Assembly: GCF_003334405.1 (NCBI RefSeq)
Contig: NZ_QOWM01000003.1
From: Escherichia coli
GTDB lineage: Bacteria; Pseudomonadota; Gammaproteobacteria; Enterobacterales; Enterobacteriaceae
Length of the DNA stretch: 64,000 bases
Reading direction: 5' to 3' (one strand)
Shown here: positions 1 through 64,000 of the stretch, one piece after another
How positions within the stretch are numbered: the first letter of the stretch is position 1
Layout of the letters: the number at the start of each line of letters is the position of its first letter
Position numbers and translations under genes: made by a program
The notes under the pieces: generated by a model
Database searches by the model: none
What the model saw: the letters and a program-made list of their open reading frames with translations, nothing else
What the model was told of the DNA's origin: nothing

Positions 1-1126
1 TGACGTTAACTTTGAGGCCTGGCAGCTGGAGATCAACCATGTGCTGGAAGCCGCCAGTGCGCAAAGCCAGCGTAACTATCAGATTTCGGCACTGGTGTTT
101 ATCAGCATGATTATTGTTGCGGCGATCTACATCAGCAGTGCGCTGTGGTGGACGCGCAAGATGATTGTTCAACCACTGGCCATTATCGGTAGCCATTTTG
201 ACAGCATTGCTGCGGGTAATCTGGCGCGTCCGATTGCGGTATATGGTCGTAATGAGATCACCGCCATTTTTGCCAGTCTGAAGACCATGCAGCAGGCTTT
301 GCGTGGGACGGTAAGTGATGTGCGTAAGGGAAGCCAGGAGATGCACATTGGTATCGCGGAGATTGTCGCAGGCAATAACGATCTCTCAAGTCGTACCGAA
401 CAGCAGGCGGCATCGCTGGCACAAACGGCCGCCAGTATGGAGCAATTAACCGCCACGGTAGGGCAAAACGCCGATAACGCACGACAGGCGTCGGAACTGG
501 CAAAAAATGCCGCGACAACGGCGCAGGCGGGCGGTGTTCAGGTCAGTACCATGACTCACACCATGCAGGAGATCGCCACCAGCTCGCAAAAAATTGGCGA
601 CATTATCAGCGTTATCGACGGAATTGCTTTCCAGACCAATATTCTGGCCCTGAATGCGGCAGTGGAAGCGGCTCGCGCCGGAGAGCAGGGGCGTGGTTTT
701 GCGGTAGTGGCAGGTGAAGTGCGCAATCTTGCCAGCCGTAGCGCGCAGGCAGCAAAAGAGATCAAAGGGCTGATCGAAGAGTCAGTCAATCGTGTCCAGC
801 AGGGTTCGAAACTGGTGAATAACGCCGCCGCGACCATGATCGATATTGTCAGTTCGGTGACCCGCGTGAACGACATTATGGGAGAAATTGCCTCTGCGTC
901 GGAAGAACAACAGCGGGGGATTGAGCAGGTTGCACAGGCTGTCAGCCAGATGGATCAGGTGACTCAGCAGAACGCCTCGCTGGTAGAAGAAGCGGCGGTG
1001 GCAACGGAACAACTGGCGAATCAGGCCGACCATCTTTCGTCGCGTGTGGCGGTATTTACCCTTGAAGAACATGAAGTAGCACGACATGAGTCGGTGCAGT
1101 TACAAATTGCGCCAGTGGTATCCTGA
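1..1126 (+). CDS. tap: Methyl-accepting chemotaxis protein IV (Tap), C-terminal 361+ aa; 5' end lies outside the window
   Basis: ORF 41..1126 translation shows HAMP linker plus conserved MCP signalling domain (methylation helices, [27 protein letters not shown] motif); lies immediately upstream of cheR as in the K-12 tar-tap-cheRBYZ operon; frame stays open to the window edge. Confidence 0.85.
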
Positions 1127-1144
1127 AGTGATTGAGAAGGCGCT

Positions 1145-2005
1145 ATGACTTCATCTCTGCCCTGTGGGCAAACGTCTTTATTGTTACAGATGACCGAGCG
1201 CCTGGCGCTTTCCGACGCGCATTTTCGGCGGATAAGTCAATTGATCTATCAACGAGCCGGGATCGTTCTGGCTGACCATAAACGCGACATGGTTTACAAC
1301 CGACTGGTTCGTCGTTTGCGTTCGCTGGGACTGACGGATTTCGGTCATTATCTGAACTTGCTGGAATCTAATCAGCACAGCGGTGAGTGGCAGGCGTTTA
1401 TCAATTCGCTGACCACGAATCTGACGGCATTTTTCCGTGAGGCACATCATTTCCCTCTGCTCGCGGATCACGCACGTCGCCGTTCTGGCGAGTATCGCGT
1501 ATGGAGCGCGGCGGCTTCGACCGGCGAAGAGCCGTACAGCATTGCGATGACGCTGGCTGACACATTGGGCACCGCGCCCGGACGCTGGAAAGTGTTTGCC
1601 AGTGATATCGACACCGAAGTGCTGGAAAAAGCCAGAAGCGGTATCTATCGCCATGAAGAGTTGAAAAACCTGACGCCGCAGCAACTGCAACGGTATTTCA
1701 TGCGAGGGACGGGGCCGCATGAAGGGCTGGTACGCGTGCGTCAGGAGCTGGCGAACTATGTTGATTTTGCCCCGCTGAATCTACTGGCGAAACAGTACAC
1801 CGTGCCGGGGCCGTTTGATGCGATCTTCTGTCGTAACGTCATGATCTACTTCGATCAAACTACCCAGCAGGAGATTTTGCGCCGCTTTGTTCCGCTCCTT
1901 AAACCCGACGGATTGCTGTTTGCGGGTCACTCTGAAAACTTTAGCCACCTTGAGCGCCGCTTCACGCTGCGTGGTCAGACGGTGTATGCGCTAAGTAAGG
2001 ATTAA
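1145..2005 (+). CDS. cheR: Chemotaxis protein methyltransferase CheR (286 aa)
   Basis: Full-length 286-aa ORF; SAM-dependent methyltransferase sequence; position between tap and cheB. Confidence 0.95.
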
Positions 2006-2007
2006 CG

Positions 2008-3461
<1,454 letters not shown>

Positions 3462-3471
3462 GGATGCGACT

Positions 3472-4116
3472 ATGATGCAACCATCAATCAAACCTGCTGA
3501 CGAGCATTCAGCTGGCGATATCATTGCGCGCATCGGCAGCCTGACGCGTATGCTGCGCGACAGTTTGCGGGAACTGGGGCTGGATCAGGCCATTGCCGAA
3601 GCGGCGGAAGCCATCCCCGATGCGCGCGATCGTTTGTACTATGTTGTGCAGATGACCGCCCAGGCTGCGGAGCGGGCGCTGAACAGTGTTGAGGCGTCAC
3701 AACCGCATCAGGATCAAATGGAGAAATCAGCAAAAGCGTTAACCCAACGTTGGGATGACTGGTTTGCCGATCCGATTGACCTTGCCGACGCCCGTGAACT
3801 GGTAACAGATACACGACAATTTCTGGCAGATGTACCCGCGCATACCAGCTTTACTAACGCGCAACTGCTGGAAATCATGATGGCGCAGGATTTTCAGGAT
3901 CTCACCGGGCAGGTCATTAAGCGGATGATGGATGTCATTCAGGAGATCGAACGCCAGTTGCTGATGGTGCTGTTGGAAAACATCCCGGAACAGGAGTCGC
4001 GTCCAAAACGTGAAAACCAGAGTTTGCTTAATGGACCTCAGGTCGATACCAGCAAAGCCGGTGTGGTAGCCAGTCAGGATCAGGTGGACGATTTGTTGGA
4101 TAGTCTTGGATTTTGA
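3472..4116 (+). CDS. cheZ: CheY-P phosphatase CheZ (214 aa)
   Basis: ORF 3442..4116 contains [22 protein letters not shown]; start placed at the internal ATG at 3472 to give the expected 214 aa. Confidence 0.92.
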
Positions 4117-4124
4117 TTTGTATT

Positions 4125-4187
4125 GCCTGATGTGGCGTGACCACGTCATATCAGGCGGTCTGATAAGGCGATGACGCCGCATCCGAC
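4125..4187. repeat. REP-type extragenic palindromes (imperfect hairpin plus GCCGCATCCGAC-type REP)
   Basis: gcctgatgtggcgtgaccacgtcatatcaggc hairpin followed by gataaggcgatgacgccgcatccgac in the cheZ-flhB intergenic region. Confidence 0.6.
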
Positions 4188-4317
4188 AAACGCACACTAT
4201 GCTTGATGTGTGGCAGCAAAAGCCCTAAATCCCGCCTGTTTTGCCCCTTACTCAAACCATTGAACGCTTTGCGCTCTGGCATCATTCACGCTTAATACTC
4301 TTTCCAGGATTGGCGAC

Positions 4318-5466
4318 GTGTCTGACGAGAGCGACGACAAAACAGAAGCCCCCACACCTCACCGACTAGAAAAAGCGCGGGAAGAGGGGCAAATCCCGCG
4401 TTCCCGTGAACTGACCTCACTGCTGATTTTGCTGGTGGGCGTTAGTGTTATCTGGTTTGGCGGTGTGTCGCTGGCCCGTCGATTGTCGGGCATGCTCTCC
4501 GCTGGGCTGCATTTTGATCACAGTATTATCAATGACCCGAATCTGATCCTCGGGCAGATTATTCTGCTGATCAGAGAAGCCATGCTGGCGCTGCTGCCGC
4601 TGATTAGCGGCGTGGTGCTGGTGGCGCTCATTTCTCCGGTCATGCTGGGAGGGCTGGTATTTAGCGGCAAATCCTTGCAGCCGAAGTGTTCCAAACTCAA
4701 CCCGCTACCGGGCATTAAACGGATGTTCTCGGCTCAGACTGGCGCGGAGTTGCTTAAAGCAATTTTGAAAACCATCCTGGTTGGCAGCGTGACGGGGTTT
4801 TTTCTCTGGCATCACTGGCCGCAGATGATGCGCTTGATGGCCGAGTCTCCGATTACCGCCATGGGTAATGCGATGGATTTGGTAGGGCTATGCGCACTGC
4901 TGGTGGTGCTTGGTGTCATTCCAATGGTGGGATTTGACGTCTTTTTCCAAATATTCAGCCACCTGAAAAAGCTGCGTATGTCACGGCAGGATATTCGTGA
5001 TGAGTTCAAACAAAGCGAAGGTGACCCTCATGTTAAAGGGCGGATCCGTCAGATGCAGCGAGCTGCTGCACGGCGTCGGATGATGGCCGATGTGCCGAAA
5101 GCGGATGTCATTGTCAATAACCCGACCCACTATTCGGTAGCGTTGCAGTATGACGAAAACAAAATGAGCGCACCGAAAGTGGTCGCTAAAGGTGCAGGGC
5201 TGGTCGCGCTGCGCATTCGTGAAATTGGCGCTGAAAATAACGTCCCGACGCTTGAAGCGCCGCCGCTGGCGCGAGCGCTGTATCGACATGCGGAGATTGG
5301 TCAACAAATCCCGGGTCAACTGTACGCCGCGGTGGCGGAAGTGCTGGCCTGGGTCTGGCAACTGAAACGCTGGCGTCTGGCTGGTGGACAGCGCCCTGTA
5401 CAACCTACTCATCTTCCGGTGCCGGAAGCCCTGGATTTTATTAACGAGAAACCGACCCATGAGTAA
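4318..5466 (+). CDS. flhB: Flagellar biosynthesis protein FlhB (382 aa), apparent GTG start
   Basis: 382-aa ORF MSDESDDKTEAPTPHRLEKAREEGQIPRSRELTS with type III export-apparatus switch sequence; GTG at 4318. Confidence 0.95.
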   Translation: MSDESDDKTEAPTPHRLEKAREEGQIPRSRELTSLLILLVGVSVIWFGGVSLARRLSGMLSAGLHFDHSIINDPNLILGQIILLIREAMLALLPLISGVVLVALISPVMLGGLVFSGKSLQPKCSKLNPLPGIKRMFSAQTGAELLKAILKTILVGSVTGFFLWHHWPQMMRLMAESPITAMGNAMDLVGLCALLVVLGVIPMVGFDVFFQIFSHLKKLRMSRQDIRDEFKQSEGDPHVKGRIRQMQRAAARRRMMADVPKADVIVNNPTHYSVALQYDENKMSAPKVVAKGAGLVALRIREIGAENNVPTLEAPPLARALYRHAEIGQQIPGQLYAAVAEVLAWVWQLKRWRLAGGQRPVQPTHLPVPEALDFINEKPTHE

Positions 5467-7537
5467 TCTGGCCGCGATGCTGCGCCTGCCCGCAAACCTG
5501 AAATCGACACAATGGCAGATCCTTGCCGGACCGATTTTGATCCTGTTGATCTTGTCGATGATGGTGCTGCCACTGCCCGCATTCATACTCGACCTGTTGT
5601 TTACCTTCAATATTGCCTTGTCGATCATGGTGTTGCTGGTGGCGATGTTTACCCAGCGCACGCTTGAGTTTGCTGCGTTTCCGACCATTCTGTTGTTTAC
5701 CACGCTGTTGCGTCTGGCACTTAACGTGGCTTCAACCCGTATCATTTTAATGGAAGGGCATACCGGCGCGGCGGCGGCAGGGAAGGTGGTCGAAGCGTTC
5801 GGTCACTTCCTCGTTGGTGGCAATTTCGCTATCGGTATCGTGGTGTTTGTCATTCTCGTGATCATCAACTTTATGGTCATTACCAAAGGTGCCGGGCGTA
5901 TCGCAGAAGTGGGTGCGCGCTTTGTTCTCGATGGTATGCCGGGTAAGCAGATGGCGATTGACGCCGACCTTAACGCCGGATTGATTGGTGAAGATGAGGC
6001 GAAAAAACGCCGCTCCGAAGTGACTCAGGAAGCCGATTTTTACGGCTCAATGGACGGGGCAAGTAAGTTTGTTCGCGGCGATGCCATCGCCGGGATCCTC
6101 ATCATGGTCATTAACATTGTCGGCGGGTTGCTGGTCGGCGTGCTGCAACATGGCATGAGCATGGGACACGCGGCGGAAAGTTATACGCTATTGACCATTG
6201 GCGACGGTCTGGTGGCACAAATTCCGGCGCTGGTGATTTCTACCGCCGCGGGGGTCATCGTTACGCGTGTCAGCACCGATCAGGATGTTGGCGAGCAGAT
6301 GGTGAATCAGCTTTTCAGTAACCCAAGCGTTATGTTGTTAAGCGCCGCCGTGCTCGGTTTACTCGGCCTGGTGCCTGGAATGCCGAACCTGGTATTTTTG
6401 CTGTTCACTGCCGGATTGCTCGGGCTGGCCTGGTGGATACGCGGACGCGAACAAAAAGCGCCTGCCGAACCCAAACCGGTAAAAATGGCAGAGAATAATA
6501 CCGTTGTCGAAGCGACGTGGAACGATGTACAACTGGAAGATTCTCTGGGAATGGAAGTGGGTTATCGACTGATCCCGATGGTCGATTTCCAGCAGGATGG
6601 TGAGTTGTTGGGCCGTATACGCAGTATCCGCAAGAAATTTGCCCAGGAGATGGGATTTCTGCCGCCAGTGGTGCACATTCGCGACAATATGGATCTGCAA
6701 CCTGCCCGCTATCGCATTTTGATGAAAGGCGTGGAGATTGGCAGTGGTGATGCTTATCCGGGGCGCTGGCTGGCGATTAACCCTGGAACCGCTGCCGGGA
6801 CGTTACCTGGTGAGGCGACCGTCGATCCGGCATTTGGCCTGAATGCTATCTGGATTGAAAGTGCGCTAAAAGAACAGGCGCAGATTCAGGGGTACACAGT
6901 GGTTGAGGCCAGCACGGTGGTAGCAACGCATCTTAACCACCTCATTAGCCAGCATGCCGCAGAGCTGTTTGGTCGTCAGGAGGCGCAACAGCTGTTGGAT
7001 CGCGTCGCCCAGGAGATGCCAAAGCTGACGGAAGATCTCGTTCCTGGCGTCGTCACGCTCACCACACTGCATAAAGTGCTGCAAAATCTCCTCGATGAAA
7101 AAGTACCGATTCGCGATATGCGCACCATTCTCGAAACGCTGGCGGAACATGCGCCCATCCAAAGCGATCCACATGAATTAACCGCCGTCGTGCGCGTGGC
7201 GTTGGGACGGGCGATTACCCAGCAGTGGTTTCCTGGCAAAGATGAAGTCCATGTTATTGGCCTCGATACACCGCTGGAACGTTTGTTACTACAGGCGCTG
7301 CAGGGCGGGGGAGGACTGGAGCCAGGGCTGGCGGATCGTTTACTGGCGCAAACTCAGGAAGCGCTATCCCGTCAGGAGATGCTGGGTGCGCCGCCAGTAT
7401 TGTTGGTGAACCACGCGCTGCGACCATTATTGTCTCGCTTCCTGCGCCGCAGCTTGCCGCAGTTAGTGGTCCTGTCGAATCTGGAACTGTCTGATAACCG
7501 ACATATCCGCATGACGGCGACAATTGGCGGCAAATAA
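5459..7537 (+). CDS. flhA: Flagellar biosynthesis protein FlhA (692 aa)
   Basis: ORF 5384..7537; start placed at ATG 5459 (MSNLAAMLRLPANLKSTQWQILAGP) giving 692 aa; overlaps the flhB 3' end by 8 nt. Confidence 0.95.
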   Translation: MSNLAAMLRLPANLKSTQWQILAGPILILLILSMMVLPLPAFILDLLFTFNIALSIMVLLVAMFTQRTLEFAAFPTILLFTTLLRLALNVASTRIILMEGHTGAAAAGKVVEAFGHFLVGGNFAIGIVVFVILVIINFMVITKGAGRIAEVGARFVLDGMPGKQMAIDADLNAGLIGEDEAKKRRSEVTQEADFYGSMDGASKFVRGDAIAGILIMVINIVGGLLVGVLQHGMSMGHAAESYTLLTIGDGLVAQIPALVISTAAGVIVTRVSTDQDVGEQMVNQLFSNPSVMLLSAAVLGLLGLVPGMPNLVFLLFTAGLLGLAWWIRGREQKAPAEPKPVKMAENNTVVEATWNDVQLEDSLGMEVGYRLIPMVDFQQDGELLGRIRSIRKKFAQEMGFLPPVVHIRDNMDLQPARYRILMKGVEIGSGDAYPGRWLAINPGTAAGTLPGEATVDPAFGLNAIWIESALKEQAQIQGYTVVEASTVVATHLNHLISQHAAELFGRQEAQQLLDRVAQEMPKLTEDLVPGVVTLTTLHKVLQNLLDEKVPIRDMRTILETLAEHAPIQSDPHELTAVVRVALGRAITQQWFPGKDEVHVIGLDTPLERLLLQALQGGGGLEPGLADRLLAQTQEALSRQEMLGAPPVLLVNHALRPLLSRFLRRSLPQLVVLSNLELSDNRHIRMTATIGGK

Positions 7538-7929
7538 TGAGAACCTTATTAGCAATATTATTGTTTCCGCTGCTGGTGCAAGCCGCCGGGGAGGGGATGT
7601 GGCAGGCAAGTAGTGTAGGAATTACGCTAAATCATCGCGGTGAGTCGATGTCGTCTGCGCCTCTTTCTACGCGACAACCTGCTTCAGGATTGATGACGCT
7701 GGTAGCGTGGCGTTATCAGCTTATCGGCCCGACACCTTCAGGACTGCGGGTTCGCTTGTGTTCGCAATCTCGTTGTGTCGAATTAGAGGGGCAGAGCGGA
7801 ACCACCGTGGCCTTTTCCGGTATAGCGGCAGCAGAACCGTTGCGATTTATCTGGGAAGTGCCAGGCGGTGGGCGGTTAATTCCACCGCTAAAGGTACAAC
7901 GTAATGAAGTGATTGTGAATTATCGCTGA
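7537..7929 (+). CDS. flhE: Flagellar protein FlhE (130 aa, signal peptide)
   Basis: 130-aa ORF beginning MRTLLAILLFPLLVQA; start ATG overlaps the flhA stop codon by 1 nt. Confidence 0.9.
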   Translation: MRTLLAILLFPLLVQAAGEGMWQASSVGITLNHRGESMSSAPLSTRQPASGLMTLVAWRYQLIGPTPSGLRVRLCSQSRCVELEGQSGTTVAFSGIAAAEPLRFIWEVPGGGRLIPPLKVQRNEVIVNYR

Positions 7930-8048
7930 AGGACAAAAAAATTACGCGCTCGCGAGTATGTTTAATAACTCAGTGAAAAAGGCTCGATGTCTTGTTGCAA
8001 TTATTTATCAGGAATAGCTTGCAACAAAACATGCCAAAAAGATGTGAA

Positions 8049-8558
8049 TTATCCTCTTGTCAAAGGGCTTGGATAAAAATCTTCAGAGTTACGGTATAGC
8101 TGCAACTGGCGAGTTCGCGTATTGGTCTGTATGATCATACATGAGAGCCATTCTGATTCAGAATAAGGGTCACTTAAATCCTGAACGTCCTCATTTGAAA
8201 GGATTAATTCACATTCTTTGTCCCTAAAATCCAGCCAGGCTCGCTGTGATTTTTTAAGCAAGTTAAGTTGTTCGGTATCAGGTTTTTTTACACCTGTGCG
8301 TGGCACTTGTTCTATATAACGATAAGCTTCACCATAGGCTTTATTTAATTGCGCATCGACGAGATTGTATTCTTGTCGCAGGCATGATTTGATCACGTTA
8401 ACGTCAGTATCATCATCTGAATTTTTTTGCCAACAATCTTTGATGGCTGAAATGTCATGGTCGTTTACTATAACCGTATCTTCTGCGTAAGCCTGGCAAG
8501 AGATAATGCCTAATGTTAATACAAGAAATTTAAACACTGCGGTATTCCTTAAATTCAA
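8049..8558 (-). CDS. yecT: Periplasmic DUF1311/LprI-like protein YecT (169 aa, signal peptide)
   Basis: 169-aa ORF with N-terminal signal peptide MNLRNTAVFKFLVLTLGIISCQAYA; located between flhE and argS as in K-12. Confidence 0.75.
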   Translation of the reverse strand: MNLRNTAVFKFLVLTLGIISCQAYAEDTVIVNDHDISAIKDCWQKNSDDDTDVNVIKSCLRQEYNLVDAQLNKAYGEAYRYIEQVPRTGVKKPDTEQLNLLKKSQRAWLDFRDKECELILSNEDVQDLSDPYSESEWLSCMIIQTNTRTRQLQLYRNSEDFYPSPLTRG

Positions 8559-8660
8559 CCGTTATCGTTTCCCTGGGGCCGGATATTACGCTTCTGGCCT
8601 CTTATCCAACAGTGAGAAAACAATGGCATGTCCATTTTCAGAATACATTTAGATGGCAAT

Positions 8661-8694
8661 AAAAAAGCCTGATCGGCTAACCCTGATCAGGCTT
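8661..8694 (-). terminator. Intrinsic terminator downstream of argS
   Basis: On the minus strand: aagcctgatcagggttagccgatcaggc hairpin followed by a T-run. Confidence 0.6.
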
Positions 8695-8713
8695 CACTCT
8701 CACGAAAAATCGA

Positions 8714-10447
8714 TTACATACGCTCTACAGTCTCAATACCCAGCGTATCCAGACCCAGCTTCAGCGTCTTCGCCGTCAGTTGTGCCAGTTTTAGACGGCT
8801 GTTACGCACTTCTTCGTTTTCTGCGCTGAGGATCGGGCAGTGCTCGTAGAAGCCAGAGAACAGACCGGCCAGATCGTACAGGTAAGCACACATTACATGC
8901 GGCGTGCCTTCACGGGCAACCACGGTGAGGGTTTCTTCAAACTGCAGCAGGCGAGCTGCCAGTTGCGCTTCACGATCTTCACGGATGATAACCGGAGCTG
9001 CAGCCAGTTGCTCTTCGTCAATTTCTGCTTTACGGAACACGGACAATACACGCGTGTATGCATACTGCATGTATGGCGCGGTATTACCCTCAAACGCCAG
9101 CATGTTGTCCCAGTCGAAGATGTAGTCCGTGGTGCGGTTTTTGGAGAGATCCGCATATTTCACCGCACCAATACCAACCGCGTTAGCCAGTTTTTCCAGC
9201 TCGTCGGCTGGCATATCCGGGTTCTTTTCTGCCACCAGACGGCGTGCACGTTCCAGGGCTTCATCCAGCAGATCGGCCAGTTTCACTGTACCACCCGCGC
9301 GGGTTTTGAACGGTTTGCCGTCTTTACCCAGCATCATGCCGAACATGTGGTGTTCCAGCGGTACGGATTCCGGTACATAGCCTGCTTTACGGACGATCGC
9401 CCATGCCTGCATCAGGTGTTGATGCTGACGGGAGTCGATGTAATACAGCACGCGATCGGCATGCAGTGTTTCATAACGATATTTCGCACAGGCGATATCA
9501 GTGGTGGTGTAGAGATAGCCGCCATCTTTCTTCTGAATGATCACGCCCATCGGTTCGCCTTCCTTGTTTTTAAACTCATCAAGGAATACGACGGTCGCCC
9601 CTTCGCTTTCTACTGCCAGACCTTTGGCTTTGAGATCCGCCACAATTCCTGGCAGCATCGGGTTGTAGAGGCTTTCGCCCATCACGTCATCACGGGTCAG
9701 CGTCACGTTGAGACGATCGTAGGTGATCTGGTTCTGCGTCATGGTGATGTCGACCAGTTTGCGCCACATCTCGCGGAAATATTCGTCACCGCTTTGCAGT
9801 TTTACCACGTAGTTACGTGCGCGCTCGGCGAACTCTTCATCTTCATCGTAATGCTTTTTCGCATCGCGGTAGAAACCTTCAAGGTCAGCCAGCTCCATTT
9901 CACCGGCGTTTTCCTGCTGCTGCTTTTCCAGCCATGCAATCAGCATACCGAACTGAGTGCCCCAGTCGCCGACGTGGTTTGCGCGAATCACTTTGTGACC
10001 GAGGAACTCCAGAGTACGCACTGCTGCGTCACCAATAATGGTAGAGCGCAGGTGACCGACATGCATCTCTTTCGCCACGTTTGGCGCAGAGTAGTCAACC
10101 ACAATGGTCTGTTTTTCTGGCGTAGCAACACCGAGACGATCGGACGCCAGCGCCTGCTGAACATGTTCAGCCAGGAATGCCGGATCAAGGAAAATGTTGA
10201 TAAAGCCTGGACCGGCGATCTCAACTTTGCTGGCGATACCGTTAAGATCCAGATGAGTCAGCACCTGCTCTGCTAATTGTCGCGGTGCCATACCCAGTTT
10301 TTTAGCAACTGCCATCATGCCGTTAGCCTGATAGTCGCCGAACTGAACTTTTGCTGACTGACGAACCTGCGGTTCGCAATCCGCAGGCGCGCCTGCCGCA
10401 ATCATGGCCTGACGGACTTTTTCTGAGAGAAGAGCCTGAATATTCAC
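8714..10447 (-). CDS. argS: Arginine--tRNA ligase ArgS (577 aa)
   Basis: 577-aa [23 protein letters not shown]; class I aaRS HIGH-type motif (HVGH) and KMSK-like region visible. Confidence 0.97.
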
Positions 10448-10662
10448 CGGAATACCTTACATTGATGAAGCGAGCAAAAATTGCCCGCACCAGTTAAAGA
10501 AATTAGGGCGGGAGTATACTGCAAATGGCTGTTTTCGTCAGCAACGTGCGCGTGGCGTATTGCCGTTTTCACTATTGCATCAGAAGCGGCGTGAAATCAG
10601 CGGTTGGTTGGCACAGGGCAACAGGGTAAATTAACGCTTTTACTGAAAGACGAAGAGTGATT

Positions 10663-11229
10663 ATGGCGAACTGGCAATCTATCGACGAGCTGCAGGATAT
10701 TGCATCGGATTTACCGCGATTTATCCACGCATTAGATGAACTTTCCCGCCGTCTGGGGTTGAATATCACTCCGCTGACTGCCGATCACATTTCTTTGCGT
10801 TGCCATCAAAACGCCACTGCTGAACGCTGGCGTCGCGGGTTTGAACAGTGTGGCGAGCTTTTGTCAGAAAATATGATCAATGGCAGACCGATTTGTCTGT
10901 TTAAATTGCATGAACCGGTACAGGTTGCGCACTGGCAGTTTTCTATTGTGGAGCTACCGTGGCCCGGGGAAAAACGTTACCCACACGAAGGTTGGGAACA
11001 TATTGAAATCGTTCTGCCGGGTGATCCAGAAACGCTGAATGCCCGTGCGCTGGCATTGCTTTCTGATGAAGGACTCAGCCTACCGGGGATCTCAGTGAAA
11101 ACCAGTTCGCCAAAAGGTGAGCATGAGCGATTACCGAATCCGACGCTGGCGGTCACCGATGGCAAAACAACTATTAAGTTTCATCCGTGGTCCATTGAAG
11201 AGATCGTTGCCAGCGAGCAGTCGGCGTAA
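10663..11229 (+). CDS. yecM: VOC-family protein YecM (188 aa)
   Basis: ORF 10657..11229; start at ATG 10663 (MANWQSIDELQDIASDL); divergent from argS. Confidence 0.85.
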   Translation: MANWQSIDELQDIASDLPRFIHALDELSRRLGLNITPLTADHISLRCHQNATAERWRRGFEQCGELLSENMINGRPICLFKLHEPVQVAHWQFSIVELPWPGEKRYPHEGWEHIEIVLPGDPETLNARALALLSDEGLSLPGISVKTSSPKGEHERLPNPTLAVTDGKTTIKFHPWSIEEIVASEQSA

Positions 11230-11233
11230 TTAA

Positions 11234-12068
<835 letters not shown>

Positions 12069-12376
12069 ATCCCTGAACAGTATAAAAAACGAACGATAAC
12101 CGTGATCTGTTGAGCGGGTGACAGTGCGCATAGCGTTGTGCTAAAAATATTGTATATATTCACATTAATTATGGGATTTAAATTACTAAAACTGATAAAT
12201 ATATATTCTAAATAGCAACTGGGTTATTCCTTAGCAATTAATGATTACATTGTAATAAATCATATTCTTTATCGATTGTTTCAGGCAGTGTTGTGCCTAA
12301 TTATGCAAGCGGTTAATTCGTTGTATATTTAATTATACAATGATTTCGGTGTCCAGTAATTTAATTAGAGGAATCT

Positions 12377-13477
12377 ATGCGAGGGAAAAAACGCATTGGG
12401 TTATTGTTTTTGCTGATAGCGGTTGTGGTTGGTGGCGGCGGGTTATTGCTGGCGCAAAAAGCCTTACATAAAACGTCGGATACAGCATTTTGCCTTTCCT
12501 GCCACTCGATGAGTAAACCTTTTGAGGAATATCAGGGAACTGTCCACTTTTCGAACCAGAAAGGGATACGTGCGGAATGTGCCGATTGCCATATTCCAAA
12601 GTCAGGGATGGATTATTTATTTGCTAAATTAAAGGCATCTAAAGATATTTATCATGAATTTGTTAGCGGCAAAATAGACAGTGACGATAAGTTCGAAGCT
12701 CATCGCCAGGAAATGGCCGAAACAGTATGGAAAGAATTAAAAGCCACTGACTCTGCAACGTGCCGTAGTTGCCATTCTTTTGATGCCATGGATATTGCCT
12801 CGCAAAGTGAATCTGCGCAGAAAATGCATAACAAAGCACAAAAGGACAGCGAAACCTGTATCGATTGTCATAAAGGCATTGCCCATTTTCCGCCAGAAAT
12901 AAAAATGGATGACAACGCGGCGCATGAGCTGGAAAGTCAGGCCGCTACTTCAGTTACTAATGGCGCACATATTTATCCTTTCAAAACTTCTCACATAGGC
13001 GAGCTGGCTACCGTGAATCCTGGAACCGATCTCACCGTCGTTGATGCCAGTGGCAAACAGCCGATCGTTCTGTTGCAGGGTTATCAAATGCAGGGCAGTG
13101 AAAACACGCTCTACCTGGCGGCAGGTCAACGGCTGGCGCTAGCCACATTAAGTGAAGAAGGTATCAAGGCGCTCACTGTAAACGGGGAATGGCAGGCTGA
13201 CGAATACGGCAATCAATGGCGTCAGGCGTCTTTACAGGGTGCGCTTACCGATCCCGCATTAGCGGACCGTAAACCGCTATGGCAATACGCTGAAAAACTT
13301 GACGATACCTATTGCGCTGGTTGTCATGCCCCTATTGCCGCCGACCATTACACCGTCAATGCGTGGCCGTCCATTGCCAAAGGAATGGGGGCACGAACCA
13401 GCATGAGCGAAAACGAACTGGACATTTTAACGCGGTATTTCCAGTACAACGCCAAAGATATTACCGAGAAACAGTGA
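12377..13477 (+). CDS. torY: Pentahaem c-type cytochrome TorY (NapC/NirT family, 366 aa)
   Basis: 366-aa ORF with N-terminal TM helix and multiple CxxCH haem-binding motifs (CLSCH, CADCH, CRSCH, CIDCH, CAGCH). Confidence 0.93.
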
Positions 13478-13501
13478 TCCTCGTTGATCAGGGAGGAAGT
13501 T

Positions 13502-15931
13502 ATGACATTAACAAGACGTGAATTTATTAAACACAGCGGTATTGCCGCTGGAGCGCTGGTGGTGACATCGGCAGCACCGCTCCCCGCATGGGCAGAAGAG
13601 AAGGGCGGTAAAATCCTCACCGCGGGACGTTGGGGAGCGATGAACGTAGAAGTGAAGGACGGCAAGATTGTTTCTTCAACAGGCGCGCTGGCGAAAACCA
13701 TACCGAATTCCTTACAGTCTACGGCGGCGGATCAGGTACACACCACGGCGCGTATTCAGCATCCGATGGTGAGAAAAAGCTATCTCGATAATCCACTGCA
13801 ACCGGCGAAAGGTCGTGGCGAAGATACCTATGTACAGGTGAGCTGGGAACAGGCATTAAAACTGATTCATGAGCAACATGATCGTATTCGTAAAGCTAAC
13901 GGACCATCGGCCATTTTTGCCGGATCTTACGGCTGGCGCTCTTCTGGCGTGTTGCATAAAGCGCAAACCTTACTGCAACGTTATATGAACCTGGCGGGCG
14001 GTTATTCCGGGCATAGCGGCGATTATTCAACCGGGGCAGCACAGGTGATCATGCCGCATGTGGTCGGTTCTGTAGAGGTGTATGAACAGCAGACCTCCTG
14101 GCCGCTGATTCTGGAAAACAGCCAGGTTGTGGTGCTGTGGGGAATGAACCCGCTGAATACCTTAAAAATTGCCTGGAGCAGTACCGATGAGCAAGGGCTG
14201 GAATACTTCCATCAGCTGAAAAAATCTGGCAAACCAGTGATTGCCATTGATCCTATCCGCTCCGAAACCATCGAATTCTTTGACGATAATGCCACCTAGA
14301 TCGCGCCGAATATGGGCACCGACGTGGCACTGATGTTAGGGATTGCGCATACCCTGATGACACAAGGCAAACACGATAAAGTGTTCCTTGAAAAATACAC
14401 TACCGGGTATCCGCAGTTTGAAGAGTATCTGATAGGTAAGAGCGATAATACGCCGAAGAGCGCGGTCTGGGCGGCGGAAATTACTGGCGTACCGGAAGCG
14501 CAGATAGTCAAACTCGCTGAACTGATGGCGGCGAATCGCACAATGCTGATGGCAGGCTGGGGAATTCAGCGCCAGCAATATGGTGAACAGAAACACTGGA
14601 TGCTGGTGACGCTGGCGGCGATGTTAGGGCAGATTGGTACACCGGGCGGCGGTTTTGGTTTCTCTTATCATTACTCCAACGGTGGCAACCCGACGCGTGT
14701 TGGCGGCGTGCTGCCGGAAATGTCTGCGGCGATTGCCGGACATGCCAGCGAGGCCGCTGATGATGGCGGAATGACGGCGATTCCTGTTGCCCGTATCGTC
14801 GATGCGCTGGAAAATCCTGGCGGCAAATATCAGCATAACGGTAAAGAACAAACGTATCCGAATATCAAAATGATCTGGTGGGCGGGTGGCGGTAACTTTA
14901 CCCATCACCAGGATACTAATCGTCTGATTAAAGCATGGCAGAAACCGGAGATGATCGTCGTTTCTGAATGCTACTGGACCGCAGCAGCCAAACACGCAGA
15001 TATCGTATTACCGATCACCACATCGTTTGAGCGCAATGACTTGACGATGACCGGTGATTACAGCAACCAGCATATTGTGCCGATGAAGCAGGCTGTTGCT
15101 CCGCAATTTGAAGCGCGTAACGATTTTGACGTGTTTGCCGATCTTGCGGAATTACTCAAACCTGGCGGAAAAGAGATCTATACCGAAGGTAAAGATGAAA
15201 TGGCGTGGCTGAAATTTTTCTATGATGCCGCTCAGAAAGGTGCCCGTGCGCAACGCGTCACTATGCCAATGTTTAATGCCTTCTGGCAGCAAAATAAACT
15301 GATCGAAATGCGCCGCAGCGAGAAGAACGAACAGTACGTTCGTTATGGTGATTTCCGCGCCGATCCGGTGAAAAATGCGCTGGGTACGCCAAGCGGCAAA
15401 ATTGAAATCTATTCAAAAACGTTGGAAAAATTTGGCTATAAGGATTGCCCGGCACACCCAACCTGACTGGCTCCTGATGAATGGAAAGGTACCGCCGACG
15501 AGAAGCAGTTACAGCTTCTGACCGCACATCCGGCACACCGTTTACACAGTCAGCTTAACTATGCGGAACTGCGTAAAAAATATGCGATCGCCGATCGTGA
15601 ACCAATCACTATTCACACCGAAGATGCTGCACGCTTTGGTATTGCGAATGGCGATCTGGTGCGTGTCTGGAACAAACGTGGTCAGATTTTGACAGGCGCG
15701 GTGGTGACTGACGGGATCAAAAAAGGCGTGGTATGCGTGCATGAAGGTGCATGGCCAGATCTGGAAAATGGCTTGTGTAAAAACGGCAGTGCGAACGTGT
15801 TAACGGCGGATATCCCCAGCTCGCAGCTGGCAAATGCCTGTGCCGGTAACTCAGCGTTGGTGTATATCGAAAAATATACGGGCAATGCACCGAAGTTAAC
15901 GGCGTTTGATCAGCCAGCTGTTCAGGCGTAA
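13502..15931 (+). pseudogene. torZ: TMAO/N-oxide reductase TorZ (BisZ), full 809-codon frame interrupted by two in-frame stops (TAG 14297..14299, TGA 15464..15466)
   Basis: ORFs 13484..14299, 14312..15466 and 15659..15931 are all in the same frame and together give exactly 810 codons from ATG 13502 ([21 protein letters not shown], Tat signal) to the stop at 15931; translation across both stops is continuous molybdopterin-oxidoreductase sequence. Confidence 0.8.
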
Positions 15932-15983
15932 GACGTGAATAGCGCCCGGAAACGGGCGCTGAGGTTATGCAAACGTAAAGCTG

Positions 15984-16082
15984 CCTGATGCGCTATGCTT
16001 ATCAGGCCTACATAGTCCCTGCAATATATTGAATTAGCAAGGTTTTGTAGGCCGGATAAGGCGTTCACGCCGCATCCGGCAG
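15984..16082. repeat. REP elements (two copies) between torZ and cmoB
   Basis: gcctgatgcgctatgcttatcaggcctaca and gtaggccggataaggcgttcacgccgcatccggcag. Confidence 0.7.
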
Positions 16083-16095
16083 TAATACCAGACCT

Positions 16096-18243
<2,148 letters not shown>

Positions 18244-18295
18244 ACAAACTCCCTTTAAAATGGCCGATGGCACCTGTCTATGATAGGTGGCAAAT

Positions 18296-19114
18296 TCAGA
18301 AAAGAGAAGATTGCTGTGGAATAGCCGGAACTGCTCCGATCTCTGGAAGCGTTTTACGTAAGTCTTCCCACAGGGTATGTACCAGTTCCGGTGCCTGGGC
18401 AATGTCTGGCGTATGTAAAAAAAGATAAGGCGTAGTGGTCTGATGCCACTGCGCTAATTTTTGTAACCAGACCTGAAATAATTCCCGGTTTTGCGTCATA
18501 TCATCACTACCGATAAAACGGATCAGCGGATTTGTCGCCGTCAGTACAGCATGTACCGGAACTTTAGGTTTTTTTCGTTGAGCGTCGCGAATAGCTTCAC
18601 TGTGTGGACGTGCTGCATGAACCGGGCGGCTGTCTAAAATCACCCGATTAACGCCGCGCTGATGTAAACCGCGATTAAGCGTTTGTTCCTCTTCTCCTTT
18701 GGCGAAAAACTGTGGATGGCGGACTTCCACGCCATAATTAAATTCGCCAGGAAGAGAATCGAGAAAATGCCAAAGCGCAGGCAGCTCCCGTGGGCCGAAT
18801 GTGGCAGGCAGTTGCAGCCAGTATTGCCCAATGCGCGGAGCCAACGGTGACATGCGGGTCAAAAATTCAGTCACTAAATCATCGCAATGCCGTAATGCTG
18901 CCTGATGCGAAATGGTCGCCGGAAACTTAAAACAGAAGCGGAAGTCATCTGTGGTCTGCTCACGCCAGCGCAGGACAACCTCGGGTTTCGGCAGGGCGTA
19001 AAGCGTGGTGTTGCCCTCCACGCAGTTAAAGTGGCGGGCATACTCTTCAAGGCTGGTGATCCCCAACCGCACCCATTTAGGATGCGACCATTGCGGTAGA
19101 CCGATGTAAATCAT
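18296..19114 (-). CDS. yecE: DUF72-family protein YecE (272 aa)
   Basis: 272-aa [32 protein letters not shown]. Confidence 0.88.
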
Positions 19115-19677
19115 AACGCGTTGAGGATCTCTTCCACGCTACGCACACGGGCGATGCGCGGGTAGATATGGTTGATACTGTTATTGTGCTGCTCGGCGCT
19201 GGCGGCACTACAGGCGTCTTCGGCAATCACCAGATTAAAGCCAAGTTCCCAGGCATTGCGGGCGGTGGATTCAACACCGATATTGGTCGAGATCCCACAT
19301 AACACTATTGTATCGATACCTCGGCGGCGTAATTGCAACTCCAGATCCGTACCGTAAAACGCACCCCATTGACGTTTGATGATTTCGATATCGCTGTCGG
19401 TTGCACCTAATGCAGCAGGATGTTGCCACCAATTTTCGGGCAACACTTTAGCCGGTGAGGGCGCATCGACCGGCTGTTTTAATGCTTCAGCGTAATCGGC
19501 AGACCAGCCAACGCGCACCAGAAACACGGGCTGACCGCTGGCGCGAAATTTCGCCGCCAGCTTCCCGGCGCGATTAACTACCTCATCGGCAGTATGTGGA
19601 CCACCGGCAAAAGGTAAGATGCCTTCTTGTAAATCGATCACCACCAGCGCAGTGGTTTTAGCATTAAGTTCAAGCAT
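19111..19677 (-). CDS. yecD: Isochorismatase-family hydrolase YecD (188 aa)
   Basis: ORF 19111..19710; start placed at ATG 19677 ([19 protein letters not shown]); 4-nt overlap with yecE. Confidence 0.88.
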
Positions 19678-19986
19678 AATGACTCCTGAAAAAACAAAAT
19701 CGTGCCTCACACCTTAATGCGATTAGCCGATGGCGGAACGACAAATTTTGTTAATTTTTATGAGTTCGGGCAACACCTTTATAGCAAACTGGCGTAGAGT
19801 CTGATTTCAGGCCCGATATAAAGTGGTAACGAGGCGTTCCAGCGCGGGCCAGGCTCTTACGGTGCGGCAGAATTTCCAGTATAATAGCCGCCTTTTTTCA
19901 TTCAGTTGTGACATACAGCTAACGCTGCGACTTGGTCACCTGCGCAGCAGGGGGCATCCGCCGGCAGCTAAGTTAAGGGATATCTC

Positions 19987-21759
19987 ATGCGTACAGAATA
20001 TTGTGGACAGCTCCGTTTGTCCCACGTGGGGCAGCAGGTGACTCTGTGTGGTTGGGTCAACCGTCGTCGTGATCTTGGTAGCCTGATCTTCATCGATATG
20101 CGCGACCGCGAAGGTATCGTGCAGGTATTTTTCGATCCGGATCGTGCGGACGCGTTAAAGCTGGCCTCTGAACTGCGTAATGAGTTCTGCATTCAGGTCA
20201 CGGGCACCGTACGTGCGCGTGACGAAAAAAATATTAACCGCGATATGGCGACCGGCGAAATCGAAGTGCTGGCGTCCTCGCTGACTATCATCAACCGCGC
20301 AGATGTTCTGCCGCTTGACTCTAACCACGTCAACACCGAAGAAGCGCGTCTGAAATACCGCTACCTCGACCTGCGTCGTCCGGAAATGGCTCAGCGCCTG
20401 AAAACCCGCGCTAAAATCACCAGCCTGGTGCGCCGTTTTATGGATGACCACGGCTTCCTCGACATCGAAACTCCGATGCTGACCAAAGCCACGCCGGAAG
20501 GCGCGCGTGACTACCTGGTGCCTTCTCGTGTGCACAAAGGTAAATTCTACGCACTGCCGCAATCCCCGCAGTTGTTCAAACAGCTGCTGATGATGTCCGG
20601 TTTTGACCGTTACTATCAGATCGTTAAATGCTTCCGTGACGAAGACCTGCGTGCTGACCGTCAGCCTGAATTTACTCAGATCGATGTGGAAACTTCTTTC
20701 ATGACCGCGCCGCAAGTGCGTGAAGTGATGGAAGCGCTGGTGCGTCATCTGTGGCTGGAAGTGAAGGGTGTGGATCTGGGCGATTTCCCGGTAATGACCT
20801 TTGCGGAAGCAGAACGCCGTTATGGTTCTGATAAACCGGATCTGCGTAACCCGATGGAACTGACTGACGTTGCTGATCTGCTGAAATCTGTTGAGTTTGC
20901 TGTATTTGCAGGTCCGGCGAACGATCCGAAAGGTCGCGTAGCGGCTCTGCGCGTTCCGGGCGGCGCATCGCTGACCCGTAAGCAGATCGACGAATACGGT
21001 AACTTCGTTAAAATCTACGGCGCGAAAGGTCTGGCTTACATCAAAGTTAACGAACGCGCGAAAGGTCTGGAAGGTATCAACAGCCCGGTAGCGAAGTTCC
21101 TTAATGCAGAAATCATCGAAGACATCCTGGATCGTACTGCCGCGCAAGATGGCGATATGATTTTCTTCGGTGCCGACAACAAGAAAATTGTTGCCGACGC
21201 GATGGGTGCACTGCGCCTGAAAGTGGGTAAAGACCTTGGTCTGACCGACGAAAGCAAATGGGCACCGCTGTGGGTTATCGACTTCCCGATGTTTGAAGAC
21301 GACGGTGAAGGCGGCCTGACGGCAATGCACCATCCGTTCACCTCACCGAAAGATATGACGGCTGCAGAACTGAAAGCTGCACCGGAAAATGCGGTGGCGA
21401 ACGCTTACGATATGGTCATCAATGGTTACGAAGTGGGCGGTGGTTCAGTACGTATCCATAATGGTGATATGCAGCAGACGGTGTTTGGTATTCTGGGTAT
21501 CAACGAAGAGGAACAGCGCGAGAAATTCGGCTTCCTGCTCGACGCTCTGAAATACGGTACTCCGCCGCACGCAGGTCTGGCATTCGGTCTTGACCGTCTG
21601 ACCATGCTGCTGACCGGCACCGACAATATCCGTGACGTTATCGCCTTCCCGAAAACCACGGCGGCAGCGTGTCTGATGACTGAAGCACCGAGCTTTGCTA
21701 ACCCGACTGCACTGGCTGAGCTGAGCATTCAGGTTGTGAAGAAGGCTGAGAATAACTGA
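19987..21759 (+). CDS. aspS: Aspartate--tRNA ligase AspS (590 aa)
   Basis: 590-aa [46 protein letters not shown]; class II aaRS. Confidence 0.97.
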
Positions 21760-21876
21760 TATGACTCAAATACACGAAATCATTCGCGTTGCATCGAGGC
21801 GGCAACTGAGTGAACTCCCATGAGCATAGATAACTATGTGAATGGGATGAGCGAAGGCAGTCAACGAAGAGGCAGC

Positions 21877-22329
21877 GTGAAGGATAAAGTGTATAAGCGT
21901 CCCGTTTCGATCTTAGTGGTCATCTACGCACAAGATACGAAACGGGTGCTGATGTTGCAGCGGCGTGACGATCCCGATTTCTGGCAGTCGGTAACCGGCA
22001 GCGTGGAAGAGGGTGAAACCGCGCCGCAAGCTGCCATGCGCGAAGTAAAGGAAGAGGTCACCATTGATGTTGTCGCTGAACAACTGACCTTAATTGACTG
22101 TCAGCGCACGGTAGAGTTTGAAATTTTTTCACATTTACGTCATCGCTATGCGCCGGGCGTGACGCGTAATACGGAATCATGGTTCTGTCTTGCGCTTCCG
22201 CACGAGCGGCAGATCGTTTTCACTGAACATCTGGCTTACAAGTGGCTTGATGCGCCTGCTGCGGCGGCGCTCACTAAGTCCTGGAGCAACCGGCAGGCGA
22301 TTGAACAGTTTGTAATTAACGCTGCCTGA
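21877..22329 (+). CDS. nudB: Dihydroneopterin triphosphate diphosphatase NudB (150 aa), apparent GTG start
   Basis: ORF 21820..22329; Nudix box [21 protein letters not shown]; start placed at GTG 21877 ([18 protein letters not shown]) for the expected 150 aa. Confidence 0.85.
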
Positions 22330-22357
22330 ACAGGCAGGGCTATCTGGAGATATTTTT

Positions 22358-23098
22358 ATGGCAGGTCATAGTAAATGGGCCAACACCAGACATCGTAAAG
22401 CTGCGCAGGATGCTAAGCGCGGTAAAATCTTCACTAAAATCATTCGTGAGCTGGTAACCGCGGCTAAGCTGGGCGGTGGCGATCCGGACGCTAACCCGCG
22501 TCTGCGTGCGGCGGTGGATAAAGCACTGTCTAACAATATGACCCGTGACACACTGAACCGCGCAATTGCACGTGGTGTGGGCGGTGATGATGATGCAAAC
22601 ATGGAAACCATCATCTACGAAGGTTACGGTCCTGGCGGCACGGCAATCATGATTGAATGTCTGTCTGACAACCGCAACCGTACCGTTGCTGAAGTGCGTC
22701 ATGCATTTAGCAAATGTGGCGGTAACCTCGGTACTGATGGTTCCGTTGCCTATCTGTTCAGCAAAAAAGGCGTGATCTCCTTCGAGAAAGGCGATGAAGA
22801 CACCATCATGGAAGCAGCACTGGAAGCAGGTGCTGAAGACGTTGTGACCTATGATGACGGCGCGATTGATGTCTACACTGCATGGGAAGAAATGGGTAAA
22901 GTGCGCGACGCTCTGGAAGCGGCAGGTCTGAAAGCAGACAGCGCGGAAGTTTCCATGATCCCGTCTACCAAAGCTGATATGGATGCAGAAACCGCACCGA
23001 AACTGATGCGTCTGATCGATATGCTGGAAGATTGCGACGACGTGCAGGAAGTTTACCATAACGGTGAAATCTCTGATGAGGTCGCAGCGACTCTCTGA
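22358..23098 (+). CDS. yebC: YebC/PmpR-family transcriptional regulator (246 aa)
   Basis: 246-aa [34 protein letters not shown]. Confidence 0.93.
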
Positions 23099-23132
23099 TG
23101 AGGCCTGCTAAACAGCAAAACGGAGACGCGTG

Positions 23133-23654
23133 ATGGCTATTATTCTCGGCATTGATCCGGGTTCGCGCGTGACCGGCTACGGCGTCATCCGCCAGGTAGG
23201 TAGGCAACTGTCCTACCTGGGTAGCGGATGCATCCGCACCAAAGTGGATGATTTACCGTCTCGTCTGAAACTCATCTATGCGGGCGTGACGGAAATCATC
23301 ACCCAGTTCCAGCCTGATTATTTCGCCATTGAACAAGTCTTTATGGCAAAGAACGCTGACTCAGCCCTGAAACTGGGCCAGGCGCGCGGCGTGGCGATTG
23401 TGGCGGCGGTGAATCAGGAGTTGCCAGTATTTGAATACGCGGCACGTCAGGTAAAGCAAACGGTGGTAGGTATTGGCAGTGCCGAAAAAAGCCAGGTGCA
23501 GCATATGGTCCGCACCTTGCTGAAACTGCCCGCTAATCCACAGGCGGATGCCGCCGATGCGCTGGCGATTGCTATCACCCACTGCCACGTTAGTCAGAAT
23601 GCGATGCAGATGAGCGAATCGCGGCTGAACCTGGCGAGAGGGCGACTGCGTTAA
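23133..23654 (+). CDS. ruvC: Holliday junction resolvase RuvC (173 aa)
   Basis: ORF 23130..23654; [18 protein letters not shown]. Confidence 0.95.
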
Positions 23655-23655
23655 G

Positions 23656-24357
23656 TTATACCGCCTCGGTCAGTTCCGGCTGAGGCGTTTCCACTCCCTC
23701 CGCATGAATCAACACCAAACCCGGATGATGCCACAAACTGGCTGGCGTGACGGTTTTACGCTCCCACGGAATAGAACCCAGGAACCAGAATTTCCAGAAA
23801 GTGAGTTTTGCATTCGGATTGCTATTTAACAATTCTCCAAACGTCTCTATTTCACCCACCGGAATACATAGCGCTTCTTTATAAATATCAAAAACAAATT
23901 TTGAACAGAACTGGCGCGAAGATTCGTATTTAAAACCGGTGTGGTAAAGTTTGCGTAGCCGGGAGGGAACCTGTTCAACAATTCGTTGTTTTTGTCGTTC
24001 TGTCAGCCCAGCGTCTAATCGCTTTATAGCATAGCGTTGATTAGACGAACGTTTAATAAAACGAGATAGCGTGGTGATGGTTGAAAGGGGAACCCGGCTT
24101 TCTGCAACCAGGAAGTCTTCACCGTTATGACCGATAATGATCCCGACGTGATTACTCCAGCAATTTGATGCAGCTGATATTTGACCAAATAAGGCAGCAC
24201 CTATACATGTAAAGACGATATCTCCAATTTCATATTCAGCAGGGTAATTAATATTCACGTTGTCATTCCATTGAAATAGATACAAATATACGTAATAGCA
24301 TAAAAAATTTATTTTTTCAGGAGGCGCAATGTATATTTTTATTACGCATTTCTTCAC
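23656..24357 (-). CDS. yebB: YebB (YiiX/permuted papain-like family hypothetical protein); start codon uncertain
   Basis: 233-aa ORF convergent with ruvC and divergent from ruvA; true start may be internal. Confidence 0.7.
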
Positions 24358-24465
24358 TGAATATGTAATATTAAAATATTTGCTTCCAATATAACCTGTA
24401 GAATAAATTATACTGTGCCATTTTTCAGTTCATCGAGACACCTCGCAAGTTTTCTTCATCCTTCG

Positions 24466-24485
24466 CTGGATATCTATCCAGCATT
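24466..24485. promoter_or_regulatory. LexA (SOS) box upstream of ruvAB
   Basis: cgCTGgatatctatcCAGca: CTG-N10-CAG palindrome about 50 nt upstream of the ruvA start. Confidence 0.75.
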
Positions 24486-24532
24486 TTTTTATCATACAGC
24501 ATTATCTTTGATTCATTACGCAGGAGCGTCAT

Positions 24533-25144
24533 GTGATAGGCAGACTCAGAGGCATCATCATTGAAAAACAACCCCCGCTGGTGTTAATTGAAGTGGGCGG
24601 CGTAGGCTATGAAGTGCATATGCCGATGACCTGTTTTTATGAACTCCCTGAAGCGGGTCAGGAAGCGATCGTTTTCACCCACTTTGTGGTGCGTGAAGAC
24701 GCGCAACTGCTGTACGGTTTTAACAATAAACAAGAGCGCACATTGTTCAAAGAGTTGATCAAAACCAACGGCGTCGGCCCGAAGTTGGCGCTGGCGATCC
24801 TCTCCGGAATGTCAGCGCAGCAGTTCGTTAATGCCGTTGAGCGTGAAGAAGTGGGGGCACTGGTGAAACTGCCGGGTATTGGCAAAAAAACCGCCGAACG
24901 CTTGATTGTTGAAATGAAAGACCGATTTAAAGGTTTGCATGGCGATCTCTTTACGCCAGCCGCCGACCTGGTACTCACGTCTCCTGCCAGCCCGGCGACC
25001 GACGATGCTGAACAAGAAGCGGTTGCCGCGCTGGTGGCGCTGGGCTATAAACCACAAGAAGCAAGCCGCATGGTGAGCAAAATCGCTCGCCCTGACGCCA
25101 GCAGTGAAACTTTAATTCGCGAAGCCCTACGCGCCGCGTTATGA
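24533..25144 (+). CDS. ruvA: Holliday junction branch-migration protein RuvA (203 aa), GTG start
   Basis: 203-aa ORF (V)[27 protein letters not shown]. Confidence 0.95.
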
Positions 25145-25149
25145 GGTAA

Positions 25150-26163
<1,014 letters not shown>

Positions 26164-26290
26164 GTCGGATTGGTCGCTCGCGCCGCATCCGGCACTGGCA
26201 ATATGCCTGATGCGACGCTGTTCGCGTCTTACCAGGACTACCAGAGATACCGAACCGTAGGTCGGATAAGGCGCTCGCGCCGCATCCGAC
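26164..26290. repeat. BIME/REP cluster (three REP copies in alternating orientation)
   Basis: gtcggattggtcgctcgcgccgcatccggcac, gcctgatgcgacgctgttcgcgtcttaccagg, gtaggtcggataaggcgctcgcgccgcatccgac. Confidence 0.7.
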
Positions 26291-26309
26291 AAATGTGTTC
26301 AGCGATAGA

Positions 26310-27095
26310 TTAGCTGGCCTGCTTTTTCATCATACTGAGAATAAATAACAGTGCCGCACATAGCACCACCGACGGACCCGCCGGCGTATCGTAAACCGCG
26401 GAAAAGGTTAAACCGCCAGTCACTGCCACCATCCCCACCAAAACAGCGACACCAGCCATCTGTTCCGGCGTGCGGGCAAAGCGACGCGCAGTAGCAGCAG
26501 GAATAATCAGCAACGAAGTAATAATCAACGCACCGACAAATTTCATCGCTACACCAATCGTCAATGCCGTCACCAGCATCAACAACAATTTCACTCGCTG
26601 TAATTTCACACCATCAACAAACGCCAGATCCGGGCTTATCGTCATTGACAGCAAATTGCGCCATTGCCAGAACAAAATAGCCACCACGATGACCACGCCA
26701 ATCGCAATAGAGATGAGATCTTCTGGCGTCACTGCCAGCAAATCACCGAACAGGTAAGCCATCAAATCAACACGAATATTAGACATCAGACTCACGACCA
26801 CCAGGCCCAGCGACAGGGCACTGTGCGCCATAATCCCTAATAACGTGTCGATCGCCAGCTGTGGACGCTTCTCCAGCCATACCAGACCGCCCGCCAGCAG
26901 CAGCGTAACGGCAATCACCGCATAGAATGGATTCACGTCCAGCAACAAACCAAACGCGACGCCAAGTAATGAGGCATGAGCCAGCGTATCACCGAAATAA
27001 GACATACGACGCCAGACTACAAACGAACCCAGCGGACCCGCGGCACAGGCGAGCATGATCCCGGCTAACCAACCGGGAAATAATAATTCAATCAT
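26310..27095 (-). CDS. znuB: Zinc ABC transporter permease ZnuB (261 aa)
   Basis: 261-aa polytopic membrane [43 protein letters not shown]. Confidence 0.95.
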
Positions 27096-27847
27096 GAGCG
27101 ATCATTTCCCCGACGCAAAACAATTCGTCCCTGTAAATCGTGACGATGGTTATGATGATGGCGATAGATACCCAGTTGTTCAGCACCACGAGGACCAAAC
27201 ATTGAAATAAACTCCGGATGCAGGGAAACAACTTCCGGTGTGCCGGAACAACAAATGTGGTGATTCAGGCACAGCACTTCATCGGTTTTTGCCATCACCA
27301 GATGCAGATCGTGAGAAACCATTAAAACGCCACAATCCAGTTCACGACGCAGTTGGTCAATAAGGTCATATAACGCCACCTGGCCATTTACATCCACGCC
27401 TTGAGTGGGTTCATCCAGCACTAATAATTGCGGGCGATTTAACAATGCTCGCGCTAATAGTACACGCTGCGTTTCGCCACCAGAGAGCTTTTGCATCGGT
27501 GCGTTAATCAGGTGCCCGGCCTGGACACGTTTCAGTGCAGGCAAAATATCTTCTTTATGTGTACCAGGGCGTAAGCGTAAAAAACGGTTTACGGTCAGTG
27601 GCAACGTGGTGTCGAGATACAGCTTCTGCGGTACATAGCCGATGCGCAGTTTTCCGTTGCGCTTGATAACCCCTTCATCGGGTGTTACCAGCCCGAGCAC
27701 TACCCGTACCAGTGTCGACTTACCTGCGCCATTTGGCCCAAGTAAAGTCAAAATTTTTCCAGGTTTAAGTTCCAGCGACACATCAGAGAGGACGCGGCGT
27801 TGGCCAAAAGAAACCGAGACATTTTCCAGGGAAACCAGACTTGTCAT
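27092..27847 (-). CDS. znuC: Zinc ABC transporter ATP-binding protein ZnuC (251 aa)
   Basis: 251-aa ORF with Walker [10 protein letters not shown] and ABC signature LSGGETQR; 4-nt overlap with znuB. Confidence 0.95.
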
Positions 27848-27871
27848 GTTAATTTTAGTCTTGCAGTAGTC

Positions 27872-27896
27872 ATGAAATGTTATAATATCACACTTC
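27872..27896. promoter_or_regulatory. Zur box in the divergent znuA / znuCB promoter region
   Basis: tgaaatgttataatatcacacttc, an AT-rich palindrome resembling the Zur operator GAAATGTTATAnTATAACATTTC. Confidence 0.65.
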
Positions 27897-27925
27897 TCAT
27901 ATTCATTACGATTATTGGTCGCATT

Positions 27926-28858
27926 ATGTTACATAAAAAAACGCTTCTTTTCGCAGCATTATCCGCCGCTCTCTGGGGAGGTGCAACACAGGCCGCAGAT
28001 GCCGCCGTTGTCGCTTCGCTTAAACCCGTTGGGTTCATCGCTTCTGCCATTGCTGATGGGGTAACAGAAACAGAGGTTTTACTTCCTGACGGCGCTTCAG
28101 AACATGATTATTCACTGCGCCCATCGGATGTAAAACGCTTACAGAACGCGGACTTAGTCGTTTGGGTTGGCCCGGAGATGGAAGCGTTTATGCAAAAACC
28201 GGTAAGCAAATTACCAGGAGCGAAGCAGGTAACGATTGCGCAGCTTGAAGATGTGAAACCGCTACTGATGAAAAGTATTCACGGCGATGATGATGATCAC
28301 GACCACGCGGAAAAAAGTGACGAAGATCACCATCACGGCGATTTCAACATGCATCTTTGGCTTTCCCCAGAGATAGCGCGGGCTACAGCGGTTGCAATCC
28401 ATGGAAAATTAGTGGAACTTATGCCGCAAAGTCGAGCCAAACTTGACGCCAACCTGAAGGATTTTGAGGCACAATTAGCCTCAACCGAAACGCAGGTTGG
28501 TAACGAGCTCGCGCCGCTCAAGGGGAAAGGTTATTTCGTTTTTCACGATGCTTACGGCTATTTCGAAAAACAGTTTGGACTGACACCGCTTGGTCATTTT
28601 ACCGTTAACCCTGAGATTCAACCTGGCGCGCAGCGTTTACATGAAATAAGAACACAGTTGGTTGAGCAAAAAGCAACCTGCGTTTTTGCTGAGCCACAGT
28701 TCAGGCCAGCGGTCGTTGAGAGCGTCGCACGAGGGACATCCGTTCGTATGGGAACGTTGGATCCCCTGGGGACGAATATCAAACTGGGTAAAACAAGCTA
28801 TTCAGAATTCCTGAGTCAATTAGCCAACCAGTATGCGAGCTGCCTGAAAGGAGATTAA
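27926..28858 (+). CDS. znuA: Periplasmic zinc-binding protein ZnuA (310 aa)
   Basis: ORF 27800..28858; start placed at ATG 27926 ([23 protein letters not shown]); His/Asp-rich loop [19 protein letters not shown]. Confidence 0.93.
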
Positions 28859-28873
28859 TGAGGAAGTGATTAC

Positions 28874-30196
28874 GTGCAACAGATAGCCCGCTCTGTCGCC
28901 CTGGCGTTTAATAATTTACCGCGACCACACCGCGTTATGTTGGGGTCGCTCACCGTTCTTACTCTGGCCGTCGCTGTCTGGCGGCCTTATGTTTATCACC
29001 GTGATGCCACGCCAATTGTCAAAACCATTGAGCTGGAACAGAACGAAATTCGTTCGCTCTTACCTGAAGCCAGTGAGCCGATTGATCAAGCTGCACAAGA
29101 AGATGAAGCCATTCCCCAGGACGAACTGGATGACAAAATCGCCGGTGAAGCGGGCGTGCATGAATATGTTGTTTCCACTGGCGATACGCTAAGCAGCATT
29201 CTCAATCAGTATGGTATTGATATGGGTGATATCACCCAACTGGCTGCGGCCGACAAAGAATTGCGTAACCTGAAAATCGGTCAACAACTCTCCTGGACAT
29301 TAACCGCGGACGGCGAACTGCAGCGCCTCACCTGGGAAGTGTCTCGTCGTGAAACCCGAACCTATGACCGTACTGCCGCTAACGGTTTTAAAATGACCAG
29401 CGAAATGCAGCAAGGAGAGTGGGTTAACAATCTGCTGAAAGGTACCGTCGGGGGAAGCTTTGTTGCCAGCGCCAGAAACGCCGGTTTAACCAGCGCCGAA
29501 GTGAGCGCAGTGATTAAAGCCATGCAGTGGCAAATGGATTTCCGCAAACTGAAAAAAGGCGATGAATTTGCGGTGTTAATGTCTCGAGAAATGCTTGATG
29601 GTAAACGTGAGCAAAGCCAGCTGCTGGGCGTACGTTTGCGTTCAGAAGGTAAAGATTATTACGCTATCCGCGCTGAAGATGGCAAATTCTACGATCGTAA
29701 CGGTACTGGTCTGGCGAAAGGATTCTTGCGATTCCCGACGGCGAAACAGTTCCGTATCTCGTCTAACTTTAACCCGCGTCGTACTAATCCGGTGACCGGT
29801 CGCGTTGCACCACACAGAGGTGTTGATTTCGCCATGCCGCAGGGTACGCCAGTGCTTTCAGTGGGTGACGGTGAAGTGGTGGTTGCCAAACGCAGTGGCG
29901 CAGCAGGTTATTATGTGGCTATTCGTCATGGTCGCAGCTACACCACGCGTTATATGCACTTGCGCAAGATTCTGGTGAAACCGGGACAGAAGGTGAAACG
30001 TGGCGACCGTATCGCGCTTTCCGGTAATACCGGACGTTCAACCGGGCCGCATCTGCACTATGAAGTATGGATAAACCAGCAGGCCGTAAACCCGCTGACG
30101 GCAAAACTGCCGCGTACCGAAGGGCTGACCGGCTCCGATCGTCGCGAATTCCTGGCGCAGGCCAAAGAGATTGTGCCGCAGCTACGGTTTGATTAA
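28874..30196 (+). CDS. mepM: Murein DD-endopeptidase MepM (YebA), LysM + M23 peptidase (440 aa), GTG start
   Basis: 440-aa ORF; M23 peptidase motifs HRGVDFA and GPHLHYEV. Confidence 0.92.
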
Positions 30197-30211
30197 TTAA
30201 CATCCATTCGC

Positions 30212-30242
30212 AGCCGGTACGCAGTCAGTACCGGCTTTTTTT
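30212..30242 (+). terminator. Intrinsic terminator after mepM
   Basis: agccggtac-gcagtca-gtaccggc followed by ttttttt. Confidence 0.7.
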
Positions 30243-30315
30243 ATTTGGTGCGGGGCAAGTTGCGCCGCTACACTATCACCAGATTGATTTTTGCCTTATC
30301 CGAAACTGGAAAAGC

Positions 30316-31287
30316 ATGGAAACGAAAAAAAATAATAGCGAATACATTCCTGAGTTTGATAAATCCTTTCGCCACCCGCGCTACTGGGGAGCATGGCTGG
30401 GCGTAGCAGCGATGGCGGGTATCGCTTTAACGCCGCCAAAGTTCCGTGATCCCATTCTGGCACGGCTGGGACGTTTTGCCGGACGACTGGGAAAAAGCTC
30501 ACGCCGTCGTGCGTTAATCAATCTGTCGCTCTGCTTTCCAGAACGTAGTGAAGCTGAACGCGAAGCGATTGTTGATGAGATGTTTGCCACCGCGCCGCAA
30601 GCGATGGCAATGATGGCTGAGTTGGCAATACGCGGGCCGGAGAAAATTCAGCCGCGCGTTGACTGGCAAGGGCTGGAGATCATCGAAGAGATGCGGCGTA
30701 ATAACGAGAAAGTTATCTTTCTGGTGCCGCACGGTTGGGCCGTCGATATTCCTGCCATGCTGATGGCCTCGCAAGGGCAGAAAATGGCAGCGATGTTCCA
30801 TAATCAGGGCAACCCGGTTTTTGATTATGTCTGGAACACGGTGCGTCGTCGCTTTGGCGGTCGTCTGCATGCGAGAAATGACGGTATTAAACCATTCATC
30901 CAGTCGGTACGTCAGGGGTACTGGGGATATTATTTACCCGATCAGGATCATGGCCCAGAGCACAGCGAATTTGTGGATTTCTTTGCCACCTATAAAGCGA
31001 CGTTGCCCGCGATTGGTCGTTTGATGAAAGTGTGCCGTGCGCGCGTTGTACCGCTGTTTCCGATTTATGATGGCAAGACGCATCGTCTGACGATTCAGGT
31101 GCGCCCACCGATGGATGATCTGTTAGAGGCGGATGATCATACGATTGCGCGGCGGATGAATGAAGAAGTCGAGATTTTTGTTGGTCCGCGACCAGAACAA
31201 TACACCTGGATACTAAAATTGCTGAAAACTCGCAAACCGGGCGAAATCCAGCCGTATAAGCGCAAAGATCTTTATCCCATCAAATAA
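30316..31287 (+). CDS. lpxM: Lipid A biosynthesis myristoyltransferase LpxM (MsbB) (323 aa)
   Basis: 323-aa [33 protein letters not shown]. Confidence 0.95.
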
Positions 31288-31376
31288 AAAAGCCTCTCGC
31301 GAGGAGAGGCCTTCGCCTGATGATAAGTTCAAGTTTGCTTCAGAATATTCGAAATCTGTTGAACTATCATTGAACT

Positions 31377-31413
31377 GTAGGCCGGATGTGGCGTTTTCGC
31401 CGCATCCGGCAAC
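31377..31413. repeat. REP element between lpxM and pykA
   Basis: gtaggccggatgtggcgttttcgccgcatccggcaac. Confidence 0.65.
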
Positions 31414-31417
31414 GTAC

Positions 31418-32860
31418 TTACTCTACCGTTAAAATACGCGTGGTATTAGTAGAACCCACGGTACTCATCACGTCGCCCTGGGTGACAATCACCAGGTCAC
31501 CAGACATCAAGTAACCTTTATCGCGCAGCAGATTAACCGCTTCGCTGGCAGCTGCTACGCCGTCATTAGCGCTATCAAAGTGCACCGGCGTAACGCCACG
31601 ATAGAGAGCAGTCAGGTTCAGCGTACGTTCATGGCGCGACATGGCGAAAATTGGCAGACCAGAGCTGATACGGGAGGTCATCAGCGCGGTACGACCCGAT
31701 TCGGTCATGGTGATGATCGCCGTAACGCCTTTCAGGTGGTTAGCTGCGTACATTGCTGACATGGCAATAGCTTCTTCCACATTGTCGAACTGAACGTCCA
31801 GACGGTGTTTAGAAACGTTGATGCTCGGGATTTTTTCCGCACCCAGGCAAACGCGCGCCATGGCTGCAACGGTTTCTGACGGATACTGCCCAGCGGCAGT
31901 TTCTGCAGACAGCATCACAGCGTCAGTACCATCCAGAACGGCGTTTGCTACGTCCATGACTTCTGCACGCGTCGGCATCGGGTTAGTAATCATTGACTCC
32001 ATCATCTGGGTCGCCGTGATTACCGCTCGGTTTAGCTGACGCGCACGACGGATCAACGCTTTCTGAATGCCGACCAGTTCCGGGTCGCCAATTTCCACAC
32101 CGAGGTCGCCACGTGCAACCATTACCACGTCAGAGGCGAGGATGATGTCATCCATTGCATCCTGGCTGCAAACGGCTTCCGCACGTTCAACCTTGGCAAC
32201 AATTTTCGCATCACATCCTGCATCGCGTGCCAGGCGACGGGCATAGTTCAGATCTTCGCCACAGCGTGGGAAGGAGACAGCCAGGTAATCTACGCCAATC
32301 AACGCCGCAGTCTTAATGTCTGCTTTGTCTTTTTCGGTCAGCGCTTCAGCCGACAAACCGCCGCCAAGTTTGTTGATACCTTTATTGTTGGAGAGGGGAC
32401 CACCGACGGTGACTTCGGTGAACACTTTCATGCCCTGAACTTCCAGTACTTTTAACTGGACGCGACCATCGTCCAGCAGCAGGATGTCACCAGGCACGAC
32501 GTCAGCAGGCAGGCCTTTGTAGTCGATACCGACTTTTTCTTTGTCGCCTTCACCTTTACCCAGGTTGGCGTCGAGCAGGAATTTATCCCCAATATTGAGG
32601 AAAACTTTGCCTTCTTTAAAGGTGGATACACGGATTTTGGGCCCCTGGAGGTCACCCAGAATAGCCACATGACGCCCCAGTTTTGCGGCAATCTCACGAA
32701 CTTTATCCGCGCGCATTTTGTGATCTTCAGGCGAGCCGTGAGAAAAGTTCATACGTACAACGTTGGCACCCGCCGCGATAACTTTTTCAAGATTATTATC
32801 GCGATCTGTTGCTGGGCCTAACGTGGTAACGATTTTTGTTCTGCGAAGCCTTCTGGACAT
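31418..32860 (-). CDS. pykA: Pyruvate kinase II PykA (480 aa)
   Basis: ORF 31418..33001; start placed at ATG 32860 ([27 protein letters not shown]) giving 480 aa. Confidence 0.95.
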
Positions 32861-32987
32861 GTAATACTCCGTTGACTGAAACAACCAGGTGTTGCTTGAA
32901 CATGAAATCCGAATGAAATAACGCCGCGATGGCGATAAATTAATCTCATTCGGATGTCGTATAAGATTAGGACAGTGACAGTCGTTT

Positions 32988-33857
32988 TTAGCGATCGTCA
33001 CTTAAATTAAGTAACTGCTTATCAAAACGCGATTCCTTCAGCGCTTCTTTGACCCGCTTCAAGTTATCTCTGAATTTTGCACCGCGTCGCAAAGTAAATC
33101 CTGTCGCCAGCACATCTATCACGGTCAGCTGTGCAAGTCGAGAAACCATGGGCATATAAATGTCAGTATCTTCCGGTACGTCGAGGGTAATTGCCAGCGT
33201 TGCTTCCCGGGCGAGCGGGGTACCCGCAGAGGTGAGGGCAATCACCATGGCGTCGTTTTCGCGTGCCAGCTGCGCCAGCTCGACCAGATTTTTTGTTCTT
33301 CCAGTGTGAGAAATCAGCACCACCACGTCTCCGTCGCTACAATTCATACAACTCATGCGTTGCAGCACGATATCATCGGAGTACACCACCGGAACATTAA
33401 AACGAAAGAACTTATTCATCGCATCGTGGGCAACGGCGGCTGAAGAGCCTAATCCGAAAAAGGCGATTTTTTTTGCCTGAGTGAGCAAGTCGACGGCGCG
33501 GTTGATGGCAGATTTATCCAGTGAATGACGGACATGATCAAGCGTTGCCATTGCGGACTCAAATATTTTCCCTGTGTATGATTCAACGCTGTCATCTTCA
33601 TTGACATTGCGATTAACATAGGGAGTGCCATTCGCCAGACTCTGTGCCAGATGAAGTTTAAAATCAGGAAAACCGCGCGTGTCCATGCTGCGACAGAAAC
33701 GATTCACCGTCGGTTCGCTAACATTGGCTTCCAGTGCCATAGCAGCAATACTCGAATGGATCGCGTTATCGGGCGAAGCCAGAATGACCTCGGCAACTTT
33801 GCGCTCTGATTTGCTCAAATGTTCCAGCTGAGACTGGATTTTTTCCAGCATATTCAT
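32988..33857 (-). CDS. hexR: RpiR-family transcriptional regulator HexR (289 aa)
   Basis: 289-aa [35 protein letters not shown]; HTH plus SIS domain. Confidence 0.93.
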
Positions 33858-34194
33858 GATGTAAAGAGACTCACGGGTAATGACGATTTCCGCACTGAAA
33901 GAAATCGAAATGCAGTTTTGTCAGATATTACGCCTGTGTGCCGTGTTAATGACAAAAGCAGATAAAAAAGTTGTTATTTTTTTTCATAACATGATCAGTG
34001 TCAGATTTTTACCCAATGGAAAACGATGATTTTTTTATCAGTTTTGCCGCACTTTGCGCGCTTTTCCCGTAATCGCACGGGTGGATAAGCGTTTACAGTT
34101 TTCGCAAGCTCGTAAAAGCAGTACAGTGCACCGTAAGAAAATTACAAGTATACCCTGGCTTAAGTACCGGGTTAGTTAACTTAAGGAGAATGAC

Positions 34195-35670
34195 ATGGCG
34201 GTAACGCAAACAGCCCAGGCCTGTGACCTGGTCATTTTCGGCGCGAAAGGCGACCTTGCGCGTCGTAAATTGCTGCCTTCCCTGTATCAACTGGAAAAAG
34301 CCGGTCAGCTCAACCCGGACACCCGGATTATCGGCGTAGGGCGTGCTGACTGGGATAAAGCGGCATATACCAAAGTTGTCCGCGAGGCGCTCGAAACTTT
34401 CATGAAAGAAACCATTGATGAAGGTTTATGGGACACCCTGAGTGCACGTCTGGATTTTTGTAATCTCGATGTCAATGACACTGCTGCATTCAGCCGTCTC
34501 GGCGCGATGCTGGATCAAAAAAATCGTATCACCATTAACTACTTTGCCATGCCGCCCAGCACTTTTGGCGCAATTTGCAAAGGGCTTGGCGAGGCAAAAC
34601 TGAATGCTAAACCGGCACGCGTAGTCATGGAGAAACCGCTGGGGACGTCGCTGGCGACCTCGCAGGAAATCAATGATCAGGTTGGCGAATACTTCGAGGA
34701 GTGCCAGGTTTACCGTATCGACCACTATCTTGGTAAAGAAACGGTGCTGAACCTGTTGGCGCTGCGTTTTGCTAACTCCCTGTTTGTGAATAACTGGGAC
34801 AATCGCACCATTGATCATGTTGAGATTACCGTGGCAGAAGAAGTGGGGATCGAAGGGCGCTGGGGCTATTTTGATAAAGCCGGTCAGATGCGCGACATGA
34901 TCCAGAACCACCTGCTGCAAATTCTTTGCATGATTGCGATGTCTCCGCCGTCTGACCTGAGCGCAGACAGCATCCGCGATGAAAAAGTGAAAGTACTGAA
35001 GTCTCTGCGCCGCATCGACCGCTCCAACGTACGCGAAAAAACCGTACGCGGGCAATATACTGCGGGCTTCGCCCAGGGCAAAAAAGTGCCGGGATATCTG
35101 GAAGAAGAGGGCGCGAACAAGAGCAGCAATACAGAAACTTTCGTGGCGATCCGCGTCGACATTGATAACTGGCGCTGGGCCGGTGTGCCATTCTACCTGC
35201 GTACTGGTAAACGTCTGCCGACCAAATGTTCTGAAGTCGTGGTCTATTTCAAAACACCTGAACTGAATCTGTTTAAAGAATCGTGGCAGGATCTGCCGCA
35301 GAATAAACTGACTATCCGTCTGCAACCTGATGAAGGCGTGGATATCCAGGTACTGAATAAAGTTCCTGGCCTTGACCACAAACATAACCTGCAAATCACC
35401 AAGCTGGATCTGAGCTATTCAGAAACCTTTAATCAGACGCATCTGGCGGATGCCTATGAACGTTTGCTGCTGGAAACCATGCGTGGTATTCAGGCACTGT
35501 TTGTACGTCGCGACGAAGTGGAAGAAGCCTGGAAATGGGTAGACTCCATTACTGAGGCGTGGGCGATGGACAATGATGCGCCGAAACCGTATCAGGCCGG
35601 AACCTGGGGACCCGTTGCCTCGGTGGCGATGATTACCCGTGATGGTCGTTCCTGGAATGAGTTTGAGTAA
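34195..35670 (+). CDS. zwf: Glucose-6-phosphate 1-dehydrogenase Zwf (491 aa)
   Basis: 491-aa [37 protein letters not shown]; G6PD active-site motif RIDHYLGKE. Confidence 0.97.
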
Positions 35671-35697
35671 TATCTGCGCTTATCCTTTATGGTTATT

Positions 35698-35707
35698 TTA
35701 CCGGTAA
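35698..35707. promoter_or_regulatory. GntR-like operator half-palindrome (TTACCGGTAA) upstream of edd
   Basis: attttaccggtaacatga in the zwf-edd intergenic region; edd-eda is a known GntR target. Confidence 0.45.
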
Positions 35708-35749
35708 CATGATCTTGCGCAGATTGTAGAACAATTTTTACACTTTCAG

Positions 35750-35782
35750 GCCTCGTGCGGATTCACCCACGAGGCTTTTTTT
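35750..35782 (+). terminator. Intrinsic terminator after zwf
   Basis: gcctcgtg-cggattcaccca-cgaggc followed by ttttttt. Confidence 0.7.
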
Positions 35783-35904
35783 ATTACACTGACTGAAACG
35801 TTTTTGCCCTATGAGCTCCGGTTACAGGCGTTTCAGTCATAAATCCTCTGAATGAAACGCGTTGTGAATCATCCTGCTCTGACAACTCAATTTCAGGAGC
35901 CTTT

Positions 35905-37716
35905 ATGAATCCACAATTGTTACGCGTAACAAATCGAATCATTGAACGTTCGCGCGAGACTCGCTCTGCTTATCTCGCCCGGATAGAACAAGCGAAAACT
36001 TCGACCGTTCATCGTTCGCAGTTGGCATGCGGTAACCTGGCACACGGTTTCGCTGCCTGCCAGCCAGAAGACAAAGCCTCTTTGAAAAGCATGTTGCGTA
36101 ACAATATCGCCATCATCACCTCCTATAACGACATGCTCTCCGCGCACCAGCCTTATGAACACTATCCAGAAATCATTCGTAAAGCCCTGCATGAAGCGAA
36201 TGCGGTTGGTCAGGTTGCGGGCGGTGTTCCGGCGATGTGTGATGGTGTCACCCAGGGGCAGGATGGAATGGAATTGTCGCTGCTAAGCCGCGAAGTGATA
36301 GCGATGTCTGCGGCGGTGGGGCTGTCCCATAACATGTTTGATGGTGCTCTGTTCCTCGGTGTGTGCGACAAGATTGTCCCGGGTCTGACGATGGCAGCCC
36401 TGTCGTTTGGTCATTTGCCTGCGGTGTTTGTGCCGTCTGGACCGATGGCAAGCGGTTTGCCAAATAAAGAAAAAGTGCGTATTCGCCAGCTTTATGCCGA
36501 AGGTAAAGTGGACCGCATGGCCTTACTGGAGTCAGAAGCCGCGTCTTACCATGCGCCGGGAACATGTACTTTCTACGGTACTGCCAACACCAACCAGATG
36601 GTGGTGGAGTTTATGGGGATGCAGTTGCCAGGCTCTTCTTTTGTTCATCCGGATTCTCCGCTGCGCGATGCTTTGACCGCCGCAGCTGCGCGTCAGGTTA
36701 CACGCATGACCGGTAATGGTAATGAATGGATGCCGATCGGTAAGATGATCGATGAGAAAGTGGTGGTGAACGGTATCGTTGCACTGCTGGCGACCGGTGG
36801 TTCCACTAACCACACCATGCACCTGGTGGCGATGGCGCGCGCGGCCGGTATTCAGATTAACTGGGATGACTTCTCTGACCTTTCTGATGTTGTACCGCTG
36901 ATGGCACGTCTCTACCCGAACGGTCCGGCCGATATTAACCACTTCCAGGCGGCAGGTGGCGTACCGGTTCTGGTGCGTGAACTGCTCAAAGCAGGCCTGC
37001 TGCATGAAGATGTCAATACGGTGGCAGGTTTTGGTCTGTCTCGTTATACCCTTGAACCATGGCTGAATAATGGTGAACTGGACTGGCGGGAAGGGGCGGA
37101 AAAATCACTCGACAGCAATGTGATCGCTTCCTTCGAACAACCTTTCTCTCATCATGGTGGGACAAAAGTGTTAAGCGGTAACCTGGGCCGTGCGGTTATG
37201 AAAACCTCTGCCGTGCCGGTTGAGAACCAGGTGATTGAAGCGCCAGCGGTTGTTTTTGAAAGCCAGCATGACGTTATGCCGGCCTTTGAAGCGGGTTTGC
37301 TGGACCGCGATTGTGTCGTTGTTGTCCGTCATCAGGGGCCAAAAGCGAACGGAATGCCAGAATTACATAAACTCATGCCGCCACTTGGTGTATTATTGGA
37401 CCGGTGTTTCAAAATTGCGTTAGTTACCGATGGACGACTCTCCGGCGCTTCAGGTAAAGTGCCGTCAGCTATCCACGTAACACCAGAAGCCTACGATGGC
37501 GGGCTGCTGGCAAAAGTGCGCGACGGGGACATCATTCGTGTGAATGGACAGACAGGCGAACTGACGCTGCTGGTAGACGAAGCGGAACTGGCTGCTCGCG
37601 AACCGCACATTCCTGACCTGAGCGCGTCACGCGTGGGAACAGGACGTGAATTATTCAGCGCCTTGCGTGAAAAACTGTCCGGTGCCGAACAGGGCGCAAC
37701 CTGTATCACTTTTTAA
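35905..37716 (+). CDS. edd: Phosphogluconate dehydratase Edd (603 aa)
   Basis: 603-aa [34 protein letters not shown]; IlvD/Edd family. Confidence 0.97.
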
Positions 37717-37752
37717 GACGACAAATTTGTAATCAGGCGAGAGAAAACTCTG

Positions 37753-38394
37753 ATGAAAAACTGGAAAACAAGTGCAGAATCAATCCTGACCACCGGCCCG
37801 GTTGTACCGGTTATCGTGGTAAAAAAACTGGAACACGCGGTGCCGATGGCAAAAGCGTTGGTTGCTGGTGGGGTGCGCGTTCTGGAAGTGACTCTGCGTA
37901 CCGAGTGTGCAGTTGACGCTATCCGTGCTATCGCCAAAGAAGTGCCTGAAGCGATTGTGGGTGCCGGTACGGTGCTGAATCCACAGCAGCTGGCAGAAGT
38001 CACTGAAGCGGGTGCACAGTTCGCAATTAGCCCGGGTCTGACCGAGCCGCTGCTGAAAGCTGCTACCGAAGGGACTATTCCTCTGATTCCGGGGATCAGC
38101 ACTGTTTCCGAACTGATGCTGGGTATGGACTACGGTTTGAAAGAGTTCAAATTCTTCCCGGCTGAAGCTAACGGCGGCGTGAAAGCCCTGCAGGCGATCG
38201 CGGGTCCGTTCTCCCAGGTCCGTTTCTGCCCGACGGGTGGTATTTCTCCGGCTAACTACCGTGACTACCTGGCGCTGAAAAGCGTGCTGTGCATCGGTGG
38301 TTCCTGGCTGGTTCCGGCAGATGCGCTGGAAGCGGGCGATTACGACCGCATTACTAAGCTGGCGCGTGAAGCTGTAGAAGGCGCTAAGCTGTAA
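37753..38394 (+). CDS. eda: KDPG / KHG aldolase Eda (213 aa)
   Basis: 213-aa [43 protein letters not shown]. Confidence 0.97.
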
Positions 38395-38398
38395 AAGT

Positions 38399-38429
38399 CA
38401 AAATGCCCGATCGAGGATCGGGCATTTTT
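38399..38429. terminator. Bidirectional intrinsic terminator between convergent eda and purT
   Basis: aaaatgcccgatcgaggatcgggcattttt: hairpin flanked by an A-run and a T-run. Confidence 0.75.
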
Positions 38430-38449
38430 GTAGCGTTTTTTTGCCGGGT

Positions 38450-39628
38450 TTAACCCTGTACTTTTACCTGTCCGGCGGCGTGCTTCGCGCGTTCAATGGC
38501 GTCAACAACACTCTCTGCAGTAGCCAGTGCCACCCCCAGACGACGGCTGCCATCAATTTCCGGCTTACCAAATAAACGAATCTGCAAATCTGCGCCTACG
38601 GCATTCTGCACATTATCAAACGTGACATTCTGACTGGTCAGTTGTGGCAGAATAACGGCAGAAGCTGCAGGACCATACTGACGGATCCCGCCAACCGGAA
38701 GTCCGAGGAAGGCACGTACATGCAGGGCAAACTCTGAGAGATCTTGAGAAATTAACGTCACCATCCCGGTATCATGTGGACGAGGGGAGACCTCACTGAA
38801 AATCACCTCATCACCACAGACAAATAGCTCGACACCAAACAACCCATAACCGCCCAGTGCCAGCACCACTTTACGGGCAATCTCCTGCGCACGTTCAAGG
38901 GCAAGCGGGCTCATTTGCTGTGGTTGCCAGGATTCACGGTAGTCGCCATCTTCCTGGCGATGACCTACTGGTGCACAGAAATGGACGCCATCCACCGCGC
39001 TGACGGTTAGCAGGGTAATTTCGAAGTCAAACTTAACGACGCCTTCAACAATTACGCGGCCCGCTCCGGCGCGACCGCCTTGCTGAGCGTACTTCCATGC
39101 CTGAGCAAGTTGCTCTGCAGAACGAATAAACGTCTGCCCCTTGCCGGAAGAGCTCATCACCGGTTTTACAATGCAGGGATAGCCAATGTCAGCAACCGCC
39201 TCGCGGAAAAGGCTTTCGCTATCGGCAAAACGATAAGTGGAAGTGGGCAGCTGCAGCTCTTCTGCCGCCAGGCGACGGATACCCTCGCGATTCATCGTTA
39301 ATTTCGTTGCGCGAGCGCAGGGGACAACATTCAGTCCTTCCTCTTCAAGTTGGATCAGCATATCGGTGGCAATAGCTTCGATCTCCGGCACGATATAATG
39401 TGGTTTTTCCAGTTCAACCACACGGCGTAATGCATCACCATCAAGCATATTAATGACATGGGAGCGATGCGCGACATGCATGGCTGGTGCGTCGGCATAG
39501 CGATCGACGGCAATCACCTCTACGCCGAGACGCTGACACTCGATTGCCACTTCTTTACCCAGTTCACCGGAGCCTAATAACATCACGCGAGTTGCTGCCG
39601 GACGCAGCGCAGTGCCTAATAACGTCAT
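38450..39628 (-). CDS. purT: Formate-dependent phosphoribosylglycinamide formyltransferase PurT (392 aa)
   Basis: 392-aa [45 protein letters not shown]; ATP-grasp. Confidence 0.95.
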
Positions 39629-39665
39629 AACGAATATCCCCTGATTAATTCCGCGCGCAGTATAA

Positions 39666-39681
39666 ACGAAAACGTTTGCGT
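39666..39681. promoter_or_regulatory. PurR box upstream of purT
   Basis: acgaaaacgtttgcgt, a 16-bp palindrome resembling the PurR operator ACGCAAACGTTTGCGT, about 40 nt upstream of the purT start. Confidence 0.55.
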
Positions 39682-39724
39682 GTGTCTTTATTGCTGATGT
39701 TGATTTCTCAACCGAAAAGAAATA

Positions 39725-39744
39725 TACTGTATAAAATCACAGTT
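39725..39744. promoter_or_regulatory. LexA (SOS) box upstream of yebG
   Basis: taCTGtataaaatcaCAGtt: CTG-N10-CAG about 20 nt upstream of the yebG start. Confidence 0.7.
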
Positions 39745-39761
39745 ATTATGAGAGGCTGCAA

Positions 39762-40052
39762 ATGGCGGTTGAAGTTAAATACGTAGTCATTCGTGAGGGC
39801 GAAGAGAAAATGTCGTTTACCAGCAAAAAGGAAGCCGATGCTTATGACAAAATGCTTGATACGGCGGATCTGCTTGACACCTGGCTGACAAATTCTCCAG
39901 TGCAAATGGAAGACGAGCAACGTGAAGCCCTTTCGCTATGGCTGGCAGAACAAAAAGATGTGCTGAGCACCATTCTGAAAACCGGCAAATTACCGTCCCC
40001 ACAGGTCGTCGGTGCTGAATCCGAAGAGGAAGATGCCTCACACGCGGCCTGA
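39762..40052 (+). CDS. yebG: DNA damage-inducible protein YebG (96 aa)
   Basis: 96-aa ORF MAVEVKYVVIREGEEKMSFTSKKEADAYDKMLD. Confidence 0.9.
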   Translation: MAVEVKYVVIREGEEKMSFTSKKEADAYDKMLDTADLLDTWLTNSPVQMEDEQREALSLWLAEQKDVLSTILKTGKLPSPQVVGAESEEEDASHAA

Positions 40053-40070
40053 AGCAACTTGCGCTCCTGA

Positions 40071-40475
<405 letters not shown>

Positions 40476-40502
40476 TGGCTTCTGATAATTCGATTGACTG
40501 TT

Positions 40503-40588
40503 GGCGGATGCGGCGCGAGTGCCTTGTCCGCCCCAGAACGCACCACAATCGTAGGCCTGAGAAGACGCAACAGCGTCGCATCGGGCAA
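40503..40588. repeat. REP-like palindromic repeats between yebF and yebE
   Basis: ggcggatgcggcgcgagtgccttgtccgcc and gtaggcctgagaagacgcaacagcgtcgcatcgggc. Confidence 0.5.
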
Positions 40589-40801
40589 TCAGCATCAAAC
40601 AATGCCACTCAAAACGACAAACTACTTTCACCTAAAATACCCTTATCACCTGATATACAGTAAATACCTTACCTGGCGCGAATTTCTTTGAATAACGGCC
40701 TACCGCCCCGCTTATTTGCGCATCTTTTGTCTCGATATACATTTTCTGACATCCTCATCCGCTATGCTACAGGCACTAAAAATGGTTATTGAGGAGCAAA
40801 T

Positions 40802-41461
40802 ATGGCTAACTGGTTAAATCAACTGCAATCCCTGCTTGGGCAAAGCAGTTCTTCTACCTCCTCGTCTGCGGATCAGGGATTGGTCAAACTGTTAGTGCCA
40901 GGCGCATTAGGCGGACTGGCTGGGCTGCTGGTCGCAAATAAATCAGCACGTAAACTTCTTACGAAATATGGCACCAACGCGTTACTGGTTGGCGGCGGAG
41001 CGGTAGCGGGTACGGTGCTGTGGAATAAATACAAAGATAAAATTCGCGCGGCGCATCAGGACGAACCGCAGTTTGGCGCGCAAAGTACGCCGCTGGATGA
41101 GCGTACAGCACGTTTGATCCTTGCGCTGGTCTTTGCCGCTAAAAGTGATGGTCATATTGATGCCAAAGAACGTGCGGCAATCGACCAGCAATTGCGTGGA
41201 GCCGGCGTGGAAGAGCAGGGGCGTGTACTCATTGAGCAGGCAATCGAACAACCGCTGGATCCACAACGCCTGGCTACCGGGGTCCGCAATGAAGAAGAGG
41301 CGCTGGAAATCTATTTCCTGAGTTGCGCGGCTATTGATATTGACCATTTTATGGAACGCAGTTACCTGAATGCACTGGGTGACGCGCTGAAAATCCCCCA
41401 GGATGTTCGTGACGGCATTGAACGCGATCTCGAACAGCAAAAACGCACTTTGGCGGAATAA
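40802..41461 (+). CDS. yebE: DUF533-family inner membrane protein YebE (219 aa)
   Basis: 219-aa [41 protein letters not shown]. Confidence 0.88.
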
Positions 41462-41642
41462 TTCCGCTCTCTGGATAGCCTGAAGTTGACTATTTCGGGC
41501 TATCCAGAATCGCACAGCCATTTGAACAGGCTGATTTTCTCTGTCTGCATAACATTCGATATCCGCGCCATTACCTGTCATCATCTAAGCAATGACTCCC
41601 CTGTTTCGCTTGCATCCCCGGTGAGTTTTGCCACCCTTATAA

Positions 41643-44389
<2,747 letters not shown>

Positions 44390-44412
44390 GGCATGCTCCA
44401 GGCCGAAAAAGC

Positions 44413-45069
44413 CTAGCGTAATGGAATGATATCGCCTTGCCAACCCTGTGATGAACGCTGACCGACTAACAATAATGAACCACGATCGGCGCGAACGATG
44501 AGACGACCATATTCATCCCATAGTGCACTGTTACCACGGGCATTTGCCATCAGCACGGCAATCGAGTACTGATGTGAAAAAAATTGTAAGCGACGGGCCG
44601 ACGCCAGCAGGTCGGGTTCTCCCAGACATTGCCCTGTAGTAAACAGTGAACAGGTCGGGTCCATATCCATACCTTGCGGTTGTTCATCGACCACCGTGAT
44701 GGTTCTGGAACGACGGCCCAGACATGCACCATGACTCTGATGGTAGATCCCAGGCGTTTTTCGCCACGGTGCGAACACCGCAATTCCACGAATAAAGCGA
44801 TCGTTATATTCAACGGGAAGGCCGGCAATGATGGTCATTCGCCAGGTCGTTGCGGCATAACAAAGCGGGTCTAACAGTGAGAGATCGGGTGGGGCAGGAA
44901 GGGCACGTCGCGAATAATCACACCCCAGTAAAGAAAGCGATGGAAAAACTAACAGCTGACATTGTTGCCTGGCGGCGGCCCTCACAAACTCCAGATGATG
45001 AGCTACCTGTTCGGTGAGTGAGGTTTTACGAGGCTCATATTGCGCTGCTGCAACTTTCCAGAACGACAT
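44413..45069 (-). CDS. yobB: Carbon-nitrogen hydrolase-family protein YobB (218 aa)
   Basis: 218-aa ORF MSFWKVAAAQYEPRKTSLTEQVAHHLEFVRAAARQQCQLLVFP. Confidence 0.85.
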   Translation of the reverse strand: MSFWKVAAAQYEPRKTSLTEQVAHHLEFVRAAARQQCQLLVFPSLSLLGCDYSRRALPAPPDLSLLDPLCYAATTWRMTIIAGLPVEYNDRFIRGIAVFAPWRKTPGIYHQSHGACLGRRSRTITVVDEQPQGMDMDPTCSLFTTGQCLGEPDLLASARRLQFFSHQYSIAVLMANARGNSALWDEYGRLIVRADRGSLLLVGQRSSQGWQGDIIPLR

Positions 45070-45170
45070 AATGACTTCCTTTTCAAAAGGACTGCAAATT
45101 ATGAGTGCGGTTTAGAAAATACTCATAATTTAGCAGGCGTTATGTAAGAAAGTGTAACTCTGTATAAGTT

Positions 45171-45401
45171 TTATTTAAGTTTGGGCTCGTAAGGTAAACG
45201 TGACAGATTGACCGAAGCCAAACGGTGGGCAATAAGCCGCTCGCGAAACCAGCTGCGCAAATGTTCAGGCTGTTCACGTTCAACCGCTTCAGCGATCACC
45301 GGCATATTGTAGCGTTCTTTAAATGCCACCCCGGCCGCCGCCAAATCGACATTCACTTTATCCATTTCTGTTTGATCCAGTTTAGCCAGATTCTTCAGCA
45401 T
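45171..45401 (-). CDS. holE: DNA polymerase III theta subunit HolE (76 aa)
   Basis: ORF 45171..45488; start placed at ATG 45401 ([35 protein letters not shown]). Confidence 0.9.
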
Positions 45402-45539
45402 TCTTAATCTCCTCATCATTCGCGGGCAAAAGTTACTAAGAGTGAGCCAGGATGGCAAGCCGGAATTGATGATCCTCGACTCAGACATTAGACAAGGTTA
45501 TGCTCTGTAAAAAAGTTATTACAAAAAGGAATAGATAAT

Positions 45540-45914
45540 ATGGCTTCAACTGCACGCTCCCTTCGCTACGCGCTGGCAATCCTGACCACTTCGTTGGTGA
45601 CACCTTCCGTCTGGGCACATGCGCATTTAACGCATCAGTATCCTGCGGCAAACGCGCAAGTGACAGCTGCACCGCAGGCAATCACTTTAAACTTCTCGGA
45701 AGGTGTTGAAACAGGATTCAGTGGTGCAAAAATCACGGGGCCAAAAAACGAAAATATTAAAACATTACCGGCGAAGCGAAATGAGCAGGACCAAAAGCAA
45801 CTGATTGTTCCACTGGCCGATTCGCTGAAACCCGGAACCTACACCGTTGACTGGCATGTTGTTTCGGTGGACGGGCATAAAACGAAAGGACACTACACCT
45901 TTAGCGTGAAATAA
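45540..45914 (+). CDS. yobA: CopC-family periplasmic copper-binding protein YobA (124 aa)
   Basis: 124-aa ORF with signal peptide MASTARSLRYALAILTTSLVTPSVWAHAHL and CopC-type motifs. Confidence 0.88.
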   Translation: MASTARSLRYALAILTTSLVTPSVWAHAHLTHQYPAANAQVTAAPQAITLNFSEGVETGFSGAKITGPKNENIKTLPAKRNEQDQKQLIVPLADSLKPGTYTVDWHVVSVDGHKTKGHYTFSVK

Positions 45915-45917
45915 ATC

Positions 45918-46790
45918 ATGCTGGCGTTTACCTGGATCGCGCTGCGATTTATCCATTTCACCTCGCTGATGCTGGTTTTTGGCTTCGCAATGTACGGTGC
46001 CTGGCTGGCCCCCTTGACGATTCGTCGCTTGCTGGCGAAGCGTTTTCTGCGTTTACAACAGCACGCTGCCGTCTGGAGTTTGATCAGTGCCACTGCAATG
46101 CTCGCCGTTCAGGGCGGGTTGATGGGAACGGGATGGACAGATGTATTTTCGCCAAACATTTGGCAGGCTGTTTTGCAAACGCAGTTTGGTGGCATCTGGT
46201 TATGGCAAATTGTTCTCGCCCTCGTAACGTTGATCGTCGCCCTTATGCAACCGCGGAATATGCCACGTTTGCTGTTTATGCTCACTACCGCGCAATTTAT
46301 TCTGCTGGCGGGAGTGGGGCATGCGACGCTGAATGAAGGGGTAACAGCGAAAATCCATCAGACTAATCACGCGATTCACCTGATTTGTGCGGCGGCGTGG
46401 TTTGGGGGATTACTGCCGGTGCTCTGGTGTATGCAACTCATCAAAGGCCGTTGGCGACACCAGGCTATTCAGGCGCTGATGCGTTTTTCCTGGTGCGGGC
46501 ATTTTGCGGTGATCGGCGTACTGGCAAGCGGCGTGCTTAATGCATTGTTGATTACCGGATTTCCCCCCACGCTTACGACTTACTGGGGCCAACTCTTATT
46601 GCTCAAAGCCATCCTGGTGATGATTATGGTGGTCATTGCGCTGGCTAATCGTTATGTTCTTGTACCGCGCATGAGGCAGGATGAAGATCGTGCGGCACCC
46701 TGGTTTGTGTGGATGACTAAACTCGAATGGGCGATAGGTGCGGTAGTGCTGGTGATCATCAGCCTGCTTGCGACTCTCGAACCTTTTTGA
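45918..46790 (+). CDS. yebZ: CopD-family inner membrane protein YebZ (290 aa)
   Basis: 290-aa polytopic membrane ORF immediately downstream of yobA. Confidence 0.88.
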   Translation: MLAFTWIALRFIHFTSLMLVFGFAMYGAWLAPLTIRRLLAKRFLRLQQHAAVWSLISATAMLAVQGGLMGTGWTDVFSPNIWQAVLQTQFGGIWLWQIVLALVTLIVALMQPRNMPRLLFMLTTAQFILLAGVGHATLNEGVTAKIHQTNHAIHLICAAAWFGGLLPVLWCMQLIKGRWRHQAIQALMRFSWCGHFAVIGVLASGVLNALLITGFPPTLTTYWGQLLLLKAILVMIMVVIALANRYVLVPRMRQDEDRAAPWFVWMTKLEWAIGAVVLVIISLLATLEPF

Positions 46791-46802
46791 TGGATTACGA
46801 AA

Positions 46803-47144
46803 ATGATGAAAAAAAGTATTCTGGCGTTTCTGTTACTCACCAGTTCTGCAGCGGCGCTGGCTGCACCGCAGGTGATTACCGTCAGTCGTTTTGAAGTGGG
46901 TAAAGACAAATGGGCGTTTAATCGCGAAGAGGTGATGCTGACTTGCCGACCGGGTAATGCTTTGTATGTTATTAATCCGAGTACCCTCGTGCAGTATCCT
47001 TTAAACGATATCGCACAAAAGGAAGTTGCCAGTGGGAAGACCAATGCCCAACCCATTTCGGTGATTCAGATTGATGATCCTAACAATCCCGGCGAAAAAA
47101 TGAGTCTGGCACCGTTTATAGAACGAGCTGAAAAACTCTGTTAA
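46803..47144 (+). CDS. yebY: DUF2511-family periplasmic protein YebY (113 aa)
   Basis: 113-aa ORF with signal peptide [20 protein letters not shown]. Confidence 0.85.
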
Positions 47145-47170
47145 TTACCTAAAATAGCCTTTTGATTTCC

Positions 47171-47215
47171 AATAAAAAAACCGCCTCAGTTCTTTCACCA
47201 GAACGGGCGGTTTTT
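47171..47215. terminator. Bidirectional terminator after yebY (also the likely 3' end of antisense RyeA)
   Basis: aaaaaaaccgcctcagttctttcaccagaacgggcggttttt: bulged hairpin flanked by an A-run and a T-run. Confidence 0.55.
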
Positions 47216-47440
47216 AACATTTCAGCTGATGACCACCACGCTTTTTATTGACCATTTTGCACGCAAACTGGAAAACCTGGCGTCGTCATCTATTCTTAAA
47301 GGGCAAGGCAACTAAGCCTGCATTAATGCCAACTTTTAGCGCACGGCTCTCTCCCAAGAGCCATTTCCCTGGACCGAATACAGGAATCGTGTTCGGTCTC
47401 TTTTTATCTGTTAAAAGCCAGAAGCATTTCCTTCGCTGAC
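47172..47440 (-). ncRNA. ryeA: Antisense sRNA RyeA (SraC) overlapping sdsR; boundaries uncertain
   Basis: Established knowledge that RyeA is transcribed opposite to and fully overlaps SdsR in this intergenic region; boundaries inferred from the bidirectional terminator at 47171..47215. Confidence 0.35.
47303..47405 (+). ncRNA. sdsR: sRNA SdsR (RyeB), RpoS-dependent Hfq-binding sRNA; ends approximate
   Basis: gcaaggcaactaagcctgcattaatgccaacttttagcgcacggctctctcccaagagccatttccctggaccgaatacaggaatcgtgttcggtctcttttt matches the SdsR sequence as I recall it, including the terminal hairpin plus U-run; yebY-pphA intergenic location. Confidence 0.6.
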
Positions 47441-47539
47441 TTTATAGTCAACCATAACACACACTCTACTGTCTGAGTCCAGCGTTTTTTAACATTCTTG
47501 TTAAGATTATGTGATCTTTAGCGCGGGAGGAAAATATTG

Positions 47540-48196
47540 ATGAAACAGCCTGCGCCCGTTTATCAGAGAATTGCGGGTCATCAATGGCGACATATCTGGC
47601 TTTCTGGCGATATACACGGTTGTCTTGAGCAGTTGCGCCGCAAATTATGGCATTGTCGTTTTGATCCGTGGCGAGATTTACTTATCTCAGTGGGAGACGT
47701 TATCGATCGTGGGCCGCAAAGTTTACGTTGTCTGCAGTTACTGGAACAACATTGGGTTTGTGCGGTAAGAGGCAATCATGAACAGATGGCGATGGATGCG
47801 CTGGCATCCCAGCAGATGTCTTTGTGGTTGATGAATGGCGGCGACTGGTTTATTGCGCTGGCAGATAATCAACAGAAACAAGCGAAAACGGCGCTGGAAA
47901 AATGTCAGCATTTGCCCTTTATTCTTGAAGTACACAGTCGCACCGGCAAGCATGTTATTGCTCATGCCGATTATCCAGATGATGTTTATGAATGGCAAAA
48001 GGACGTTGATTTGCATCAGGTCTTGTGGAGCCGCTCGCGATTAGGTGAACGCCAAAAAGGGCAGGGAATTACAGGTGCTGATCATTTCTGGTTTGGTCAT
48101 ACACCGTTGCGACATCGCGTGGATATTGGCAACCTGCATTATATTGATACCGGTGCTGTCTTTGGGGGCGAACTGACTCTTGTGCAATTGCAATAA
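47540..48196 (+). CDS. pphA: Serine/threonine protein phosphatase 1 PphA (PrpA) (218 aa)
   Basis: ORF 47537..48196 (TTG) with ATG at 47540; metallophosphatase motifs GDIHGC, GDVIDRG, GNHE. Confidence 0.9.
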   Translation: MKQPAPVYQRIAGHQWRHIWLSGDIHGCLEQLRRKLWHCRFDPWRDLLISVGDVIDRGPQSLRCLQLLEQHWVCAVRGNHEQMAMDALASQQMSLWLMNGGDWFIALADNQQKQAKTALEKCQHLPFILEVHSRTGKHVIAHADYPDDVYEWQKDVDLHQVLWSRSRLGERQKGQGITGADHFWFGHTPLRHRVDIGNLHYIDTGAVFGGELTLVQLQ

Positions 48197-48388
48197 TTAA
48201 AAATCACCGTACTCCTGTGCAGGTCGCCAGAAACCATCTATAAAATCCTCAATCGGAAAACAACCGCCCTGGCGGATCCGTTGATCGCTCATAGAATAAA
48301 GACACTGCTGTTCCGTGTTGTAGACATCCACAACAATATCTTCACAACCGCCATCCAGGTAGCAAACAAAAAGTACCAGCGCGAACAT
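48197..48388 (-). CDS. yebW: Small protein YebW (63 aa)
   Basis: ORF 48197..48472; start placed at internal ATG 48388 (MFALVLFVCYLDGGCEDIVVDVYNTEQQ) to give 63 aa. Confidence 0.65.
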   Translation of the reverse strand: MFALVLFVCYLDGGCEDIVVDVYNTEQQCLYSMSDQRIRQGGCFPIEDFIDGFWRPAQEYGDF

Positions 48389-48492
48389 TTCATCCCCGAA
48401 GTGTGGTGCCGTACCGTTAAGTTTAGGAGAGATTTTACAACGGGGGAATAACCAGGACAAATAACCCGCCATGCCGACGGGTTCTTTTTGGA

Positions 48493-48729
48493 TCAGGCAA
48501 GACGCATAATCCAGGCATCAGATTGTTGATCGTAACGGGTACGGTAAAGGACAGAGTGTTCGCCATTTAGCAGGGCAGGGATACTGGTTTCAGCATCCCA
48601 GGCATCCAGTTGCATACATAAATCGGGGTCAGATTTACAAGGAATGGTTAACGTTCGATCACCTGGCGATTCACCGTGTAATTCGCCGTCGTCGATTTCA
48701 AAAGCGCCTATGCGCACACTGGTTTTCAT
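48493..48729 (-). CDS. yebV: Small protein YebV (78 aa)
   Basis: ORF 48493..48744; start placed at ATG 48729 (MKTSVRIGAFEIDDGELHGESPGD). Confidence 0.8.
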   Translation of the reverse strand: MKTSVRIGAFEIDDGELHGESPGDRTLTIPCKSDPDLCMQLDAWDAETSIPALLNGEHSVLYRTRYDQQSDAWIMRLA

Positions 48730-48846
48730 CTTCGTGCTCTCCATTTAGCTGCCGATTGTGGTACGACCAGTCCGATCGCACCATTTTTCAGCCTAGTTGA
48801 GGCAGCCGAATGTGCCAGTCAAAAAGTGCGCTTTTTTTGTGCGCTG

Positions 48847-50292
48847 TCAGGCGTTACCGGTAAAAAGTTTCCCATCGCGCACCAGTTCACGCGGATAGCT
48901 GTTTTTCAATCGCGAACCAATCCGTTTGGCTAAACCAATCGGTTGATGCTGGAAAGTAACCAATACATCATCCGCCACTGGCGCGGCTTGCGGGTAAACA
49001 TCGCGCCCGCGATACCACTCCTCCGCTTCCTGCGGTGTCAGCTCGAATGCATTCATATTATCGGGTGAGGCAAGAGCAATAACCGCTTCATGCTGCCAGC
49101 GATAACCTTTGTTGTGCGTCTCGGCAAGTTTAATCCCCAACCGAGAAAATCGGACTTTACCGATCAGGGCTTCAATGCCCACCGGGAACAACCACAGTTC
49201 TTTGTCACGCTGCCAGAGGCGCAGGTTTTCATCCCAGTTTAAGCCAACACCTGTAGCCGCCTGACGAATTTGTCCAGCTTCGCGATCTTTCACCGGGCTG
49301 AACGGAAAATTACCGACTTTGTATTTGGGGGCGGGTAAGGCGGGAATCGCCTGAGTTTTACGCAGACGAGCAACGAAGAAGCCTTCGCAGTCGTAAATTT
49401 GTGGGAAAACATGCAAAAAGCCTTCTTCGGTCAGCGCTTTGTTTGCACCAGGGAAGAGATCGCCAAGTGGTAAAAACTCTACTGCGTCGGGGTAAGTCTC
49501 TTTCAGCCACAGGCAAACGGCTTCGTTTTCTTCCTGGTTTAAGGTACAGGTCGAGTAAACCAGCGTACCACCAGGACGTAATGCATGAAAGGCGCTGTCG
49601 ATAAGCTCCCGTTGTGTAGCTGCGATTTCCTGATTGCTTTCTGGTGACCAGTTTTTTAGCGCATCGGGATCTTTACGCACCACGCCTTCGCCAGAGCAGG
49701 GAGCGTCCAGCAAAATGGCATCGAACATTTCTGGCACTGCCGCACCAAACACGCGGCCATCAAAATGTGTGAGCGCAACATTACTGATACCACAGCGGCT
49801 GATATTGGCATGTAACACTTTTACCCGACTGGCGGAAAACTCATTGGCAAGGATTGCCCCTTCGTTATTCATCCGCGCGGAAATTTGCGTCGTTTTGGAG
49901 CCAGGCGCGGCAGCGACATCCATCACCCGCTGTGGTGCATTACCGTCAGCAAACAAGGCGGCAACAGGCAACATTGAACTGGCTTCCTGAATATAAAACA
50001 GGCCACTTAAATGCTCGGCGGTACTACCCAATGGCAATGCATCTTCATTGTCGCGTTCAATCCAGAAACCTTCTTCACACCACGGAATTGGCGTAAGCGT
50101 CCAGCCATAAGGAGCGGTTAATTGCAGGAAATCAGCAACGGAGATTTTCAGCGTATTAACGCGAATGCTGCGGCGCAACGGGCGCTGACAGGCGGCAAGA
50201 AAATCATCAAATGAGAGCGTCGAAGGCATCGCTTCGCGCATTTGTGTCAGAAAGGCGTCCGGGAAATAAACGGTGTGTTGGGCCACGAGCAT
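48847..50292 (-). CDS. rsmF: 16S rRNA m5C1407 methyltransferase RsmF (YebU) (about 479-481 aa; start uncertain)
   Basis: ORF with NOL1/NOP2/Sun-family SAM methyltransferase core ([27 protein letters not shown]). Confidence 0.9.
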
Positions 50293-50365
50293 GTACCACT
50301 GGCAAAAAAACAGGCGCGCAGTTTAGCATAAACGCTCCGGCGCAGGCACGCCGGAGCAGTGGGCA

Positions 50366-52999
50366 TTATTTGGGAAGCGCAGTTCCCCATTCACGCCACT
50401 CTTTCGGTTCACTTTCCTGCAACAGGAAGTGTTTGCCTTCCTGGGCTTTCGGTGCCAGTGGCGTACCCGGAGGCGTGGCGAAGGCGATGCCGCCACGGAT
50501 AAACTGGTTAAAGGTGCCGGTTTTCACTACGCCGCCCGTCAGACCAAAGTCCAGACTGTAACCCGATGCCAACCAGAAGACGGAATTGTTACGCACCAGG
50601 TGTTGATAGCGTTTACTGATGCGCATCGCAATCATCACGCGATCTGACAATGTCCCCAGCGTCATTCCTGTAACCGTACCGACTTCCAGACCACGGAACA
50701 GCACAGGCGTACCGATGCCTAACGAACCGGCTTCCGGCGCTTCAACAATAATGCTTAAGCCATCCAGGTAACGCGAATCAGTAATGGTGGCCTCTTGTAA
50801 TTCAAAGTCGCGGCGAGGATTGCCCCGGCCTGGTTCGACGTTGATATACGGCTGGAGGATAGTATCAAGATGCTCAACGCCAGCTGCCGAAATTTGCGGT
50901 GTGACCACTGAGAAGCGCGTACCACCGCGAGCAAAGGTCTGGACATATTCCGGGTAAAGTACCGCCTTTGCCTGTACTTCATTGCGTGCGGTAATCAGAT
51001 CCAGCGTCTGGATTTGCCCGATATCAATACCGAGATAGCGAATTGGCATCCCGACCGCCAGTTTTCCGGCATCGAAAGCGTGAAGCGTAATCTGCCCGCC
51101 AACCGCACGGGCCGCTGTTTCGGAAGCATACAGAATACGCTTATCGCCTTTACGCTGACTGGCGCTGGCACCGCTGAGGTTGTCGAAGCTAATGGCTCCC
51201 TTTAATGCTCTGGAGAGCGGGGATGCCTGTACGGTCAGACCACTACCATTCAGCTGAACTTTCGCCCCGCCTTCTGCCCAGAACACGCTATTGCTGGTCA
51301 GAAGGTTGCGATACTCCGGCTTAATATGCAGATCGATATCAAACGCGTTAGCTCGCGGACGCACGGTAATCACTTCACCAACTTCAAATTTACGGTACAG
51401 CACTACCGATCCTGCCTGCACATCCGGCAGCGTCTCTGCACTCAAACTCACGGTTGTGGTGGGTAAATCGCTAAGGCTGTTCTCCAGCGCTTTTTCCAAA
51501 TTGGCATACAGTGGATAGCTGGCTTTCATCTCACCTTTATCGCCCGGCAGAATACGTATCCCGCCATTGATCCATTCTGAGGCGCTGGCACCGAGAAACT
51601 CAACGCCATCCAGCCCCACCTTCACATCGACACGGCTGTTGACGACAAATTTGCTATCGCCTTTTACCAGTTCGCGATGCTGAGGCTCGATGGCGACGGT
51701 AAAGGTGACGCCTTTGCTGGTGAGTTTACGATCGATAACCTGGCCTACCTGCACGCCGTGAAGAATGAGCGGCTGACCCGCATCAATACCGTAACTTTCC
51801 GGCGCGGTCAGGGTCAGCGTCAGAACATCAGGTTCATGCAGCAGTGCTTTTTCGCCTGGCACAACAACGAACTCTTTGCGTGGCTCGCCATCGCCGGGCA
51901 CCAGCTCGAAGGTTTTGCCGGTCAGCAGGGCGCTGAGATTAGCATCGCTAAGGGATAATTTCGGGTTGCGTAATTCGATGCGGGTATTTTCACGAAGCAG
52001 GGTAACGACGCTGGGATCAACGGTCATTTCCCCTGTGACTTTACCACCAGGATTTAAATCCAGTTTAGTCAGCTGTCCGACTTCCAGCCCCTGATACATT
52101 AACGGCGTCGAGTCGGCGGTTAATCCGGCCCCACTCGGCAGTTCCAGTTTTATTATTACGCCACGCTGGCTGTGGGCCAGATCTTCATACAGACCAAAGG
52201 TATCTTCCGCCTCGGCAGGTTTCGACTCTTCTGGTGAATCGAAGGCAATCGCACCGTTAACCAGTGCCGCCAGGCTTTCCAGTTTCACCTTCGCGCCACT
52301 GATACTGACGTTGGCATCAACGCCGGAAACGTTCCAGAAACGGCTACCTTTTTTCACCAGATCGGTAAAACGCCGCTCGATCAGGACATCAATCACCACG
52401 CCTTGCTTGTTGGGATTGATGGCATAGTCGTAGACTTTTCCCACCGGGATCTTGCGGAAATAGACCAATGAACCGCTGTTCAGCGAACCGAGATCGGGGG
52501 CTTGCAGGTGGATCATCAGATCGCCATTGTCCAGCCGATATTTCGGTTGGGTATCGAGTGCGACAAAGTGATCCTGCTCTTTACCTTTACCCGGCATCAT
52601 GCCGATATAGTTCCCACCGACGAGGGCGTCCAGCCCGGAGACACCTGCCAACGATGCTTTTGGCGTCACCAGCCAGAACTGAGTCTCTTCGCGCAGCGCA
52701 TCTTTCATATCGGACTTGATGCTGACCTTGACTTCAATCTTACGAAGATCGTCGCTGAGGCTGATATCCTGCACTGTTCCGACTTCAACGCCCTGATAAC
52801 GAACAGGCGTACGGCCTGGAACAATACCATCCGCCGACATAAAGTCGATGGTGACGGTATTACCCCGGTCCTGATAACTGTCCCAAATCAGCCAACTGGC
52901 AATCATTAGCGCGATGAACGGCAGCAGCCAGAAAGGTGAGATACGGCGTTTATTTTTAATCTGCGCTTCAGTCGTCGAAGCGGGCGTTTCCTGACTCAT
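50366..52999 (-). CDS. letB: Lipophilic envelope-spanning tunnel protein LetB (YebT), multi-MCE-domain protein (877 aa)
   Basis: ORF 50366..53041; start placed at ATG 52999 ([38 protein letters not shown]); N-terminal TM helix then repeated MCE domains. Confidence 0.92.
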
Positions 53000-54251
53000 G
53001 TGCATCCCAAAGTAAGCGGCTGTCCAGCCATTCCACAGCAAGAATAGTCAAAATTACCGCTGCGCCGAAATAAAACGCAGCCGGTCCCATAGTAAAAGCG
53101 AGGATCTGATCGCGATTAATCAGCGACATGGTTAAAGATATGACAAACAGGTCGAGCATCGACCAGCGACCAATCCAGGTCACCATCCGCAGTAACAGAA
53201 TGCGTGTGCGTAAACCTTGCTGGCATTTAAAATGAATGCTCAACAGTAAAGTGAACATGACGATCACTTTAGTAAACGGTACCAGAATACTGGCGATAAA
53301 CACGATTCCTGCAACCGCAATGTTGCTACTTGCCAGCGACATAATTCCGGAAAGAATTGTATCTTCCTGCCGTCCTCCGTTCAGATAAATGATAGAAATA
53401 GGCAACAGGTTGGCAGGTAACAATAAAACGATTGACGCTAACAGCGCCGCCCAGCATTTTTGCAGACTATGACGGCGACGCAGGCGTAGCGGGATATGGC
53501 AACGCGGGCAGCGACCACGCTGATCTGGATAGCCGGTAAAATGGCACCCAAGACAGACACGAAGTTTCTCGTCCCTACGCGTAGCGGGGCGCTGCGGATA
53601 AAATCGCTCCCACAGTTCTTCGACATTAAGATGTGACAACGTCACCGTCGTTAAAATCACCAACGCCACAAAAGAGAACAAGCCGACACCAGCCTGGATA
53701 TGGGCATAATCCTGTACCTTTATAGAAGCAACGCCAATGCCGACCAGGTAGATATCGAGCATTACCCACTCTTTAAGTCGCTCAAGCATCAGCAGTACCG
53801 GACGTAAATTCATTCCCAGTCGGTTACCAAACCATAAATAAGCTATGGAGGTCACCAGAATGAGCGGGGCACCAATAACGCAGAAAAAGACCATCGACCC
53901 CGTTATCGCATCGCCCTGTTTGGTCATTTGCCAGATGCCTTGCATAACGTTGGCGTCAATACGAATGCCTAACAGCCAGATATGCAACAGCGGTTCGCCC
54001 CAGGCAAACGGCATAAGCAACAGCATGGTGAAGGCCATTGCCGCCAGGCGCGTTAGCGACCAGTCGCGCCCGTCACGAATTTTTGCCTGACAGCGCGGAC
54101 AATAGGCACTTTGATGAGAATTTATCTCGGGCAGGCTAAACAGCATGTCACATTGCGGGCAACGTTGGTAATCACCACGCGGCAGTTCCTCGCCGATTGC
54201 CCTCACTGTTATCTTTTTTGTCGGCGTAATTTGTGGTGTGTTAAGAGCCAT
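52968..54251 (-). CDS. letA: PqiA-family inner membrane protein LetA (YebS) (427 aa)
   Basis: 427-aa ORF with Cys-pair zinc-ribbon-like motifs ([13 protein letters not shown]; CLGCHF..CPRCH) and multiple TM segments; 3' end overlaps the letB start by 32 nt. Confidence 0.92.
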
Positions 54252-54380
54252 GACGTGCCAAATGTAATAAGAATTAACATTAATCTTAACCCATGATGGG
54301 AATGATCTTGAGCATTAACGCATTTAATGCTTATTTTAATAGGCTGGCAGATCCAGGTAAGACAACCAAGTGATTATATA

Positions 54381-54878
54381 ATGAACAAAACAGAATTTTA
54401 CGCGGATTTAAATCGCGACTTTAACGCGCTGATGGCGGGAGAAACCAGTTTTCTGGCAACGCTTGCGAACACCAGTGCGTTGTTATATGAGCGTCTCACT
54501 GACATAAACTGGGCAGGTTTTTATTTGCTTGAGGACGATACACTGGTACTCGGACCATTTCAGGGCAAAATTGCCTGTGTCCGGATACCCGTCGGGCGCG
54601 GCGTGTGCGGCACTGCGGTTGCCCGCAATCAAGTGCAGCGTATCGAGGATGTTCATGTGTTTGACGGGCATATTGCCTGTGATGCGGCGAGTAATTCTGA
54701 AATTGTTCTGCCGCTGGTGGTGAAAAATCAGATTATTGGTGTTCTCGACATCGATAGTACCGTCTTCGGTCGCTTTACAGACGAGGACGAGCAAGGCTTA
54801 CGTCAGCTTGTGGCACAGCTTGAAAAAGTGCTTGCAACGACGGATTACAAAAAATTCTTTGCGAGCGTCGCAGGATAA
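54381..54878 (+). CDS. msrC: Free methionine-(R)-sulfoxide reductase MsrC (YebR), GAF domain (165 aa)
   Basis: ORF 54327..54878; start placed at ATG 54381 (MNKTEFYADLNRDFNALMAGETSFLATLANTSALL). Confidence 0.88.
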   Translation: MNKTEFYADLNRDFNALMAGETSFLATLANTSALLYERLTDINWAGFYLLEDDTLVLGPFQGKIACVRIPVGRGVCGTAVARNQVQRIEDVHVFDGHIACDAASNSEIVLPLVVKNQIIGVLDIDSTVFGRFTDEDEQGLRQLVAQLEKVLATTDYKKFFASVAG

Positions 54879-54974
54879 TCAACGGATAACGTAGCATTTA
54901 CTGATAGCGTCATTATAATGACGCCTGTTCATGCCTGCGCTTGTTGGCTACGTCCGTTGTAATCAGGAAATTTC

Positions 54975-55673
54975 ATGGAAAATCAACCTAAGTTGAATAG
55001 CAGTAAAGAAGTAATCGCGTTTCTGGCCGAACGTTTTCCCCACTGTTTCAGTGCGGAAGGTGAAGCGCGTCCGCTGAAAATCGGTATTTTTCAGGATTTG
55101 GTCGATCGTGTTGCTGGGGAAATGAACCTGAGCAAAACGCAATTGCGATCCGCTTTACGTCTCTACACTTCGAGCTGGCGTTATCTTTACGGTGTTAAAC
55201 CCGGCGCAACGCGTGTCGATCTTGACGGCAACCCATGCGGTGAGCTGGACGAGCAACATGTAGAGCATGCTCGCAAGCAGCTTGAAGAAGCGAAAGCGCG
55301 TGTTCAGGCACAGCGTGCTGAACAGCAAGCGAAAAAACGCGAAGCTGCCGCAACTGCTGGTGAGAAAGAAGACGCACCGCGCCGCGAACGCAAGCCACGT
55401 CCGACTACGCCACGCCGCAAAGAAGGCGCTGAACGTAAACCTCGTGCGCAAAAGCCGGTAGAGAAAGCGCCAAAAACAGTAAAAGCACCTCGCGAAGAAC
55501 AGCACACCCCGGTTTCTGACATTTCAGCTCTGACTGTCGGACAAGCCCTGAAGGTGAAAGCGGGTCAAAACGCGATGGATGCCACCGTATTAGAAATCAC
55601 CAAAGACGGCGTCCGCGTCCAGCTGAATTCGGGTATGTCTTTGATTGTGCGCGCAGAACACCTGGTGTTCTGA
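54975..55673 (+). CDS. proQ: RNA chaperone ProQ (232 aa)
   Basis: 232-aa [45 protein letters not shown] with Lys/Arg-rich linker. Confidence 0.95.
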
Positions 55674-55692
55674 AACGGAGGCCGGGCCAGGC

Positions 55693-57741
55693 ATGAACAT
55701 GTTTTTTAGGCTTACCGCGTTAGCTGGCCTGCTTGCAATAGCAGGCCAGACCTTCGCTGTAGAAGATATCACGCGTGCTGATCAAATTCCGGTATTAAAG
55801 GAAGAGACGCAGCATGCGACGGTAAGTGAGCGCGTAACGTCGCGCTTCACCCGTTCTCATTATCGCCAGTTCGACCTCGATCAGGCATTTTCGGCCAAAA
55901 TCTTTGACCGCTACCTGAATCTGCTCGATTACAGCCACAACGTGCTGCTGGCAAGCGATGTTGAACAGTTCGCGAAAAAGAAAACCGAGTTAGGCGATGA
56001 ACTGCGTTCAGGCAAACTCGACGTTTTCTACGATCTCTACAATCTGGCGCAAAAGCGCCGTTTTGAGCGTTACCAGTACGCTTTGTCGGTACTGGAAAAG
56101 CCGATGGATTTCACCGGCAACGACACTTATAACCTTGACCGCAGCAAAGCGCCCTGGCCGAAAAACGAGGCTGAGTTGAACGCGCTGTGGGACAGTAAAG
56201 TCAAATTCGACGAGTTAAGCCTGAAGCTGACAGGAAAAACGGATAAAGAAATTCGTGAAACCCTGACTCGCCGCTACAAATTTGCCATTCGTCGTCTGGC
56301 GCAAACCAACAGCGAAGATGTTTTCTCGCTGGCAATGACGGCGTTTGCGCGTGAAATCGACCCGCATACCAACTATCTTTCCCCGCGTAATACCGAACAG
56401 TTCAACACTGAAATGAGTTTGTCGCTGGAAGGTATTGGCGCAGTGCTGCAAATGGATGATGACTACACCGTTATCAATTCGATGGTGGCAGGTGGTCCGG
56501 CAGCGAAGAGTAAAGCTATCAGCGTTGGTGACAAAATTGTCGGTGTTGGTCAAACAGGCAAGCCGATGGTTGACGTGATTGGCTGGCGTCTTGATGATGT
56601 GGTTGCCTTAATTAAAGGGCCGAAGGGCAGTAAAGTTCGTCTGGAAATTTTACCTGCTGGTAAAGGGACCAAGACCCGTACTGTAACGTTGACCCGTGAA
56701 CGTATTCGTCTCGAAGACCGCGCGGTTAAAATGTCGGTGAAGACCGTCGGTAAAGAGAAAGTCGGCGTGCTGGATATTCCGGGCTTCTATGTGGGTTTGA
56801 CAGACGATGTCAAAGTGCAACTGCAGAAACTGGAAAAACAGAATGTCAGCAGCGTCATCATCGACCTGCGTAGCAATGGCGGTGGGGCGTTAACTGAAGC
56901 CGTATCGCTCTCCGGTCTGTTTATTCCTGCGGGTCCCATTGTTCAGGTCCGCGATAACAACGGCAAGGTTCGTGAAGATAGCGATACCGACGGACAGGTT
57001 TTCTATAAAGGCCCGCTGGTGGTGCTGGTTGACCGCTTCAGTGCTTCGGCTTCAGAAATCTTTGCCGCGGCAATGCAGGATTACGGTCGTGCGCTGGTTG
57101 TGGGTGAACCGACGTTTGGTAAAGGCACCGTTCAGCAATACCGTTCATTGAACCGTATTTACGATCAGATGTTACGTCCTGAATGGCCAGCGCTGGGTTC
57201 TGTGCAGTACACGATCCAGAAATTCTATCGCGTTAACGGCGGCAGTACGCAACGTAAAGGCGTAACGCCAGACATCATCATGCCGACGGGTAATGAAGAA
57301 ACGGAAACGGGTGAGAAATTCGAAGATAACGCGCTGCCGTGGGATAGCATTGATGCCGCGACTTATGTGAAATCAGGAGATTTAACGGCCTTTGAACCGG
57401 AGCTGCTGAAGGAACATAATGCGCGTATCGCGAAAGATCCTGAGTTCCAGAACATCATGAAGGATATCGCGCGCTTCAACGCTATGAAGGACAAGCGCAA
57501 TATCGTTTCTCTGAATTACGCTGTGCGTGAGAAAGAGAATAATGAAGATGATGCGACGCGTCTGGCGCGTTTGAACGAACGCTTTAAACGCGAAGGTAAA
57601 CCGGAGTTGAAGAAACTGGATGATCTACCGAAAGATTACCAGGAGCCGGATCCTTATCTGGATGAGACGGTGAATATCGCACTCGATCTGGCGAAGCTTG
57701 AAAAAGCCAGACCCGCGGAACAACCCGCTCCCGTCAAGTAA
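55693..57741 (+). CDS. prc: Tail-specific protease Prc (Tsp) (682 aa)
   Basis: ORF 55645..57741; start placed at ATG 55693 (MNMFFRLTALAGLLAIAGQTFA signal peptide); PDZ and S41 peptidase regions. Confidence 0.95.
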   Translation: MNMFFRLTALAGLLAIAGQTFAVEDITRADQIPVLKEETQHATVSERVTSRFTRSHYRQFDLDQAFSAKIFDRYLNLLDYSHNVLLASDVEQFAKKKTELGDELRSGKLDVFYDLYNLAQKRRFERYQYALSVLEKPMDFTGNDTYNLDRSKAPWPKNEAELNALWDSKVKFDELSLKLTGKTDKEIRETLTRRYKFAIRRLAQTNSEDVFSLAMTAFAREIDPHTNYLSPRNTEQFNTEMSLSLEGIGAVLQMDDDYTVINSMVAGGPAAKSKAISVGDKIVGVGQTGKPMVDVIGWRLDDVVALIKGPKGSKVRLEILPAGKGTKTRTVTLTRERIRLEDRAVKMSVKTVGKEKVGVLDIPGFYVGLTDDVKVQLQKLEKQNVSSVIIDLRSNGGGALTEAVSLSGLFIPAGPIVQVRDNNGKVREDSDTDGQVFYKGPLVVLVDRFSASASEIFAAAMQDYGRALVVGEPTFGKGTVQQYRSLNRIYDQMLRPEWPALGSVQYTIQKFYRVNGGSTQRKGVTPDIIMPTGNEETETGEKFEDNALPWDSIDAATYVKSGDLTAFEPELLKEHNARIAKDPEFQNIMKDIARFNAMKDKRNIVSLNYAVREKENNEDDATRLARLNERFKREGKPELKKLDDLPKDYQEPDPYLDETVNIALDLAKLEKARPAEQPAPVK

Positions 57742-57932
57742 TATCAATCAGGCACAAGAAATTGTGCCTGATTTTTTAACAGCGACAAGATGCCGTAAAT
57801 CAGATGCTACAAAATGTAAAGTTGTGTCTTTCTGGTGACTTACGCACTATCCAGACTTGAAAATAGTCGCGTAACCCATACGATGTGGGTATCGCATATT
57901 GCGTTTTGTTAAACTGAGGTAAAAAGAAAATT

Positions 57933-58814
57933 ATGATGCGAATCGCGCTCTTCCTGCTAACGAACCTGGCCGTAATGGTCGTTTTCGGGCTGGTACTGAG
58001 CCTGACAGGGATACAGTCGAGCAGCGTTCAGGGGCTGATGATCATGGCCTTGCTGTTCGGTTTTGGTGGTTCCTTCGTTTCGCTTCTGATGTCCAAATGG
58101 ATGGCATTACGATCTGTTGGCGGGGAAGTGATCGAGCAACCGCGTAACGAAAGGGAACGTTGGCTGGTCAATACTGTAGCAACCCAGGCTCGTCAGGCGG
58201 GGATCGCTATGCCGCAAGTGGCTATCTACCATGCGCCGGACATCAACGCTTTTGCAACCGGTGCGCGCCGTGATGCCTCTCTGGTTGCTGTCAGCACCGG
58301 TTTGCTGCAGAACATGAGCCCGGATGAAGCCGAGGCGGTAATTGCTCACGAAATCAGCCACATCGCCAATGGTGATATGGTCACCATGACGCTGATTCAG
58401 GGCGTGGTGAACACCTTCGTTATCTTTATTTCCCGTATTCTGGCGCAGCTTGCCGCGGGTTTTATGGGCGGAAATCGTGATGAAGGTGAAGAGAGCAACG
58501 GCAACCCGCTGATCTACTTTGCGGTTGCAACGGTTCTGGAACTGGTGTTTGGTATTCTGGCGAGCATTATCACCATGTGGTTCTCGCGTCATCGTGAATT
58601 CCATGCTGATGCCGGTTCGGCAAAACTGGTTGGTCGCGAGAAAATGATTGCCGCGCTGCAGCGCCTGAAAACCAGCTATGAACCGCAAGAAGCAACCAGC
58701 ATGATGGCTCTCTGCATTAACGGTAAGTCGAAATCGCTCAGTGAGTTGTTCATGACCCACCCGCCGCTGGATAAACGAATTGAAGCTCTGCGTACGGGTG
58801 AATACCTGAAGTAA
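57933..58814 (+). CDS. htpX: Membrane zinc metalloprotease HtpX (293 aa)
   Basis: 293-aa [29 protein letters not shown] with HEISH zinc-binding motif ([10 protein letters not shown]). Confidence 0.95.
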
Positions 58815-58830
58815 TATGAAGTAAATACTA

Positions 58831-58862
58831 AAAAGCGCGTCCTGATCGACGCGCTTTTTTTA
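58831..58862. terminator. Bidirectional terminator between convergent htpX and yebQ
   Basis: aaaaagcgcgtcctgatcgacgcgcttttttt. Confidence 0.7.
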
Positions 58863-60233
58863 TGCCCTGGATCGTGGCTGAGTGATACGTAAACCACTGA
58901 CACAGGCAGCAATCACTGCCAGAATAGCCGCAGCCATCAGCGAGACGTGTGTACCATTATCTCCAAACTGATTTAGCATCAGCGCCACCAGCGCCGCGCC
59001 GCTACTCTGACCCAGTAGACGAGCCGTTCCTAACATGCCACTGGCTCCACCGCTACGTTCGCGAGGCGCGGAGGTAATAATGGTGTGGTTATTGGGTGAC
59101 TGGAATAAGCCAAATCCAGCACCACATAAGATCATCGGCCAGATAATATTGATATCCGCAGGTGACGCGGGCAGCAGAACCAGGGAAAAAAGCCCCGCAG
59201 CCATGATGAACAACCCTAAAGCCCCCAGCAATCCTGCATGTACGCGTTCAATCAAATAGCCTGCCAGCGGAGCCATCACCATCGTTGCTAACGGCCACGG
59301 TGTCAGAAGTAAACCTGTTTCGACTTCACTACGCCCGAGCACGGTTTGCAGGTAAAAGGGCAGGGAAACCATTGCCAGCATTTGTGCGCAGAAAGAGCAA
59401 ACAGATGTGCAAATAGAAAGTGAAAACAGCGGGATACGCAGTAAATCCACCGGTAGCAGCGGTACGGGAAGAGAAAGCTGGCGGCGAATAAAGAAAATAC
59501 CAACAACAACCATTACCACCAGTTCCGCAGCAATTAACGTCAGCGATTGCCCCTGAGCGAAACCACTCAACGCAGTGATAAGCAGGCCGAAGGTTAACGC
59601 GTTCATCACGGCGCTGGGCAGGTCGAAACGGGGTTTACTGGCGCGAGAACCATTGGGTGGCAGAAAACGCATCGCCAGAAGCAGGGCGATAATACCTAAC
59701 GGTACGTTGATTAAAAATAACCATTTCCAGGATGCGATGGAGAGGATTGCTGCAGCAATTGTCGGCCCGGCAGCAGAAGAGACGGCAACAATAAACGAGT
59801 TTATGCCCATCCCTCTACCCAGAAAACGTTGTGGATAGATCAGGCGGATAAGTGCGGTATTAACGCTCATCAACGCTGCACCGCCGAAACCTTGTATGAC
59901 ACGCGCAAGGGTGAGCATTTGCAGCGAATCAGAAAGGGCGCAGAACAGTGAAGACAACAGAAAAACGACCAGACCGCATTTATAAATACGTCGATAGCCA
60001 AACATATCGCCCAGAAACGAAAACGAGAGCAGGGAGATGACAATGGCGATTTGATAGGCGTTCACTACCCAGATGGAACTGGCTGGCGTGGCATGAAGGT
60101 CCGTGGCGATTGTTGGCAGGGCGACGTTGGCGATTGCGCCGTCAAGGACGGCCATCGAAATACCAATCACAATGGTTAATATCGCACCGTATCGCTGGGG
60201 CAATGGCAGGCCGTCGGCCTGAACTTTTGGCAT
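58860..60233 (-). CDS. yebQ: MFS transporter YebQ (457 aa)
   Basis: ORF 58860..60344; start placed at ATG 60233 (MPKVQADGLPLPQRYGAILTIVIGISMAVLDGAIANVALPTIA); 12-14 TM drug/H+ antiporter-like. Confidence 0.88.
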   Translation of the reverse strand: MPKVQADGLPLPQRYGAILTIVIGISMAVLDGAIANVALPTIATDLHATPASSIWVVNAYQIAIVISLLSFSFLGDMFGYRRIYKCGLVVFLLSSLFCALSDSLQMLTLARVIQGFGGAALMSVNTALIRLIYPQRFLGRGMGINSFIVAVSSAAGPTIAAAILSIASWKWLFLINVPLGIIALLLAMRFLPPNGSRASKPRFDLPSAVMNALTFGLLITALSGFAQGQSLTLIAAELVVMVVVGIFFIRRQLSLPVPLLPVDLLRIPLFSLSICTSVCSFCAQMLAMVSLPFYLQTVLGRSEVETGLLLTPWPLATMVMAPLAGYLIERVHAGLLGALGLFIMAAGLFSLVLLPASPADINIIWPMILCGAGFGLFQSPNNHTIITSAPRERSGGASGMLGTARLLGQSSGAALVALMLNQFGDNGTHVSLMAAAILAVIAACVSGLRITQPRSRA

Positions 60234-60409
60234 AGGAATTTTATATCTTTGGTGAATAATCAACAGGGGTATGATTCTAGCACTGATATTCACGGTGGAT
60301 GTCGCAGAATTGTAACTAACCGGCAAAAGATGGATTGCGACCACCCTGGTGCGAAATTATAATAAAAAACAGTTCTGATTTTTATAAAACACTCGCAATG
60401 AGGTGATAA

Positions 60410-61201
60410 ATGGCTAACGCAGATCTGGATAAACAGCCTGATTCTGTATCTTCCGTGCTAAAAGTTTTTGGCATTTTGCAGGCGCTGGGTGAAGAGCGCG
60501 AAATAGGGATAACCGAGCTGTCGCAGCGCGTCATGATGTCAAAAAGCACCGTTTATCGCTTTTTACAGACCATGAAAACCTTAGGTTATGTGGCGCAGGA
60601 AGGGGAGTCGGAGAAATATTCCCTGACCCTGAAATTGTTTGAACTGGGCGCTCGCGCGTTACAAAACGTCGATTTAATTCGTAGCGCAGATATCCAGATG
60701 CGTGAGCTCTCCCGCCTGACCAAAGAAACTATCCACCTCGGCGCACTGGACGAAGACAGTATTGTTTACATTCACAAAATTGACTCTATGTACAATTTGC
60801 GCATGTATTCACGGATTGGGCGTCGTAATCCGCTGTACAGCACCGCGATTGGTAAGGTACTGCTGGCATGGCGCGATCGCGATGAAGTGAAGCAAATTCT
60901 TGAGGGCGTGGAGTATAAACGCAGTACCGAGCGGACCATCACCAGTACAGAAGCGTTATTACCCGTTCTGGACCAGGTGCGCGAGCAGGGGTATGGCGAA
61001 GATAATGAAGAGCAGGAAGAAGGGCTGCGATGCATTGCGGTACCGGTATTTGATCGCTTTGGCGTGGTCATTGCCGGTTTGAGCATCTCCTTCCCGACGT
61101 TGCGTTTCTCTGAAGAGCGTTTACAGGAATATGTCGCAATGTTGCATACCGCAGCGCGCAAAATTTCTGCCCAAATGGGTTATCACGACTATCCGTTCTG
61201 A
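60410..61201 (+). CDS. kdgR: IclR-family transcriptional regulator KdgR (263 aa)
   Basis: 263-aa ORF MANADLDKQPDSVSSVLKVFGILQALGEEREIGITELSQRVMMSKSTVYRFLQTM. Confidence 0.93.
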   Translation: MANADLDKQPDSVSSVLKVFGILQALGEEREIGITELSQRVMMSKSTVYRFLQTMKTLGYVAQEGESEKYSLTLKLFELGARALQNVDLIRSADIQMRELSRLTKETIHLGALDEDSIVYIHKIDSMYNLRMYSRIGRRNPLYSTAIGKVLLAWRDRDEVKQILEGVEYKRSTERTITSTEALLPVLDQVREQGYGEDNEEQEEGLRCIAVPVFDRFGVVIAGLSISFPTLRFSEERLQEYVAMLHTAARKISAQMGYHDYPF

Positions 61202-61209
61202 TGAGAGTA

Positions 61210-61247
61210 AGAACCTGTCGGAATATCAAACAGACAGGTTCTTTATT
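61210..61247. terminator. Terminator between convergent kdgR and yobH
   Basis: gaacctgtcggaatatcaaacagacaggttc followed by tttattt. Confidence 0.6.
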
Positions 61248-61344
61248 TAGCATGAGAAAAATAAAGTTGAAGGTGGCGTTATATTAAACGCGCTTGCTAT
61301 AAGAGTATTTTACTCAGGAGTGAGAATCTGGTTATTTATTGCCC

Positions 61345-61584
61345 TTAACCATTATCGACCACGATATTGCTTTTGCGTAACAGCGGGCAATCTGTTATCC
61401 CCAAAAAACCACTTTTAGTGTGCAAGTATTGTACCGTGCTGGTGCCTCTGGCAGTCAGATAGGTACATTGCAAACCTAATCCTGCGGCATTCTCTTTGCT
61501 TCCAATCAAAACGCCATATCCGCTGAGTAATAATCCTATCCATACCAGTGCTATCAGCATAACTGTGCGAATGATGAATCGCAT
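61345..61584 (-). CDS. yobH: Small membrane/exported protein YobH (79 aa)
   Basis: 79-aa ORF MRFIIRTVMLIALVWIGLLLSGYGVLIGS. Confidence 0.8.
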   Translation of the reverse strand: MRFIIRTVMLIALVWIGLLLSGYGVLIGSKENAAGLGLQCTYLTARGTSTVQYLHTKSGFLGITDCPLLRKSNIVVDNG

Positions 61585-61742
61585 TACAACCTCTTCTCTT
61601 TTTATGTTCGCTTAATCGTAGCGGCAATATGCGCTGAAGCAAGCGACTCATTCCGAAAAAGCACGAATATCGACATAGTTAGGCGCTGTTTAACTAACGC
61701 ATGCTAGTTTAATGACATAAGGTAGGTGAAACGGAGATTGGA

Positions 61743-61886
61743 GTGAAAAAGTTTCGATGGGTCGTTCTGGTTGTCGTGGTGTTGGCTTGCTTGCTGCTTT
61801 GGGCGCAGGTATTCAACATGATGTGCGATCAGGATGTACAATTTTTCAGCGGAATTTGTGCCATTAACCAGTTTATCCCGTGGTGA
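61743..61886 (+). CDS. mgrB: PhoQ feedback inhibitor MgrB (47 aa small membrane protein), GTG start; not in the ORF track
   Basis: Manual translation from GTG 61743: (M)[46 protein letters not shown] then TGA; matches MgrB as recalled; a TGTTTA hexamer lies about 55 nt upstream. Confidence 0.88.
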
Positions 61887-61960
61887 TATCATTTTTTCAG
61901 CACTAGATTTTCTTCCTCTCCAGCAGTGGTAGAATAGCGCCTCTACTCAGAGGTGGTGAA

Positions 61961-62248
61961 ATGAACGAAGTTGTAAATTCAGGCGTGATGAACATTGCGT
62001 CTTTGGTTGTATCGGTGGTGGTTCTTCTTATCGGGCTCATCTTGTGGTTTTTTATCAATCGTGCCAGTTCACGGACTAACGAACAGATTGAACTGCTTGA
62101 GGCGTTGCTGGATCAGCAAAAACGTCAAAATGCACTGTTACGTCGTTTGTGCGAAGCAAACGAACCAGAGAAAGCAGATAAAAAGACCGTTGAGAGTCAA
62201 AAATCGGTTGAAGACGAAGATATTATTCGTCTGGTCGCCGAACGATAA
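61961..62248 (+). CDS. yebO: Small membrane protein YebO (95 aa)
   Basis: 95-aa ORF MNEVVNSGVMNIASLVVSVVVLLIGLILWFFINRASS. Confidence 0.85.
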   Translation: MNEVVNSGVMNIASLVVSVVVLLIGLILWFFINRASSRTNEQIELLEALLDQQKRQNALLRRLCEANEPEKADKKTVESQKSVEDEDIIRLVAER

Positions 62249-62917
62249 TCCTTCCTCAATCTTGAGTAACCCCGTCGTTGAAGGGTTACTCAATTCATCC
62301 TGATTATACGCACTGTCATGGTGCAACTGCTTCAAATTAAAACTCTGGTCTGACTTCAAATAATTATCATATTATTTATTTGCGTAACGGGATATCAGAA
62401 AAAGATATTTACCCCATTAATTTATTAGGATGTTTACATCGGATTTGTGATTAAGCGTGGTATTATTTATTAGCGAAACGTTTCTCTCTTGATTTTTTTG
62501 CTCATTCATCAATTTTTCTTATTTTAAATTTACAATCCCTTTGGGGATTGACTTCTCTTTAGGGTAATTAATAGCCGTTAACTGACTGTTTTATGAGAAA
62601 AAGTGATATAACTTTTTATTCATTGCATAGCAAAAAATGTGATATTGCACGCACTATGTAATAACTTCTCCCACTGGCCTGGAACAACTGAACTTATTGA
62701 ACTATGTTAGAAAATACGCCAGTTTAAGTATCTGCCTGAACTGGCAAGGTTAAGCACAATGATATATCGGCGCGTATTCCGTTGCATAAGTGTGCAAAAA
62801 AAGTGGAAGACGTATCGAGATTTGTGCGTCTGATCGAGACATGTTTAAAAATGGCTTGCCATAATTAACGTTGTATGTGATAACAGATTTCGGGTTAAAC
62901 GAGGTACAGTTCTGTTT

Positions 62918-63061
62918 ATGTGTGGCATTTTCAGTAAAGAAGTCCTGAGTAAACACGTTGACGTTGAATACCGCTTCTCTGCCGAGCCTTATATTGGTGC
63001 CTCATGCAGTAATGTGTCAGTTTTATCTATGTTATGCCTGCGGGCGAAGAAAACAATCTAA
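62918..63061 (+). CDS. yobF: Small protein YobF (47 aa), co-transcribed with cspC; not in the ORF track
   Basis: Manual translation from ATG 62918: [47 protein letters not shown] then TAA, 12 nt upstream of cspC. Confidence 0.85.
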
Positions 63062-63073
63062 GGAATTTTTCAA

Positions 63074-63283
63074 ATGGCAAAGATTAAAGGTCAGGTTAAG
63101 TGGTTCAACGAGTCTAAAGGTTTTGGCTTCATTACTCCGGCTGATGGCAGCAAAGATGTGTTCGTACACTTCTCCGCTATCCAGGGTAATGGCTTCAAAA
63201 CTCTGGCTGAAGGTCAGAACGTTGAGTTCGAAATTCAGGACGGCCAGAAAGGTCCGGCAGCTGTTAACGTAACAGCTATCTGA
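63074..63283 (+). CDS. cspC: Cold-shock-domain protein CspC (69 aa)
   Basis: 69-aa [72 protein letters not shown]. Confidence 0.97.
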
Positions 63284-63328
63284 TCGAATCCACTGATCTG
63301 AAGTGTGAATACGCTTCAATCTCGCTAT

Positions 63329-63355
63329 AAAGCCTCGTCGAATGCGAGGCTTTTT
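63329..63355 (+). terminator. Intrinsic terminator after cspC
   Basis: aaagcctcg-tcgaatg-cgaggc followed by ttttt. Confidence 0.75.
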
Positions 63356-63448
63356 ACTATGCTTTATCTTCGCTCCTGGCGTTCGGATATTTGCCCGCCG
63401 CGTGATTCGCGTTACACTTGCGGCCTTTAGTATCCTGCCGGAGTTGTC

Positions 63449-64000
63449 ATGTCTTTTTCCTGTCCACTTTGCCATCAGCCTCTTTCGCGTGAAAAAAACA
63501 GCTATATCTGTCCCCAGCGACATCAGTTTGATATGGCGAAAGAAGGGTATGTCAATCTGCTGCCCGTTCAGCATAAACGGTCTCGTGATCCGGGCGACAG
63601 CGCGGAAATGATGCAAGCACGCCGCGCATTCTTAGATGCCGGACATTATCAGCCGCTGCGTGATGCAATTGTCGCCCAACTGAGGGAACGGCTTGATGAT
63701 AAGGCCACGGCGGTGCTGGATATTGGCTGTGGTGAAGGGTATTACACACACGCATTTGCCGATGCGTTGCCCGAAATCACCACGTTTGGTCTGGATGTTT
63801 CGAAGGTAGCGATAAAAGCGGCGGCGAAACGCTATCCGCAGGTCACTTTTTGTGTCGCTTCCAGCCACCGTTTGCCGTTTTCCGATACCAGTATGGACGC
63901 CATAATACGTATTTACGCGCCGTGTAAAGCAGAAGAATTAGCACGAGTAGTGAAGCCCGGCGGCTGGGTCATTACTGCCACGCCGGGACCGCGACATTTG
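63449..64000 (+). CDS. rlmA: 23S rRNA m1G745 methyltransferase RlmA (RrmA), N-terminal 184 aa; 3' end outside the window
   Basis: Open frame from ATG 63449 to the window end: [50 protein letters not shown] (Cys4 zinc finger) then SAM-binding motif [10 protein letters not shown]; absent from the ORF track because no stop occurs inside the window. Confidence 0.85.

Follow-up and report, generated by a model that had tools for sequence, protein, structure and literature searches.

A 22-codon frame in the yebO-yobF spacer of Escherichia coli is very probably a chance open reading frame overlapping a conserved non-coding motif

A 22-codon frame located upstream of the yobF-cspC operon of Escherichia coli is, with high confidence, a chance open reading frame (ORF) in an AT-rich non-coding spacer, and neither a gene nor yobI. 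The DNA under the frame is promoter-distal upstream DNA of the yobF-cspC operon, and the few constrained bases within it belong to a short non-coding motif located, in many Enterobacteriaceae, at approximately −300 from the yobF start codon and recurring at −134. This outcome removes a false lead, namely the mistaken identification of the frame as yobI, and leaves a frame without the hallmarks of coding sequence. The value of the region lies in the surroundings of the frame, a spacer of approximately 670 nt with islands that are conserved across the Enterobacteriaceae, including a palindrome resembling the operator of RbsR. CspC is a stress and RpoS regulator, and adaptive mutations arise repeatedly at its locus.

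The frame was analyzed in a 64,000-nt stretch of E. coli DNA, hereafter referred to as the window, and positions are those of the window unless K-12 is named (Table 1). Reading and translation of the sequence gave the same start codon, the same 22 sense codons, and the same TAA stop codon as the preliminary description, and the AT-rich intergenic setting upstream of yobF-cspC that it had reported was likewise found. The spacer, which is bounded by yebO and yobF with cspC next in order, is 669 nt long and has a GC content of 35%; the stop codon of the ORF and the start of yobF are 256 nt apart. The spacer sequence is that of K-12, in reversed orientation relative to MG1655, and K-12 coordinates were obtained by subtracting the window position from 1970509. 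This conversion was verified with the reported cspC transcript end (K-12 1907153), which falls at position 63356, on the cspC terminator.

Table 1. Coordinates of the candidate ORF and of the features discussed in the text (window positions except where K-12 is named)
Feature	Position	Strand	Basis or remarks
yobI (b4677), 21 aa, with an AGGAGG Shine-Dalgarno sequence upstream	24329..24394	+	K-12 1946115..1946180; NF038179 match
yebO	61961..62248	+	Upstream neighbor of the spacer
LacI-family operator-like palindrome TTAGCGAAACGTTTCTCTCT	62470..62489		Match to the K-12 rbsD operator TCAGCGAAACGTTTCGCTGA
Candidate ORF, 22 codons	62593..62661	+	MRKSDITFYSLHSKKCDIARTM; TAA at 62659..62661; judged a chance ORF
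Candidate ORF in K-12 MG1655	1907848..1907916 (K-12)	-	Coordinate conversion
Inverted repeat AAAAAGT-N6-ACTTTTT (K-12 sequence)	62598..62617		Self-match; fold prediction
Conserved non-coding island under ORF codons 9 to 18	62618..62646		Distal motif copy, A-run, GTGATA
Proximal motif copy GCATAAGTGTGCA	62784..62796		Fixed at −134 from the yobF ATG
Main yobF-cspC promoter	62856..62892	+	−35 TTGCCA (62856-61), 17-nt spacer, extended −10 TGtGATAAC (62876-84), start G at 62892
yobF (62918..63061) and cspC (63074..63283)	62918..63283	+	Operon downstream of the spacer

The preliminary description had suggested that the frame might be a small protein annotated in this neighborhood in K-12, possibly yobI, and nothing else speaks for such an identification. 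The suggestion proved to be wrong. The true yobI is located between ruvA and yebB, 38 kb from the candidate ORF, and its product scores 59.3 bits against the NCBIfam equivalog model NF038179 (stress_YobI; cutoff of 33). In a profile search with E values up to 10, the candidate peptide matched 0 families, stress_YobI included, and BLASTP returned no alignment between the peptide and YobI. The likeness between the two consists of their lengths (21 versus 22 aa), the shared 64-kb neighborhood, and the shared strand of the window. YobI is hydrophobic, is encoded in the ruvA-yebB spacer behind an AGGAGG Shine-Dalgarno (SD) sequence, and matches its own family model, whereas the candidate is hydrophilic and basic, lacks an SD sequence, and matches nothing. 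The K-12 record NC_000913.3 contains no feature of any kind, and hence no coding sequence, between yebO (b1825) and yobF (b1824), contrary to the suggestion of an annotated small protein at this site. Annotated features under the ORF were likewise absent (0) from two spread samples of 40 and 60 RefSeq E. coli records, drawn from more than 5,400 complete E. coli genomes in which the stretch occurs, and neither the candidate peptide nor its K14R variant was found among approximately 15 billion predicted proteins. With locus, profile search, BLASTP, and the annotation of NC_000913.3 all speaking against it, the candidate has a negligible probability of being yobI or any other small protein of the K-12 annotation.

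The length of the frame is within the range expected by chance. When the spacer was shuffled with its dinucleotide composition preserved, the + strand carried an average of 2.4 ORFs that begin with ATG and have 22 codons or more, and at least one such ORF was present on this strand in 95% of the shuffles; the real spacer contains 2 on the + strand and five over both strands. The candidate ORF represents no excess over chance. No stretch of 4 nt or longer within the 20 nt preceding its ATG (AGCCGTTAACTGACTGTTTT) matches the SD core TAAGGAGGT, whereas matches of 4 to 6 nt are present upstream of yobF, cspC, yebO, mgrB, and yobI. Initiation without an SD sequence is known in E. coli in RNA that is AT-rich and unstructured. 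At the candidate ORF, an inverted repeat (AAAAAGT-N6-ACTTTTT) is predicted to form a weak hairpin, in which the bases immediately following the AUG would be paired in RNA, and relatives within Escherichia vary in both of its arms. No unusual RNA stability was detected at the ORF segment compared to shuffles (z = −0.24 and −0.72 on the two strands), and a structured RNA at the ORF was rejected on these scores for either strand. An Rfam scan with E values up to 10 identified no RNA family over the ORF; its only match, to the cspA thermoregulator model, covers yobF-cspC.

Within E. coli, an 86-nt stretch surrounding the ORF has an identity of 95% or more in every one of 5,414 matching genomes except one, and the frame was intact in 10/10 sequence variants that were read, among which the only changes were a synonymous AGC→AGT and the substitution K14R (AAA→AGA or AGG). 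Because the whole spacer is equally identical within the species (95 to 100%), this intactness says little about the frame. For the comparison across species, 80 species-representative loci were fetched via YebO, a set outside of which E. fergusonii and Shigella fall, and the gene order yebO, spacer, yobF, cspC was maintained across the Enterobacteriaceae in these loci. The frame itself is broken in three Escherichia species, the nearest lineages outside E. coli: two lineages (L003 and L005) have a TAA at codon 3 in addition to a 1-nt deletion, and in E. albertii the ATG is replaced by ATA, again with a 1-nt deletion in the frame. A megablast search of 5,426 E. coli genomes with the L005-type sequence returned no match, and the broken frames therefore belong to other species.

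Conservation biased toward synonymous changes, whose absence the preliminary description had named as part of the evidence against a coding frame, was not seen: the substitutions in the three non-coli Escherichia lineages are distributed evenly over codon positions 1/2/3 (6/5/4, 6/4/4, and 3/7/6). Identity to the three lineages is 75 to 78% over the ORF, 74 to 78% over the spacer, and 93 to 98% over the 98 nt adjoining yobF, and in the alignment of 76 species, the three ATG bases are individually kept in only roughly 10 to 30%. A chance ORF, which the preliminary description had offered as the alternative, is supported: no SD sequence precedes the frame, ORFs of this length are expected by chance, the frame is not conserved beyond E. 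coli, annotation is lacking, and the mapped yobF-cspC start site lies downstream. The candidate resembles the spurious ORFs of AT-rich intergenic regions in its chance-range length, its lack of an SD sequence, the loss of the frame in sister species, and the lack of third-position bias; the sole distinction from this class is its overlap with a conserved non-coding motif.

The spacer also carries insertion sequences in laboratory strains. In one assembly of E. coli C600 (NZ_CM181231.1), an IS5 element interrupts the ORF at the equivalent of positions 62629 and 62630, approximately 265 nt before the start site of yobF-cspC, and a W3110-derived record (NZ_CP165600.1) contains IS1 elsewhere in the same spacer. 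The presence of IS5 within the ORF shows that laboratory strains can do without the frame. Both insertions are consistent with the reported status of yobF-cspC as a hot spot of insertion-sequence mutation in aging colonies (PMC13162491).

Transcription start sites and transcript units were taken from published SMRT-Cappable-seq tables, in which the yobF-cspC operon extends from K-12 1907617 (position 62892) to K-12 1907153 and a read-through yebO-yobF-cspC unit extends from the yebO start at K-12 1908567 (position 61942) (PMC6131387). No start sites with the K-12 prefixes 19077 to 19079 are present in these tables. The −35 and −10 hexamers of the main yobF-cspC promoter were read from the sequence, and the block that contains this promoter (62820 to 62917) is nearly invariant across 76 Enterobacteriaceae species. 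Since the main start site is downstream of the candidate ORF, by 231 to 299 nt, the ORF is present in sense only on read-through transcripts from yebO, and the yebO-yobF-cspC unit accounts for the only recorded RNAs of this kind. These transcripts being on record, mRNA carrying the ORF is made. No terminator-like structure was found between the ORF and yobF (62661 to 62918), and the design of an attenuator is therefore not present.

Several further observations concern the transcription of the locus. Between yebO and the candidate ORF, the window contains a terminator-like hairpin, CAATCCCTTTGGGGATTG (62533 to 62550), followed by ACTTCTCTTT (up to 62560); it is present in E. coli, is not alignable in other Escherichia species, and may limit read-through from yebO. 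The Rfam cspA thermoregulator model spans 62898 to 63358 (135.5 bits) and begins 6 nt after the start site at 62892. Its 5′-UTR portion aligns with the coding sequence of yobF, so that, within the cspC mRNA, yobF takes up the part equivalent to the long leader of cspA; the 5′ UTR mapped for yobF itself measures only 26 nt. In published genomic-SELEX data, RNA polymerase holoenzymes, among them that of RpoN, give peaks within the yobF/yebO spacer, and RpoN-dependent repression of yobF-cspC under nitrogen depletion is reported (PMC8743547). By coordinate conversion, the RpoN peak (K-12 old coordinate 1,905,652) corresponds to position ∼62881, on the proximal sigma-70 promoter and off the ORF.

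Two explanations that would make the frame a translated one were weighed against a chance ORF. The frame could encode an E. coli-specific, recently arisen micro-protein (a proto-gene) with low, SD-less translation from the yebO read-through transcripts. Its intactness in every E. coli variant read and the near-identity of the 86-nt stretch across the matching genomes, with one exception, speak for such a gene, but the spacer as a whole is just as identical in the species. The recorded read-through transcripts do cover the ORF, although the terminator-like hairpin at 62533 to 62550 lies upstream of it, and the AT-rich start region that might favor initiation has no SD sequence. Given in addition that the frame is broken in sister species, that the insertion of IS5 is tolerated in C600, that annotation is lacking, and that the peptide has never been called, a micro-protein is unlikely. 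More doubtful still, to the point of being very improbable, is a regulatory upstream ORF, i.e., a leader peptide whose translation controls the expression of yobF-cspC. The main start site at 62892 places the ORF outside the 5′ UTR of the principal mRNA, even though the ORF is located upstream of the operon on the same strand. Post-transcriptional control of yobF on heat shock has been reported (Hemm et al. 2010, as cited in PMC11429745) and would suit a leader peptide, but the 256 nt from the ORF stop to the yobF start contain no terminator- or attenuator-like structure, and the frame is not conserved whereas the operon and its promoter are nearly invariant. An attenuator-type upstream ORF was rejected on the downstream position of the start site, the lack of a terminator-like site, and the lack of unusual folding.

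The validated 47-aa protein YobF, encoded 256 nt downstream, offers a direct comparison, as it too is encoded by a short same-strand ORF that precedes cspC. yobF has a GAGGT SD sequence and is located on the mapped primary transcript, and the candidate has neither. The amino acid identity of YobF is approximately 60 to 94% in most of the 80 Enterobacteriaceae loci, conservation that is not seen for the candidate. A start-codon-dependent phenotype has been published for YobF (PMC11429745), and there is none for the candidate.

The few constrained bases inside the frame belong to a non-coding GCATAAnTnTGCA-type motif that is conserved across genera. The profile of 76 species consists of short conserved islands separated by variable, indel-rich sequence, a pattern of protein-binding sites rather than of coding sequence. 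The island under ORF codons 9 to 18 reads TTatGCATAAcTaTGCAcAAAA in most genera and is degenerate in E. coli, where the distal motif copy (62618 to 62633) reads TCATTGCATAGCA. Allowing at most one mismatch, the 13-nt motif GCATAAnTnT[GT]CA was found at approximately −300 from the yobF ATG in 40/76 species and at exactly −134 in 56/76 species. An upstream motif is thus located at a fixed distance from yobF across genera, between flanks that are variable and contain indels. We infer that the conserved motif is a protein-binding site or a promoter element. Comparison with consensus sequences gave no convincing fit of the GCATAA motif to NsrR, ArgR, MarA, Fis, IHF, DnaA, OxyR, or PhoB. Alternatively, the island at 62618..62646 could be taken for a weak promoter (ATTCAT-17-TGtGATATT), with no start reported there. 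A literature search found no paper tying the islands of the spacer to CspC regulation.

Two other conserved non-coding islands were observed in the spacer. The island at 62505 to 62533 (GTCAT..TTTCATTATTTTGGTGCA) takes a Pho-box-like form in Citrobacter and Salmonella (TTGTCAT-CATT-CTTTCAT) and is weaker in E. coli. The island at 62679 to 62716 (CTGGA..GAA..TTGAGCTATGGTA.AAAAG) could be a −35/−10 pair, CTGGAA-18-TATGTT, at which no start site is reported. A sigma-54 promoter in the CTGGAA block was rejected in a by-eye comparison, as the −24/−12 spacing does not fit.

The palindrome at 62470..62489, approximately 420 nt upstream of the yobF-cspC start site, agrees with the rbsD operator at 16/20 positions overall and at 15/16 core positions. 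It recurs, with no more than 3 mismatches of 16, in 58/76 Enterobacteriaceae species, and its core CGAAACGTTT is kept in at least 90%. On this resemblance, the palindrome is possibly an RbsR or PurR-type site; PurR is a paralogue of RbsR. A broader reading, which we put forward tentatively and consider rather improbable, is that the DNA of the ORF might belong to an undescribed, family-wide yobF-cspC control region, composed of the two GCATAAnTnTGCA elements (approximately −300 and −134) and, further upstream, the near-perfect RbsR-type operator AGCGAAACGTTTCTCT. Salmonella mutants without RbsR and those without CspC share the ability to grow on succinate, and RbsR raises RpoS through an unexplained indirect route in this species (PMC10965054). 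If RbsR or PurR acts at the palindrome, this could supply an indirect link from RbsR to the RpoS-dependent phenotypes in Salmonella. A literature search found no paper linking RbsR to yobF-cspC, and the connection is a lead, not a result.

The spacer has also received additional genetic material in part of the family. In Enterobacter, Lelliottia, Kosakonia, and relatives (approximately 30 loci), an inserted gene separates yebO from yobF; in the single such locus that was read, from Enterobacter mori (L034, positions 3309 to 4304 of that locus), the inserted ORF encodes 331 aa and resembles the metallo-beta-lactamase fold by eye. The loci with an inserted gene retain approximately 525 nt before yobF, with the same conserved islands.

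Follow-up and report, generated by a model that had tools for sequence, protein, structure and literature searches.

Introduction

Why does the yobF-cspC operon of Escherichia coli sit behind 669 bp of AT-rich DNA in which nothing is annotated? The question arises in a stretch of 64,000 nucleotides of E. coli DNA (contig NZ_QOWM01000003.1; hereafter the window), whose positions 61900-63300 are 100% identical to E. coli K-12 MG1655, as the reverse complement of NC_000913.3, and convert to the reference as genome coordinate (v3) = 1,970,509 - window position. The neighbourhood reads kdgR, yobH (minus strand), mgrB, yebO, the gap, yobF, cspC, rlmA: yebO (61961-62248) is the last gene before the gap, yobF (62918-63061) is the first gene after it, and cspC (63074-63283), b1823 in the reference record, is named cspE by RefSeq PGAP in many E. 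coli genomes. The yebO-yobF intergenic region itself (62249-62917; 35% GC, no strand assigned) carries zero annotated features in NC_000913.3; yobI, considered as a possible gap gene, is placed by the reference annotation at 1,946,115, elsewhere in the window.

The original prediction concerned 62290-62917, i.e., the yebO-yobF gap without the yebO terminator, and saw in it a long structured 5′ untranslated region (UTR), a promoter region bound by nucleoid proteins, or both. We argue that the gap is most probably (at a rough probability of 0.8) the upstream control region of yobF-cspC, placed behind the mgrB-yebO terminator. This is largely a known, ordinary multi-promoter region, the promoters of which have already been catalogued; what is new here is a family-wide conservation map, the fixed spacing of the promoters, the blocks that lie upstream of them, and a lead to a putative RbsR-type operator.

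A Long AT-Rich Gap in the Core Genome

The 669-bp gap is the largest annotation-free gap in the window, followed by one of 337 bp (the median is 96 bp); it is, as originally claimed, the least gene-dense stretch. Its GC content of 35.1% compares with 50.7% in the window as a whole and 42.7% in the remaining gaps that measure 50 bp or more, and the minimum over 400 bp found by scanning all 64 kb, 30.3%, begins at 62331, inside the gap. The description of the region as strongly AT-rich with T-tracts, illustrated by a T-rich string that we located at 62489-62537, is therefore accurate.

Could such a stretch be a chance feature? Of 5,426 complete E. coli genomes, 5,411 have the gap at its full length, and in the 76 species loci that extend as far as yobF, the gene is preceded by about 440-745 bp of non-coding DNA; together, these observations argue that it is not. 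The comparison covered 80 yebO loci from different Enterobacteriaceae species as well as Salmonella enterica loci, and yobF and cspC were found downstream of yebO in 76 of the 80. One record (CACSKA010000003.1) carries a typical enterobacterial mgrB-yebO-yobF-cspC locus under the title "Chryseobacterium sp. 18061"; this assembly is probably mislabelled or contaminated. Downstream of cspC, S. enterica (L087, 2086-3144) has a gene for a PBP3-like transpeptidase at the place taken by rlmA in E. coli.

The distance between yebO and yobF comes in two forms. It is 441-745 bp in Escherichia, Salmonella, Citrobacter, Klebsiella, Raoultella, some Enterobacter and several other genera, and about 1,455-1,581 bp in Lelliottia, Leclercia, Kosakonia, Phytobacter, Buttiauxella, Cedecea and other Enterobacter. 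In the long form, yebO is followed by an open reading frame (ORF) of 331-341 residues encoding a hydrolase with a metallo-beta-lactamase fold, and then by about 520 bp of non-coding DNA before yobF. The extra gene (for example, L013 2808-3803 and L035 2810-3835) matches NCBIfam NF001911 only below the cut-off. It is absent from E. coli, Salmonella, Citrobacter and Klebsiella. The only trace left is a C-terminal remnant in E. hormaechei (L074, about 2835-2930), and tblastn detected none in the E. coli gap. Part of the length of the gap is probably historical, owing to the loss of a neighbouring gene: many relatives have the hydrolase gene between yebO and the control region, and the E. coli lineage lacks it.

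Transcript Boundaries Around the Gap

The upstream boundary of the region is the mgrB-yebO terminator (62263-62297, plus strand), a hairpin of 10 bp formed by TGAGTAACCC and GGGTTACTCA (62263-62272 paired with 62283-62292). Term-seq puts the primary 3′ ends of the mgrB-yebO RNA at 1,908,212/213 (v3), equivalent to 62296/62297 of the window (Adams et al., 2021; PMC7815308), and beyond these the same table lists no RNA 3′ end inside the gap. Another 3′ end recorded by Term-seq, at 63030, lies within yobF, 44 nt before the cspC start codon, and could mean that the cspA-like leader of cspC is processed or terminated prematurely.

Where does the yobF-cspC RNA begin? The main transcription start site was mapped to 1,905,641 (v2; 62892), at -26 and with 249 reads, and a second one to 1,905,817 (v2; 62716), with a UTR of 202 nt and 107 reads (Kim et al., 2012; PMC3415461); the same table gives the distal promoter sequence as ...CTGGAACAACTGAACTTATTGAACTATGTTAGAAAATA and lists, besides -26 and -202, no further start in the gap on the plus or the minus strand. 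The proximal start was also found at -25/-26 by 5′ RACE and 454 sequencing (Mendoza-Vargas et al., 2009) and at 1,907,615-618 (v3) by tagRNA-seq, and is quoted in a ChIP-seq study of sigma-S, the peak of which covers 62749-62986; in all, four published data sets agree on a main start 25-26 nt ahead of the yobF ATG. The promoters of the operon are cited under the RegulonDB names yobFp1, yobFp2 and, internally, cspCp8 (PMC13162491), and we infer that yobFp2 is probably the -202 start. For Salmonella 4/74, the SalCom start quoted for the yobF-cspC operon is 1,893,683; the positions of transposon insertions in cspC and its leader place this start 181-390 nt upstream of the yobF ATG, and judging from these relative coordinates it would be the equivalent of the E. 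coli -202 start and of the conserved block C described below.

With the yebO RNA ending at 62296/62297 and the yobF-cspC RNA starting only at 62892 and 62716, about 420 bp (62298-62715) lie upstream of both mapped promoters, and the published start-site and Term-seq tables contain no start or end in this interval. The published start-site maps sample few growth conditions, and a longer transcript or an antisense RNA may be made in others. What had been proposed as a long 5′ UTR is thus confined to a minority transcript and to the last 202 nt of the gap, the main leader being only 26 nt long. A transcript that begins immediately upstream of yobF had been named in advance as the observation that would speak against a long leader: this is where the main start lies, at -26, while the -202 start and the distal start in Salmonella preserve a leader of moderate length. 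By contrast, the reading of the gap as a promoter region is well supported, as it contains two mapped starts within promoter blocks that are conserved across the family.

Five Conserved Islands Upstream of yobF

A comparison of 78 Enterobacteriaceae loci resolves the gap into five conserved islands, blocks A to E, amid unconserved sequence; the conserved share is only about 40%. The stretch next to the terminator (62298-62444) is AT-rich and genus-specific, alignable only with three other Escherichia loci, and holds no conserved element, mapped transcript end or mapped start. At the other end, both promoters are conserved nearly base for base across Enterobacteriaceae (the promoter elements of blocks C and E by at least 90% in the 78 loci), and their distance to yobF is kept within a few bases. 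At both 62892 and 62716, a mapped start is accompanied by a correctly spaced -10 element, as expected of a sigma-70/sigma-S promoter. The yobF-cspC RNA is made mainly from 62892, with a 26-nt leader, and less often from 62716, with a 202-nt leader.

Block E, the proximal promoter region (62820-62891, plus strand), was delineated by alignment and a promoter scan and comprises a CRP-like site, a -35 element and an extended -10 element; with the 26-nt leader included (62820-62917), its identity is 84-94% across all 76 loci. The main promoter consists of a -35 hexamer TTGCCA (62856-62861), also called by Mendoza-Vargas et al. (2009), a spacer of 17 bp and an extended -10 element TGtGATAAC (62876-62884). 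Upstream of it, TGTGCgtctgaTCGAG (62823-62838), which matches 7 of the 10 CRP consensus bases and is nearly invariant across 29 genera, is centred at 62830.5, i.e., at -61.5 from 62892; by motif and position, it qualifies as a putative class I CRP site. The promoter scan reveals a second promoter-like pair, GAGACA-18-CATAAT (62836-62865), with a predicted start near 62870. The 5′ end of a published Salmonella yobF::sfgfp fusion, located 48 nt before the ATG and corresponding to 62870 of the window, coincides with the predicted initiation site of this pair.

Might sigma-54 act here? A published genomic SELEX peak of RNA polymerase, enhanced by RpoN/NtrC, maps to about 62881, on the proximal yobF promoter, and the yobF and cspC mRNAs drop under nitrogen limitation. 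No canonical -24/-12 element was found at the peak, which the sequence leaves unexplained; as candidates for a sigma-54 promoter, TGGCttGCC (62853-62861) and the CTGGAAC-N-... of block C were both rejected, as neither has the GG-N10-GC spacing.

The distal promoter corresponds to block C (62679-62716, plus strand), with the -10 hexamer TATGTT (62703-62708), a C immediately upstream of it at -14 (62702), and the start at A62716. The block follows the pattern CTGGA..GAA..TTGA.CTATG.TA.AAA, conserved by at least 90% in the 78 loci, and in 58 of them its -10 element lies 214-219 nt from the yobF ATG. The leader that it generates (62716-62917, plus strand; 202 nt) is unconserved in sequence outside blocks D and E: between 62718 and 62781, the ungapped identity between genera is 27%, the level expected at random.

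Block D (62783-62796; no strand assigned), written GCATAAGTGTGCAA or, alternatively, GCATAAnTGTGCA, is 80-90% conserved in the 78 loci and lies, in E. coli, inside the inverted repeat TTGCA-N6-TGCAA. Its centre is at about -102 from the main start, the block occupying +67 to +80 of the distal transcript, and its distance from the yobF ATG is fixed at 132-134 nt in 43 of the 78 loci compared. Block B (62607-62644; no strand assigned), with the family consensus GCATAACTATGCAnAAAAAGT and the E. coli sequence TCATTGCATAGCAAAAAATGTGATAT, is located about 70-110 bp upstream of the distal start and includes TGTGA (62628-62632), which resembles a CRP half-site. Blocks B and D share the motif GCAT-N6-GCA, each at a similar distance upstream of its respective start.

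What kind of constraint keeps the spacing and lets the sequence in between drift to the random level? This combination fits protein-binding sites that need a certain spacing, and not a constrained RNA. We therefore favour the view that the conserved islands are putative protein-binding sites on DNA: (i) a CRP-like site at -61.5; (ii) two GCAT-N6-GCA motifs, one about 100 bp upstream of each start; and (iii) an RbsR-type operator in block A, all of them candidate assignments made from the sequence. The AT-rich remainder would serve as a spacer, possibly bound by nucleoid proteins.

A different account is that the gap is AT-rich DNA without a specific function, a decayed gene or foreign DNA silenced by H-NS, of which only the last ~100 bp matter. 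Its composition is compatible with this account, as it includes the lowest GC content in the window, and so are the genus-specific first 150-200 bp, the extra gene found at the same position in other genera with its remnant in E. hormaechei, and the insertion sequences present in the gap of several genomes that look otherwise viable. We nevertheless consider it unlikely. In genera whose neutral sequence has reached saturation, blocks A to D are still conserved, block C is a promoter mapped by experiment, and the spacing to yobF is maintained within a few bases; a decayed gene is at odds with the lack of any detectable hydrolase remnant in E. coli, and a foreign island with a locus that belongs to the core genome, with 5,411 of 5,426 E. 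coli genomes containing it and its synteny kept in 76 species. Of the features of an H-NS-silenced island, the gap thus displays the AT-richness (30-35% GC against 50.7%) but not the patchy, foreign distribution.

RNA-Level Regulation Probably Resides Downstream

If a distal transcript with a 202-nt leader exists, could most of the gap be transcribed, after all, as a long structured 5′ leader of yobF-cspC that functions as a riboregulator or thermosensor? Besides the 202-nt leader itself, the distal SalCom start of the Salmonella operon, a hairpin in the first 45 nt of the E. coli distal leader (z = -2.5), and the membership of the downstream yobF-cspC RNA in the cspA thermoregulator family all speak for it. 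The structural tests do not. Compared with shuffled sequence, the distal leader (62716-62935) folds with z = -1.07 and the upstream part (62298-62715) with z = +0.38, neither standing out from the shuffles. RNAalifold, applied to the leader of 29 genera, returns a consensus fold of -9.6 kcal/mol with 16 pairs and a covariation term of -0.26 kcal/mol; one pair shows double changes, in three sequences, so base-pair covariation across these 29 genera is not supported. Between the conserved blocks, the leader cannot be aligned across genera, its identity being at the random level. The hairpin after the distal start is not general either, with a mean z of -0.58 over 78 loci, and an Rfam search gave no match upstream of 62898. 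Given, in addition, a main start at -26 in four data sets and none upstream of 62716, we regard a long structured leader as improbable, and for 62298-62715 it is largely refuted. The suggestion that the region houses a structured leader or an unannotated regulatory RNA consequently finds no support in folding, covariation or Rfam, and the idea of a long leader can be dropped except for the last 202 nt.

This leaves the upstream control region as the preferred reading, with RNA-level regulation assigned to the short leader and the cspA-like body of yobF-cspC, where OxyS, CyaR and a cold-shock-type structure would act, rather than to a 630-nt leader. The 5′ UTR of the main transcript (62892-62917, plus strand; 26 nt) contains a cold-box-like sequence AACGAGGUACAG and the ribosome-binding site, and yobF is a reported target of two small RNAs, CyaR and OxyS, the latter pairing near the Shine-Dalgarno sequence of yobF. 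A cspA-type cold-shock mRNA element (Rfam RF01766) matches 62898-63358 on the plus strand with 135.5 bits, against a gathering threshold of 78 (E = 7e-36); the match runs from the short leader through yobF and cspC to the cspC terminator, almost wholly outside the flagged interval.

How far does the likeness to cspA go? The cold-box-like start of the proximal leader and the RF01766 match are shared with cspA-type leaders. Unlike in cspA, the yobF-cspC equivalent of the 5′ UTR includes a translated ORF, yobF. Nor does the family offer a counterpart to the 600 bp upstream; just the final 20 nt of the flagged interval fall within the RF01766 match. As for YobF itself, tblastn matches of the protein (62918-63061 against L013-L085) stop near residue 38 in many genera; its C-terminal quarter is not conserved, and the underlying RNA still belongs to the cspA-type family.

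A Far-Upstream Block With an RbsR-Type Operator-Like Site

Block A (62445-62526; no strand assigned) is the most remote island, a module made of TTGTGAT, an operator-like palindrome and a promoter-like element. By blastn, the block is conserved in 22 loci; its core, CGAAACGTTT, is found in 71 of the 78 loci and is invariant in all 71, with variable flanks; its distance from the yobF ATG is 380-474 nt, apart from a single outlier match at 582. In most genera, the promoter-like element reads TTGAnG-17-CATTAT, followed by a conserved TTTGGTGCA. In Escherichia, it is eroded, with a spacer of 14 bp and a degraded -10 element, in agreement with the lack of a mapped start there in E. coli.

Which protein could recognize this core? 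The site AGCGAAACGTTTCTCT (62472-62487; no strand assigned) resembles operators of the LacI/GalR family: it is a palindrome with a central CG and the halves AGCGAAAC and GTTTCTCT, and it is conserved beyond its flanks. The perfect 10-bp palindrome within it, GAAACGTTTC (62475-62484), occurs once in the window, against 0.11 occurrences expected. At 15 of 16 positions, AGCGAAACGTTTCTCT matches the palindrome upstream of rbsD in the same genome, AGCGAAACGTTTCGCT (L095, 322-341), which we take to be the RbsR operator. Both are 16-bp sites with a central CG and have the identical left half, AGCGAAAC. They differ in the right half, which in block A is GTTTC or GTTTT plus variable bases, depending on the genus, and in their location: the rbsD operator sits between promoter and start codon, whereas the block A site is 240-415 bp upstream of the mapped starts.

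Cra and PurR are weaker alternatives on sequence grounds. The core AAACGTTT is common to the block A site, Cra operators and the PurR consensus. PurR sites read GCAAAC and Cra operators TGAAAC, as opposed to the invariant CGAAAC of block A; these two proteins are ranked lower because the C and G that precede AAACGTTT are invariant in block A and differ from their counterparts in Cra and PurR sites.

We found no report in the literature of RbsR, Cra or PurR binding at the yobF-cspC locus, and genomic SELEX with RbsR yielded only five peaks. The operator-like site is separated from the main and the distal start by about 415 and about 240 bp, respectively, which is too far for simple repression. 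A repressor bound to block A could act via the adjacent promoter-like element, which is intact in most genera, or through looping to the distal promoter. There is a circumstantial link to RbsR, a lead and not a finding: in Salmonella, a single screen for growth on succinate yielded both rbsR and cspC mutants. In the proposed control region, this far-upstream RbsR-type operator would adjoin a promoter-like element that has decayed in Escherichia. That block A is a previously unrecognised input, at which a repressor of the LacI family, most likely RbsR, would bind CGAAACGTTT and tune yobF-cspC, is a doubtful proposition at present, and we put it forward as such.

A Hidden Gene Is Unlikely

Since block A has a promoter-like element, TTGAnG-17-CATTAT, in most genera, might the gap harbour an independent gene, for a small RNA or a small protein? 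A terminator-like hairpin (62533-62550) follows just after block A, and short ORFs are present, among them 62593-62661 (22 residues), 62759-62833 (24 residues, with AAGG before its ATG) and, on the minus strand, 62512-62417 (31 residues). Closer inspection makes this very improbable. In E. coli, the promoter-like element has the 14-bp spacer and the degraded -10 element, and neither an RNA 3′ end nor a start on either strand is recorded in 62298-62715; even in E. albertii the hairpin is not preserved, and a small RNA ending at 62533-62550 was rejected for want of a Term-seq end, a start and conservation.

The coding candidates fare no better. ORFs in the gap do not exceed 31 residues, except for a 68-residue antisense ORF (62956-62750) that overlaps the yobF start; this one was also rejected, its conservation being limited to the parts that it shares with the promoter and the beginning of yobF. 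The start codons are lost or early stops appear in other Escherichia species, and the frame of the block A ORF shifts between genera, with indels that are not multiples of three; 62593-62661, 62639-62710, 62759-62833 and 62512-62417 (minus strand) were all rejected because the start codon or the frame is not kept in relatives. The statement that some 630 bp lack a convincing long ORF is borne out to this extent: no ORF keeps its start codon or frame in related species.

Insertion Sequences and Adaptive Mutation

Complete E. coli genomes also record where the region, which we take to be a control region, has been interrupted: by IS1 at 62454-62462 (L099), by IS5 at 62623-62630 (two records, L003 and L098) and by an IS3-like element at 62850-62856 (L097), as well as by IS1 inside yobF (62938-62947; L002) and by IS5 between yobF and cspC (63058-63065; L096). 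The insertions are independent, and their carriers include laboratory K-12/C600 derivatives and animal and human isolates. A well-known parallel is the upstream region of flhDC, which is long, receives multiple inputs and is a hot spot for insertion sequences that activate expression. The likeness lies in the length, the AT-richness, the presence of several promoters and sites, and the repeated IS1 and IS5 insertions. The outcome is different: unlike at flhDC, the published yobF-cspC insertions lower expression and were selected in ageing colonies. There, yobF-cspC is a published mutational hot spot, and loss of cspC is advantageous; the insertions spread across the locus are consistent with this hot spot.

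Implications

What follows for the biology of E. coli and its relatives? CspC influences stress and virulence programmes, and the yobF-cspC locus is a recurrent target of adaptive mutation, in ageing colonies as well as under succinate selection. A map of the functional parts of its upstream region helps to read the many insertions and point mutations that are found there. If the RbsR reading of block A were true, it would link the sugar and nucleotide status of the cell to the RNA chaperone CspC and could explain the succinate-growth phenotype that Salmonella rbsR and cspC mutants have in common.
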